Below are positions 1 to 64,000 of a stretch of 64,000 bases of DNA, in pieces. Position numbers and translations under genes: made by a program. This stretch comes from Chara braunii (Eukaryota; Plantae; Charophyceae): positions 3,328,676 through 3,392,675 of the forward strand of contig BFEA01000033.1 of assembly GCA_003427395.1 (NCBI GenBank), given 5' to 3'. Positions within the stretch are counted from its first letter, which is position 1; the number at the start of each line of letters is the position of its first letter. The notes beneath the pieces are model-generated. The model had not been told where the DNA came from and made no database searches. It saw only the letters and a program-made list of their open reading frames with translations.

Positions 1-304
1 TTGATGAAGTTTCGTGTAGAGCCTATGTCTGTGAAGGCGCCCACCTTGCGGCCACCTACATCAACCTCTACCACGATGTGTTCATCTTTTGGACCTCTAC
101 TAATCATCGCCCAAGAGTCTTTGGGGTCCTTCCCTGACCACTCAGTCTCAAACTCTTCAAGGGCCTCAGACACATCTCTCGAACAAAGCGTCGGTGGGTC
201 TGAATGTGTCTGCGGGGCGATACGTGGGTCACTAGCCCTGACTAACACCTGAAGTGGGGAAGGCAACATTACCACTTCAGCGCGAGTAAGAGCGGCTAAA
301 ACTC

Positions 305-1075
305 CTACTGGCCCGAGGTGTTTCCCTGCGAAGTGCTCGCAAAAGCACTGCCAGGGTTCGATGATAGTCCCACCACCGTTGGTGAGGCTACCCTCGTTAG
401 GACTTTCTTACCTCGGCACGTTCTGGACGTGTGGCCATAGTTGCCACGTTTCATACACATATCCCTAGCAACTCGGTCCCTCCACACCTCATACTCTAAA
501 CCAAGTTTCACCCAGGCGGGTGTACCTTGGTCGCCCTAGCCCGTGGACCATACTACCTTCTTTTTCCCGGTCCCCCAAGCCTTTTGTTTGATGGGCGCCA
601 CGACTCCCCCATCCAAAGTCTTGCTGGCCCCATCATGCTCTGTCTCATCCCCTAGATCTGGGAACTCGTCAATCTTCGTCGTTTGACCATCGTGGTCAAC
701 GAACATTAACTGACCCTTCTTCTTCCCGTCCTGGGGAAGTCTCTTCTTCCTACCATCTCCTTGACTCTGACGCGCGGACCCTAGTTTTGCCTCTATATAT
801 AAGGCCTTCTTGCTGAAGGAGCCGAAGTTGTGCTGCTCGACATAGGCCTCATCCACCAGCTTTGTCCTAACCTCTGAAGGCAAACATCTTAGGTAATCTG
901 TGGGGAGAACCTGCTGGTCATAGCGCACACCAGGTACCACGAGCAGACGTTCTACGGTATCCGTGAGCTCTCGAATATTCTTGTACCTTCTGGCACAAAG
1001 ACTGTTGATTGTGTTTGTGGCCTTTTGAGCCCCTTGAGGGTCGTGCCACAGAACCAAGGACTTGCGACATAGCAT
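305..1075 (-). mobile_element. Ty3/Gypsy gag remnant (capsid-like region plus degenerate CCHC zinc knuckle)
   Basis: ORF 536-1075 has gag-like text (RYKNIRELTDTVERLLVVPGVRYDQQVL..YLRCLP). ORF 305-511 has CMKRGNYGHTSRTC, a Cx2Cx4Hx4C knuckle with the second C replaced by R. Split into separate ORFs by a stop codon. Confidence 0.7.
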
Positions 1076-2740
1076 CTATGTACTAGTCCCAGCGGGTTGG
1101 CATGGTGACCGTGACCCGAGTGCTTCGTCCAGGGCCCTTCAGAGGCATCGCCCGTCTCCCACCAGCTTGCTGCCCAGGAAGAATGCCGACTCTTAAGGTT
1201 GAGCGCTCGCGGCACCTCACATCGAGAGGACTCTCAAGACAGAACTCACTTTCTCACGGTAAGAAGCAATGAAGAGGGTAGATAAGGAAGGAAGCAACGT
1301 ACCTCATAATGCTGCCCCCAACCACAGATTTCTCACCGGCAACCTGATGTGCATTTATGATGAGCGGTCTTTGCCTCGGCACAACCAACAGCAGAATGCA
1401 GTTCCACCTCGGCTTAAATGCCACATCAGCGAGCTCTCATCATCCAGCGTACACCCCTAATGTCACCACATAGCTTCCTGGCGCGCCCACACNNNNNNNN
1501 NNNNNNNNNNNNNNNNNNNNNNNNNNNNNNNNNNNNNNNNNNNNNNNNNNNNNNNNNNNNNNNNNNNNNNNNNNNNNNNNNNNNNNNNNNNNNNNNNNNN
1601 NNNNNNNNNNNNNNNNNNNNNNNNNNNNNNNNNNNNNNNNNNNNNNNNNNNNNNNNNNNNNNNNNNNNNNNNNNNNNNNNNNNNNNNNNNNNNNNNNNNN
1701 NNNNNNNNNNNNNNNNNNNNNNNNNNNNNNNNNNNNNNNNNNNNNNNNNNNNNNNNNNNNNNNNNNNNNNNNNNNNNNNNNNNNNNNNNNNNNNNNNNNN
1801 NNNNNNNNNNNNNNNNNNNNNNNNNNNNNNNNNNNNNNNNNNNNNNNNNNNNNNNNNNNNNNNNNNNNNNNNNNNNNNNNNNNNNNNNNNNNNNNNNNNN
1901 NNNNNNNNNNNNNNNNNNNNNNNNNNNNNNNNNNNNNNNNNNNNNNNNNNNNNNNNNNNNNNNNNNNNNNNNNNNNNNNNNNNNNNNNNNNNNNNNNNNN
2001 NNNNNNNNNNNNCTGTTGACGTCAGCAGCCTTCGAAGTACTTGAAGATGTCGCCCATGCAGACCATCGCCAATACCAGGTATGTGCCCTCACATCATCAT
2101 CATCATCATCATCATCCTTCTCTCTCTCTCTCCCTTGTCTTACTCCCACGTCTTCCCTCTTGAAACCCGAAGACCACCCCTGCGCCTCACTGTACATCCA
2201 AGCCCGCCAGCTATGGAGGCTGGGCTATGGGGCTGCCCTCAGCAGCGCCCTCCTCCTTGCACTTCACCTCTCAGCGCTAGCAGCAGCCCACGAGCTTCAG
2301 CTCCAGCAGCGCTGCTGCCAACATGTGAGTGCCCGAATGAATGCCCAGGCAGCGAGCTCCTTCCTATATGGAAAGAGCCTGCCTCATTCGGCAGTCTGGC
2401 TGGACTGGCCTGGGCCCAGAAGCTTCCGGTAGGCCCCAGGATGCTGTGCCTATCTTGCAGCTACTGGGCCTTATTTGGTTGGGCCTCCCAACTGTCTGTG
2501 TATATGGCTGCCATTCTTGTCCAGGGCCTGCATCATTTTGGAAAGGCCTGGAAGGCCGTCGAAAATCTGGCTGCTCAGCCTGTGTTTTCCTCAACCAACT
2601 GGCGCGACGAAACTGCCTGGACCCCAAATACGAAATTGAAGGCCGAGGGCCTTTCGTGATTTGTTAGGCCCACCTTCACTTAGGGCGGGCACAGATGCAA
2701 CAGGGGGCCCTTAGGCCTGCCGAGGACCCAGATCCTCGCA

Positions 2741-2900
2741 GGGGGTTATAGGGGGAGGTATAGGGGGGTTACATGGGGGTTATAAGGGGGTGTAGGGGGT
2801 AAAGGGGGGGGGTATGAGGGTGTTAGGTGGTGGTATAGGGGGGTTATGTATGGGGGTGTTGGGGGGGGCTATGGGGGTGTGGATGGGGTTTGTTTGGGGT
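2741..2900 (+). repeat. G-run-rich low-complexity tract (potential G-quadruplex)
   Basis: More than 12 runs of three or more G separated by short TA/TGT spacers. Confidence 0.7.
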
Positions 2901-2925
2901 TCTGGACCTGATATAAACTCCGACA

Positions 2926-3001
2926 AAACAGTTTGTCACAGCCCCTCGTTTGTTGTCCTCTTCTCTCTCTCTGCCTACGGTTTACCGGGCAGTTCTATTT
3001 G
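2926..3001 (+). repeat. 76-bp dispersed repeat, second copy at 59375-59450 downstream of the Penelope-like ORF
   Basis: Manual alignment gives 71/76 identity. Both copies contain the hairpin CTGCCTA(C/T)GGTTTACCGGGCAG and are followed by TA-rich sequence. Confidence 0.85.
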
Positions 3002-3204
3002 TGACGATATATATTATATATCATACTTGCGGCGCACCGGCACTGTGCGCTGCGCAGTGCGCTGTGTGCGGACCCAGGGTGTGCGCACAGCGGCAGTGCC
3101 GCGCATCTGGTTCGCAGTGCGCGCTGCGCTGCACACGTCTGGTGTGCTGCGCGCATGTGCGCAATGTATATTTTCATGTTCTAGCGGTAGATTCATTTGA
3201 TTTT

Positions 3205-3264
<60 letters not shown>

Positions 3265-3646
3265 CCCTCCCGACTTCTTCCNNNNNNNNNNNNNNNNNNN
3301 NNNNNNNNNNNNNNNNNNNNNNNNNNNNNNNNNNNNNNNNNNNNNNNNNNNNNNNNNNNNNNNNNNNNNNNNNNNNNNNNNNNNNNNNNNNNNNNNNNNN
3401 NNNNNNNNNNNNNNNNNNNNNNNNNNNNNNNNNNNNNNNNNNNNNNNNNNNNNNNNNNNNNNNNNNNNNNNNNNNNNNNNNNNNNNNNNNNNNNNNNNNN
3501 NNNNNNNNNNNNNNNNNNNNNNNNNNNNNNNNNNNNNNNNNNNNNNNNNNNNNNNNNNNNNNNNNNNNNNNNNNNNNNNNNNNNNNNNNNNNNNNNNNNN
3601 NNNNNNNNNNNNNNNNNNNNNNNNNNNNNNNNNNNNNNNNNNNNNN

Positions 3647-3684
<38 letters not shown>

Positions 3685-4507
3685 AACAACACACACACAC
3701 ACAAACAAAAAAACGAACTTCCCCCCTTTTTTTTTCGGAGGCTTCGATGCGACATCCCACTCGGGTCTAAAACACCCCTCCCCAACTTTTTTTTTTTTTC
3801 TCGACCCCTTATTTTCGGGGTGCATCGCACCCCGTGCGCGCATGTCGTGCGCTGTGCGCAGTGTGACGCGTGCTGTCGCTTCAGCTTCATGTCGGCGCTG
3901 ACGGCACCTACCGTCGGCTGGTCAGCACCCGACCGTGGGCATGACTGCCCTGATTTTTGACTTTTAACTCAAGTTTGGTGAGGAATTCTGACATGAGTCT
4001 GAGGCAAAAGCGGTTTGCATTGTTATTCTGCGTAACATTGTTATTTGCATGTTACACTGGCCTTATCCCATAGAGCCTTTGGTGTGCAGTTGCTGTTTTT
4101 CTATGACTGGCTGGCTAGTTCTTCAAATGAGTAGTGAACATCTTGTTGTTCGTGGTCTGGCACACGTTATTATCCATGCTGTCGCTTCAGCTTCATGATT
4201 GGTTTTATTATATTTTGTCGTAAATATGTAGAACCTTTCTGCGATAATATGAAAATTTGAGATGTAGATAACGACTCTCATCCAACTGGACTCGGTGATG
4301 TCTGATGTATCAGGTAAAATCGTTTCTATGCAGCATGCTATTTGCAACCAGAGGTTTTTTCCCAATGGGCTTGGCCAGCTATCCCAAGATATTTGGCAAC
4401 TGTTGGCATGTTGCAGAACAGAAAACATGTGATCTATTGGTCTAGTTACCAACATGCGGGACAATCGAACACGAAGCCTGATATTTTTGGTCGCATGCTC
4501 TTTGCAG

Positions 4508-5530
4508 GGACACCGGGCTCGGCGTGCTGCTTCAGCACGGAAGAAGACAGAAGAGAAAGCCCGGCGGGAATCTCTTCAGAAGCCAGGCTTGCGTTCTATG
4601 GGCACCATGGCATTACCAATGGACTCTTACCAGTTATCAACTCAAACTGTCCCTTCACTTCTGTCTAGACCTCACATTCTGAGTTCACGAGCTGTATCTT
4701 CTGCATGTGCAACATCTGCTGGGAATGTCGTGTTTAGTGATGTGCAGTACATCCCGCAGCAACAACCTCAAGCTCGACTGATGGGAGCTTATTCCCACAA
4801 CATGTACATATCACCACTTCAAGTTCCTCTCTCGGCAACTGGAGTCCCTTTTTTCCCTCATCAAGAAGCTCCAGCTTTGCACCAGGACCAATTGAACATG
4901 GAGGATCGACAGCATAAGCAACACCTCATGTTTGGGATGGCTGACATGTCTTGTCGGGGCTCTTACCAGTACACCCAGCCTCCTCACCACTCTCACCTGG
5001 CGAGTGGCACAGCTACAGGTAGCCAAGTGTCATCTCAACGTATTCTTGCAGCAGGAAGCAAGGGCCTTCAACTGCCGGGGACACGACAGGTGGTCCCCTC
5101 CACAGTGTCAATTCCACAGTTGGGGCAGGGTCCGGTTGGGGGAAGGAGCCCTGTGGCAGTTCCAACGACCCATAACCAACGAGTGAGGTATCTCCAATTT
5201 CGTAGGTTGACACAGATGCGCATAAATCAGCAGATAGAACCTCAGCCAGGATTTCAACCACAGCAGAAAACCTTGCAACGCATTCAAGATCATCAGGGGC
5301 AGGATCAGTCCACTCTTGAGAAGAGTAAGCCATCCAGAGCAGTACCAAGATCAGGAGTGATTCTTAATGTGGAAGAGAAAGCTTCAGTTACTCCCCCAGA
5401 TGGTGCAGAAAATGTCGGAGCTGTTGCGAGGGAGAAAGAACATGTACTCTATCCAATCCTGGAAATTCCTTTGGATGATGTGTCTGTTGAAGCAGTGGTT
5501 CTACGGCAGCTGGAATCAGCAATTCGAAAG
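4508..5530 (+). CDS. LNK: Internal exon of an LNK-family (NIGHT LIGHT-INDUCIBLE AND CLOCK-REGULATED) gene
   Basis: Open Q/P/S-rich frame within ORF 4454-5695. Likely acceptor tttgcag|G at 4507/4508 and donor AAG|GTGCGA at 5530/5531. It ends in DDVSVEAVVLRQLESAIRK, resembling the LNK motif SLEAxxxxQLxxxxxxLD. Confidence 0.8.
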
Positions 5531-6627
5531 GTGCGAGTCTGGACCTACCTTCTGCTTTTCTTTCCATTATGCCTGTGGATCCTTGTCTGTCGCCTTTCAC
5601 CAGTTAAGAATGAGAACTTCAAACCGAATAGATACATCACCTGCCCAGCCATCGAAAAGAGTGATATACTCCCTAGCAAACCTTTTTCAGATTGACCCTT
5701 TGTTTTCCCAAAGTGAAATATTTTTCGTTGTAGTTGACGAACTACAATCTAACATCACCACAGGCAATCATGGGTTTCTTCAATCAGCCAGTCCTGGAAA
5801 ACGCCATCTTTAGGTTGAAGCATGGAGAACGGGCTTGAGCCACATGCGCTCACAGAGATGTACAGAGTAACTGAGGTTGTCATCATGTGAATACGTTCGT
5901 GAAAAAATGGGTCATCTCATTGTGTGTGTTGGGAAGTATTTGCTTCATGGTCCCTTGTTTATGTAATGCACCAAATGTCAAAACGTCAACATCTGGATCC
6001 CGCTATGGTCTGTATACCAACCTGCTCGCTGTTTAGGTGCGAAGCAATCTACGCCCTAGTGTTTTCTGCAGTGGCCTCACACATTTTGGCACCGGAGTTC
6101 CGTTCCAAAGGTCTTCTGCACCAGGGTTTGATATCTGCTCCTCTACACCCTGCTACGCTCTTCGTACCAGCCCTGCTCACTGTTTGGGTGCAAAGGATTT
6201 CCAGGCCTTATACCCCCGTGTTTCTGCAGTTGTACTCCACGCATGTGGCACCCAAATTCCGATTTGAAGGTTAGAATTGCGGGCGCCACAGGTTCGTTTT
6301 GGTACATTCAGGCCCATCCATTAACCATGGTTAGCAATGGTAGCAGTAACCAGAAGTATTAATTAATTCTGGGGTTCAGCGAACTTCACTCTGCATGTAC
6401 AGATTTACTTGAGCTTCAAGAGTGCTAGTGTATTAAGACCTTGATGCTTATCAGGCTGCGTAAGGGACGAGGAGTATCATAGTGCCACGTAATCAAGGGA
6501 GCTGCATTTGAATAAGTGTCCATAATTGCCGCATCCTTGCCCTTCTTGCTGAGCATGCTGCCTCAATTGCTGTCCGCGTTTCTTCGAAATCTGCTATGAA
6601 AAGCTGTTTTATCCTTGACTATCTCGC

Positions 6628-7200
6628 GTGAAAGGATTTTATGCTGCACACAAGTCCCGAGTCCCGGTCCCAGAGGCCCAGGTGGGCCCAGTACCAGATG
6701 GTCCCAGTCCTATCGAGTCCCAGTAGGTTGAGTCTCAGGGTCGTAGGGGTCTCGTAGGGTCCGAAGGACGAAGCATCGCAGGTTGGTTGAAGTCTACTGG
6801 TATCCGACAGGAAGAGTCCAGTCCTGAACTCCAAATTTGCAGCAGCGTCCCAAGAAAGTCTGGTGACCAAAACTTGCAGCTGGCAGGCCGTGGGCGCCCG
6901 GTACCGGTCGGGAGCAGGCATACACAAGTCAAACCTTGTATTAATAGCTGGTACAGTGACTTCAGCAGGCAATTGTCCATTCGTGAGTTCAGAAGCGCTG
7001 CTGGTCGCTTGTGTGACATTGTGACCTGGGAAGACGAGTGTCTGAAGGAGGAGGACGGCGCCTTGACCATAGTTAGGGTTAGCTAGGGGAGAGAGAGAAG
7101 GTGGCCATAGCCACGAGGTCGAAGGTGGAAGTGACGCGGGTGTATTCAGGGGTGCGATCTCGGTATGAGAGAGACATAGTGAGGCTGCGTGATACAAGTC

Positions 7201-7265
<65 letters not shown>
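6628..7265 (+). mobile_element. LTR-like fragment; related sequence inverted at ~50095-50304 and direct at ~47950-48050
   Basis: Shared blocks such as AGTCCCGGTC...GTAGG...GTATCCGACAGGAAGAGTCC, followed by (GA)n. Ends not resolved. Confidence 0.4.
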
Positions 7266-7269
<4 letters not shown>

Positions 7270-8970
7270 GTGTTTACCGGAAGGGGGTTGTTGATGGGCG
7301 CAACAACGGCCGCTGGTTACCTGAACTCTTTCAATTTATATCATGACAATTGTTTGAAGTTCTCCATTGCGCTAAATCGGTTCATATCTTGACTTTGTGT
7401 GAACTCTCGTGAGAAAATTCTGTCTGTGCATGCTTAGTTTGGGGTTGAGTAAAGGGAGGTTCATTGCACACGTAATGTGTCCAAGCCAGTCCTAGCTTTC
7501 ACGTGTTTGGAATGACACTTAACTTATCATCGTTCATCGAGAAGACGATATCACCAAGTTGCAGCATTCCCCTCAAAAAGTCGCCTTTGATCAGTAGTTA
7601 TTTTCCCTTGTAAATCTTGACATCCCTATTTCTCTGACCTTGTGGCTCCTGAAATTATGCGTCAAACAAATCTTTCGTTGTATTTATTCAAAGATCACCT
7701 CATTTGATGTGTCCCCTGTCAAATGCAGCAAAGTAGTTTTTTTTTCTACTCAGCTTTTTCATTTGTGAAGTCTTTTCAAGCGTTGTTAAATTCCTCTTTC
7801 AACGAGCCCTTACTTGCCCAATTTTATCTCGCAAATGACAAGATAATGAACAATCAATGTCCATGAGTTACCTTGCTGATGTCACTTCACAATTTTCTGT
7901 AACGGTGAGAATCCTGCGAAATTAGCATCTAAACAGTGAATAGGGTTGCTTTTTCCTTCCCTGCCACTCCACTCTTTATAATGCCTTTCTTTCAAACTTC
8001 TTGAACTTAATCAATTTCTAATGAAGACATTTCCGAAAGTTCCTCCGTTCCACATTATTCTCCCTCCTCGCTAAAACTTCGTCTTTTAGGACAACCTCCC
8101 TGTTTTCTAATCCTCTGAATCCCAGATCCAGTGCCAAGTTCATCATTAGATATGTGTTTTGTGCTGCACCTGCTATGTTAGGAATCTTCACTCTCTTCCG
8201 AACTAGCCACTTGCTTGAACGGACCACCTTTGATCCCTTTTCTACCCCATGGCCCCCTAATCTTGCTCCTAGGCTGGTCAAATCGCGCAACAAGTGAAGG
8301 TTGCCATACTCGTATCTGTTTATCAACTCATGGCGATATTCCACAAGCAGTCGAACAGGACATCGCCACCTCAACGGCTGCCATGGCCACTGCCTCCACC
8401 GTTGCTTCCATTTGAACAGTGTGATGTGGTTCTCTTGAACTTTCTGAAACACATTGACCGAGTGATCACCATTATGTAAAATATCATGGCGATACTCCAC
8501 TGAGCTGCCACAATATCATGATGGAATAATCTCCATCATGATAGTCACAGTGTGGGCATGCACACACGAATAGTCACACGATGGACTTAGGTACTCAGTG
8601 CCCATGCATAGTCACCGTGATGAAGTACATAGGAAGAGTCAATGAACCAATCACCATGACACAAGAGTCATTGTTATGCACCAGTGCACCACTCAATCAC
8701 TGCGACCCATGTTTAGTTTCACTGATGAACGTACTGGCTGTGCTGCCATAGGCACCGTCACGGCATAGGCATACTGTGGTGTGATGGCTTATCGGGGCAA
8801 TTGACTGAGGCGTAATGACCTTCAAGACAGTGTGCAGGCCCAGGAGCATAGATAGCGCAGGCCGGGTGGTAGTGTTCCCAACACCCAGCAGGGAAAACTC
8901 TCAGGTAGGTCTTGCTATTGCAAGGCCCGTTTCTGACTTTTCACGGTGGTAGAGATGTCTTCGGATTCCG

Positions 8971-8971
<1 letters not shown>

Positions 8972-9011
<40 letters not shown>

Positions 9012-9872
9012 CAATTACTGCAGTGTCTTTGCTCGGAGAGGTGATAAGAGCACCCCCTCCTAGCAAGAGTGGGTGCTCTGGTCTATTGGTGGGGAGCCGC
9101 ACCTGCTGGCATACGGGTCCAGCCTCCCATTGTACATCTGACAGCCTGCCAGCATTAATTGCCCTGTTTCCAGGGGATTAACTGTGCAGGGTTAATGATA
9201 AGTATGTTGGACAACAGTACATTTCAGGGCGCCGCCTCTTCACTCTGCGCCAGACCACCAGATCACTCATGTTTTCCTAGCAGCAACTTCCTACTTTCTC
9301 TGAATACCCGCCGATACCTTCCGTGTCCTGTTTGTAGACCCGCTTCTTCCTTACTTGGTCCCATTGGCATGTGGTCTTGCCTGTGATCTTGCTCACTCTG
9401 CTCCATACCATTGCATATTGACCATTGCCAGCTGGTGGGGTGGGAAGGGGTCGGGAAATTCTGTGGATGGTCGCAACAGGATCTCCTGGCCCACCTTAGT
9501 CCAGTCTCTGGAGCAAATACGGTAGTCTCCCCTGAATTCCTCCTGGTTACATTTCTGGGTGGGCCTGCCATCCCATCGGACAGATGAGATCCAGCCCCCG
9601 TTCTCACTGCCCAACCAGTCCCCAGAGAATTGATGAATTGCTTGTGTTATGTCCTTTAGCGAATGAAACTGCTCGAAGAGGTGGGCGCTACCCTGGTGTA
9701 AATCGTGCCACACCGTCTTCCCCCCCCCCACAGAATTCCGGAATCCATAGAGCTGTTGCATACCGTATAGGTGCAGTCCAGAACAAGAACCGACCTTTCA
9801 ATACAAAGTATAAGATAGCACAGCGGAAGACTTAGATACCAATGATCCGAACAATCAATATTGCAATGCAGC
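8972..9872 (-). mobile_element. Non-LTR (L1-like) 3' end with poly(A) tail
   Basis: T40 at 8972-9011 on +. The adjacent motif TCTATTGGTGGGGAG..GCACCTGC...CGGGTCC recurs after another poly-T at ~43920-44060. Decayed minus-strand ORF 9393-9761. Confidence 0.5.
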
Positions 9873-11039
9873 NNNNNNNNNNNNNNNNNNNNNNNNNNNN
9901 NNNNNNNNNNNNNNNNNNNNNNNNNNNNNNNNNNNNNNNNNNNNNNNNNNNNNNNNNNNNNNNNNNNNNNNNNNNNNNNNNNNNNNNNNNNNNNNNNNNN
10001 NNNNNNNNNNNNNNNNNNNNNNNNNNNNNNNNNNNNNNNNNNNNNNNNNNNNNNNNNNNNNNNNNNNNNNNNNNNNNNNNNNNNNNNNNNNNNNNNNNNN
10101 NNNNNNNNNNNNNNNNNNNNNNNNNNNNNNNNNNNNNNNNNNNNNNNNNNNNNNNNNNNNNNNNNNNNNNNNNNNNNNNNNNNNNNNNNNNNNNNNNNNN
10201 NNNNNNNNNNNNNNNNNNNNNNNNNNNNNNNNNNNNNNNNNNNNNNNNNNNNNNNNNNNNNNNNNNNNNNNNNNNNNNNNNNNNNNNNNNNNNNNNNNNN
10301 NNNNNNNNNNNNNNNNNNNNNNNNNNNNNNNNNNNNNNNNNNNNNNNNNNNNNNNNNNNNNNNNNNNNNNNNNNNNNNNNNNNNNNNNNNNNNNNNNNNN
10401 NNNNNNNNNNNNNNNNNNNNNNNNNNNNGACTACAGCTAGCGCTACTACTACTGCCTAGCGCNGAAGACTACTGCAGCGCTCCTCCTGAGTGCTGCGGCC
10501 GAAATCTGAAGACTACCGTCCTACTCTCCAACTGCCTACCCGTTCAGTGCCTGAAGATCCTATGTACTATCACGGGTGCCTCCTGACTCGGGCGAGCAGT
10601 CCAGGAGGCTGCTCTTGCCAATAATGCCGAAGGGAGGCAGTGGCTGCAGCTGCAGCTCCTGCTCGTGCTAATGCCAATAATGCTGCAGGGAGGCAGGGGC
10701 TGCAGCTGCAGCTCCTGCTCGAGCTGGCGTGGGAACAGGCCAGAAATAGCCTGTTCCGAAACCCAGTTTTCGTGCCTGAATCTTAGGGCAGGTTGAAACA
10801 AATGAGGGCCTAAAAATAGCCCAGGGCCTAAGAATAGCCCTCCGTTTCAGGCTGGAAAAACTCTGGGTCTGAAAGACCCAGAAATAGGCTGAAACGGAGT
10901 AGGGCCTGCAGGCCCTCGTTTTTCAGTTTTCAGNCTGAAACGACCGGGGCCTGTAGCTCCTAAGTTTTAGGCTTTAAGGCTGAATGTCCGGGACGGGTCC
11001 TACAGGGCCTGTGTGGCTACGCAGTCTGCCACAATATAT

Positions 11040-11460
11040 TCATGCAGTGTCCGTGGGCTGTTCTTACATGGCGATGGTGGGATAGAATCTGGACACTGTT
11101 GGGTACTTGGTCCAACTGGCCATGGGATTGGAGGGCCATATTATGCGAGGCATGAACCTTCCCCACTGACAATACTTTTGAAAACAACATGTTCAAGTTA
11201 GGGAGGAGAGCGGTCATGTGGACCCTCTGGAGAAAACGCTGTACCCATGCTATCGAGGGGGTCCGCATAGCTGGGGAAGAGGTAACAGACGTGATAAAGC
11301 AATATATTCAACAAGAACTCATGGTTCAGGGCAAAAAGTTAAAAACCAACTTACGATCTATCAACCAGCCTTTGGTGGGCAAGCAACGATGTTCTATCTG
11401 CCACTGCAGTGAGGCCATCTTCGCTGGCCTAGACCTTGTGGCGGTGAACCATCGGACGGG
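11040..11460 (+). mobile_element. L1-clade LINE ORF2 extreme C-terminal fragment
   Basis: RRAVMWTLWRKRC resembles the WxxWxxRN/C motif found downstream of zf-RVT in L1 ORF2. Confidence 0.55.
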
Positions 11461-11469
11461 GCGGATTGC

Positions 11470-12240
11470 CTCAGTTCCTACATTCAAATGAGACCTCCAT
11501 CAAGCCTTCACAGTTTCTTTTATGTTCACCTTTGGTTAAGTAGCCTTCACCGTTAAGGTATACAACTTTAGATTCTCCCCCGACCTGCGTTTTCGCGTAG
11601 GCCTCGGGGTCAAAGGGGAGCTCTGCCACGGGGATATTTGGCTTGTATGCGATCAACGCATCTTTGTCCCGCAGCACGCGGATCCTGTGCAGGTTCGCAT
11701 TTCTTTACCATCATCACCTTTGGGGTGTACCGAGTGAGCACATTATACTTGCCTATGTGGAAGAGGTTAACCAGCGTTTCGTGCGTTCGTGCCTCCACCA
11801 CATTGTCTACATTTCCGGATCACCCGGGGCCACTACCCAGTCTCCTTCTACCAGTCGTGGCCCTTTGCGCAAGATGCGCATCCAGTCCAGGGGGATAGCA
11901 AAGATCAACGATTCGATGTGCTCCTCAACATTGTGGTAATGCTTTAGTATAGTCCTCAGTTGCTGCGCAGTTTTCCAGTCTCCCTTCCCTGTATCCCATA
12001 TATCCTTTATTATGGTTATACCTTTTTTGACCCAGCTGTTCCATGGGGCGCTTGAGCTGCAATACACCCTGCTGTACCGGTCCGTAATCCTCCTGTTCCC
12101 AAAAAGGGGTTGACGCATCACCTCCTCCCTCCTAGTCGGTGGGGGTTTGTCAGGCAGCGGAAGTTGGCACAGGCCTTTCAAAACACGGGCCCAGAAGTCG
12201 TCCCTGACCGAATCCAAGCGGATTGCGTCTCGGCACGAAA
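11470..12240 (-). mobile_element. L1/Tx1-clade LINE ORF2 post-RT fragment
   Basis: FWARVLKG..QPLFGNRRI..WVKKGITIIKDIWD..LIFAIPLDW are typical L1 ORF2 C-terminal motifs. Confidence 0.7.
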
Positions 12241-12467
12241 CTAGGATTCCACTTTTGAATACTTCAAGTCCCTGATATCCAGCTCAATTAGGAGCAATCC
12301 AGTGTCAAGACACCTGGTGACAGGAGAGACTCGTAGCCTTTGTTTCCTCCCAGGATGGTCCTAGGGTACCCCTCTTCACCTTCCTTAGTGGCTTTGCTTT
12401 TGACACGTGCCTGTACCATAAGGCGCACCTTCCAGATTACACTGGCGCCCACCTCTAATCATGCAAC

Positions 12468-13823
12468 TGTAATGACCCGCACAGTTTTCAGTCTGAGCTA
12501 CCTTCATTTTTCTGAGAAAATTTCTTGCATTGATATGTTTGCTGAGCTAGTCCGAGTCTGCTTTTCTGTATTTTCTGTGTCTGTGTGACCTTGTGATGAT
12601 GTTTGTATGCCCGTGTGCTTGCCTGTTTGCGTGGTTCACTGTGATTTCCTAGTTTGTCTGTTTTGCTATGTTGGCTGTGTGACTGGGATTAATACTGTTC
12701 TTTTGCTGGTTTTTTTTTCGAGTCCCGGCAAGGGTAGAATGGAAATAGGTAGAATTGCAGGGTTGGTACTGGAATTGGACACTGGATTTGAAAGGCCAGG
12801 ACGGATAAGGACAAAACGTAGAATTTGGGAAGCACCCCGAGGGGCTGCGGTTCCAGTAACTCGGGTAGGCCCAAGTGAAGTCTGGTAGGCTTAGGAAGGT
12901 CTGGTAGCTTCCAAAAGAGGTCATTGGTGTTCAGGCGTTCATCTAACTAGCTTTCAGGTTAGATACAGGCCCAGTATTTGGATTGCAGACTGCAATGATG
13001 TTCAAGCGTAAGAACAGGCATTTCCATAGGCTCAGTGCCTCGGAAGAGCCAGTAGAACCCGGCCAAGAGAGGCTGGAGGCTGGGTAAACAAGAGCATACT
13101 ATTCGGCAGCAATGAGAGAGCACACACATTACCTGGCAGTCATGCTGCTGCTCCGCACAGAAGGTGAAGTTAGGTGAAGCTCTGGCTGAGCGGTGGAGCT
13201 GGAGGGTAAAGGAGAAGACCTCCATGGCTACGGAGGAGGGGAGGGGAGGGTGAAGGACCTCAAGCTTGGTCATGGTGAAGGGTGGAGGAAGAGAGTTGAG
13301 GGAGAGGGACAGGAAGAAGTAAGGAATGTACATGGGAGACTTACCTATGGCTATGTTAGATGTTCATCTCCACCTTGGTTGGTGCTGCATCAAGAAGCCC
13401 CCTGTGTGGTACCGGCTGGTCTTGGGCTGCATCCGAGAGTGTGGCTATCGCGATATAACATGGGAAAGGCACAGTAGTGGTTGTATTGCCTTTTGAACAT
13501 CTGTGGTGGACATGGATCACCTGCGATAGCTAGATATGTGACGGAGAGGAGCAGAGTACAATGAGGCTGAAAGAGAGCTCTTTTACGTGCTGGAAGTAAG
13601 GGGGAACACTCGGACATGACTCCTGGTCATTCACTCATTTGTTGTTTGCATTGATTGGTTATTTGAAGAGGTGGAGGAAGGGAGAAGAAGATGAGAGGGG
13701 GGTTTTCGTCTTCTATCCTCATCATTCTATTCCACTCCTCTCTTTCTGCTTCTTCTTGACTGCAGCACGTCGTGCATTTCCTCACATATGAGTTTGCATT
13801 ATGGGCGATGAGCGATCATAACA
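12468..13823 (+). mobile_element. Solo LTR of the Gypsy lineage seen at 27788-38378 and 60.5-64 kb
   Basis: Starts TGTAATGACCCGC and ends GATCATAACA. Flanked by CAAC on both sides (4-bp TSD). Internal CAGACTGCAATGATGTTC is the reverse complement of ~28483-28500. Confidence 0.7.
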
Positions 13824-15128
13824 CAACCAAAGCTCTCCCTAATGCAATCCATCTTTTTTCTGGACTTCTCTGTTTCCGTCCTTAGTAGTGATTTGCTTAG
13901 TAATTCCAACTGGAGGGTCGACTCTTTCAACATTCTCCCTCTTCTTGTCTACATCTATTATTTTCCTCCTCCGGGGCCTCCCTAAATTGATTTTGTTTTT
14001 CCCTGCTTCTCCCTTGTCTGTCTTGCTGAGCAACTTTCTCAAAGACATCACCGCTTCACCATCATTGAGCTACCTACTACCCATAACCTGCATTGATATC
14101 CCTATACTACTAAAGGAAACAGCGGTCCTCGCGTGGGTCCCAACAGAAACCGGGTGGCGCCGCGCGGGACCGGTTACGGGCAGCGGGTAAGGGGGAACCG
14201 GTGGAACTCAGGGTGAGGGGCGAATCCCAGCACGCGCGAGCAGAAGAGGAGTTGGTCCAGCTGCGGACGAACCGGGTTGTCTGCTGCTCACGTGGAGCGG
14301 GATTTGTCGGGATGTCGAGGATTGAGACGGGTGGGGCCCGAAGCGAGGCTGAAGTGACGTGACGGGCGGGGCGAGGCGGGAAGTGGCATGGCATGAATTG
14401 GCTACCGGCAAGGCGACGGGCGGGGCAGCGCCCTTTCGTGCGGGGGGGGGCGGGCGGGGGAGAGAGAGAGAGAGAGAGAGAGAGAGNNNNNNNNNNNNNN
14501 NNNNNNNNNNNNNNNNNNNNNNNNNNNNNNNNNNNNNNNNNNNNNNNNNNNNNNNNNNNNNNNNNNNNNNNNNNNNNNNNNNNNNNNNNNNNNNNNNNNN
14601 NNNNNNNNNNNNNNNNNNNNNNNNNNNNNNNNNNNNNNNNNNNNNNNNNNNNNNNNNNNNNNNNNNNNNNNNNNNNNNNNNNNNNNNNNNNNNNNNNNNN
14701 NNNNNNNNNNNNNNNNNNNNNNNNNNNNNNNNNNNNNNNNNNNNNNNNNNNNNNNNNNNNNNNNNNNNNNNNNNNNNNNNNNNNNNNNNNNNNNNNNNNN
14801 NNNNNNNNNNNNNNNNNNNNNNNNNNNNNNNNNNNNNNNNNNNNNNNNNNNNNNNNNNNNNNNNNNNNNNNNNNNNNNNNNNNNNNNNNNNNNNNNNNNN
14901 NNNNNNNNNNNNNNNNNNNNNNNNNNNNNNNNNNNNNNNNNNNNNNNNNNNNNNNNNNNNNNNNNNNNNNNNNNNNNNNNNNNNNNNNNNNNNNNNNNNN
15001 NNNNNNNNNNNNNNNNNNNNNTTTTTGTGTGTGTGTGTGGGTGTGGGTGTGTGTGTGAGAGAGAGAGAGAGTTTTCCAGCCATGCACGCGGAGAGATAGA
15101 GAGAGGCTACTTCCATCGATAGGATGAA

Positions 15129-16098
15129 TGCAATCAGACTCACTTTCTTCTTCAACTCGCATGCATGCAAACAGATGGAAATGTACACTAGCGCTGTGCG
15201 CCCACACAAAGCTTGGAGATATTCAAGTAGAGAACACAGTTCAGATACAAACTTGCTTTCAACTGGCTATGGGGCCTCAGCGCCAAACATCCTTCCCTTC
15301 TCGTGTTCCCGACCAACTGTTCGCACACACTCACACTCAACTCTGGATCTCCTTGGATACTCCACGCACACTCACTCTGTGTCCGCACATACACACAAGT
15401 ACCTATCACTAGCTATGGCAGTTATGGCCGCTGGCTATCTCTACTACAAGCAGCTATGGCTGCTCTGACTCCGCTTCTGCCCACTTCGACTTCGGGCAAT
15501 CTGCAGACCACCTTGCACAAGACGCTAGGGCAGCGCTTCCGCATGGCTCACGCAGGAATGAATGAATGGCTGGTCGCTGCCTCTTGATTTATACTTCTGT
15601 TGGACACTGGTCTGCTCCCTTTATACACACAGTCCCACATGGTACTTGCTGACTGGACAAAGTGAGACTGGGACTGGGTACCGCTGACTAAGCAAAGTTG
15701 GACTCACCACTTGCCCACTTGCCTCTAGTCTATTGTGAGCAACGTTCGAAAGGCCACTTCCGGACCTTCCAGAAGCCTGCGGACTTGGCCTTTCGACCTT
15801 GACCTTTCAGAATTGCTACACCTACAGACTGGACCTTCCAGAAGCCTGCGGACTTGGCCTTTCGACGTTGACCTTTCAGAATTGCTACACCTACAGACTC
15901 TACACAACTATGACCCCTACTCGACAGGCCTAGGGTTCAAGACCCGATAACTACATCGACCCACGATAGACAACAACTAAGTCCTAATACGCAGGTCACG
16001 GGTTCAAACACACAGGGGTACTGTACACGGGTGAGGTGAGGGCTAGGGATCGAGTCGTGGGATTTGCATCTGCTACTGCAAAGGTGAAAACCGTTTCA
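15129..16098 (-). repeat. 3' LTR (970 bp, with an internal ~69-bp tandem duplication at ~15762-15899)
   Basis: Direct repeat of 23313-24233. Purine-rich GGCGGGAG lies immediately upstream on the minus strand. Confidence 0.93.
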
Positions 16099-16136
16099 CT
16101 CCCGCCGGCCTAAATTCGAGGTCCTTCGAGAATGCT

Positions 16137-19100
16137 TCAGTCCAAGGCAGGACCTTTACCTTTCCTATCTCTCTCATAGGCTCGAACTATATCGGGAGCA
16201 GCCTCTAGAAGTTCTGTTCGTGTGAACCGGCGGTCATCCTCGGGTTCCTGAAAAGAGAATCTAACTTTATATTGTTTCTGCGGACGACCTCTACCTCCCG
16301 TTTTGAAGACATCTTCATCTACTATGCCGTCAATGTCGTACCTTCCATCCATGTCCGGAGGGATCATGGATCTTCGTGATGGAAACTGTTGACTTGTGGT
16401 GCAAGGCAACAACTTTGAGGCATGAAAAACTGGGTAGGTGTGGAGGTGCACTGGAATCTCTATTGTGTAGGACGGTCCATCCTCTCCGCCCTTAACTTCT
16501 AGAACTGGCCACGGTCCTCTGTAAGCAGGCAACAATTTTTGTGAGATGTTCTCCTCAAGAACAAACTCTTTTGACTTGACCAAGACTAAGTCGCCTACCT
16601 GAAACTGTGACGGGCGACGGTGCTTATTGGCCTGTTCTATCATCTTATGCTGGGCTTTCCTGAGGTTGTCTACAACGGTAGCTATCTCTTTCTCATGCTG
16701 TATTGCGAACTCCCTAGTACCGGGCGGTAGCCTCCGGATCTGATCCCGGTTCAGTCCTTCAAACGGTCTACGCGGCCTAAAGGACTTGTGTAACTCGTTG
16801 GGAGTGCGGCATGTCGCTCTATGCAGAGTGCGGCAGGTTGCTCTATGCTTGCTATTGTTGTATGCGCTGGCTACCTTTGGGAGCATCTCATCCCAATTGA
16901 CTTGATCAGGTCTAATATACATTCTCAGAACTTGCTGCAGGATCGTTTTCATCTGTTCAGTCTGACCGTTAGTCTCTAGATGACGATCAGATGACATCAA
17001 TAATCTAGAGCCATAGACTCTCATCAACTCCTGCCAGTTTTGACTAGTGAACTGGTTATCTCTATCACTAACTATAGACAACGGTAACCCGTGATCACTG
17101 ACCCAATGGTCGAAGAACTTTTGTATTACTAAATTTGTACGTGCCTCTGAAGACAAGGGAACAAAAACTGCATACTTGCTAAATCTATCCACTATAACCA
17201 TGGCTTGGCTCTTGCCATGCCTACTCTTGACTCCTGCATCCATAAAGTTGATGGACACAGAATCTTCGGGCCCATCGGGAATAGGCAGGGGTCTGAGAAG
17301 ACCAAGAGGGTCTCGCGTAGTGGTCTTATTTCGCTGGCACACCTTACAACTGCGTACATACTCTATGCAGTCAGCCTTCATACCAGGCCACGTATACGCA
17401 TGCATAAGGTTGGCTAATGTCTTCTGCCAACCGAAGTGTCCCTCTGTGTCGTGACATTCCCCTAGGATCAAACTACGGATTTCCTCGTTGTTGGGGACGC
17501 ACAGACGGTCAGCTACGTTAGTCTTCTCGAATAGTAACCCATCGGTAGTGCGGTAATCTGGTTCTGTCCTTGGGGCCTCCTTCACTCTCTTGAGGAGGTC
17601 ACTATAGATAGGGTCCTGTTCATATGCCTCTTTAACTTTTTGCTGCAGATAGTGTACTAGAGGGTCCACTACTACATTCTATTTTCCATTTACAGGCTTG
17701 AGCTCAAAGTCGAACTGGTCTATTTATGCGGCCCACCTAGTAAGCTTAGGTGTCATCTTGGCTTGTGTCTTCAACCACCTCAGCGTCTCGTGGTCTGAAT
17801 ACACTTTGAAGTGCCTCCCAAGCAAGTAGTGCTTCCAGTGGTCTAATGCTTGCCTGAGAGTGTAGAGTTCCCTCTCATAGGTTGATGTTGCTACCTTCTC
17901 TGAAGGCATCCTAGCAGACATGAACTCTACGGGTCTATACCCATTGCCATCGTCTTGTTGTAAAACAGTGCCTATGTCGTACTGATTGGCGTCAGTAGTA
18001 ACAACGAAAGGAAGGGATAGATCGGCTACCTTGAGGATTATGTACTCTATCAAAGCCCGCTTCAACTTCTTCAGGGCTGATGTACAATCTTTGTCCCACT
18101 TCCATATCGCCTCTTTCTTTAGCAATCTACGAAGGGGTGTAGCGACGGTAGAAAAGTTCCTAACGAACTTTCTAAAGTAATTTTCCAACCCTAGGAACGA
18201 CCGCAACTCTGTCAGCGTGTGGGGAGTCAGCCAGTCTCTAATTGCTGCGATTTTACTGTCCTCAGGCTTTATGCCATCTCCATCTAAGGCGTGGCCCAAG
18301 TACAGGACTTGCGTCTTGGCCCACTCGCACTTCTTCGCGTTGATCTTGAAGTTATCTTCCCTCAACTTCTCCAAGACCTGCCTCAGATGGCCCTCATACT
18401 CGTGGAGGGTCTTACTAAAGACTAAAATATCATCTAGATATACGACTACGAACCTATCTAAAGAAGGCCTAAATAAATCATTCATACAGCGTTGAAAGGT
18501 AGTTGGGGCATTGGTTAGTCCAAAAGGCATTCCTATAAACTCGTAGTGCGCGTATCTAGTTCTAAACACCGTCTTCTGCTGATCATCAGGATAGACCTGT
18601 ATCTGATGATAGCCTGACTTCAAGTCTATCTTTGAAAAGTATTTGAAGCCCTGCACACGATCTAGCAGATTATCTATACGGGGCAGTGGTTCTTCATTCT
18701 TCACTGTGATGGTGTTAAGACCTCTATAGTCAATACACACACGAAGCTCTCCCTCCTTTTTGAGGGCAAAAAGAACAGGTGCTCCAAATGGAGATGACCT
18801 GAGCCCAATCCAACCCTTTTCGAGGGGCTCGTCTAGCTGCTTGTGTAGCTCTTCTAACTCTCGTGGGGACATTCTATAGACGGCCCCCTTAAGAGTCCTA
18901 CTGCCAGGCTCTATCTCGATGCGATGTTGGATTGGCTGCAACACTACACCTATAGGCGGCTCAGACAAGTCTGCGTACTCCTCCAACAACTTGACAATAG
19001 TTGGGTTAGTGGGTTCCTCTTCCTTAGGCTCAGTAACAGGCCATACATAGGCTACAAAGACCTGTTCCTCTAATTGCTCCTTCACTAATCGCGTGAACGC

Positions 19101-19574
19101 GGGAGCACTGAGGCAGCAATGTGCCAGAGAATTATCTACTCCTGACACATGGAACAAGTGGGTTGTCTTCTCTTCGCCTGATGGACTAGGGAGCCTACAC
19201 TGATGCTCTCTTAAATGGAGTGTGGCCCCTGCTGCCTCTCCCCAATCCATTCCCAAAACTATGTCGAATTGGAGACTGTCTTCTACGAGGAGAGTCAAGG
19301 AATGAAGGACTTTCTCTACCTTCCCATTCGTCTCTAGGCGAAAGTACGCCTGGACTCCCTCGACATAGTCTTCGATTCGCGTAGTGCGATTGTCTGCGAG
19401 GATGCTAACTATAGGGTCAACTAACTTTTGGACTTTCAAATTAAGCTTCAGCTTCTGTAGAGCCTTCTTGCTAATATAGCTGCGGGTGGCCCCACTATCT
19501 ATAAGGGCCCCTACTCTACCTTTGAAAATCTCTACATCTACCAAAACTAGTTGTCCTTTCGCATCTTTCTTCAT
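16137..19574 (-). pseudogene. pol: Gypsy pol: protease, RT, RNase H, integrase, chromodomain; two in-frame stops between RNase H and integrase
   Basis: ALIDSGAT, KIDLKSGYHQI, MPFGLTNAP, YLDD, TTDA, HDTEGHFG..CKVC, IVSDRD, GPWPV..PVFHASKL, chromodomain YDIDGIVD..YKVRF. The linker reads RWAA*IDQFDFELKPVNGK*NVVVDPL. Confidence 0.95.
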
Positions 19575-19835
19575 TTGGCCCAGACAGGCATTCTTTCCTT
19601 CAACTCTTCTGCCACGCCTGTGAGGGAACTGCCTAGAGAGACTCTAACACAAGCAGTCTCTGGACAGAGCTGTCTAGGCATTGGCCAGCAACCTCTGTCG
19701 TAGACACATCTGTTTTGGGAGTTTCTTTGTGGTGTCTCTCTTCTCCACATGGTCTAGGGGTAGGGGCAGTTGCAACCCCTACCGGCGGTTGCCTTTTGCT
19801 GCCTGTGCAGCAAACCAGACTTCTTTATATTTAGG

Positions 19836-21791
19836 GCAATATTGTATGATGTGCCCAGGATCACCGCAATAGATGCATTGATCCTGGTCTATTCGCCTCT
19901 GCCGCACTGTTTGTTCGAAGCCCACTGATTCCCGGGGCCGACCCTCAGGCCGACCAAGGTGCCATCCACCCGACGTGGGAGGTGACCGACTAGAGCGACG
20001 ACGGTTTGACGGGGGACCTTGACCCCGTCCTCCTGCTTGGCGGTTTCCCCTCTCGCCAACCCCCTGGCCGCTTTGCCCTCGACCACCAGAGGCCTGGCCC
20101 CTTTGGCCTTGGCCCCTTCCTTTCCCTTGCGGCTCCCTCCGACCGCGACAGCAGCATAGGTCCTCCCTTGGCCAGTGCCGCTATCTTCCTCATCAAGGCC
20201 CCGCTCAAGCTCACTATACGGGACCTCTTCTAGACCACCCTCATCTAATGTAAGAATAAGGCTATCTTTAGCCTTGACCTGACTGGTGATGGTGTGGCCT
20301 TTCCACTTTTTCCCTTTGGCGAGGTCCTTATGCCAGAAAGTGGTAACTGGCATGGACCGAGCCTCGAAGGCAACAACCTCCCTACTTAGCGTATCATACG
20401 TCATGTTGGGTTGCTGCTTTCTATCAAAGAAATGCCCATGCAACTTCTCGGGCATAGTGCGGTAAAATAATTGGACCAGTTGGGGCTCAATGACCCCATG
20501 GCCAGGAACGGCAACAAGCTCATCCATGGCGGTCTTCATCGCCCTAGCACTCTTCCACTGTCTCGTGTGGACAGTTTGCAACTTGTCAGAAGCCCTGAGG
20601 CCCCTAGTGACATCTGTGAAACGCTCTCGCAGGGCGCTGAGGAATTCACTGAGGGGGGTAAGGATGGAGTATGTGACCATATCGTTTTCGCATTTGGCAG
20701 CGAGGGCTAACGATCTGGCAAAATTGGTTGCTTCATCTTTAAGGCCATGAAAGGCGACAAGGACCTGGTCCTCGGGCGCAATATTCTGAAGATGCACATA
20801 GGAGTTCACATTCGCCTCCCAGTTGTCAAAATCCTCTCCAGCTTTCCCACTATAGTGATCAGGAAACTTGACCTTTACGCGCTTTCTACGTGGCCGGGCC
20901 TCTTCTTCTTTGGGGCCCACTATTCTTGGCACCTTCAATGGCGCCCATGCAAAACTTCTGCTCCATAATTGTGTGTGATTCGGTGCCTACATACATCATC
21001 ATATCCTTTGCAAAATCTTTAAAACCGGTGCGCATAGATTGCAGCGTAATAGAGTGGCCCTTTAAATAGCGCAACTGTTCTTGCTGCGCCTTCAGCATTA
21101 CCTCTACACTCTGTGATAGGATCTCCACCTTCCTTTGGAGATCGATTTGCGCTGCCAACTTCCCATGTTCTACTTCCGCTGCCCTCGAATCCTCCTCCAC
21201 TTTCTCGGCCGCCTCCAATCTTCTTTTCCTCTTGCGGGCAAGGTGGAGTTTCCACTCTAACTTTTTATCCTCCTCCATCGCCTGTCGCTTCATGGGATTC
21301 TCTTCACCCTCCAATTCCCTAGCAAACTGTTCCCACTCTGCCTGAGGGGCAAACAACAATGCTTCGTCCTCCTCCCCCAAGGCCAATTTGGCTACCCACT
21401 CGTTCACCAACCTCTCCATCTTAGCGTCTGCCTCCATCTGGGCTTCTGTCTCCCGCGCTCCACTGGATTCCCCTCTCTCTTCTGTTCTTCCTCTCCTTTC
21501 CAGTGGTACCTCTACTTCTTCTTCTGTCTCTGACTCTATTGCTGCCAATTTCTCCTCGTGTTCCTTTTTCCACTTTTGAAACTCCTCCATTTGCTTCTGC
21601 TTGGCCTTTTGCTCCTCCATCATGGCCAGCATCTTTGCCTGTTTAATAAGCTCCCCGTTCTCCATCTTCTCCTTCTTCTCTCTCAGGATGGCGGCGACTT
21701 TCTCTTCTTGCTCTTTGGTGTACGGGGTGGTGCTCTTACCGCTGCGCAGGACAACCATGGTGTCAGATATACAACCGAGTGACAGTTCCAC
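19836..21791 (-). pseudogene. gag: Gypsy gag (coiled-coil N-terminus, capsid, CCHC knuckle), frameshifted
   Basis: ORFs 20886-21791 and 19889-20938 (KFPDHYSGKAGEDFDNW). Knuckle CIYCGDPGHIIQYC at 19836-19877 lies in another frame. Confidence 0.9.
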
Positions 21792-22867
21792 TCCTCACCA
21801 CTTAGACTTCCACCCCCTTAGTGACTTAACTGACTGACTGACACTCTTAGGACCACAAAGTCTTACCCTTCGATCCAGCCAAGTTACCACGGTTGACGGA
21901 AAGCTTTCGCCACCACTGTCCTTTACAAACCAGACCCAGATGCCCTGCACCTGCGGTCAATCCCACTTGGCTTTCTCTCCGGATCAGGACCCTGCCAACT
22001 AGGGTCACTAGCCTTGACCTACTCTAAGGCTGTCACAACAGAGCTCTACTGCTGATCAGGAGGCATTTAAGGAGATTCCCCATAACTCCTCGGGAATTCT
22101 TTAACGTCGCAGTCAGAACGACACGAGCAGTAGAGCTCTCTCAACACTTAGACAGCTGGTTGTGCAGCCCACAACTCGGATTTTGGGTCTACCATGCCAC
22201 ACTGAGCAGCCCGCCAGTCTGTACCGGTCCTTGGGAGGGTTTGTCCTCCGGGTTAGTCAGTTGTCAGACATGGCCTTTAGCCCTAATCAGCCCGTGTGGG
22301 TTTCATCAACGCAGCTCTATGACCTCATGCACGGAGTTCCTATCACCTGGACAAAAGAGACTCAATACAAAAAGAAGAGAGACAGACTCAGCGAGTACCA
22401 CGGGGTGAGTGCACATCCATAGGGCGAGGGGCTAGGCTGAAGGCTTGGCGAGAGTATACCAACTCCAGCTTGGTCAATTTCGTGGTCAACAGCCCCGGTC
22501 AACGCTGGTCAGCTCTTGGTCAACTCGTCGGGCAATGCCTTGGTCAACTCGTTGGGCAATGCCTTGGTCAATGCAAGTCAACTCCCTGGTCAACTCCTAC
22601 GTCAAAGTCTTGGTCAACGCTGGTCAACCCCTCGGTCAACGCCTTGGTCAACCCTCGACTCGGCTATGGCTGCCGACCCCTTTCTCTCCCCAACCTTCAC
22701 TTCCTTCTTTCTCTCTCCTTTCTTCTTCCTTCACCCCGGCTATGGCTTCTCTCTCCTTCGTCTCTCCCTCCTCCTTCACTGTCTTCTTTCTTCTTCGTTC
22801 ACTCCGTTTCCGAGCTCGGCGTCTATGGCCGGCACCTTCTTCCTTGGACCGCACAACAATCTTGTAT

Positions 22868-22926
<59 letters not shown>

Positions 22927-23116
22927 NNNNNNNNNNNNNNNNNNNNNNNNNNNNNNNNNNNNNNNNNNNNNNNNNNNNNNNNNNNNNNNNNNNNNNNNNN
23001 NNNNNNNNNNNNNNNNNNNNNNNNNNNNNNNNNNNNNNNNNNNNNNNNNNNNNNNNNNNNNNNNNNNNNNNNNNNNNNNNNNNNNNNNNNNNNNNNNNNN
23101 NNNNNNNNNNNNNNNN

Positions 23117-23189
<73 letters not shown>

Positions 23190-23299
23190 CGTCGTTGTCT
23201 TCTTTGCATCTACACGGCGCCTTGCTTCGTCGGCGCAGCTATGGCGGACCCTTCTTCGATGACGACGTTCTGCTATGGCGCGTGGAGTGGCGGGAACCA

Positions 23300-23311
23300 G
23301 CTCCGATACCA
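23300..23311 (-). promoter_or_regulatory. Primer-binding site (initiator tRNA-Met type)
   Basis: TGGTATCGGAGC on the minus strand, 1 nt from the LTR end; the canonical form is TGGTATCAGAGC. Confidence 0.9.
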
Positions 23312-23312
23312 A

Positions 23313-24233
23313 TGCAATCAGACTCACTTTCTTCTTCAACTCGCATGCATGCAAACAGATGGAAATGTACACTGGAGCTGTGCGCCCACACAAAGCTTGG
23401 AGATAGTTGAGAACACAGTTCAGATACGAACTTGCTTTCAACTGGCTATGGGGCCTCAGCGCCCAACATCCTTCCCTTCTCGTGTTCCCAACCAACTGTT
23501 CGCACACACTTACACTTAACTGTGGATCTCCCTGGATACTCCACACACACTCACTCTGTCTCTCACGCACATACGCACTAGTACCTATCACTAGCTATGG
23601 CAGCTATGGCCGCCGGCTATCTCTACTACAAGCAGCTATGGCTGCTCTGACTCTGCTTCTGCCCGCTTCGACTTCGGGCAATCTGCAGACCACCTTGCAC
23701 AAGACGCTAGGACATGGCTCACACACAGGAATGAATGAATGGCTGGTCGCTGCCTCTTGATTTATACTTCTGTTGGACGCTGGTCTGCTCCCTTTCCCCC
23801 GGGCCCTTGGTACACACAGTCCCACATGGTACTTGCTGACTGGACAAAGTGAGACTGGGACTGGGTACCGCTGACTAAGCAAAGTTGGACTCGCCACTTG
23901 CCCACTTGCCTCTAGTCTGCTGTGAGCAACGTTCGAAAGGCCACTTCCGGACCTTCCGGAAGCCTGCGGACTTGGCCTTTCAGAATTGTGGCAGTTACGA
24001 CCTTGACCTTTCAGAATTGCTACACCTACAGACTCTACACAACTATGACCCCTACTCGACAGGCCTAGGGTTCAAGACCCGATAGCTACATCGACCCATG
24101 ACAGACAACAACTAAGTTCTTATACGCAGGTCACGGGTTCAAACACACAGGGGTACTGTACACGGGTGAGGTGAGGTCTAGGGATTGAGCCCTGGGATTT
24201 GCATCTGCTACTGCAGAGGTGAAAACCGTTTCA
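23313..24233 (-). repeat. 5' LTR (921 bp)
   Basis: Direct repeat of 15129-16098, adjacent to the PBS. Confidence 0.93.
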
Positions 24234-24349
24234 ATGAGCAAGAATATGGAAATATACACTGCTTTCCAGCCATGCTATTTCCATCGATAGGATGAGCAAA
24301 ATCGGAATGAATCTTGCGCTAAAACATGGAAATATACACTGCCACTTCT

Positions 24350-24435
<86 letters not shown>

Positions 24436-24505
24436 GGTACTTCCATCGATGATAGGATGAGCAAAATCGAATGAATCTACCGCTAGAACATGGAAATATA
24501 CACAG
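24234..24505 (+). repeat. Tandem repeat units (CCATCGATAGGATGAGCAAAATC..GCTAGAACATGGAAATATACAC) into which the Gypsy inserted
   Basis: The same unit continues on the left flank (15110-15128). Related sequence appears inverted at ~3165-3206 and 35847-36285. Confidence 0.75.
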
Positions 24506-24659
24506 TTTTTTTTGTTTTTCTTTTTTTTTCTTTTTGTTTGTGTGTGCGAAAACTTAGCGACTGCCGAGGCATTTTGCAAAGTTGGGCAGCGTCCAGTGGG
24601 GGTACACTGCAAAGATGGGATCCAACTGATGGCTGGGTTGTTTCGCAAAATGTTTTGTC

Positions 24660-25650
24660 ATCGTCCTTCGCCGGTCCACTTGTAAGGAGTAATGTTTACT
24701 GACAGGGGCCAACAGTGTTGGAAGAGCTCGGTTGCTGCATTACCAAAGCTTGCCATGGTGCCTGAGCATGTGGCACTGCCATGCCTTGAGGAAATGCTGT
24801 CATTTTGTCCCGCAACGGAGGAGCTCAGTCGTTGTTGAAATGTCCTTGTAGGCTGTGTAGGACCCAGTTCACTATAGCCAGATTTCAACCTTCCGCCATG
24901 GCACATGGGGAAAAGTAGCTTGGTCATAACATGATGCACAGGAGGGGGAAGCAACCAGGCGGACAATATGAGCAAAACACAGCAGAAACCGAAAATTTGC
25001 AGCACTTGTTCAGTCGACCATAGATGTGTAGATCTGCCCAAACACATCAAGTGAGAGAGCAGGACTATAAGTAGCAGAAGATTGCTCATCTAGTTTAAGT
25101 TAACTCATGTCGAAATCATGTGCAGACCTCAGGTGGCGCATTGAGAAGGCAGATTCTCCACCTGTTGCCTGAATTCTTTCTCTGTCCCCTTTTGCCAGGA
25201 CCCAGTCCTAAGCACAGCAATGAACCCTCCACATGAACTATTCCACAAACCACGAAACCCAGCTGCCCAACACCTGGGATCTAGCTGACAGGAAAACATT
25301 ATGAAACAAAAACACCTCAAAGCTGGTTAATGAGACTGCCTCTGCACTAGGAAGTGAAGTTTTAGCATGTGACCTGTTTCACAATAGTTTCGGCTGCTGC
25401 ATCTGATTTTATGACGGTTTCTCTTTCCCTTGATCAGGAATCTGTGATTGTTTGTTCTATTCAGCCAGTTGATGCGTCTGCTTCCCAGCTCCCGTGGACA
25501 GTAGGTTCTCAACCTTTGGTCGACTAGTCTATTGGTCACCGGATCACTGCTGCACCGAGTGCTAGACGTGTTTTTTTGCAGACACGTGCACTTTGCACGT
25601 GCAAAGGTGAGCTGCTGTTGACAATTGAAGTATGTCACTTGTACTTTGCA
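24660..25650 (-). mobile_element. Possible highly decayed Mutator-like transposase remnant
   Basis: Only weak fragments in different frames (GFIAVLRTGSWQ, FLLCFAHIV, HFLKAW..W) reminiscent of MULE transposases. Many stops. Confidence 0.2.
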
Positions 25651-26194
25651 CACGTTCAGTGGACCATTGTAAGCCCCCAGGCAGTCATGGACGTGTCAGT
25701 GATGCACAGAATTGCATTTGCCACTGACTCTGTGGAGCGTGTGCTGCATTAAACAATCTAGACCTGGTCACTTCTGTGACAGCAAGGATGTACTTTCATG
25801 TCACGTGGGCCCTCTGGTGATGGTCAATCTCTTTTCCGGACTCATGCGTATCCGAGTAGTCCCACAGATTCTAGAACCGTGTCTGCACTGATTCTGTCAT
25901 TCTGTCATTCTAGAACACCATTGGCAATGATGTTGGGCATGTAGGGATCTGCGAAGGTGTCTTTTGTGGGATAAATTTTGGTCTCGAGGCAAGACCATCG
26001 ACTTGACTTCCAACTGGATGCAACTCCATTACCTCTGTAGCCGGTTGGTTTACTGGTAATGCCTCTCAAAGGTTGTACCCAGTTTGGGCTAGATTAGATA
26101 GCAATCAACTGGTAGTAAGTACCCTGTGGATTCCGCAGTTTTTTTGCAGTCAAACCATGGAGTGAATGAGGTGGTACAGCCATACACAGCCTGT

Positions 26195-26351
26195 CTTGCC
26201 ATGTAAGTGGGGGATGAATGTGGGGCTGGTTTTGGACACGATGGCATTGTCCAAAACCAGCCCCACTGTTCTTGCAGCCGTGAAGAACAGTGGGGCTGGT
26301 TTTGGACACGATGACATAGTTTACTTGCCATGTAAGTGGGGGATGAATGTG
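26195..26351. repeat. Direct-inverted-direct repeat (A, A', A) with a perfect 26-bp hairpin
   Basis: GTGGGGCTGGTTTTGGACA at 26220-26238 and 26290-26308, with its reverse complement at 26248-26266. The stem 26248-26273/26283-26308 is perfect. Confidence 0.9.
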
Positions 26352-29300
26352 TGTTGATCGATTTGGTTCCTTCTTGTCTACACTTGGATGTGTGTATGCG
26401 GTGTGGAAACAACTCCTGTTCTGAAGTGATGATGCTGGGGCAATGGCATGTTATTCGATGCAATTACTGTGTAGGCTGTGTAGCATGTTTTCCATGTGCA
26501 AAATGGGATGACCTCTCGATTGCTTCAAATTAGCTTTTTGATCTCGCTTTCAATGGAGTCGTTGATCTCATTTTTCTTTTCTGCATTTTTCAGCAAAGTT
26601 GTCGAACTGATCCATCCACTCCGAACACATTTGCAACCGGTCCTTGGTTGCGGTCCTTCCTTTGTCTTCTCTGCCAGATCCTTCTCGTGAAGTGATTCCT
26701 CTTCGGGGCTTGAAGACCCTCTCCTGAGGTTGAGCGATGAAGCTGAGGAAGGGCCTTCAGGTGGCTAATTCTCCTGCCCTTGATTACCCTTGTCATGGTT
26801 GTATTCCCATTCAAATGTGATCTTCTTTTCCTCTCTTGTTTGTTTTGTGAGTTTGAGGATTGACCTAAGTTCATCAGCTCAATCCAGATGTATAGCCTTT
26901 CCCATCAATCTCCCCAAATTGTGTGCAGTCGCACGTTTTCCACAGAAGACCCCCCAGCTGTTGGAGGGCCAGTACCCTTGAACTGATAACTTGCACTTGC
27001 TGAGGTGTCCGGGCGGTAGAACAGAAACCCAGTTGATCCACTGCCAAGTATTAGGCATTAGCAATAGGCACTACAGTGTTGGAACCTGCGAGATTAAATA
27101 AAGAACAATGTGGTTTCAAGTTTCAACTCTAGATCTTGCATTTACGTTACGTTTCTCCACAAATTGGATTGTCTTCAAGTAACCAAGTGTATGGATGTGC
27201 TGCCTCGCATTGGCAGAGGTTGTGAAATCTTTTTTCTCTCTCTTTGGGCTAGTTATTCAGGCACGTTCTGTGCTACCCAGTAGGGAACGTTGTAGCTCGC
27301 CTAAAGTGAGGATACCTCTGCAGTCTTGCAATCTGGCGCTTTTCCGTATGCTTCTGCCTCAAATTGTGATGCCTCGCAGAAAAGCCCACTCTGTTGGGCC
27401 TTGTGAGCCTCTCTGAATAAATAATGACTTTCATGTGCAGCCAGTCATGCTGCATAAGCTTAGCTTTTTTAACATCATAATGTTACTGTGATCTTTCTTA
27501 AAAATCACATTCGACCACTACTTCACCTGGATTGGACAAGAATCACCACCAGTGATAGTTTACCTCGATTCATGGTCGCTTAGTTCACAAGGAATTTGCT
27601 CGACCCAGCTTTGGGGAAGAGGCAAGAGAGGAAGACAGGCGCACCATGTAGGTTTTTGCAACATTAATTGAACTGCTCGGTAACAGTGCCCTCAATGGAG
27701 AAAACCATGAAAACAAGTCTTGGAGGAGCAATTCCAACTTTGGAGCCTGGAAAGAAAAGATGATAACAAGGCAAACTTGGATCATAACGTTATGATCCTG
27801 GGTATCTCACAGTGCAAAACTTCAAAGAAAGACAATGTCAGTCACTTGCAACAAATGAAGAAGAAGAAGAAGAAGAAGAAGAAGATAAACGCCATCGAGA
27901 ACCAATTTCACTTCTCCCTCATCTCGTATGTATCCCTCCTTCAGCATCTCCCACAACATCTTAATAATAAATTATTAAAATTAATAATAATAATAATCAA
28001 CAACAACAATGATTGAATGAGCCAGAATCAATGTCTGAATCCTCCCCTTACTGCCAGCCTTTCAAGAAGTCCTCCATAGCCATCCTGCACCTCCTACTCG
28101 GTCGAGCCGGTGGCTATCTCTTCCACTATGGCCGCTATGCCTCATTCTACCCCCGTGGCCTTCGGGCCAACCACAAAGATGAAGATGCAGACCAACATAG
28201 TCAAGGTAAGCTCCTTCACTCCCCTGCTCCTTCCTCCTACCTCGGTGCTCCTCCTTGGTCCTCTCCACTAGCCAAAGGTGGAAGACCAAGCCCGCCTTCT
28301 TCCTCACCCAGCACAGCTTCAGCTGGGTGGTCGCTCCAGCAGCGTGCCTCCAAGCGGCACACTCACAAATGAGGCAGAGCGCTTCGCCTCCTCACTTGAT
28401 ATATTGGCGAAGTGCTTCCTTGCGCGGTTGGTTCCAGGCCATGGGGCCTCAGAGTCTACCCGGTAACCCCATATTTTCGAGGGAACATCATTGCAGTCTG
28501 AAATTCCCCTCCGCGGGCGGCAGACTCAGACTATTGGACCGGTACCTTTGCCTCTAAGCCTACCGGACCCCTAAATTCTACCTCGGCCTACAAAGGTAGT
28601 AGCTTCTTTGTCTTTTTCTGCCTACCTATGCTACCTGAGTGTTTACGGCCTCACGGGTCTTCCCTTCACTAATACCCTGCTGCACCCGCACAAAGGCATG
28701 ACCACAGGTAAGTACCAGGCCTACGGGCCTTCCCAGCATGCAAGCCTTCCCAGCATGCACGCCCATTCCCAGCAAGCAAGCACCACAGCAGGTCACACCC
28801 ACACCCACACATGGAAACACACAGAAACTCAGCAATCATGCACACACACCTGGTCAGAAATACAGCAGGTTTCTCAATCTGCGATTTTGCAGGTCATTGC
28901 GNCNCCCCCCCCCCCCCCCCCCCAAGTGGCTAGAGTCGGCAGAGTACCTGCAAAATTCATCTTAAGCAGTGAATGCGAAGAGATCTGCCGTCTGTTCATA
29001 GACAGAAAGCTTGAAATGCTTCTCATAAGCATTCACAAAGCGAGATGCGAACTAGAGCAAGACTTTGCAACCGATCCAAGAGGGTGGTAAAGAAAGTGCC
29101 TCTTTACTGTGCCCAACTCTTCATCCCAAGTGTTCTGATCGGGGATGTTCAAAGCATCTGGTTGATTTCCTCAGCTTGTCCATTAGCTTTCGGATGGCGA
29201 CCAGACGTCATATTCAGTTTGATTCCGAAGAGTTGGTTAGTAAAATCTTTTCAATTTGAACTGATGAATCTGGTATCCCGATCACTCACAAAAGTTTTCA

Positions 29301-32300
29301 GGGGGGCAAACTGTAGGATATATTTCAAATCTAGGAATGGCAAGATTAGTCGGTGCATATGGCAGTAGAGGAAGCAGATTGAGAAACTTGGAGAATCGAT
29401 CGATAATCACCATGACTTGACGGTACACCCTCGTACTTACCTTTTGCATGTCCGTAAAGTGAATATCCGGAAGGGATGGGTAGCAGTTTTAACTGACCAA
29501 GATGTGGTTGTCAATGGATCTTAGTCCTTTGACATACCTCGCATTATGCCAAGTACTTACACACATATTCTTTCATGTTAGGCTAGTCATATTGCTGCGA
29601 TAGCCTACCATACTTTTTTTTCAAAGCCAAAATGTAGGCTCCTATTATGAGCCGTATGGCCCGTATCCAAAAAGTGAGTTCAGAGGGGCGCATGGTTGGG
29701 AACACACAATCGGTTGAACTTCCCAAGCACACGAAACAGCAGACCCTCACACTCCCAGTAATGAACTCGATTGTAATGGAATAATGTCGTAGGAGCGCAT
29801 AAGGCAAATCATGAACTCAGGGTGGTGAGAGAAAGCATCAACAACTTGATTGTAACTGCTTTTCTTGTGGTTCAGTTTAAAATCAAACACGTTAATTTCA
29901 TGCAACCAGAGGGACAGCATTGTGGACAGATTAGTTTGGGACTTGATGCATCACAAGGTCTCATGATCAGAGTAGACCTTGAAGTGGTGTCCAACAACAT
30001 TGTAAACAGATTAGTTTGGGACTTTATCCGTTCCAATGTCTCATGATCGGAGTGGACATTGAAATGGTGTCCAAGACGGTAGTGCTTCTAGTGCTCAAGT
30101 GTCTCTCTCGAGGCATAGAGATCTCAGATATATGTGGAGCTAGCTACCTTGTTGTTGGACAAGTGTTTGCTGTACTCAATCGGTCGCAATCCATCGCCAT
30201 CATGTTGTTGCAACATTCTGCCAATCCCATATTGGCTTGCATCCGTAATGACTACCCATCTTTCTGATGTTTACTAGCTTGTTGTTGTTAACTTTGATTT
30301 TTCTTCTGATATTGAATTCATCTCCAATTTCCTTTTTCTTCCAGTTCATGTTTCGAACAAATGAATCGAGTTTTCAGTCCTATTTCAACCACAAATGTGA
30401 GTTTGAGATCTACAATGTGGAGCAAAGGATGACTCGAAAAAGCCTTATGGAGATACTCAAATGTTGACTCACATACATTTTGCAGTCGAGGCCAAAAAGA
30501 TCGCAGTTCACATACATTTTGTTAGCCAAGATAAGGGGTGAGCAATGGCTGAAAAAATTGGGACAAACTTGCGATAGTAAGAGGCTAGACCAAGAAAAGA
30601 TCGCAGTTCACATACATTGTGCAGTCGAGGCCAATCTCGAATGACCTCAACCTTGGTTGCCTTAGGCTCAAGGCATGCAGCATACAACTGGTGCCCAAGA
30701 TATATGACACCGTCCCTCCCAAACTCAGATTTCTCTCAGTTCAGGTGCAACTTTGGTTCTTTCAAAATCTCAAGGACTTCTTGCAAGTGTTTGAAGTGCT
30801 CTTGCATGTGTTAACCAGAATCAGAATGTTATTTAGATAGACAATGACAAATCAGTTAATCCGATTTCGAAAGATACGGTCCATGAGATGTTGGAAGGTG
30901 GCTGGTGCATGCGTGAGACCTAAGAGTATGGCGATGAACTCGTACATCCCATCGCGTGCCTTGAACGTAGTCTTGTGCTGGTCGGCCGGATCGACTTCAA
31001 TCTGACGGTAACCAGATTTTAGGTCGTTCTTAGAGAGACCTTGCACCCACCTGCCGCGTCCAACAGGTCATCAGTTTGTGGCATGGGTTAGGCATTCTTT
31101 CTAGTGATCCAGTTCAAGCCCCTATAATCAATGCACATTTTCAGTTTCCCTCCCTTTGTAGGAACAGAAAGGAGAGGTGGACCAAATTCTGATTCGTTTG
31201 GTCTAATCCATCCTCTATCAATTATGTCATCAATCTGTTTTCTCAGTTCCTCCGTATCGCCGGGTCCCATGTGGTAGACACAAATCTTATGAGGAACACT
31301 GCCTTCTACCAACTTAATTTTGTGCTTACCCGAGCACATGGGGACTCCACGCGGTTCAACCAAAACATCAGGAAATTGAGCTAGGAGGCTGCGGATATTT
31401 GCTGGGATTTCTGGTGGAGAAAAATCAGAAGTAGAAGTAGACAATTCAGATTGTGAAGTCGCAGCCAAAGCAACAGGATCAGAAGTTGACGGAGATGGAT
31501 CAGAAGTAGATGAATCATCCGAAGTAGTTTACAAAAGAAGCAAAAGTAGGAGGTATATGAGAAGGTCACACAAAAGCCTCATACATTTGTTCATCCTTAC
31601 CGTGCTTGTGCCATTTTCTGTGGAGCTGCATTGCATTAAAAAATGTCACTGGGGACTCGTGTGTTCCATCCAAGAGAACATAACGCTCATTTCCCTCAGT
31701 GTTAAGTACCACGAAGCGTGGTTCCTTCCAAATTGTTCTTTGACATTGGGCCTGAAGCCAACCCAAGCCAATGACTGCATCAAAAGGACACTCTTCCATG
31801 ATGTAGTAGTTGAGTGCCTGGGTGACTGTGCCATCTACGTCAAAGGTGCGCACACCTTTGACTGCATATGTAGATGTGACAAGTGCTTGGTTGCCAACCT
31901 TACTTCGACAAGGATTTTGCAATTCCAGTACCTTCTGCTAAGGCTCGCCTTACGGATCTTGCACGGAGAAAAGAAATTAGCAATTGCTCCACAATCCATC
32001 ACTGACCATCAGTGCGTGGATGTAAATGCAGTGAATGAGGAGTTTGAAGTAGATGAGTTCTACACCCCCTTGGGACGGACCTTGCCTAGGCTTGGCCAAA
32101 TGCTCCCAATGGTAATGGAAGTACACCTCAGCAAACTCCTCCGAACGCTCTTTGTACAAAGTCCCTGCGGTGTAGTCTTGGAATCAGCAATGGACTGGGC
32201 CTCAAGGCCAGGCTGCTGATGAGATTCAGGCTCCTTTGTGGAACCCTCATCTAATGGCTCACCCTCCTTGCAGTAGAGAGTGCTGATAACTGCTATAGCC

Positions 32301-33997
32301 CTTGCCTGTTTTCCTTCAGGCAAAAACAATTCTGCACAAAGTGCCCTTTCTTTTTATAATGCAACCACGCATTATTTTTATTTCTAAGGTCCCAAACTTG
32401 TTTGCTGATTCAGAGGTCTTTTCCATGGTTCGGTACTTGCTTCCTCCGGATTGGCGGGAATTTGAGCCCCTTGAGGTAAATGAGATTGAGACTTCTTCAA
32501 AGAGTTGCAGTGAAGTCCCTTGTTAGTAATGGCAGGCTTTTTTTTATGGCATTCTGGTTTTCTTCTTCGAGTTCTTCAGACCCTAGGGCAAATGTAGAGC
32601 AGTCCACATCGGAGCCCGCATCTAGATCATCATCTAGATTTGAGTCATCCGCAGAGGACTGGTCCTTAGCCTGCACCTGGTCATGCACAGCAAAGCAGTT
32701 GCTGTTTCCAAACCATTTGTGAGGAAAAGTCATCTTGGCAACCGGTGCGTGGGCGTTGTCTAACGCCTCTAGCAGGACTACCTCTCTTATGAGAGATTGC
32801 CAGTCTTAAAATGTCAATTGTCCTAGCTGATGAATGAAATCATCAGGGATAGCATCGTGAACAGCGTTCAAACATGTGGTATCATTCATCCCGAGGCCAG
32901 GAGTTGTGTAAATTCCAGCTCCAAAATCGTCATTGTGCCCGTCCACTGCCTACCTTGTAGAGTTCGGACCTTTTGTCTGGCCTTCAAGGCAACATGAGGA
33001 TTCTCAAATTGTGTAATTGTTCTAGTGCGGTCATAGGGGTGGCCTTCAACCACTCGACGACTGGGTCAAGTCTGGTGTGTCTTGCCTCCATAGCCTTGAC
33101 TTCCAAGAAGTACATCACAGGGGGCACCACATTGGTGCCCAAGATTACCGTTTGATCAGATTGAGGTGTTCGAGACAACACGAAATACTTATTTGTCTGA
33201 GCAAACCAGGAGACTATATCAGCTTCCTCGTCATATCGAGGAGGAAACTTTGTCACCCATTCGTCTGCTTGTGGAGTGCTGGAGGAAGAACCAGCAACTT
33301 CTGATCCTTGACGTGAACCTGTAGCACTTGCAGATGGCCCAAAATTCTCCACCGTAGCTGCAGCTCTAGGGCCTGCACTTGCTGAAGTTCCAATCTGACT
33401 GGCTATCCCATTCATAGAAGTAGAGGTGTAGAGAGGGGCGTTATTAGTAGAAAGAGTAGCAGCATTAGTGGCGGCAGGCAAGGAAAGAGGGTTGGCCACT
33501 TGGGCCTGCTCCAGATCTGCAATTTTCTGGAGCTGGTTGCGATGCTCTCTGGCCATCTTTTCTAGGGTGTTCCGCAGCTTTTACACCTGTTCGAATAGCT
33601 GCGACACCAGGTCAAGAAGCTCATCAAGGAGGTGAACATCAATCGAAGCTCACACATGAGTGACCAAGTGTGGTCGGATTTGCTCGCGAGGAAAAGAGGC
33701 GGCTGTTTTGGAAACAGCCTCATGGGCAGCAAGCCTAAGCAAGGGTGTAGTAACTGTAGTTCCTCTTGCTTTCCTCCGGCTTCAATGTCAGTACTAAGAG
33801 CCTTTCATATAGCCCTTTCTGTTATCCCTTTGCCTGATCCCTCAAGGTAGTCAATCGTATTGATGTCATCGCCATATCACAAAGTTGAGAACCGGAGTGG
33901 GATTTCGTAGATCTCTCAAGGTGGGTACTCTCTTCCTTCTTTTTTGGACGAGTACTCCTCTTCCCATTCCTCACTCTCTCCAGAAAGGCACTCTCTG

Positions 33998-34069
<72 letters not shown>

Positions 34070-34131
34070 NNNNNNNNNNNNNNNNNNNNNNNNNNNNNNN
34101 NNNNNNNNNNNNNNNNNNNNNNNNNNNNNNN

Positions 34132-34177
<46 letters not shown>

Positions 34178-35846
34178 AGACCGCGTCGTTGCGGGCGTCA
34201 AGATAACTTAAATGAAAAGTCCAATACATCACAAGAAGAAGCAATAGAAATCCTAGATGGAGGAGCAATTCATTTGGATTGGAGAATGGCAAACACAACA
34301 ACATATAAAAATAATAACAGAGGTGACAGGTCTGATCTAGGTAACGAGTCCCCGGTTAGATCACGCATGAGATCCACTCTTACCTAGTACAACGCACACA
34401 CACACAAAAAAAAAAAATAAAAAAAAATCAGGAAATAATAACAGATGAGGCAATGGAGATACGAGGGAGTAGACAATTGGGAGCCAAACGCCGGACTTCG
34501 TATCAAGATTTGCAGAAGAACACAATCAAGATCCATTTGAAAGTGAATGTCCCATCTTAGGGTGCCCCTCCTTCCAGCACATTAGGGAACTGCCCGAAGC
34601 GGCCTCAGATCTGGTAGCAAGCAAGATCCTTTCTCACTGGGCTAGGGTCCCATTGGGTACGCATGCCCCGATTTAGGCCGGCAACCCTAACCTCCTCCCC
34701 AAGGGGAAGGAGCCTTTGTTTCGAGAGAAAAGAACTCTACAATGCATTCGAAAGCTATCTCTGAGATACTGAAAAGAAAAGACAAAGCACAGATGGTCCC
34801 TACTCAGCTACAACCAAATTCAGAATGAAATATGAAAGCATTGTCGAAAGAATAAGCAATGCTAATCAAGATGCTTCACATCCATCCATCAGGTGAGAGA
34901 GCAGTCCACAAGCACATGACATCAGCCAAGATCACTAAGAGTTGGACAACAACCCCAACACACCCATCACACAATGCAGCGCCATGCACTCACCATGGCA
35001 GCCCCCAGTTCCACAACACTTTTGTTTGGGCCGGACTCTTCAGATGAAGAACAACTCCCCCCTCTCCTCATGCAGCGCCATGCACTCACCATGGCAGTTC
35101 CCAGTTCCACAACACTTACTTGTTTGGGCCGGACCCTTGAGATGAAGAATAACTTCCTCCTCTCCTCATATGTCCTCCTGACCCAATTGGAAGCCTGTAT
35201 TTTAGTGTACCTATCAACAGGAGGGTCTACTCTACACCAAAGTACACCGTCGTGTCCCACATCGATGTTGAAGACCAATCAGAAACTTGAAGTCGTGCAG
35301 TGAAGTTAACCTCCTTGGAGAGAAACCCTGTAGTCGCTCAATGTCCGCCTCAAGCGTAGAGTCCAGGGGTGAGTCACCACTCACTCTCTCCCTCAAATCA
35401 CCTCGTACTGACACTCCCTGTGTCTCACCACCTCAAACATCCACTTGGTCAACCTGGTCATCGTCAATGTTGACCCGACAAGCCCTAGACCAGGTAGGGC
35501 AGCTCCCACATACCTCACCACCGCTCTTCCAGTCTTGTCCTACCCTGATCCGAGACTAATTGCCCTAGTCAAACTCTGATTAGGGTTAGGGCAACAAATA
35601 TCTTCTTGCCAGCAAGTAAGTACCGCTCCAATGCCAATTGTCACGATTCTAGGTTTCGCAGGGGGGCGCTGCGTTTCGGCTTGCGCAGTAGAGAAGTTCA
35701 CTCTGCAAGCCACAGCAGAGGAGCCATTTTTTTCTGTATCCGTGATGTCGTCTCCCATGTGTTTCGTTTTTCTCCTCGTGCGGGGTTTCTGATTCGCTCG
35801 CGGTGCTGCATTCAAATATGGGCCTGGCTGCGCTACTCACCACACA

Positions 35847-36285
35847 GTGGTGTATCTTTCCATGTTGTGCGAGGAGATTCACTCTCAATTTGCACATTTG
35901 GTGAGCAGCGAAGTGACACACTATGATGGTGGTGTATCTTTCCATACTCTAGCGGTAGATTCATTCTCAATTTCTGCATTTGGTGATCAGTGGAGTGACA
36001 GACTATGATGGCTGTGTATCTTTCCATGTTCTAGCGGAGGATTCATTCTCAATTTGTGCATTGAGTGAGCAGTGGAGCGAAGCCCTATGAAATAGCGGAA
36101 GACTCGTTCTCAATTTTCCCATTTGGGGAGTTGTGGCGTGGCGGACTATGATGGTGGTGTATCTTTCAATGTTTTCAATTTGCACATCGGGTGAATAGTG
36201 GAGTATAATGGCCGTGTATCCTTCAATGTTCTAGCAGAAGATTCATTCTTGATTTGCACATTCGGTGAGCAGCAGAGCGAGGCCG
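35847..36285. repeat. ~82-bp tandem repeat (about 5-6 partly truncated units) within an insertion in the Gypsy 5' LTR
   Basis: GTGTATC anchors at 35850, 35932, 36014, 36157 and 36214. Confidence 0.85.
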
Positions 36286-37428
36286 ATGTTCGTATATGGG
36301 TACATTATACTACATAGCAAGCCTGCCTCAACGTGGCAGCAGGCTCTTTTCCCCCCACCTTTTGACCATTGGCCTGCCAATCCTTTTGTTATCCCCAGTT
36401 TGCGTAAGAATACGAGTACATGGCCGCACTGTTCGGTCCACAAGGAATGGCCCGTCCTGCATCGTACTGCGTGGTCCAATCCTACCATGTATAAGCAGGA
36501 TTCAACCTGCGGCCCGGGGTTGCCACGCCGGGTCCAATTGTATCAATAATAATTATCAACGACAACAATGATTGAATGAACCAGAATCAATCTCTGAATC
36601 CTCCCCTTACTGCCAGCCATTGAAGAAGTCCACCATAGTCATCCTCCACCTCCTCCTACAGGGTTGAGCTGGTGGCTATGGCGGACCATCGGAGCTAGGC
36701 TCCGATGTTCAAAAGACAATACAAATCTACGATGTGTCTCCCACTACGGCCATCATGTGTCATTCTATCCCCGGAGTCTTCTTCACAAGTATCACCCCAC
36801 TTGGGGCCTCCCAGGTACAGTGCCAACCACGAAGATGAAGATGCATACCACCATAGCCAAGGTAAGCTTCCCTCCTCCTCCTTCTCCTCCTCCCTCAGCA
36901 CTCCTCCTTGGTCCTCTCCACCATCGCAACGGTGGAAGGCCAAGCCCACCTTCGTCCTCACCCAGCGCTGCTTCAGCTGGGTGGTCGCTCCAGCAGTGTG
37001 CCTCAAAGCGGCACGCTCACAAATGAGGCGGAGCGCTTCGCTTCCTCACTTGATATGCTGGTTAAGTGCCTCCTCGTGCGGTTGCTTCCAGGCTGTGTGG
37101 CCTCCAAGTCTGCCCGGTACCCCCATATTTTGGAGGGAACATCATTGCAGTATGGTATTCCCCTCCGCAGGCCGTAGACTCAGACTATTGGACCAGTGAC
37201 TTTGCCTCTAAGCCTACCGGACTCCTAAATTCTACCTCGGCCTACAAAGGTACTACCATTTTGTCTTGTTCTGCCTACCTACGCTGCTCGAGCGTTTTCA
37301 GCCTCCACAGGTCTTCCCTATACTAATACCCCGCTGCACCCGCATAGAGTACCAGGCCCACGGGCCTTCCCAGCACGCAAAAAAAACAGCGGGTCACACA
37401 CACACACACACACACACACACATGCAAT

Positions 37429-38205
37429 GCAGTGCTTCCACAGTCCACACTGAACCGGTCCTGTCCGGTCTGTAGGGGTGGTCACTTACCATAGGCAATA
37501 GCTGCTCCTTGACTCATGCAACACTAACCGACCTCATGTGGGATTCTAAAGTAGTCTGTTCGAGCGGTGAGTATTTAGAATTCAGCAACGTCCGTCATAT
37601 ACCTCTCCCCTGCCCTTGCATGCCATACTCTATCCTGCCCTTCACACATTTCTCTCCTGCCGTTTGCACTCCACCTCCCCCTACCCCACACTCCTATGGA
37701 ACTCTGGCTTCTATCCCTTTCCCTCCAACCTCCTCTTTTTTGCTACTAGCAAATACATACGAGTGAGCATCGTTAAGAGAACAGGCGATATGAAGATCTG
37801 AAGTGAAATGAACAGGAGTATGAAGACGAAGGACAGACACAAAGACTAAGTATAAGCTGAAGATCTGAAGTGAAATGAACAGGAGTATGAAGATCTGAAG
37901 TGAAATGCACAGGAGCATACCTTGACTCTGCCTTCTGTCATAATGTGCAAGTGGGCCATTCAGGCACATGGGGATGTGGGCAGCTGCCGCTTAACCACAA
38001 TCATCGTGGGCAGCCTTGTACGTGCAAGGCATAGTAAAAGAGGATTTGTTGCCTCAAAGAAACCCCAGCAAAATACAGTTCTAAGTGATCCTATTATATG
38101 ATTCATGTTGCTTGCTACAGAGGTGAAATTCTTTAACTGTTGGGCTGGCTCAACTCGAATCTACTCATCTGGGTGGAATAGGGGCTGTTGTGGTGGAAAT
38201 TTAAA
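37429..38205. mobile_element. Unclassified 777-bp insertion flanked by a 13-bp direct repeat
   Basis: ACACACATGCAAT at 37416-37428 and 38206-38218. Absent from the sister LTR. Internal AAGATCTGAAGTGAAATG x3. Confidence 0.55.
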
Positions 38206-39376
38206 ACACACATGCAATCATGCAGGCAGGCAACCACACGGAAACTTAGCAGTCATGCACACACACACATATTCAGAAATCTCAGCAGAATACGGAAATC
38301 TCATCAAGTCGGTTACACGAGCAGCAATACTGAGAAAAACAGCAGGTTTCTCAGTCTGAGATTTTGCAGGTCATGATGATAATAATAACAAATGAAGCAG
38401 CCACAGAAAGAAGAAAGACTGGAAAGGTTGGGTATTTTGGAGCACAGTGAGAGGGGCGGAAAAGAGAAACAAAATATGAGTGTTTCAAATGGCAGAACCT
38501 GGAGCTGTCATCTATTGCAACAGGTAAAACATGGCACTTCCCATCTAGCCAAAGCTTTCCACGAATCCACGTGCATTTTTTCCTGGTTTGTGGCAGTTAT
38601 GCGGTCTAAATAGAGGGTTGGGATTCTGAGCATGTGTACTTGCTAGATGACAAAGTACCTTCTCCATCCCCTCTTTAAAGCTCTAGCAAACACTGTAAAG
38701 TTGTGTAAACTGATAATACTATCACAATAGTCGTAAACCTACAGATAGACTGAGGCCAAACAGGCTTCATCTCACGTACGCTCATTATTGATGAGTTGAT
38801 GGAAAATGACGAAAGGGAAAGGTAATTCAAAAATTGTTTAATTGCAAAATGGGAAGACAAAGTGCAGGTTAGTTCCCAAAATTGCAGCTTCGGTATAAAA
38901 GTTAATAACATTATAAGTTTTTATGACACATAAAACAAAGCAAAGGTTTGTTCAAGAGGCACATGTTACTGACAAAAAAGCAGACCCAGGTTGCATGTCA
39001 ACAGACAGGCCTCTCCCTCTCCCTTCTTTTCTGTGTATGTGTGTGTATGTATGTATAAGCGAGAAAGATGCTCTTCAGTACAAGTCGTACTTCGAACTAC
39101 AACCCCCCAGGCGAAGACCATGTACACGGACTTGAAGACGATTCCCACACAACTCCCCACCAAGTGGAAACGGAGTCGACTGATGACAATGAACAGACAA
39201 GACAACCAGGCAAAAAGCAGCGAGACAAAAGGCAACACAGGCTGGAAGGCATGGGAGGTGGCAGGACAGACCACACAGAAGTGCACAAGGCAAGGAAAAG
39301 GCAACAAGCAGCAGGCAAGCAAAGTACAAGTACAAAAAACAGAAGAGCGAAAAAAATAAAAGCTGATCATGAAAGA

Positions 39377-39447
<71 letters not shown>

Positions 39448-41546
39448 ATAAGAAGCTGGTGGAGACGGGAACAGGGGATGGGAGGCATGGAGTGGGGCCA
39501 CTAAAATGAGAAACGAGTTTTTTTGACAGTAGGACAATAACAGACTCGGAATAGAATCTAGGCAAAGGGTACAGAGTCTACAGACGATAGGATGGGGCCT
39601 TTGGGATGGTAAAGGGTGTGAAAGGCTTTCATAGGAATAGGATAGGCTGATGGGATGGGGCCTTTGGGACGATAAAGGTTGTGAAAGGCTTATATAGGAA
39701 CAGGATAGGCTGTATGTGTGAGGTAGACCTCTGCAGGATTGCAGTAGGCAGATATTAAGCAAGGCTGGATTGACATATAAACAGTTGATGATTGGCAAGC
39801 GGCCTCAGGGACTGCCCTGAATGCCCCCTACCCACGCCAAGCCCCCATGGGATTTCCCTACTGTGTGTCTGGGTGCTGCTAGTAAGCCCCCCGGCCAGTA
39901 GGGCAATCCACCATGGAGGGGCAAAGCTTTCTTTTTTTTGGGGGGGAGGGAAGGGGCGCAGAAGCTGCCCCCCCTTGTGCAGGCGGCTAGGGCCACAAGG
40001 GTTAGGCTGACCCTCCTATCTTCTATTCTCCCCACTGTCTTTGTACAAACATGCTTGCTGTGGATAACTAACCGGACTGTTCCCCCCCAGAATAGAAGGG
40101 GCCTGCATGATTCTTTTATAATAAAAAAAAAAGAAAGACAGAAAGATTGTTTCGTCGGAGTTACACCAACTCATCAGGAAGCTGAACCCTCGACAATCTG
40201 CGGGATCCACATATTGATGGTTTGGGTCATGAACCCTTTGACCCATGTTGAAGGCATACTGTCCACAATTGGAATACAGCAGCAGGCAACAACTCAGCGA
40301 AGCTCCAGGCAACGCTGCCAGAGCAACCCAACTGCTCAACCCCAAAAACGACTGCAAGGAACGACAAGGCAAGCGAACGAGCAGCACAGCAACATCGCAG
40401 CGAAGCACAAAGCAACACCAACACAGAAGCCACACTGCACGGCACACAAGCAGGACACATGGACGGCAAGGCAAGCGGATGGGCAGCAGGGCAGCAGCGC
40501 AACAGAGCACAAGGCAACACCAAAACCACAGCCACAACACAGCAGCTTGCCAAGAATGACATACGATTAAGCAGCACGGGCAGCAATGCAGCAGCAGAGC
40601 GCAGACGAGGCAGTCTACACATCCAACACGGAGCAAAGCAGCACATGACCTACTCACATCACGTGTGAACCCCGAAGACTGTTGGTTCCCACCACCCGCT
40701 GAGCCAGGGAGTGACTACAACGGACGTCTGTCATCACCCATAGGCCATATGCACCACACAGACATCATGAACAGACCAGCTCCCCTAAGAGTCCTGCAGG
40801 CACTCCAAACAGCGGATCGCCTACTGTTTAAGAACAAACAACAATAGAAAGACAGAGATACATAAAACTGATTGTGTGTATGTGTGTGTGTGTTGCAAGC
40901 CGTTCATCAAAGGAACCCTATTTTCTTTTCCTCCGTCAAGTTATACGGAAATTGTTATCATCTGTTTGACAAAATTTGTTTCTTGCAAGTTTCTACCTTA
41001 CTCAAATCCTCCTGCAATGCCGAAAAATAATTGCGAAGTTGGACATGTTTTTGTTGTTAAGCGCCAAGTGTCTACACACCCATCTGTCTTAAGGGCATGC
41101 TCGAATGCTCTATAATACATGTGTTTCATGTTGCTCTCTTACAGATATCTGTCCATTGCCAGGTGGGAGATATAGGTGGAGAAGAGGGGAGGGGAAAGAA
41201 GGAAGAAGGGAAGGGCAGAGTAAGAAGGAGGCTCAGGAGATGGAGAGAGAAAAAGGAACAAGCTGGTCTGTCCGTCAAGGCACATAACAAACTAGTACTA
41301 AGGCAAGGTGACTAATGGGTGAGTTGCGGAATGGGCAAGGCAAGGGGCAATATGTAGATTATGGTAGATGGCCTTGGGACAGTCAGGGGAGGAACGGTTT
41401 GGATGCTGCATAGGAAAGCAGTGGATCCGTTCATCACAGGTATGCTATAAGGTCTTCATGAAATACACTTAATTCCAAACATCATCCGACATGCACACTT
41501 GATTGCGATGAGAACACACTTGATTGTACGCAGATCATCGTAACAA

Positions 41547-41753
41547 ACTAGCACAAAGGTAAGGTGGCCGATGGGCTGAGTTCTGGAATATGCACAAGAA
41601 ATGCAACATGGTGGTTATTGAAGATGGTCGTGGGGACAGGCAGGAGAGGACTAGCACAAAGGTAAGGTGACGGATGGGGTGAGTTGTGGAATATGCACAA
41701 GAAAGGCAACATGGTGGTTATGGGAGATGGTCATGGGGACAGGCAGGAGAGGA
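41547..41753. repeat. 103-bp tandem duplication (diverged third copy near 41290)
   Basis: ACTAGCACAAAGGTAAGGTG at 41547 and 41650. Confidence 0.85.
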
Positions 41754-42739
41754 ACAGTTTGCATGCTACATAGGGAGGCAGCGTATTCATTCAGCACATG
41801 TATACTATAAGATCCTCATGAATTTCGTTTAGTTCTGAACGTCTTTCGAACATACACACTTGATTGAGATGAGGTCCCACTTAGTTGTACACGTCACACA
41901 AAACTTGAATTGATCACCCACAATATATAACCGTCGATGAAACAATGAGAGACTTATCCGGAACTTTGGTCCCTGATACCACTCAGCACGACATGCAACA
42001 TGCAACAATCGGCCTGAGGGAAAGAAAAAAAAAAAACACATCTAGTGAACAGCAAGATCTCACTTCTGGTTCCATGTAGCAACCAAAATTTGACAAATGA
42101 ATTCTGAATAGGAATTGCTTCGTACCTGTGACTTTTGACGAGCTACAGCTACCCCAGGCTTACCCGGTCTGTGGTAGCAAAAGTCTAGATTCTACCGGCC
42201 TCGAGGAGCCCGGCCTGAGCCAACAACGTTTCCATAACAGGTTCTGTCACTTCCGTGCCTGAACCTCGGCAGGACCAAAAGAGAAAATAAGTTTAAATAA
42301 CTTGAAATACAGCAAATACGTAGGTTTGTTGCACGTCTTAGTCCCACCACCCCCGACAGTCCTTTCCTATTCGCTTTTTTTCCCTTTTCAAAATTCAAAC
42401 AGCTTTGTTCTTTTCTTTCCAAACTAAGCTGTATTCTTCTCTCAAATTCACCTTTTACTACGTACCTACCACTACTCCTAAGGCTATACAGGGGACCCCT
42501 CCAAGGATAGCTACCTTGCAATGAAGGGGTTGCGTGTTGCCGCCTGCCCTAACAGCAGTAGTCGGGGAGAAGGGTGGGGCCGTGGTGGGGCCTGGCTAAC
42601 ACAAGGACCGAGCGTTTTGCCAGTAGCTGCACCTCCCTTTTCTTCTTCCCCGACCACCATCAAATAGGTCTCTGAGAACGTTATGAGCTTCGACTGAAAA
42701 GAGAAAAAAATTCATTTAGAATCACAAAACTTCAAAAGC

Positions 42740-43780
42740 TGGCTGAAGTCTATGGTACAAAACATTGCAGAATTGAGAATCCGTCTTCGTGTTTTCTCTC
42801 GAGTTGCCTCTGCACCAAGATAATGTTGGGTCTTCCTCTTCGATGTTGCACAAGCCTCTGCGCCGAGATTCTGTCGATGTCCGCATACCCATTCATGGTG
42901 GGAGGATGCACTTTCCTCTTGACTGCGAGTTTTGACCCGTGGAAGGCATCATTTTGGAGATGTGAAACACAGGACAAGCCTACAGATGAGGTGGCATGTC
43001 CACAAGCTAAGGTCCATTTGGGTCACCAACAACATGCAATATCTTACATGTTGTAGCGCCAGTTACTTAGCACCTTTCTGCAGACACCTTCAACTGCAAA
43101 TCTGTCCGTGCTCACCCGTACAAGGTCTTCCAACCTTAACATAGTGAGGGTGGTGGTGCTTGTCGGCTTGATTAGCCATTGCTAGTGCACCTTCGTACTC
43201 CTGATAGCTTGCCAGAGCTCTGCAACAAAATGTACAATGAATTTGAATGAAATTGAATGAATGCTAGTGCTCGAGGAAGATATTTCAGCAGCTGGTCTGG
43301 GACTAGAAAGTCCACAGTCATGAGAGGGTTCTGTCCTCGATGCAGCTCAGCAAGTGTACACATGGTTACAAGGTGCAGATGGCTGTTGTAAACACCAGCT
43401 GTCTTGGCGAAGATTAGGTCGCAATCAGTCTGATCGGCCCGCATCAGATGTTGCAGGTCCTGCTGTTCAATCTTGTCCATTCTCTTTGTGTGTTAGTTCC
43501 TCTTTGGATTGTGTTGAAGTCGTATTGAGCTTGGTGTTGGCGAGTTCCATCAGATTCTGCCACTATTCTCTTGTGGATCAGGTGTCTCTGTGGCTTACAA
43601 TGTCTGACGGAAACCGGACGTCCCAAGCTCAAGTACCAGCAAAGAGCCAAGCAATCTCCTTCAAACCAAGCAGTGTCCAGATAGGCATCCACCAGTTTGG
43701 CATCGGAGCAGACCAAAATTGAAGAAAGACCGATTCGCTCAGTCTGATTGAGCAGATAGAAGATTGCCTGTTTAAGTGGT
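42740..43780 (-). mobile_element. Decayed Gypsy integrase C-terminal fragment
   Basis: Minus-strand pieces RFPSDIVSHRDT and GDPNGP*LVDMPPHL*ACPVFHISKMMP parallel the integrase at 16137-17669. Confidence 0.75.
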
Positions 43781-44156
43781 CTGCGCTGATTGATGGATGC
43801 ATGAATGGGTGGATGGATGGATTGATTCATGACCAAATTTTTTTTCCCGAAATCGTAATTTCTTTTTTTCGACTATTCAATTTTGTAATCAAATACTCTT
43901 TTTCTTTCAGGGAGAATCTTTTTTTTTCTTTTTTTTTTTTAACATCGTGGGAGGGCCTACTGCCCCGTGGTGGTAAGAACTATGGGGCCAAGGCCCTCTT
44001 GCGGATGGCTCCGTTCTATTGGTGGGGAGAAGCACCTGCCGTAAACCGGGTCCGGCATCTCTTACAGAGAAGTTTAGCAATCCCTGGGAGCATTGAGCAT
44101 TAGCCAGTTTCGTTTATGACATCCCAGTATTCCCTTTTGCAGCTTGGTCTTGGCTA

Positions 44157-44261
44157 CCGTCTTCACCCGAATAGAAAGCCCCGTCATTATCGCTGTATCT
44201 GGACTGAAAATTGCACCAAATACGGCTATCATGACCGGGCGTTCTATTCGGGTGAAGACGG
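44157..44261. mobile_element. 105-bp Tc1/mariner-type MITE (foldback)
   Basis: TA|CCGTCTTCACCCGAATAGAA...TTCTATTCGGGTGAAGACGG|TA: perfect 20-bp TIR extending imperfectly to ~46 bp, with a TA TSD. Confidence 0.9.
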
Positions 44262-44281
44262 TAGTGACCTGCCTTGACTAA

Positions 44282-44562
44282 CCCACCCCAGCCGGTGCTG
44301 TCTAGTAGAAATCGGCGTGTCTGGCCGGACTGTAAAGCCTATGACCAGGATATGTTTGCGCTCAGAGCCGCATCATCCTGCTCTAAACCTTAAACCCTAA
44401 CCAACCTGAGCCTCTTCTTAATCCCACCCCAGCCGGTGCTGTCTAGTAGAAATCGGCGTGTCTGGCCGGACTGTAAAGCCTATGACCAGGATACGTTTGC
44501 GCTCAGAGCCGCATCATCCTGCTCTAAACCTTAAACCCTAACCAACCTGAGCCTCTTCTTAA
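44282..44562. repeat. 141-bp near-perfect tandem duplication
   Basis: Units start at 44282 and 44423; each contains TAAACCTTAAACCCTAACC. Confidence 0.9.
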
Positions 44563-44793
44563 GCCCGAACAACCTGAGCCCCGCCCCTGGCCGGGCTCGT
44601 CCTGCCTACAGCCAGAACTGTTTTGGTTGTTCCAAACTCTAAACCCTAGCAATCCTGAGCCTCTCCCTCCCGGGCACCCTTCCCTAGTGAAAGTCTTTTC
44701 ATTGTTGCACAACTGTGAATTTTTTAAACTGTTGTGCTACTCTATCTGCTTCGGAATTAAGGACGCTTGCTGTTACTTCCAAAATTCAATCGA

Positions 44794-45189
44794 TCACAAG
44801 AATCAAACGTGTGACCCCCCTCTTGGGAGGTAAACACTGAACCAAATGGCTCAGTGGACTGGGGTGAAAGTTAGGCCCCAAGATGAGCACTTAACCCCAC
44901 CCCAGCGCGGATTTCTCCGCACCCCGGTGTACCCAGTCACACACACCCAACCACAGGTCATCGGTGCAGCCACCCGAACCCTGCCGATCGGCTGCCGTGC
45001 TAGTCAATGCTAGGAAAGCACTCATGAGTCAGTCACAAGAATCGAACGCGCGACCTCCCTCTTGGGAGGTAAACACTCGACTAAACAGCTAAGTGGACTG
45101 GGGTGGTAGTTAAGCCCCAAAATGAGCACTTAACCCCACCCCAGAATGGATTTCTCCACGTCCTGGTGTGCCCAGTCACACACACCCAA
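44794..45189 (-). mobile_element. Two tandem ~157-bp units with tRNA-like A/B boxes (SINE-like)
   Basis: Units 44794-44950 and 45033-45189. Minus strand reads TAGCTGTTTAGTCG...GGTCGCGCGTTCGATTC, preceded by a GGGGTGGGGTTAAG/CTTAACTACCACCCC hairpin. Confidence 0.55.
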
Positions 45190-45689
45190 GCAGTCCTTAC
45201 TCCCACTCCAATCGTTGTTGTTTCTTTACTGCTCATGTGTCCTAAAATGTTCCTTTTTGGTTGATTAGCAAAATGAGTAAGGGGATGATCTTTGGGTGAC
45301 TTAAGTTTGAACTTTCAATCTTTCGTATTTTGCTGTCAGCGGGGCTATGCTGTTATGTTTTCTTGACTTCGTCAATGTTTTTCTGTAAAATCTATTTGTT
45401 TTTTCTTGATTATGTTTCCTTAGCTTTCAGTCATCTGCACGCACATTCATTCTGACCCTGTGGGGGGTGGCGAAAAGCAGTCAAATTCAACTTAGCCCCT
45501 TCTCCCTCCCTCCCACCCTTCCCTCTGTGCTTGCTGCCATTCTCTTCTTCCTCCTCACTCTCCATATCTTTCTCCTTCAGCTGCAGGCATTGGTGAGTTG
45601 CCATGTCAGCCCGCTTGACACGTCAAGACACGCAATGCTCATCTCCGTATCCGCCTCCTTCTCATTATCGGATCCAGGATGGGTCACAG

Positions 45690-47070
45690 GGTAAGGGTCT
45701 TCATTGTGTGCGAACAACCAGTGGCTACGTACACGACTACTTCGGGATTTACAAGACTCTTCTTCTGCGGCGCACTTCGGCATCAATGGCACGGTCGGTG
45801 GACTTCGCCAACTATTCTATAGGCCTGATGTCATCTTGGATGTTGCTCGCTAGTGCGAATTGTGCAAAGTTTGCCATTGCTGCAAGCCACACAATCACCT
45901 CCCCTTTGGAGAGTTGCGGCCACTTCTGATCCCCGTTGTACAAAGTACTCCCATTGCGATGGACATCATCGAACCGTTTTTGAGCGAGATTACCAGGCTA
46001 ATATTCGGAACCTCACCATGGTGGTATCATGCCAAAGCACCAGAGTTGGCAGAGATTTTTCACGCAGATTGGATATCCGCCAAGGGTTTTCCCAAGGAGA
46101 TCATTTGTGACAGCGGCACCTGGTTTATGTCTGAGTTTTTAACTGTACTTTGTGCTAAATGGGAGCATCCCTCAAGCTGAGTTCCGCCTGCCACTCGCAA
46201 ACATCGGAGTGAGCGCAGCAAACCGTGCAAGTCTTGCGTCACACCCTCGTTCATCCAGATCAGAAGCCACTTCCAGACGTAAAGTTGACCTACAGCTCAT
46301 CAATTCATCCGCCCACTGGCATTTCTCCCTTCGAATTCGAGCTTCGCACCCCGGCTGCATTTCCCTTGGACTCTCATTCCTCGTGCAACCAAGAATGATG
46401 ACCATATTGCATTCATTCGGAAGATGCAAGACATGCTCCCCAAGGTGCAGGGCAAGATACAGAAGATTCAGATGCAGATGCAGATGAGCCGTCAAGCCAA
46501 CCGGCAGCAACTCCCTTACACTTTCTGCGAGGGCATATTGGTTTGGGTGTCAGCCGCAGAGTTCAGCCTCGAGCAAGACATCTCTTGCAAGATCCTACCG
46601 AAATGGATGTGCCCTTCCTGTGTATTTTTTCTGTTGCCGGTGATGAACTGGACGACTCTTCCTTTGTGATCAAGGTACCTCCTCACGTGCCCTATCACCC
46701 GGTCGTTCATGCCTCCAAGCTTGCTCCTTTTGTTTCAGCGGTTTGTGACGACTTCCCGGGCGATGTTAGCAGGATCTCCCTTCCATGGATGGCTTTCAGG
46801 AAGTAGATCACATTATCATCCAACGCCACTTAAGAAACAAGCTGACAAAGTACTTGGTACACTTCTCCTATTGCAGCCATAAAGCAGATAGTTTGCTGAC
46901 CCGTGCGAAACTTCAGGTGGCAGCACCAGATGTCCTCGCCAAGTATGAGAAGCCGCAACACACGCAAGCGACATCAACGGTTCAGCCCACGCCCTCACCC
47001 GCATTCAGGGTCCCCCTTCAGATCGACAACTTTGCCGTCGTCATAGCTCCCGCTACTCAGGGAGGAGGGG
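45690..47070 (+). mobile_element. Decayed Gypsy integrase and chromodomain followed by a polypurine tract
   Basis: HFG..CKVC..GELRPLLIP..IAMD, GFPKEIICD, HPVVHASKL, EVDHII..YLVHF. PPT AGGGAGGAGGGG at 47059-47070, with probable LTR sequence downstream. Confidence 0.85.
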
Positions 47071-48351
47071 TTGGACCCTAATGGGCCGACATGGGCCAAC
47101 CAGCCTGGAGGGCCATAACCTAGTTTTAGGCCGCAGTAGGCAGTGTAGCAGGCCTAGGTTATTTTTTTTGTCCCATTCGTATTTCTTTCCAGGATTTATT
47201 TCTTTGCTGCTGATTTTTGCTGGGACTGATTTCTTTTGTCTCTTTTGTCTCATTTGTCTCTTCTGATTTATCCTGTTCGCAGGTGGTGACGTTTCCGATT
47301 CTGGGCATTGTCCGAACAGGCACAAGGTCTGTTTGGACCAGGTAGGCAGGACGTCCCATGTTTTGGCCGTTTTAGGCCTAGGTTCATTTTGTCCGTACAT
47401 GGACTGGACCAGGCACTTGTCTGGAGTGCCTGGCCTAGTCCTCCTCCCTTCTGATTCAGCCCTGCTGCATCATCAGGGCTGCCTGGACGTCCCGTAGGGA
47501 CCCATACAGGCCGAGTGAGGCCAGAGGCGATGGACCAGGACTTGGCTCTGCGATCACGACCATTGATCACTTCGGACACAGAGAGGTGGAGCACTCATGC
47601 TGGCGACACACTGCTGGAGAGCAGCACTGTTCGGGAGGAGCTCAGCTATAGATAGCAGTGTAGAAGAGTAGGAGTGTAGGTTGGAGAGGAGACAGGAGAT
47701 GTCCATAGCAGCTAGGGTGGATGAAACTTACCTGGGTGCCATCGCTTGGCCTTGACACTGGTCTTGAACCGGCCTTCGACAGTGGCCCCATCATCTCAAG
47801 CCATCACGGAAAGATTCTATGCTGTGTCAATGCTCCGAGTCCTGGTCCCGGAGTCCAATTGGTCCTGCTCCCCCATAATTCGGCCGACCCAGTGGCCAAA
47901 ATGTCATTTTGGAGTCCCTAGGTCAAGTAGGGTGCAGTATATGAACCCTCGTAGGTCATTAGGAGTCTGGCCCGATACCCGACAGAAAACGTCCTTTCCA
48001 GCAGCATCCGGGGAAAGTCCGGTAGGTTCCGGAACTGGCAAAGTGCATCCAACAGGCCACAGCTACCAGTGCCGATCCGAAGCTGTCCAAGATCTCACTA
48101 CAACTTCTATTTATAGATGCCACAGTGCCGATTGGCATCACTTGTCAATTCGTATGATGTGGAAGGTCTGCTGTAGCACTTGTGCAATCCAGTGAATTGG
48201 GCACAGTTGGAGAGTGAGGAAGGAGAAGGGTGATCGGGTGCCATAGATAGGGTTGAGCAGGAAGAAGACCACCATAGCCATTATGGTAAAGATAGAAGAG
48301 ATGGAGAGGCAAGTGCATTCAGAGAGTCAGTGTGAGCATCCAAGGATTGGG

Positions 48352-48355
<4 letters not shown>

Positions 48356-48432
<77 letters not shown>

Positions 48433-48707
48433 CAGAGGGAGAGCATAGCGAGAGGGAGAGAGAGAGGGTTACCTGCATGATGTTGCTGGTGACAGCATTA
48501 CCAGCTTGTATTTGGAACTCAATTCTTGTATAATACCAAGTGTTTTGAGGTGCTGTCATCTTTGTGTGGGCTAATTTGCGACGTTGGTGCTTGGGTGAAT
48601 GTGTGGTGAGGTTTCGTGTGTTGCAAGTGGCTATTGGGTGTTGAAATCGAGTCTGGTTCATGGCAATCACCTTTCACTGATAGTCATTCGTGGACATCAT
48701 CATCATC

Positions 48708-48755
<48 letters not shown>

Positions 48756-48851
48756 TTTCTTTTTCTTCGTCGTCGTTGTCGTTGTCGTCTTCTTCTTTTT
48801 CTTCTTCTTCTTCGTCTTCTTCTTCTTCTTCTTCTTCTTCTTGAGAGAGAG
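48356..48851. repeat. Compound microsatellites (GA)n, (CAT)n, (CTT/CGT)n; similar (GA)/(CT)/(CA) tracts flank most N gaps
   Basis: Directly visible. Confidence 0.9.
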
Positions 48852-50759
48852 AGGAGAGCTTCTTCTTCTTCTGCTTCGTCTTCTTCCTGATTCTTCCTCT
48901 GACCCTCCATAGCCACTACCTCCCTTCTCCTGTTCTAGAGAGAGAGAGGGGAGGAGAGAGATCAGAGAGTGACTATTTGGGGGAGTATGACGCCCAGGAC
49001 TCAGACTTGACATTTCAGTTGAGACGATTGTTGCGGACGTTGAGGAGAGGCTACCAGCAGCTACTTCAAGCTGTTTCTTTCTGTCTTCTCCCTTTTCTTC
49101 TTCCTCCACTCTCGTCTCTTCCCCACCTCCATCATCTGGATCCTTCCACCCCATGTGCATGCCGGCCAGGAGGGATCTTTTGTCTATGCCTCCTTCCACC
49201 CCCTATATGTGTGATGATGTATGTGTGTGCACTGTGCAGAGTCGTGAGTTTGATTGAATCAGATATTCATTTTGAGACTTCTGCTGCTTCTGAAATGATT
49301 CAAGTACTCATCAACTTGCATACATCAACGAACATCCACATGAGACACACGTTAGAAGCCAAATTGAGATACAATCCACACTTGAAGATGTTGTCACCAA
49401 TATTATCATCCATATACAAGAATGTTTGTCCCCAGCAGCCCTGCCGCACACACACACAACCAACTGGTCTCAACCAGATAGTGGTTATGGCTTCCCCCCC
49501 TTCTCTCTCTTTCTGACTTGACTTGCTCTACCTCACTCTCTCTCTCTCTCTTGTCTCTCTCTCCCTTCTCTACCCTGGATTGTTACCCTGGATACACCGA
49601 CTCAGGTATCTTACACATTGGCGGCTATGGCCGCCGTCCTCCTGCTCTACGCCTAACCTAGCTATGGAATGTCACTCAAGCGCCCTCTTCTCCTTCAGGC
49701 GCACAGTGCCCAAGTTGCCGTAACGCACAAGCAGCAGCAGCGCTTCCACATCTCGCAACTGAACAAGTGATGAAACACTGCACTGTAACAGCTATATATA
49801 GGACTTGGCTTGGCTGGCCTCGGCCTGCTTTGGACCGGTATCGGTCAGCCGTGGCCTGTCTGTTGCAAACATTTTTGTAGGTCCGATATTAATCGAATTA
49901 AATTAGAATGCACCGTGTCAAAAACCATACTAATTTCCTTGTCTGAAAAAGGTGTTTTTTTTTAACAAAGTTAAAAGCGTCATGTTTCGTTTCCCCTCGA
50001 TCGTTCTACTTTGAGGTAAGACGCTAATTAAGACAACAAGCTATCATTGTCACTCATTACTGAGTATCCTCAAAATCTAGACATTGCTGCAAAACTGGAC
50101 TTGGGACTGTCGGACTGGACTGGACGCTTCCGGACTTTTCCTGTCGGGTACCGGACAGGACACTTCTGGACTTTTCTTGTTGGTACCGGACTCCTACCTA
50201 CCTATGACGTTTTGGACCCCCTAGACCCTATGACCTAGCCTACCGGACTGGGCTTATCGGGACCCTTAGACCGGGACTGGGTGTCTGCCGCGTGAATCCT
50301 TGCACTTCGCATTGCTTCATATTGATTTATGTTGATCTACACTGTTTCATTCCTGTTCTCATTGCTATTTTGTGAGTTCTTTCTTCATGTGGTGATCTCT
50401 TGTTCTGCGCATTACCTATCTCTGGATAAACATGTATCAGTGTTCGTCAGGGGTTCCTCCGCCCTTAACAGGAGGAAACATCAGAGTTCATTGACTGTAT
50501 TACATGTGACTTGGCGGTGGAGAAGGAACTGAACTGCCGCTTCTCAGACTAAGAAAGAGCCAGGACCATCAGGCCCTGAATTGGGAGATAGAAGAAGAAG
50601 ATATCCTGTTGGAGCTTACTGATGACGCCCTTCTTTTCTTTCTGTCCTTTTCTGAAGTGCATGTTATTTGTGTCATTCGGACTCATTCCCACATTGGTTA
50701 GTGGGTGATGAAAGGCATTTTGTCTTTGTGCAGGCTACTAGACACGTAAGAAATCAATG

Positions 50760-52100
50760 AAATCAATTCAAATCATGTTAAAGGCTTAAAGCTTTAATAC
50801 CCGTTGAGTGGAGGAAAAATGGTAAGAGTACCCGAGTCTTGGAAATGGGGGGATTCACAGTGATGGGCAACCAATATGGATGGGTACAAAACATCAGAAG
50901 CCTTTTCCACGACCATAAGAACTGGATTATGTGCTTCATATCCCCCTGGCAGGAAGAAAGGAAATGCACTACAAAGTTAGTACAAACTAGTACAAAGCTA
51001 GCCAATACACAGAGGATCAATAACTTAAGCAGAGTAAAGGTAATCGACAAGGAAACAAAAATACATGTTCCGACCCACCTGAGTGATTCATCAATGGGAA
51101 GTGGATCCCATGGAATGGACATGGAGAACTCAATCGCAGAATTCAAAAATATGAAGACAACACAGGCTGATAGATTATACCTCCCATGTAGGTCCTGCCC
51201 TCTTGAGGAAACCACAAGCAACAACAGAGATATTAAAGAAAGATGGGAGAAGAGGGACCGGATAAAGTAACGCTCAATCATGAGCCACCTTGGAAACAGA
51301 TTATAGAGACGAGACTCGTTAAACAAAGTAGCCTTCTCTGGTTAATAATGGCAAAAGTCCCTGCAGCCCGAATGAATTTGGCACCTTGGTACCAAGCAGT
51401 GTACTGGTAGAGGAGTGGTTAGACCAGAGGAGAAGAAATGAGGGATAGAACAGAAGAGGTGGCAAGGCAGGGTATACAATCAACAAGAAAGAGAAAGCCT
51501 CTTTCACTGCGTCCTGTACTGAAAAGAAGCCCAGGCTCTATGTCAGCTGCTAGAATTAACATGGAACAAACTAGCGGACAAGTGATCTCCCAAAATTTGA
51601 AGAAGAACTCTTCAAGATGTTCAGAAAGAAGGGCTCTGGGCCTCATGGAGACGGAGATGTTTTGGCCAACTTCAAAAGCACAAAACACAACCGGAAAGCT
51701 TAACAATGGAAGTGTTTTAAAAGGCAATAGATTATTGAAACAGAAATTATCGTGGCAGCAGTGGCAAAACCAGGACCAAAATCGAGCACTTCCCAGATAA
51801 AGAACATATAATCAGAACCTTCATAAGAGAGATTAGGAAAAACTACGATAGGATACTGAGTGAGAGAGGGATAGAATCGTTTTCAAAGACTACATAGTCT
51901 ACCTCAACGAGCGACAGTTACCAGTACAACAATCTACATCAGAGACTGCACCACAAGAGATTATGGAACTGACAGAAGGACAAGGAGCGGAGCAAACAGT
52001 ATAGGTTCTACTATAGAAGCATTCCCTTCAACGAGCGGCAGCAGGTGACCTACATAACACCAAGCGAACATACTCAGTGAAAGAGATTACAGCACATTAT
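50760..52100 (+). mobile_element. Degraded L1 ORF2 3' fragment
   Basis: LKALIPVEWRK and zf-RVT-like ESLFHCVLY*KEAQ; many stops. Confidence 0.55.
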
Positions 52101-52315
52101 GTATTGCCCTTCCCTCCTCACTCTGCTAACATCAGCTTTCAAGTTTGACACTGCTACTGAAAATTGTAAAGAAGGATTTCAATTTTCAACTGCAAATGAT
52201 GTGAACGAATAGCCTTGATAATACAGTTCATAACAATGTATGTCTGCATCTGGTCCGGTTCTTACGTCTCATCTATTGTGATTGAATTTGTATCATTTTG
52301 GTGTATGCTGTGCAG

Positions 52316-52515
52316 TTGGATATTGGCACATGCAATGTCATACGCGATGCATTGTACAGACTGGCAGAAAGTGCAACACAGAGAGCGGGTGGTATGGCGA
52401 GGATGGCTGATGCATCAGCCAATGCTTCGTTGGCAGGGTTATCTGGTGGTGACAACAACAGGATATCTTCCTCGATTGCGGGAAGCACTCTTGCCAGCAC
52501 AGCTGTTCTTCAGAG
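52316..52515 (+). CDS. LNK: Next exon of the LNK-like gene
   Basis: Acceptor tgtgcag|TTG. Encodes LDIGTCNVIRDALYRLAESATQR (compare plant LNK LDIRTKLCIRDSLYRLAKSAEQR). Donor AG|GTGAGC at 52515/52516. The following NPIDR-type motif exon was not found in the window. Confidence 0.85.
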
Positions 52516-52559
52516 GTGAGCAATCCATGAACAGAGCGCAAAAGCCAGGAATTATTACT

Positions 52560-52598
<39 letters not shown>

Positions 52599-52659
52599 AG
52601 GGCCTTATGGTCCTGGCTCCATGTCCATTCTGGGGAGCGTCAGTCCAGTTCCTATTCCC

Positions 52660-53340
52660 CCAGCAAGTCGATAGAATAAGATACATCATATACACACACT
52701 CACGCATCCTTCCGTTTGGTCGAAGGATCCCTTCCCAGCATTGGAGGATTGACTGTCAGCTTGCCCTTCTCATGTATTCCTCTCAGGCCCTTTGTGGACC
52801 TGCCTGCTCTAACATTTCACATTAAGAATCATTACGAAGGCTTCCTTTCCTCCATCCGGCTGTCGCGATCTTGCTGTCAGTGGACTTTGAGGCCTTTCCA
52901 TCGGGGATTCCTGTCTCCACAATGGAAGCTCCGCGCTGTGCCAATCCATTAATTCCAGTCGCATGTCGTTAATGTCAGCCGCCATGTCCTGCGCGAGCCA
53001 GCTTCTTCTGAACTTAGTTAGATGTGTCTGACCCCTGTGTCCGGATATCTCTGAACAGTCTCCTTGACCACCCTCCATCCTTTTTTTGCAGAGAACCTCT
53101 GCTTCCATCATGATTTTTGTAGCAGCCCATACTTTGTCAAGTGCATTCTTCGTATTGTCCAGAGTCCTGCTGCATCTCTCCTTCCAGATTTTCCATAAAG
53201 TGGCTTTACGAATCAGTCCGAACCACAATCTGTCTGGCTTGGTCAAATGAGGATGGATGTTACTCCATAGGAGTGGTTGAATGGGGTGTTCCGGGAACGA
53301 AGAAGAAAAGAGGTGGCCCATGGATCAGATGCCCTTGCAC
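52660..53340 (-). mobile_element. L1 ORF2 C-terminal fragment
   Basis: WFGLIRKATLWKIWKERC motif in ORF 52809-53321. Confidence 0.65.
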
Positions 53341-53409
53341 ATAGTTCTGTTGTTTCTTATCTAATTAGACGGTGGATTATGTCTTCTTGTTCGTGGTCTG
53401 AGTAGACTA

Positions 53410-53514
53410 CCTACTTCACCCAAATACAACGCCAAGTAATTATAGCTGTATTTGGGGCATTTTCCAGTCCAGATGCAGCGATAATGACCGGGCGTTCTAT
53501 TCGGGTGAAGACGG
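53410..53514. mobile_element. Second 105-bp copy of the same MITE, opposite orientation
   Basis: Same right TIR, diverged left TIR, TA on both sides; the centre is the reverse complement of the first copy. Confidence 0.85.
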
Positions 53515-53591
53515 TAGGCATAAATCGGAGCTGTTAGGGTCTTTTTTCCTGTGTAACCAGTGATTGACAGGTAGGGCTACATATGTGATTA

Positions 53592-53826
53592 GCCACTGGA
53601 GGCTTCTCACTTTGATTGGGCGTATTGTTTAAAAAAAAAAATTGCGGTATTTTCGAGTTTTGGTTTGCTTTTCTTTCCCTAGTAACCTTAACCATCTGCG
53701 GTTATGTGCCACTGGAGGCTTCTCACTTTGATTGGGCGTATTGTTTATAAAAAAAAATTGCGGTATTTTCGAGTTTTGGTTTGCTTTTCTTTCCCTAGTA
53801 ACCTTAACCATCTGCGGTTATGTGCC
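53592..53826. repeat. 116-bp tandem duplication
   Basis: GCCACTGGAGGCTTCTCAC at 53592 and 53708. Confidence 0.9.
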
Positions 53827-54825
53827 TTCTCGGCCTTGCAGAGGAAAGGCCAGGAATTACTCTACCCCTTGAGAAACAAGAAATGACCACCTGGCCCCTC
53901 AAATTTAATGCATGACCACCCCACCTCTCGGCGTTGGAGAGGTCATTTCAGTCGTTCTCGCTGAAAGTCTTAGACATGCATCAAAGTTACAAATGAGTTC
54001 CACAACAAATACATACACATAAAAGGTCAGCATTCTAACAGCGGCACCCACACATATAAATATTATGTGAGTTACTCTGGTCTTCCACAAGGCCTTTTAA
54101 GCTTGCGTGGGAGTGTCGATGAGAGCTAAATCTCATTGAGGGGTTCTAGGGCCTCCTCATAGTGGTTATGTGTCTTCACATTGTACACCACTGGTGGTTG
54201 AGCTTTGGGATGAAACTCTTGGAAGGCGAAGGAGTGGAAAGAAGGCATGGCTCGTCCGTTCCTAAACGGATTTGAGCGAAAGAAGGATGGTAAATTGGGG
54301 TTCTCGGGCCAGTGCAAGCATGATGGCGGTGTTAGTTTTGGCGGTAAGTTAGTTGATTAGTCGAGGTAAGTATTAAGGACTGTGCGGTGTGCCAGCAACA
54401 CAAGCGGAAAAAAAATCAGAATCGGGCTTGTATCTTTTCTTGTTCTAACGGAAGATTCATTCGCAGTTCTACCAGATAGCAGGCGTAACAGCCAGTAGTT
54501 GCGTGGGCAATGAATCTTCCTGGCTTTTAGGAGAAGGTCCATTCTCAACTTGCACTTTTGGTGGGTAGTGATTGCATAAGCAGACTCATTTTTGAACTGT
54601 GGTCTCCGTCGCACAGGCTGTACATGGTCGGCCTATTGTCCTTATGCTGGCTGGGGTTTGTTGGGGCACATATGGATAGTTATGCTCAAGGTTCCTTTCC
54701 CAGTGATGCATGACGGATCCGCAGCCTTCAGCAACCTGCTGGCTCATGCTGTCAGATTGTCAAGAGCTGTCCGACTGTGAAATCTGCCCTGCTTCCGACG
54801 CGGGTCTCGAGCTAGTGAATGTTGA

Positions 54826-56808
54826 GGCCCCAGTCAACTTGAGACTCTGCTACTCAGAGTCAGCAGTCTTGAGACAGCAGACGTTCGAGAACTCGAATGC
54901 CTCATCCGAAAATCGCAGCATACCGGCCAACGTTACACAGCACAACCTCGTGACCCATTTACTGACCACATCAAGGTCGTACATGCACATGAGGTAGCTC
55001 GTGCTACAAACTTGCGCCATGTGTTACAATTGTCGGATGTAGTTGCATTGCACCCGGATCCTCAAGCAGCCACACATGTTCGTGTGTGTGACAAACTGAT
55101 GCCACCCACGCGTGTCCAATTTTGTAACTTCATTGATGTGGCCTTGAGTGTTACTCTTGGCATGACCTTACCCGACTCCTCTGATTGCAAATGTCGCAGA
55201 GCGTTTCCACATTGTTCTGATCTTGTGGATGACCATATTGTGTCTGTTGATTACAATATCATCTCCGATGATAGCCTTCGCAAGCTTTTTTAAGAAGGCT
55301 CGAAGTATCGGCTGAATGGGGAAACTGCCGATGTGCTCCAGGCACTGGCAATTGGACTAGATGAGTACATTGCCAATTACAAAAGGTTGTTGGCCGGACA
55401 TTCTCGATCTGCTTCTTTCTCGTATCTCAGAAGTTGAACAACTAGCGTTCTACAATCCTTGCGCATTGCCAATCCAATGCATCTCCGTTCTCCAATCATG
55501 TGAGCCAGCCACGTTCACTACGTTCTACACATGCCTCCTTGCACCATCTTCAACAACACTTTGCCATTGTCCCTGTGGACAAAACATCACACAATTTGGC
55601 AATTTCCTGCAAGAATTGGTATTTGTTTCATCTCTCTCCTCATTTGGACAGTCCCACTTATACTGTCTTCAAGAGTCTGTTGCTGATGTCCTTGACCACC
55701 ATGCAGTGTGGAATCACCATTGGGGTTGCACCCACACTAATACCCTACCTTACCTTTACTATGTACTCAAAGCTCACAAGTCTCCTCCATCTCTTCGCAA
55801 CATTCTTGGAGTCACAGCACAAAATAACAGTGTTGTTCCCCCGCGTGCTCGCCCTCGTCCAACAATTCGCACCATTCATGAACGGCCTCCTCACAAACCC
55901 TTGGCTAGCACGACGACTACTTCATCGTATCTCAGCGCCGCTTTGCAAGGAGTGATCTCTACTCTTCGCGAGAAAGACACTGAGCTGAGCTCTATCAACA
56001 TGTTGGTGTTCGACGGTGCTGGATCGTTCAGAGTGTCGATGAAGTGGCGATTGACCTGAAAAACAATGCATTGTCTCTTCGTGGCCTCTCTCCTCGAACT
56101 ATTGATTTTACCACAATGTACACCAACCTTCTTCATGACCGTATTCTGAATAATGTGGCAAAAGTTGTTGATGAAGCTCATGCTTATGCCCTTCGGCAAG
56201 CTCGCATGCATTCACGCTGCGTCCTCAACATGGTTATTTGAGGACCTCGTTGTGGCCAATGGACAACTGATTCGGGCCTGGATACCCTTTCTGTTTCTCA
56301 GATTCTCCAACATCTTTGCTTTGTTGTACAAAACACTTTTTTATACACGAGAGATGGCACACTTCGGAAACAAATTATCGGTATTCCAATGGGAACGAAT
56401 GCTGGTCCATAAATTTCTAATCTGACGCTGTATTGGGATGAAGCACGCTTTGTTGATGACATCCGTCAACATGATCTTCAAGCTGCTCAACAATATGCCT
56501 TCACCTATCGCCTCATTGATGATGTTCTTTCATGGGGACAATTACCTCCTTCACCAGAGCACTATGGGCTTGAGTGGAAGGAGACTACAGTTACGGATGG
56601 CTCCTGTACCTTTTTAGGTATGCATCTACAGGTCCGTTCCGATGGCTCGTTTCGCATGAGCGTCTTTGATAAAGCGGCTGCTTGGGACTTCCCTGTCATT
56701 CGTTATCCAAGTGCGACCTCCAACATCCCTTCCCATCAACCGGTTGGTGTGTTTACTGGCCAATTGACCAGATTTGAACAAATCTGTAACAATTGGCAGG
56801 ACTTTTGA
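54826..56808 (+). pseudogene. Penelope-like reverse transcriptase (frameshifts and stops)
   Basis: LRKLF*EGSKYR; FAIVPVDKTSHNLAISCK; LPYLYYVLKAHKSP; CWIVQS; TIDFTTMYTNLLH (D at 56104); KQIIGIPMGTNAGP (G at 56380); YRLIDD (56506-56523); CTFLGM; VFDK..WDFPVIRYP..GVFTGQLTRF. Confidence 0.9.
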
Positions 56809-57000
56809 ACTGCAGCAACAACACTTCCTTGTTGTATGACCTACTACATGCGCTCCCGCCAACGTCGCTATCTTACGCATGTGATGCATCTCTCTAAGCG
56901 GTTCCGACGCATGATGCGATGGTCCTTGTATCATCCAATTTCTTCTTCCCCCCCACGATGCTCTCGTCCTGCCCCTGCTTACTCATCTGCTGCTACCGCA

Positions 57001-57261
57001 GTTTTCACTGCTGCAGTCTCCACTCCTGCAGTTTCCATTGCTGCAGTCTCCACTCCTGGAGTTTCCATTGCTGCAGTGTCCACTGTTGCGGTTTCCACTG
57101 CTGTAGTTTCCACCGCTGCAGTGTCCACTGTTGCGGGTTCCACTGCTGTAGTGTCTACTGCTGCAGTTTCCATTGCTCTAGTTTCTACTGCTCCAGTTTC
57201 CGCTGCTGCAGTTTCTACTGTTGCGGTTTCCACTGCTGCAGTTTTCAGTACAGCAGTTTCC
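57001..57261 (+). repeat. 15-bp coding minisatellite (GTTTCCACTGCTGCA)n encoding (AVSTA)n
   Basis: About 17 imperfect units inside ORF 56836-57576, in frame with the RT thumb. Confidence 0.9.
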
Positions 57262-58025
57262 CTAACTGTAATTCCCCCTACTTTGGTTTTTACTGCTACA
57301 ACTTCCTGTCCTGCAGCTCCAATGCAAAGAACATCACAATCTCTCCGACGCTCACGTCCTTTGGTCCGAAATCTTGCCCAATGCAACCCCCTCTCATCTT
57401 TGTCTGTGCTTGGCCGTAGACGACTGCGTTCCTCCTCACCACCCCCATCTCCTCCACGGTCTCGCTTGCGAACAGACTCTCCAGTTTCCATTGTTCCTAT
57501 TGTTCCACCTGCGTTGCTAGGTACAAGTTCAGCTTCTGTTTGCAACACCACTACTCCTCTTGTTGTGTATCACTGACGACATCCACGGCATCGTCACTTG
57601 TTCGGGGATCAGCAACCTGTTTCTTTGTCTGCCCCGATTCTCTTTGTGCCTCCTCCACAGGTTGTTGCGGTTCCTTTGTTTCAAAAGGCAATATCCGCTC
57701 CTATGCCTCCTGCAGACAGTCCAGCTGCCTGCAGGCAGCCACCAGTCCCTACTCAGGATGCAGCCGCTGCCCAGAGTACACTCCCGACTCCAGGTACAGT
57801 CCCTACTCAGGATGCAGCCCTAAACGTTGAGGGATTGGAACATGATCTGCCCGGATTGCAGTTGACCCCACAAGGCGTAGACCACATGGGGGATCTGCAA
57901 ATGGCTGACCAGCATTGTTCGGATGAACCACAATTTTGTGCTCCGCCATGGGTGTGATCTGCCCGGATTGCAGTTGACCCCACAAGGCGTAGACCACGTG
58001 CAGACCACATGGGTGTGATCTGCAA

Positions 58026-59006
58026 ATGACTGACCAACAAACAACCCAACATAGTTTGGGCTTGCAACACCATCTGGGTGATCTGCAAATTGTTGGCCAG
58101 CATCCAACAAACCAGCCTGAGAACCTCACCAATCTTTGTGGTCTGACAACAACTAATATCTGTCTTCACATTCTCCATCTCCCATTTTATACACCATCAG
58201 ACTTCCTTGCAATCAACCTTCAGCTTGATGCTGATCTTCCCCGACGACAGCCAGAGGATTGTAATTATACCAGCGAAGGAGGCTTTACCATTGCTGTCCT
58301 ACAAGTAGCAATGAGGGACCGTCAACTTGAACTACGCAATGCTCGAGCAGGTGAGTGGTTTAATCCTCCATCCCACATCTCTACCCGCATTGTGCACGGC
58401 CCTGGCCATTACATGGCAATTGTACATGCCTCTGAGCACTGGGAGCTGTGGGACAACAGCACCATGGTCCATGCCATGATTGATGTCACTGATTTCTTAC
58501 AAAATGATGCTGTTCTCTTGCCACAACAAACCGTCCACAATCTCTTTTATGTTGAAGATCATTCCTCTGGCCCCGTGCTGCAGAAAAACAATGTACCAAC
58601 ACTCTGCGACCTTCTCCTTTACACAGCCACAAACACTGTTACACTCGGCTGTAGCCGCCATCGTCTCTGTCACGGTCACTACAATGACATGGTTTCTGCA
58701 TCCATGTGTGCAGAGGACTGTCCCACCGTTCCTGACTGCAGGCAAAATCCGCATCCGGACACTATATGTCCATTTTGCGGCCATGGGCACTATACTGAAT
58801 GCATGCTCTTTTGTGGTGACCGTTCTTTTTTCATTTTGGCCTTTAATCGACATGCCATTTGTCGGGGGTGTATGATGGGCATGCTCAATGCCACCCGTCG
58901 TGGCAATTGTTGCATTGAGCATGCTCAGATAGGTCTTCCATGTGTTCATCCACGTCATCCTTACAATGTATGTCCTCTCTGTTGTCAAGGACAGACTCAT
59001 TCTTGA
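58026..59006 (+). CDS. Josephin-like cysteine protease (deubiquitinase fold) plus two RING-like zinc fingers; probable C-terminus of the retroelement polyprotein
   Basis: NLCG..FYTPSDFLAINLQLD..NYTSEGGFTIAVLQVAM..LEL..GHYMAI..WELWDNS..LFYV parallels ataxin-3 (SLCA..YFSPVELSSIAHQLD..NMDDSGFFSIQVISNAL..LEL..EHWFTV..WFNLNS..IFVV). Triad C38/H128/D143. Confidence 0.8.
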   Translation: MTDQQTTQHSLGLQHHLGDLQIVGQHPTNQPENLTNLCGLTTTNICLHILHLPFYTPSDFLAINLQLDADLPRRQPEDCNYTSEGGFTIAVLQVAMRDRQLELRNARAGEWFNPPSHISTRIVHGPGHYMAIVHASEHWELWDNSTMVHAMIDVTDFLQNDAVLLPQQTVHNLFYVEDHSSGPVLQKNNVPTLCDLLLYTATNTVTLGCSRHRLCHGHYNDMVSASMCAEDCPTVPDCRQNPHPDTICPFCGHGHYTECMLFCGDRSFFILAFNRHAICRGCMMGMLNATRRGNCCIEHAQIGLPCVHPRHPYNVCPLCCQGQTHS

Positions 59007-59466
59007 GCCTTTTCTTATCCTCTTTTGCCTTCATCTTCACTCCACACTCCATACTTGCCCTTCCTTTCCCTTTATCATTCTTTGTTTGTCTGCTCTCCAT
59101 CTCTCCTCCCTGTGTTTATCCCCTCCCCCTTCACTCTGCCTCTTTCTTACAGCGTACAAGTGGGCTGTTATGGCACACGGGGATGGGGGCAGCTCACGCT
59201 CAACTTCATCAACGTGGCGAGCCTTCTACGTGAGAGGCACCGTGAAAGAGGAGTCAACAGAAGAATGAGAAAAATGAATGGTTTCACTGTGCCCTTCATG
59301 TTTGTCTTGTTTTTTTTTTTTTTTTTTTTTTTTTTGCCGTTTGTTTCGTAAATTGCGCTCTTTTAGTTTTAACGAAACAGTTTGCCACAGCCCCTCGTTT
59401 GTTGTCCTCTTCTCCCTCTCTGCCTATGGTTTACCGGGCAGCTCTGTTTGACTATACATATATATT

Positions 59467-59926
59467 CTTTTTTTTAAGGCTAATTCTTTTAAGCCCAACC
59501 AATTCAATTACCTGTCGAATCTGAACAGGATGGCCTTTCAGGCCTTTTTTTATTGTAATTATAGTATTACAGGGAGCCCCGTAGCAGCCATATCCGTGCT
59601 TAAGCCTCCAACGAGGGAACATGTGGGAGCTGCACTCACCAGCAGGTGTGATACCTGTTACAGCAGGTGGGCCATACCGACCAGGGGTCAGCCGGTAGCA
59701 TCAGGACCGAGCCTCTTCGATGGGCCAGTCGCTGTGTCTCCCCTCCGGTCCCCTCCCCCTATGAACATCAGCAGTCTCTGCTCAATGCCACTCAGGGGGA
59801 CCAACGGCCTATCTCTAGGTGACGGGCGCCAATCTTGCCCAGGAAGGTACATGAGGCCAGTGGGGATTGAACCCAAGACCTCCTGAATGCCACTTGCGTG
59901 CCTTACCAACTGAGCTAGGCCGCTGG
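59467..59926 (-). mobile_element. tRNA-derived SINE
   Basis: Minus-strand head at 59854-59926 has A box TAGCTCAGTTGG and B box GGTTCAATCC but unpaired anticodon and acceptor stems. The body ends at an oligo-A (T run ~59468-59475). Confidence 0.7.
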
Positions 59927-60499
59927 ATAGTACAATGTTTTTTTTGCTGATGAGAGTCAGGATTTGTTGTTTTTCCTTTCCATTGGTGGGATGGCCAATT
60001 AGCATCCTGTAACAGCACAGACCCCTAAACACACATGCCACTCTACTCTAGGTATTGCTACCGCTGCTGGTGCTCACTCTCGCATGCCAGCACTCGGTCT
60101 CTGCCTATTCCAGCGCTAGTACTCCAGCATCAAGCAGCCCGTGGCAGAATAAATGAGCCAATTGGGTGAGGCCGGTGTTGACTTGGGCCTGGTTGATTGC
60201 CTAGAAGTTGATTACCTGCCCAAAACCCTCGCATTCAACTAATCAATCTAATCATTCTAATCTGATAATCTCGCCCTAACCCTCTGAAATTCTCGGATCT
60301 TCGCATTCTCCACAACTAGGGAAGCTTAACGATACTGCAGCTAGTACCCCTCCAACCATTTTGGTTGGTAGTTGGTTGGGTAGCTCGTGGGTCCTCGCTC
60401 CCCGGGAGGGTAAGAATGCAATAAATCGCAGTATCCCAGTGGGACTGTACACTAACTGTGAATGCTGTTTCCTTGTTTTGGGTGTTGCGGGACTTGATC

Positions 60500-63400
60500 C
60501 TGTGACCTGTAGTGTGTTTTTACTGTTTTTGAGGTTTATCAGGCTTGAACCCTTGAACCTGTCGCTAGTAGTCTCTGCTTCGTAGTCTTAGGCCTTTCAG
60601 CCTTGTTGTTTTGTCCTTGTCTGCCCTTCTGGAAACTGGTAGGCCCATAGGTCTTTCTTTTGTGTGTCCTAGCCTTGGGCTCCCTTAGTCTAGGTTTCCA
60701 TCTAGATGCATGTAGGTAGATCTCTTGACTGTTTGGCCGTAGATGTTTGCTGTTTGGACGGTCAGATAGGTCCGTAGGTGGCTGCTGTGTTGTAGGTCTA
60801 GGGAAGTCGGGTAGAAGTAGGCAGAGGCCGACAAATTTGGGGTTCTTTTCATTGCTTTTCCTCTCACGGTCTGGGTGGAGGTTGCGTTGCTTCCCTGCTG
60901 CGCTGTTGTGGGCATGTATGCAGGGGCATCTTCTCCACATGCCGCTGGCGGCCATAGCTGGGGCCTTCCAGCACCATTGGTGACAGCTCTGGGCTCGGCT
61001 TAGGTGTTGATGAGCGCTTCCTCATATTTGTGTGTTTGTTGGGGTTCGGTCAGCTGCCACCGAAGCTTCACTTTCAGCCGTTCTTCTTCGACGTGGCATA
61101 TCTTCATCGTCATCGAGTTGCTGTTTTCTTCTTCATCATCCTGGGAGCTGCGCTCCCCTGCTGAGTGGACACTTCATCTGCAGTGGGCTTCTTGAGTGGT
61201 GCAGAGAGGGGTGTTGGATTTAGGAGGGTGTGTGGCGATTGGCAGGCTTGATAGGTTGGGTGCGTGCAAGCACCATAGCTTGAGCTTGAGGAAGAGAGAG
61301 GAAGAAGAAGACTCCCAGATACTTCAATGGAACCATTGCATTGTCGTTCTTTGAGTTTTGTGAGATATACAGGATCATAACAATTCATATGCTGCTGTAA
61401 CCGTAATCTGAGTTGATTAGGGCAATCAAACTTGGATTAGGGTAAAGATTAGTATGGAAGTGGGGTGGCGAGGTCTGTGGGAGCTGCCCCCCCCTGCATT
61501 GGGGTATGTAGGGCAGACATTGACCCTACCCAGGTTTGGAAGTGATTGTATGGGGTAGCGAGACATAGGAAGTGTCAGTTTGAGGGGATCTAAGGGAGGA
61601 GAGAGTGAGTGGTGAGTCGCACCTGCCTTATGAGCATGAGGAGGACATCGAGAAACTACTAGGCTTCTTGTCAAGAGGGTGAACTTGGAGATGGAGTGGA
61701 TATGGCTGCACTGTATGTCCACAGGTTGCTGATTGGTCTTTAACATCAACGTGGGATGTGGCGGTGTACTTGGGTGTGGAGTAGACCCTCCTAGAGATAG
61801 GCAAACTAGAGTAGAGGTTGTAGATTGGGTCAGGAGGACGTGTGAGAGGGGGAGGTGAGTTGTTCTTCATCGCAAGAGTCCGCCCAGCACATATAAGTGT
61901 CATGTAACTGGGGGATGCCCATGGTTGAATGTGTGGTGGTGCATTGCTTTGTGTATGTGTAGGGTTCTTTTCCTACTCTTTGTGATCTTGGCTGTTGTGG
62001 ATGCGTTTGTGGACTGCTCTCTCACCAGTTAGATGGATGTGAAGTATGCTTATTCTGTCAGTGGTGCTTTCATAATTCATTTTGACCTTGGTTGTAGCTG
62101 AGTAGGGATTATCTGATTCTACCTCTTTTCCTTTTCTGATCGTCAGGGCTAGGCTTAGGATGCACATAGAGGAGCTTTCCTAGCGTTGTCGTCTATATGT
62201 GACTTTGGTTGTAGCTGAGTAGGGATTATCTGATGTAGATCTTTCTCCCGGAGCAAAGGCTTCTTCTTGGCATTGTCAGCCTACCTGGGGGCATGCGTAC
62301 CCAGTGGGACCGTATCCAAGTGAGAAGAGACTGACTTACTACCAGTTCTAGTGCCTAATGAGATCGGAAGGAGGGGCATTTTACAATGGGCATGCGTACC
62401 CAGTGGGGCCGTATCCAAATGAGAAGAGACTTACTTGCTACCAGTTCTTGTGCCTAACGAGATCATCAGGAGGGGCAGTTCTTGTGCCTAACGAGATCGG
62501 AAGGAGGGGCATTTTACAATGGGCCGTTCAATGCTGGAGGGAGGGGCATTTTACAATGGGCATGCGTACCCAGTGGGANTATCCAAGTGAGAAGAGACTT
62601 ACTTGCTACCAGTTCTAGTGCCTAACGAGATCGGAAGGAGGGGCATTTTACAATGGGCCGTTCAATGCTGGAGGATGGCCGCCGAGTTTTTCAATGCTGG
62701 GAGGATGGCCGCCGAGTTTTAGAATGGGCTGTTCAATGCTGGAGGATGGTTGTGATGTGCTATTGTTGTTGCTGTTGATGTAGCTCTCTGGTCCAAATGA
62801 AACGCTGCTCCAGCTAGGAGTTCATTCTTCCTGTCCCTTGTGCTGAACTATTTGCTTCTTCATCTGCGTGATCGAATGCCTGTAACGGCGTGGACTCAAA
62901 AGTGAGCAGGAGAGACGAGAGGAAAAAAAGAGAGTGCGAGAAAGAGGACTGGAAAGTGGAGTGTCCTGTTAAGGGAAAGGAAAAAGACTATACTCCCCTT
63001 GAGAGTCATTGTGCTCATCTTGAGGGACTCGCTGAATCTCTAACCTGTCTATCCCAAGGAGTTTGACAGCTTTCCTTCTAGCCGTGGGGCCAAAAAGGGA
63101 CCAAAATGGATATGGCTTCAGAACAACTTAAGATTCTAAGGGATCAGTCAGCGGGAGAGCAAAAACAACTGTATGAGAGGCTACTTGAGGGAGGAGCAGG
63201 AGAGTGTAGAGGCTTGCAGGAAGCAGGTGCTTGAAGCCCATGAGGCCCTTTCGCAGACTGTCTCAACTCTAGAGGATGATGAGATTGCGAGCAAAGTAGC
63301 ATCTTTTGTCCAAGCTTTTACAGATTTTCATCAGGAATCTGTTGATAACTTTGCCGAGGTCTGTGATCAGTTAGCGGAATTGCGAACTGTCAATGAGAGG

Positions 63401-64000
63401 TTAACTAAGGACATCTGTGATCTGCAGCAGAGGATTTTTTTAGAATGCTCAGGCTCAAGCGGCCAATTCTCTTCCTTTGCCTACGGCTACTGACGCTGCC
63501 CTCATTTCCACTATAAATGCCCCTGCCAGCACCTCTACCTCTATGAGCTTGATAGACAGTCAGGTTGGGACTGCAGCAGGTGTAGACTCTGGGGTTGCTG
63601 CAGCTACCGCCAGCTCTGGAACCTGTACAAGCGAAGCAGTTCCAATTGCGGAACCAGCAATTGCTGGTCCCTGATACAGCCCTCCACAAGCTCGCAAGAG
63701 GGTGGTGCAGATTCCTCCTCTATATGATAGGAAATCTGATGTGATTTCCTGGATTGCTAAGATGCGAGCCTACTTTGCGGTGACCCAGACGCCGCCGATT
63801 GGTTAAGCGCTGGTCTCGGGTACACATATGAACCCCATGTTGGAACCTTCCTATGGGTTAAGGCTGTAGAGGCTGGATATGAAAGACTTAACCATCCAAG
63901 TTGGCTGGGAGCCACTCCTGTGTCCACATTTGAAAAGCTACTGATTAAGGAGTCTTGGGAGCCACTCCTGTGTCCACATTTGAAAAGCTACTGATTAAGG
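60500..64000 (+). mobile_element. 5' part of a Gypsy element (LTR to 61382, long leader, decayed gag) related to 27788-38378
   Basis: LTR end GGATCATAACA at 61382. Leader 61.4-62.3 kb resembles the reverse complement of 34.6-35.6 kb. gag VVQIPPLYDRKSDVISWIAKMRAYF parallels VTKFPPRYDEEADIVSWFAQTNKYF. Left boundary approximate. Confidence 0.8.
62289..62750 (+). repeat. ~99-bp tandem repeat array in the Gypsy leader
   Basis: GGGCATGCGTACCCAGTGGG at 62289, 62388 and 62558, plus partial units. Confidence 0.85.

Follow-up and report, generated by a model that had tools for sequence, protein, structure and literature searches.

The window, i.e. the whole stretch of 64,000 nucleotides of Chara braunii DNA that was analyzed, displays a retroelement copy at nt positions 54873–59371 of the forward strand. 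The features of this copy, and of the repeat fragment that abuts it, are as follows.

54873..55434, + strand: pre-RT linker with the 5′-truncation point (frame 1; CKC, GSKYR, stop at 55291)
55413..56805, + strand: reverse transcriptase (RT) region, broken (DK in frame 0, KAHK in frame 2, RT3(A) to thumb in frame 1; stops at 56239 and 56410)
56806..57597, + strand: post-thumb stretch and low-complexity linker (TGA at 56806, 15-nt tandem array, TGA at 57574)
57598..58025, + strand: Pro/Gln-rich linker (duplicated unit of ~112 nt with two frameshifts)
58113..58559, + strand: Josephin-like papain-fold cysteine protease (Pfam PF02099, AF2/Foldseek, conserved Cys and His)
58602..59006, + strand: Cys/His-rich module (two tandem RING-like spacings, each closing in HPxHP..CPxC; conserved C/H columns)
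59007..59371, + strand: 3′ untranslated region of the element (T26 run at 59310–59335; homology to sister 3′ ends)
59372..59466, + strand: 3′-terminal fragment of a different, hammerhead-bearing repeat (abuts the element; ends in (TA)n)

Homology to fuller copies of the element starts at 54873. The preliminary description had placed the start at 54826, where the frame merely opens behind a stop codon. Positions 54873–55434 match the open frame of the C. braunii copy L006 at 84% aa identity from L006 residue 206 on, with nothing upstream of it, and the N-terminal GIY-YIG endonuclease that is present in sister copies is missing from the window copy. A reading of ~54880–54990 as a decayed GIY-YIG sequence was rejected, as L006 and L007 place the endonuclease about 200 residues further upstream, outside the window copy. 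A second copy of the element was sought in the window and none was found.

The TGA codons at 56806 and 57574 and two frameshifts had been recognized in the preliminary description and are present, however this list of damage is incomplete. Additional in-frame stops are found at 55291, 56239 (TGA) and 56410 (TAA), and additional frame changes near 55420, 55668 and 55975, so that in-frame stops and frame changes each number at least five. At the position of stop 55291, P0010 has a Q; the P0010 exon derives from the L006 copy. What remains open is the last 326 codons only, at 58026–59006. The window copy is dead and 5′-truncated, and the polyprotein cannot be made from it. Every motif, stop codon and catalytic residue previously listed for this locus was found in the sequence at its assigned position.

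The RT motifs are Penelope-like and occur in the right order, as had been proposed: VPVDK at 55569–55583 (frame 0), KAHK (RT1/2) at 55769–55780 (frame 2), and in frame 1 DFTTMYT at 56104–56124, GIPMG at 56380–56394, RLIDD at 56509–56523 and GVFTGQLTRF at 56746–56775. Upstream of these, the CxC motif is CKC at 55186–55194 (also CKC in L006, CQC in L007) and the GxKY motif is GSKYR at 55297–55311. The residue after VPVDK is T in the window copy and L007 and S in L006; this variability matches the Chlamys "DK without a conserved third residue" (PMC8557442). The gap between DFTTMYT and GIPMG, i.e. RT3(A) to RT4(B), is 92 residues, which appears long. Amino acid identity in the RT region is 75%–84% to L006 and 60%–80% to L004 and L007. 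The Pfam, NCBIfam and PADLOC profiles and PDB sequences were searched with the window pieces and with the less damaged frames of L004, L006 and L007; matches were either absent or attributable to chance. The AF2 model of the open L007 RT frame has a mean pLDDT of 35 and is unusable. The RT assignment, which is probable, is therefore based on visual reading of the motifs and on the published description (PMC8557442). The Pfam family PF26215, flagged on P0009 in precomputed data, could not be recovered.

In the stretch that follows the RT, 15-nt units (AVSTA-type repeats) form a tandem array at about 56953–57336, which was also delimited as 56998–57261; in sister copies this site is occupied by other repeats or by assembly gaps. 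The local duplication noted earlier in the Pro/Gln-rich linker is real, with 57843–57888 and 57955–58000 being 98% identical, and the two frameshifts within it change the frame from 1 to 2 to 0. In the C. braunii sequence P0002/L001 the duplicated-linker repeat runs in a single frame directly into the Josephin domain.

Josephin (PF02099) is the sole Pfam family matched by the 326-aa open reading frame (E = 0.018, 15.3 bits, below the curated Pfam cut-off of 26 bits). Five of the seven relatives scanned also match Josephin, with E-values from 0.004 to 9.4e-7. Their scores include 17.4, 21.6, 25.2 and 29.2 bits and only that of P0006 is above the cut-off. The two relatives that do not match are P0001, a C-terminal fragment, and P0007, a separase model with a short stray piece. 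Searches of PDB sequences with the Josephin open reading frame, its alignment, P0003 and P0006 gave no Josephin match. The AF2 model of the open reading frame has a pLDDT of 60–83 across residues 34–160, and Foldseek places ataxin-3 (3o65, 2dos, 1yzb) and JOSD2 (6pgv) at ranks 1–6, with E-values of 1.4e-5 to 1.3e-4 and target TM values of 0.5–0.6. C39 leader-peptide peptidases are next in the ranking, with E about 1e-3. The Josephin match exceeds chance. The Josephin assignment made from the sequence at 58026–59006 holds at the fold level.

The catalytic residues are intact as first described, i.e. Cys38 (TGT, 58137), His128 (CAT, 58407) and Asp143 (GAC, 58452). In alignment A1 the Cys and the His are the same in all rows that cover their columns, and the conserved Cys falls on Josephin profile position 6 in three relatives. 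At the third catalytic position the Chara copies have D or N, and P0006 has S and then N. A Gln at the site of the oxyanion-hole residue of ataxin-3 is not conserved. The C-terminal module displays dN/dS values of 0.35 (bootstrap CI 0.22–0.55) and 0.42 (0.26–0.66), which are evidence that this module has probably been under purifying selection.

The RING domain that had been proposed beyond the protease has weak support. The Cys/His-rich module shows a tandem C/H spacing compatible with RING fingers; the sole RING profile match is zf-RING_5 in L004 at 13380–13715 (E = 3.9e-4, 20.8 bits versus a cut-off of 27.9), and none of four other copies gave a RING profile match. AF2 confidence is below 50 across the module, and two of its conserved Cys are lost in the window copy. 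The module may, tentatively, be read as tandem RING-like fingers.

The 3′ untranslated region is 77%–85% identical at the nt level to the 3′ ends of L001, L005, L006 and L007, and homology stops at about 59371. The adjoining fragment at 59372–59466 comprises the 3′ half of a ribozyme core and a tail, and is 88%–93% identical to nine copies in L001, L004, L006 and L007 and to window positions 2923–3019. A full ribozyme is found in L004 at 14755–14810 (minus strand); its Hammerhead_3 match (39.8 bits, E = 4e-7) does not reach the gathering score. The Rfam search found no hammerhead inside the element. The possibility of a Josephin-bearing subfamily that owns a hammerhead tail was dropped, as the alignment represents separate 3′ fragments stacked on one another.

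All of the closest named matches to the window element are from C. braunii. L004 displays the order RT (8102–9537), Josephin (10466–10720), C/H module (11500–11832) and 3′ untranslated region (12487–12686). L007 displays a GIY-YIG-like domain at 7431–8462, followed by CxC and GSKYR motifs and an open 397-aa RT frame at 9134–10324; after this there is an assembly gap, and then the C/H module (12435–12902) and the 3′ untranslated region. The L007 GIY-YIG match is to PF01541 with E = 7e-4 and, at 20.3 bits, stays below the cut-off of 22.6; its core is without Cys as read. The L006 frame is open from the C-terminus of the endonuclease to RT motif B, which is compatible with the RT-Josephin order. 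Copies truncated at the 5′ end at different breakpoints are the window copy, L001, L005 and two in L004 (12906–13973 and 15780–15287), of which the latter two lie tail-to-tail. The window copy is 58%–85% identical to the C. braunii copies compared and may therefore belong to another subfamily. A scan of JGI metagenomes gave no relatives. P0006, from a Lake Viverone metagenome contig, has a Pro-rich linker, a Josephin domain and a RING-like C-terminus and is 31% identical.

The preliminary description regarded a Josephin domain in a Penelope-like element as apparently new, however the architecture has been published. Craig, Yushenova, Rodriguez and Arkhipova (2021; PMC8557442) described Chlamys-1_cBra of C. 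braunii, a Penelope-like element with an N-terminal endonuclease, an open reading frame of ~1,800 aa, and a C-terminal extension that is weakly homologous to Josephin and has a C/H-rich motif. The sequences analyzed here display several traits of the Naiad/Chlamys group, namely CxC and GxKY motifs, DK, and 5′ truncation with tandem or inverted partial copies, and that of Chlamys-1_cBra itself, a C-terminal Josephin-like motif followed by a conserved C/H motif. The most probable explanation, to which we assign a probability of about 0.88, is that 54873–59371 is a dead, 5′-truncated copy of a Chlamys-type Penelope-like retrotransposon of the type of Chlamys-1_cBra.

It is very improbable that the RT and the Josephin/zinc-finger open reading frame are two repeats, or a repeat and a host gene, that came to adjoin by nested insertion. 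Chara copies do pile up at one another's 3′ ends, pieces of the module are present in the host gene models P0004 and P0007, and an uninterrupted copy spanning RT to Josephin was not seen among the C. braunii copies examined. However, assembly gaps fall exactly at this location, which accounts for the lack of such a copy, and the P0004 and P0007 matches are terminal fragments of 49–55 aa and are annotation chimeras. The RT-linker-Josephin-C/H order that had been proposed is repeated in the independent copies L004 and L007 (across the gap in the latter), thus the RT precedes the module elsewhere as well; order, orientation and spacing are alike in these and in the window copy despite only 40%–80% protein identity. 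The 5′-truncated copies share one 3′ untranslated region ending, and the published consensus has a single open reading frame (PMC8557442). Judged from the sequences, it is no coincidence that Josephin follows the RT. Equally hard to credit is that the 326-aa frame is an element-derived host gene, either domesticated or expressed on its own. The frame is the sole long open stretch in an otherwise stop-riddled copy and dN/dS is below 1, however such values are also expected from divergence among active element lineages. In addition, two conserved zinc-module Cys are lost, the ATG of the frame sits within the frameshifted duplication, and sister copies are broken at different sites. The open reading frame is multi-copy and often 5′-truncated, which argues against the single-copy host exon considered earlier.

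With the Chlamys-type reading, the intact element would encode one protein of ~1,800 aa (as reported in PMC8557442) with a GIY-YIG endonuclease at its N-terminus, then a linker that bears the CxC motif, an RT whose A-to-B insertion is long, a linker rich in repeats, a Josephin-like protease and a Cys/His-rich, presumably zinc-binding module. It would spread by target-primed reverse transcription, which would explain the 5′-truncated and stacked copies. In active copies the Josephin domain may act as a putative deubiquitinase that shields the element protein, its RNP or a partner in the host against degradation that depends on ubiquitin, and the Cys/His module may partner with it in ubiquitin handling or function in protein or nucleic acid binding. 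The protease could instead be a self-processing papain-like enzyme, as in viral polyproteins, that cuts the linker and frees the RT and the Cys/His module, and not a deubiquitinase. Long low-complexity linkers on both sides of the domain, the C39 peptidases in the Foldseek ranking and the unconserved oxyanion-hole Gln fit this alternative. We consider it unlikely, as the top fold and profile matches are to Josephin and not C39, and a Gly-Gly or other cleavage motif was not identified. To our knowledge all characterized Josephin proteins are deubiquitinases. Also doubtful is a more far-reaching proposal, that the C-terminal cassette may be a functional ubiquitin-editing pair (a Josephin deubiquitinase with RING-like ligase fingers, one or two in number) that purifying selection maintains in Chlamys elements and that is present beyond Chara in P0006. 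If true, it would indicate that retroelements able to manipulate ubiquitination in the host form a broader group than has been described.

The value of these findings as a discovery is small since the architecture is already in the literature; their value is in confirmation. The weak Josephin homology that had been published is now backed by the fold match, by the conservation of catalytic residues and by a signal of purifying selection, and, more tentatively, the published C/H motif gains a testable tandem RING-like reading. Should a retroelement indeed have a deubiquitinase beside a possible ligase, it would offer an accessible example of a transposon that interferes with protein turnover in its host, a question already raised by Dualen and Chlamys-1_cBra.

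In comparison with ataxin-3, JOSD1 and JOSD2 (peptidase family C86), the Chara domain is alike in fold, in the Cys...His...Asp/Asn order and in the 15-residue His-to-Asp spacing, the latter being also the His-to-Asn spacing of ataxin-3. It differs in that the window domain is only 14%–19% identical to these proteins, is below the Pfam cut-off and is without the conserved oxyanion Gln, and in that the Chara domain has no UIMs and is fused to an RT and zinc fingers.

Dualen/RandI non-LTR elements of green algae (Kojima and Fujiwara 2005) carry, as summarized in PMC8557442, a Josephin-like protease in their polyprotein that is proposed to interfere with protein degradation, and the parallel with Chlamys-1_cBra has been drawn there. 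As described, however, the Dualen elements are LINEs that encode RNase H together with AP-like and restriction-like endonucleases, whereas the Chara family displays a GIY-YIG-like endonuclease and Penelope-like RT motifs. None of the Pfam scans gave an AP or restriction-like endonuclease match, and sister copies have a GIY-YIG-like endonuclease upstream of CxC/GxKY/DK; membership in Dualen/RandI was rejected. The NeSL and Utopia non-LTR elements carry Ulp1-like cysteine proteases (PMC4640811) and thus share with the Chara family a retroelement-borne accessory protease linked to ubiquitin or ubiquitin-like modifiers. Their protease, however, is of family C48 and N-terminal, in LINEs with a restriction-like endonuclease.

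Chlamys-1_cBra, by its published description, shows no architectural difference from the window family. Both are from Chara and have the CxC, GxKY and DK motifs in common, as well as a long open reading frame with tandem repeats, a C-terminal Josephin-like sequence followed by a C/H-rich motif, and 5′ truncation with stacked or inverted copies. An N-terminal GIY-YIG-like domain, read without in-core cysteines in the sister copy L007, would be common to it and Chlamys-1_cBra, and the window copy differs in being truncated and decayed.

The window is eukaryotic and repeat-rich. Between positions 54700 and 59100 the motifs of a Chlamys-type Penelope-like retroelement are spread over all three forward frames, in 5′ to 3′ series:

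55186, + strand, frame 1: CxC motif (CKC)
55297, + strand, frame 1: GSKYR
55569, + strand, frame 0: VPVDK
55769, + strand, frame 2: KAHK
56104, + strand, frame 1: DFTTMYT
56380, + strand, frame 1: GIPMG
56509, + strand, frame 1: RLIDD
56746, + strand, frame 1: GVFTGQLTRF
56998–57261, + strand: 15-nt tandem array
57843–57888 and 57955–58000, + strand: Pro/Gln-rich stretch, duplicated ~112-nt unit (98% identical)
58026–59006, + strand: open 326-aa frame

Homology to another Chara braunii copy (L006) starts at L006 residue 206, i.e. window position 54873, and the sequence 5′ of this point is unrelated. Thus the window copy lacks the endonuclease and ~200 further residues. Homology to other copies ends at ~59371. 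The preliminary description located two TGA codons and the catalytic Cys, His and Asp exactly; the stops it gave were correct, and it overlooked three more (55291, 56239, 56410) and three additional frame changes within the reverse transcriptase (RT). With at least five stops and at least five frame changes, the window copy is dead.

From the RT onwards, the element has an RT region, a linker, a Josephin-like domain and a C/H motif (the latter two termed the module), and a 3′UTR. Four C. braunii loci (L001, L004, L006, L007) and the ENA contig L005 were compared. The proposed linkage of RT and module recurs in other genomic RT copies. L004 has the full series, in one orientation throughout:

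8102–9537: RT
between RT and Josephin: acidic repeat linker
10466–10720: Josephin
11500–11832: C/H motif
12487–12686: 3′UTR

L004 additionally has two 5′-truncated Josephin and C/H copies, tail to tail. L007 displays a GIY-YIG-like block (Pfam E = 7e-4, slightly under the cut-off), then CxC/GSKYR and an RT frame that is open over 397 aa; beyond an assembly gap come the C/H motif and the 3′UTR. L006 is open from the endonuclease C-terminus to RT motif B, followed by a gap and the 3′UTR, and L001 and L005 are 5′-truncated copies with the module and 3′UTR only. An uninterrupted RT-to-Josephin frame was not seen in the copies compared. This is due to breaks of the assemblies in the repeat linker. 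The module is under purifying selection: dN/dS between the window and L001 is 0.35 (bootstrap CI 0.22–0.55), and for L005 0.42 (0.26–0.66). In active lineages the module was thus part of the coding sequence and under constraint.

The linker repeats are unrelated between subfamilies, i.e. AVSTA-type 15-nt units in the window (56998–57261) vs. acidic ~19-aa units in L004 (10001–10160). The linker position coincides with the assembly gaps in L006 and L007.

The 326-aa frame carries a Josephin fold with intact catalytic residues, as the preliminary description had proposed. Josephin (PF02099) is the sole Pfam family matched (E = 0.018, 15.3 bits, under the cut-off of 26). Among 1.84 billion representative proteins searched, only seven relatives emerged, and the named ones are all C. 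braunii proteins. Scanned individually, four match Josephin (P0002, 17.4 bits; P0003, 25.2; P0005, 21.6; P0006, 29.2, over the cut-off), and the conserved Cys of three relatives aligns with position 6 of the profile. P0001, P0004 and P0007 showed no Josephin match in these scans; P0001 is a C-terminal fragment. An AlphaFold2 model built from a nine-row alignment is weak as a whole (mean pLDDT 52.7), with residues 34–160 reaching 60–83. In a Foldseek comparison of this model with the PDB, Josephin domains take the first six places, from ataxin-3 (3o65, 2dos, 1yzb) and JOSD2 (6pgv), at E 1.4e-5 to 1.3e-4, target TM 0.5–0.6 and 14–19% identity; C39 peptidases rank next (E ~1e-3). Cys and His are invariant in all alignment rows covering those columns; as third catalytic residue the Chara copies have Asp or Asn. 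PDB sequence searches gave no match for the Josephin domain, so the residue-level match to ataxin-3 rests on Pfam coordinates and background knowledge of ataxin-3.

P0004 (a Maestro HEAT protein) and P0007 (a separase) are annotation chimeras, i.e. long proteins with terminal, stray element fragments of 49–55 aa only. Several C. braunii gene models in GCA_003427395.1 (P0010 at L006, P0008 at L007, P0004, P0007) end in or include element-fragment exons: a DNA ligase, a SpoU methylase, the Maestro HEAT protein and the separase. All are annotation chimeras, with lengths from tens up to hundreds of kilobases.

In the C/H motif, the conserved Cys and His columns fall into two blocks in tandem. Their spacing, C-x2/4-C-x9/10-C-x2-H-x2-C-x2-C/H ... 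C-x2-C, is RING-like, and each block is closed by HPxHP..CPxC. The earlier RING label agrees with this spacing; its profile counterpart is one sub-cut-off match in one relative (zf-RING_5, E = 3.9e-4), and AlphaFold2 is uninformative over the motif. A RING assignment is thus a lead and not a result.

P0006 (contig L003, Logan SRR10607546, 3–1181; Lake Viverone metagenome) is 31% identical and has Josephin with a single RING-like block at the C-terminus. Its frame is open through a Pro-rich linker up to the contig start, so P0006 is the C-terminal end of a larger protein. N-terminal to Josephin it has the long Pro-rich linker and a C2H2-like CPRC...H...H stretch. A JGI metagenome scan gave no relatives.

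The element would transpose by target-primed reverse transcription, and a predicted deubiquitinase activity of the Josephin domain may protect the element's protein or RNP. Given an intact copy, we put the probability of deubiquitinase activity at about 0.55. Processing of the polyprotein in cis by the protease is an unlikely alternative role for the same domain.

A ~95-nt repeat adjoins the 3′ end of the element. It terminates in GTGACGATATATAT and is found at:

window 59372–59466 and 2923–3019
L004 14755–14810 (−), 14357–14418 (+), 7419–7509, 7797–7892
L006 30082–30177 (−)
L007 13980–14072 (−)
L001 9923–10002

Fuller copies have a hammerhead ribozyme core (CUGAUGA...GAAAC; Hammerhead_3, 39.8 bits, E = 4e-7, under the gathering score) 5′ of this unit; the window copy retains the 3′ half of the core only. 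Hammerhead-repeat units and other 3′ fragments are stacked in series at (TA)n. This pattern suggests that Penelope-like elements with a hammerhead inserted repeatedly into the tails of earlier copies. The window also contains a Ty3/gypsy-type LTR retrotransposon pol:

16137–21791, − strand: pol
17724–19571, − strand: aspartyl protease, RVT_1 (E = 6e-38), RNase H
16137–17666, − strand: integrase zinc-binding domain, rve, Tf2-type SH3 domain

The RT had no match in any profile library searched and its AlphaFold2 model failed; it is probably Penelope-like, judged from its motifs, the GIY-YIG/CxC context and the published description (PMC8557442). The Naiad/Chlamys clade of Penelope-like elements was defined by Craig et al. 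2021 (PMC8557442). Its members have a GIY-YIG endonuclease at the N-terminus (lacking CCHH in Chlamys), CxC and GxKF/Y motifs, DK(G) (as DK in Chlamys) and a fingers-domain insertion. Tandem repeats, truncated 5′ ends and complex insertions, in tandem or inverted, are further features. Matched by description, the window element is the element published there. A Josephin domain in a Penelope-like element, implied to be novel in the preliminary description, is therefore already known, and the same authors cite Dualen as a parallel (PMC8557442).
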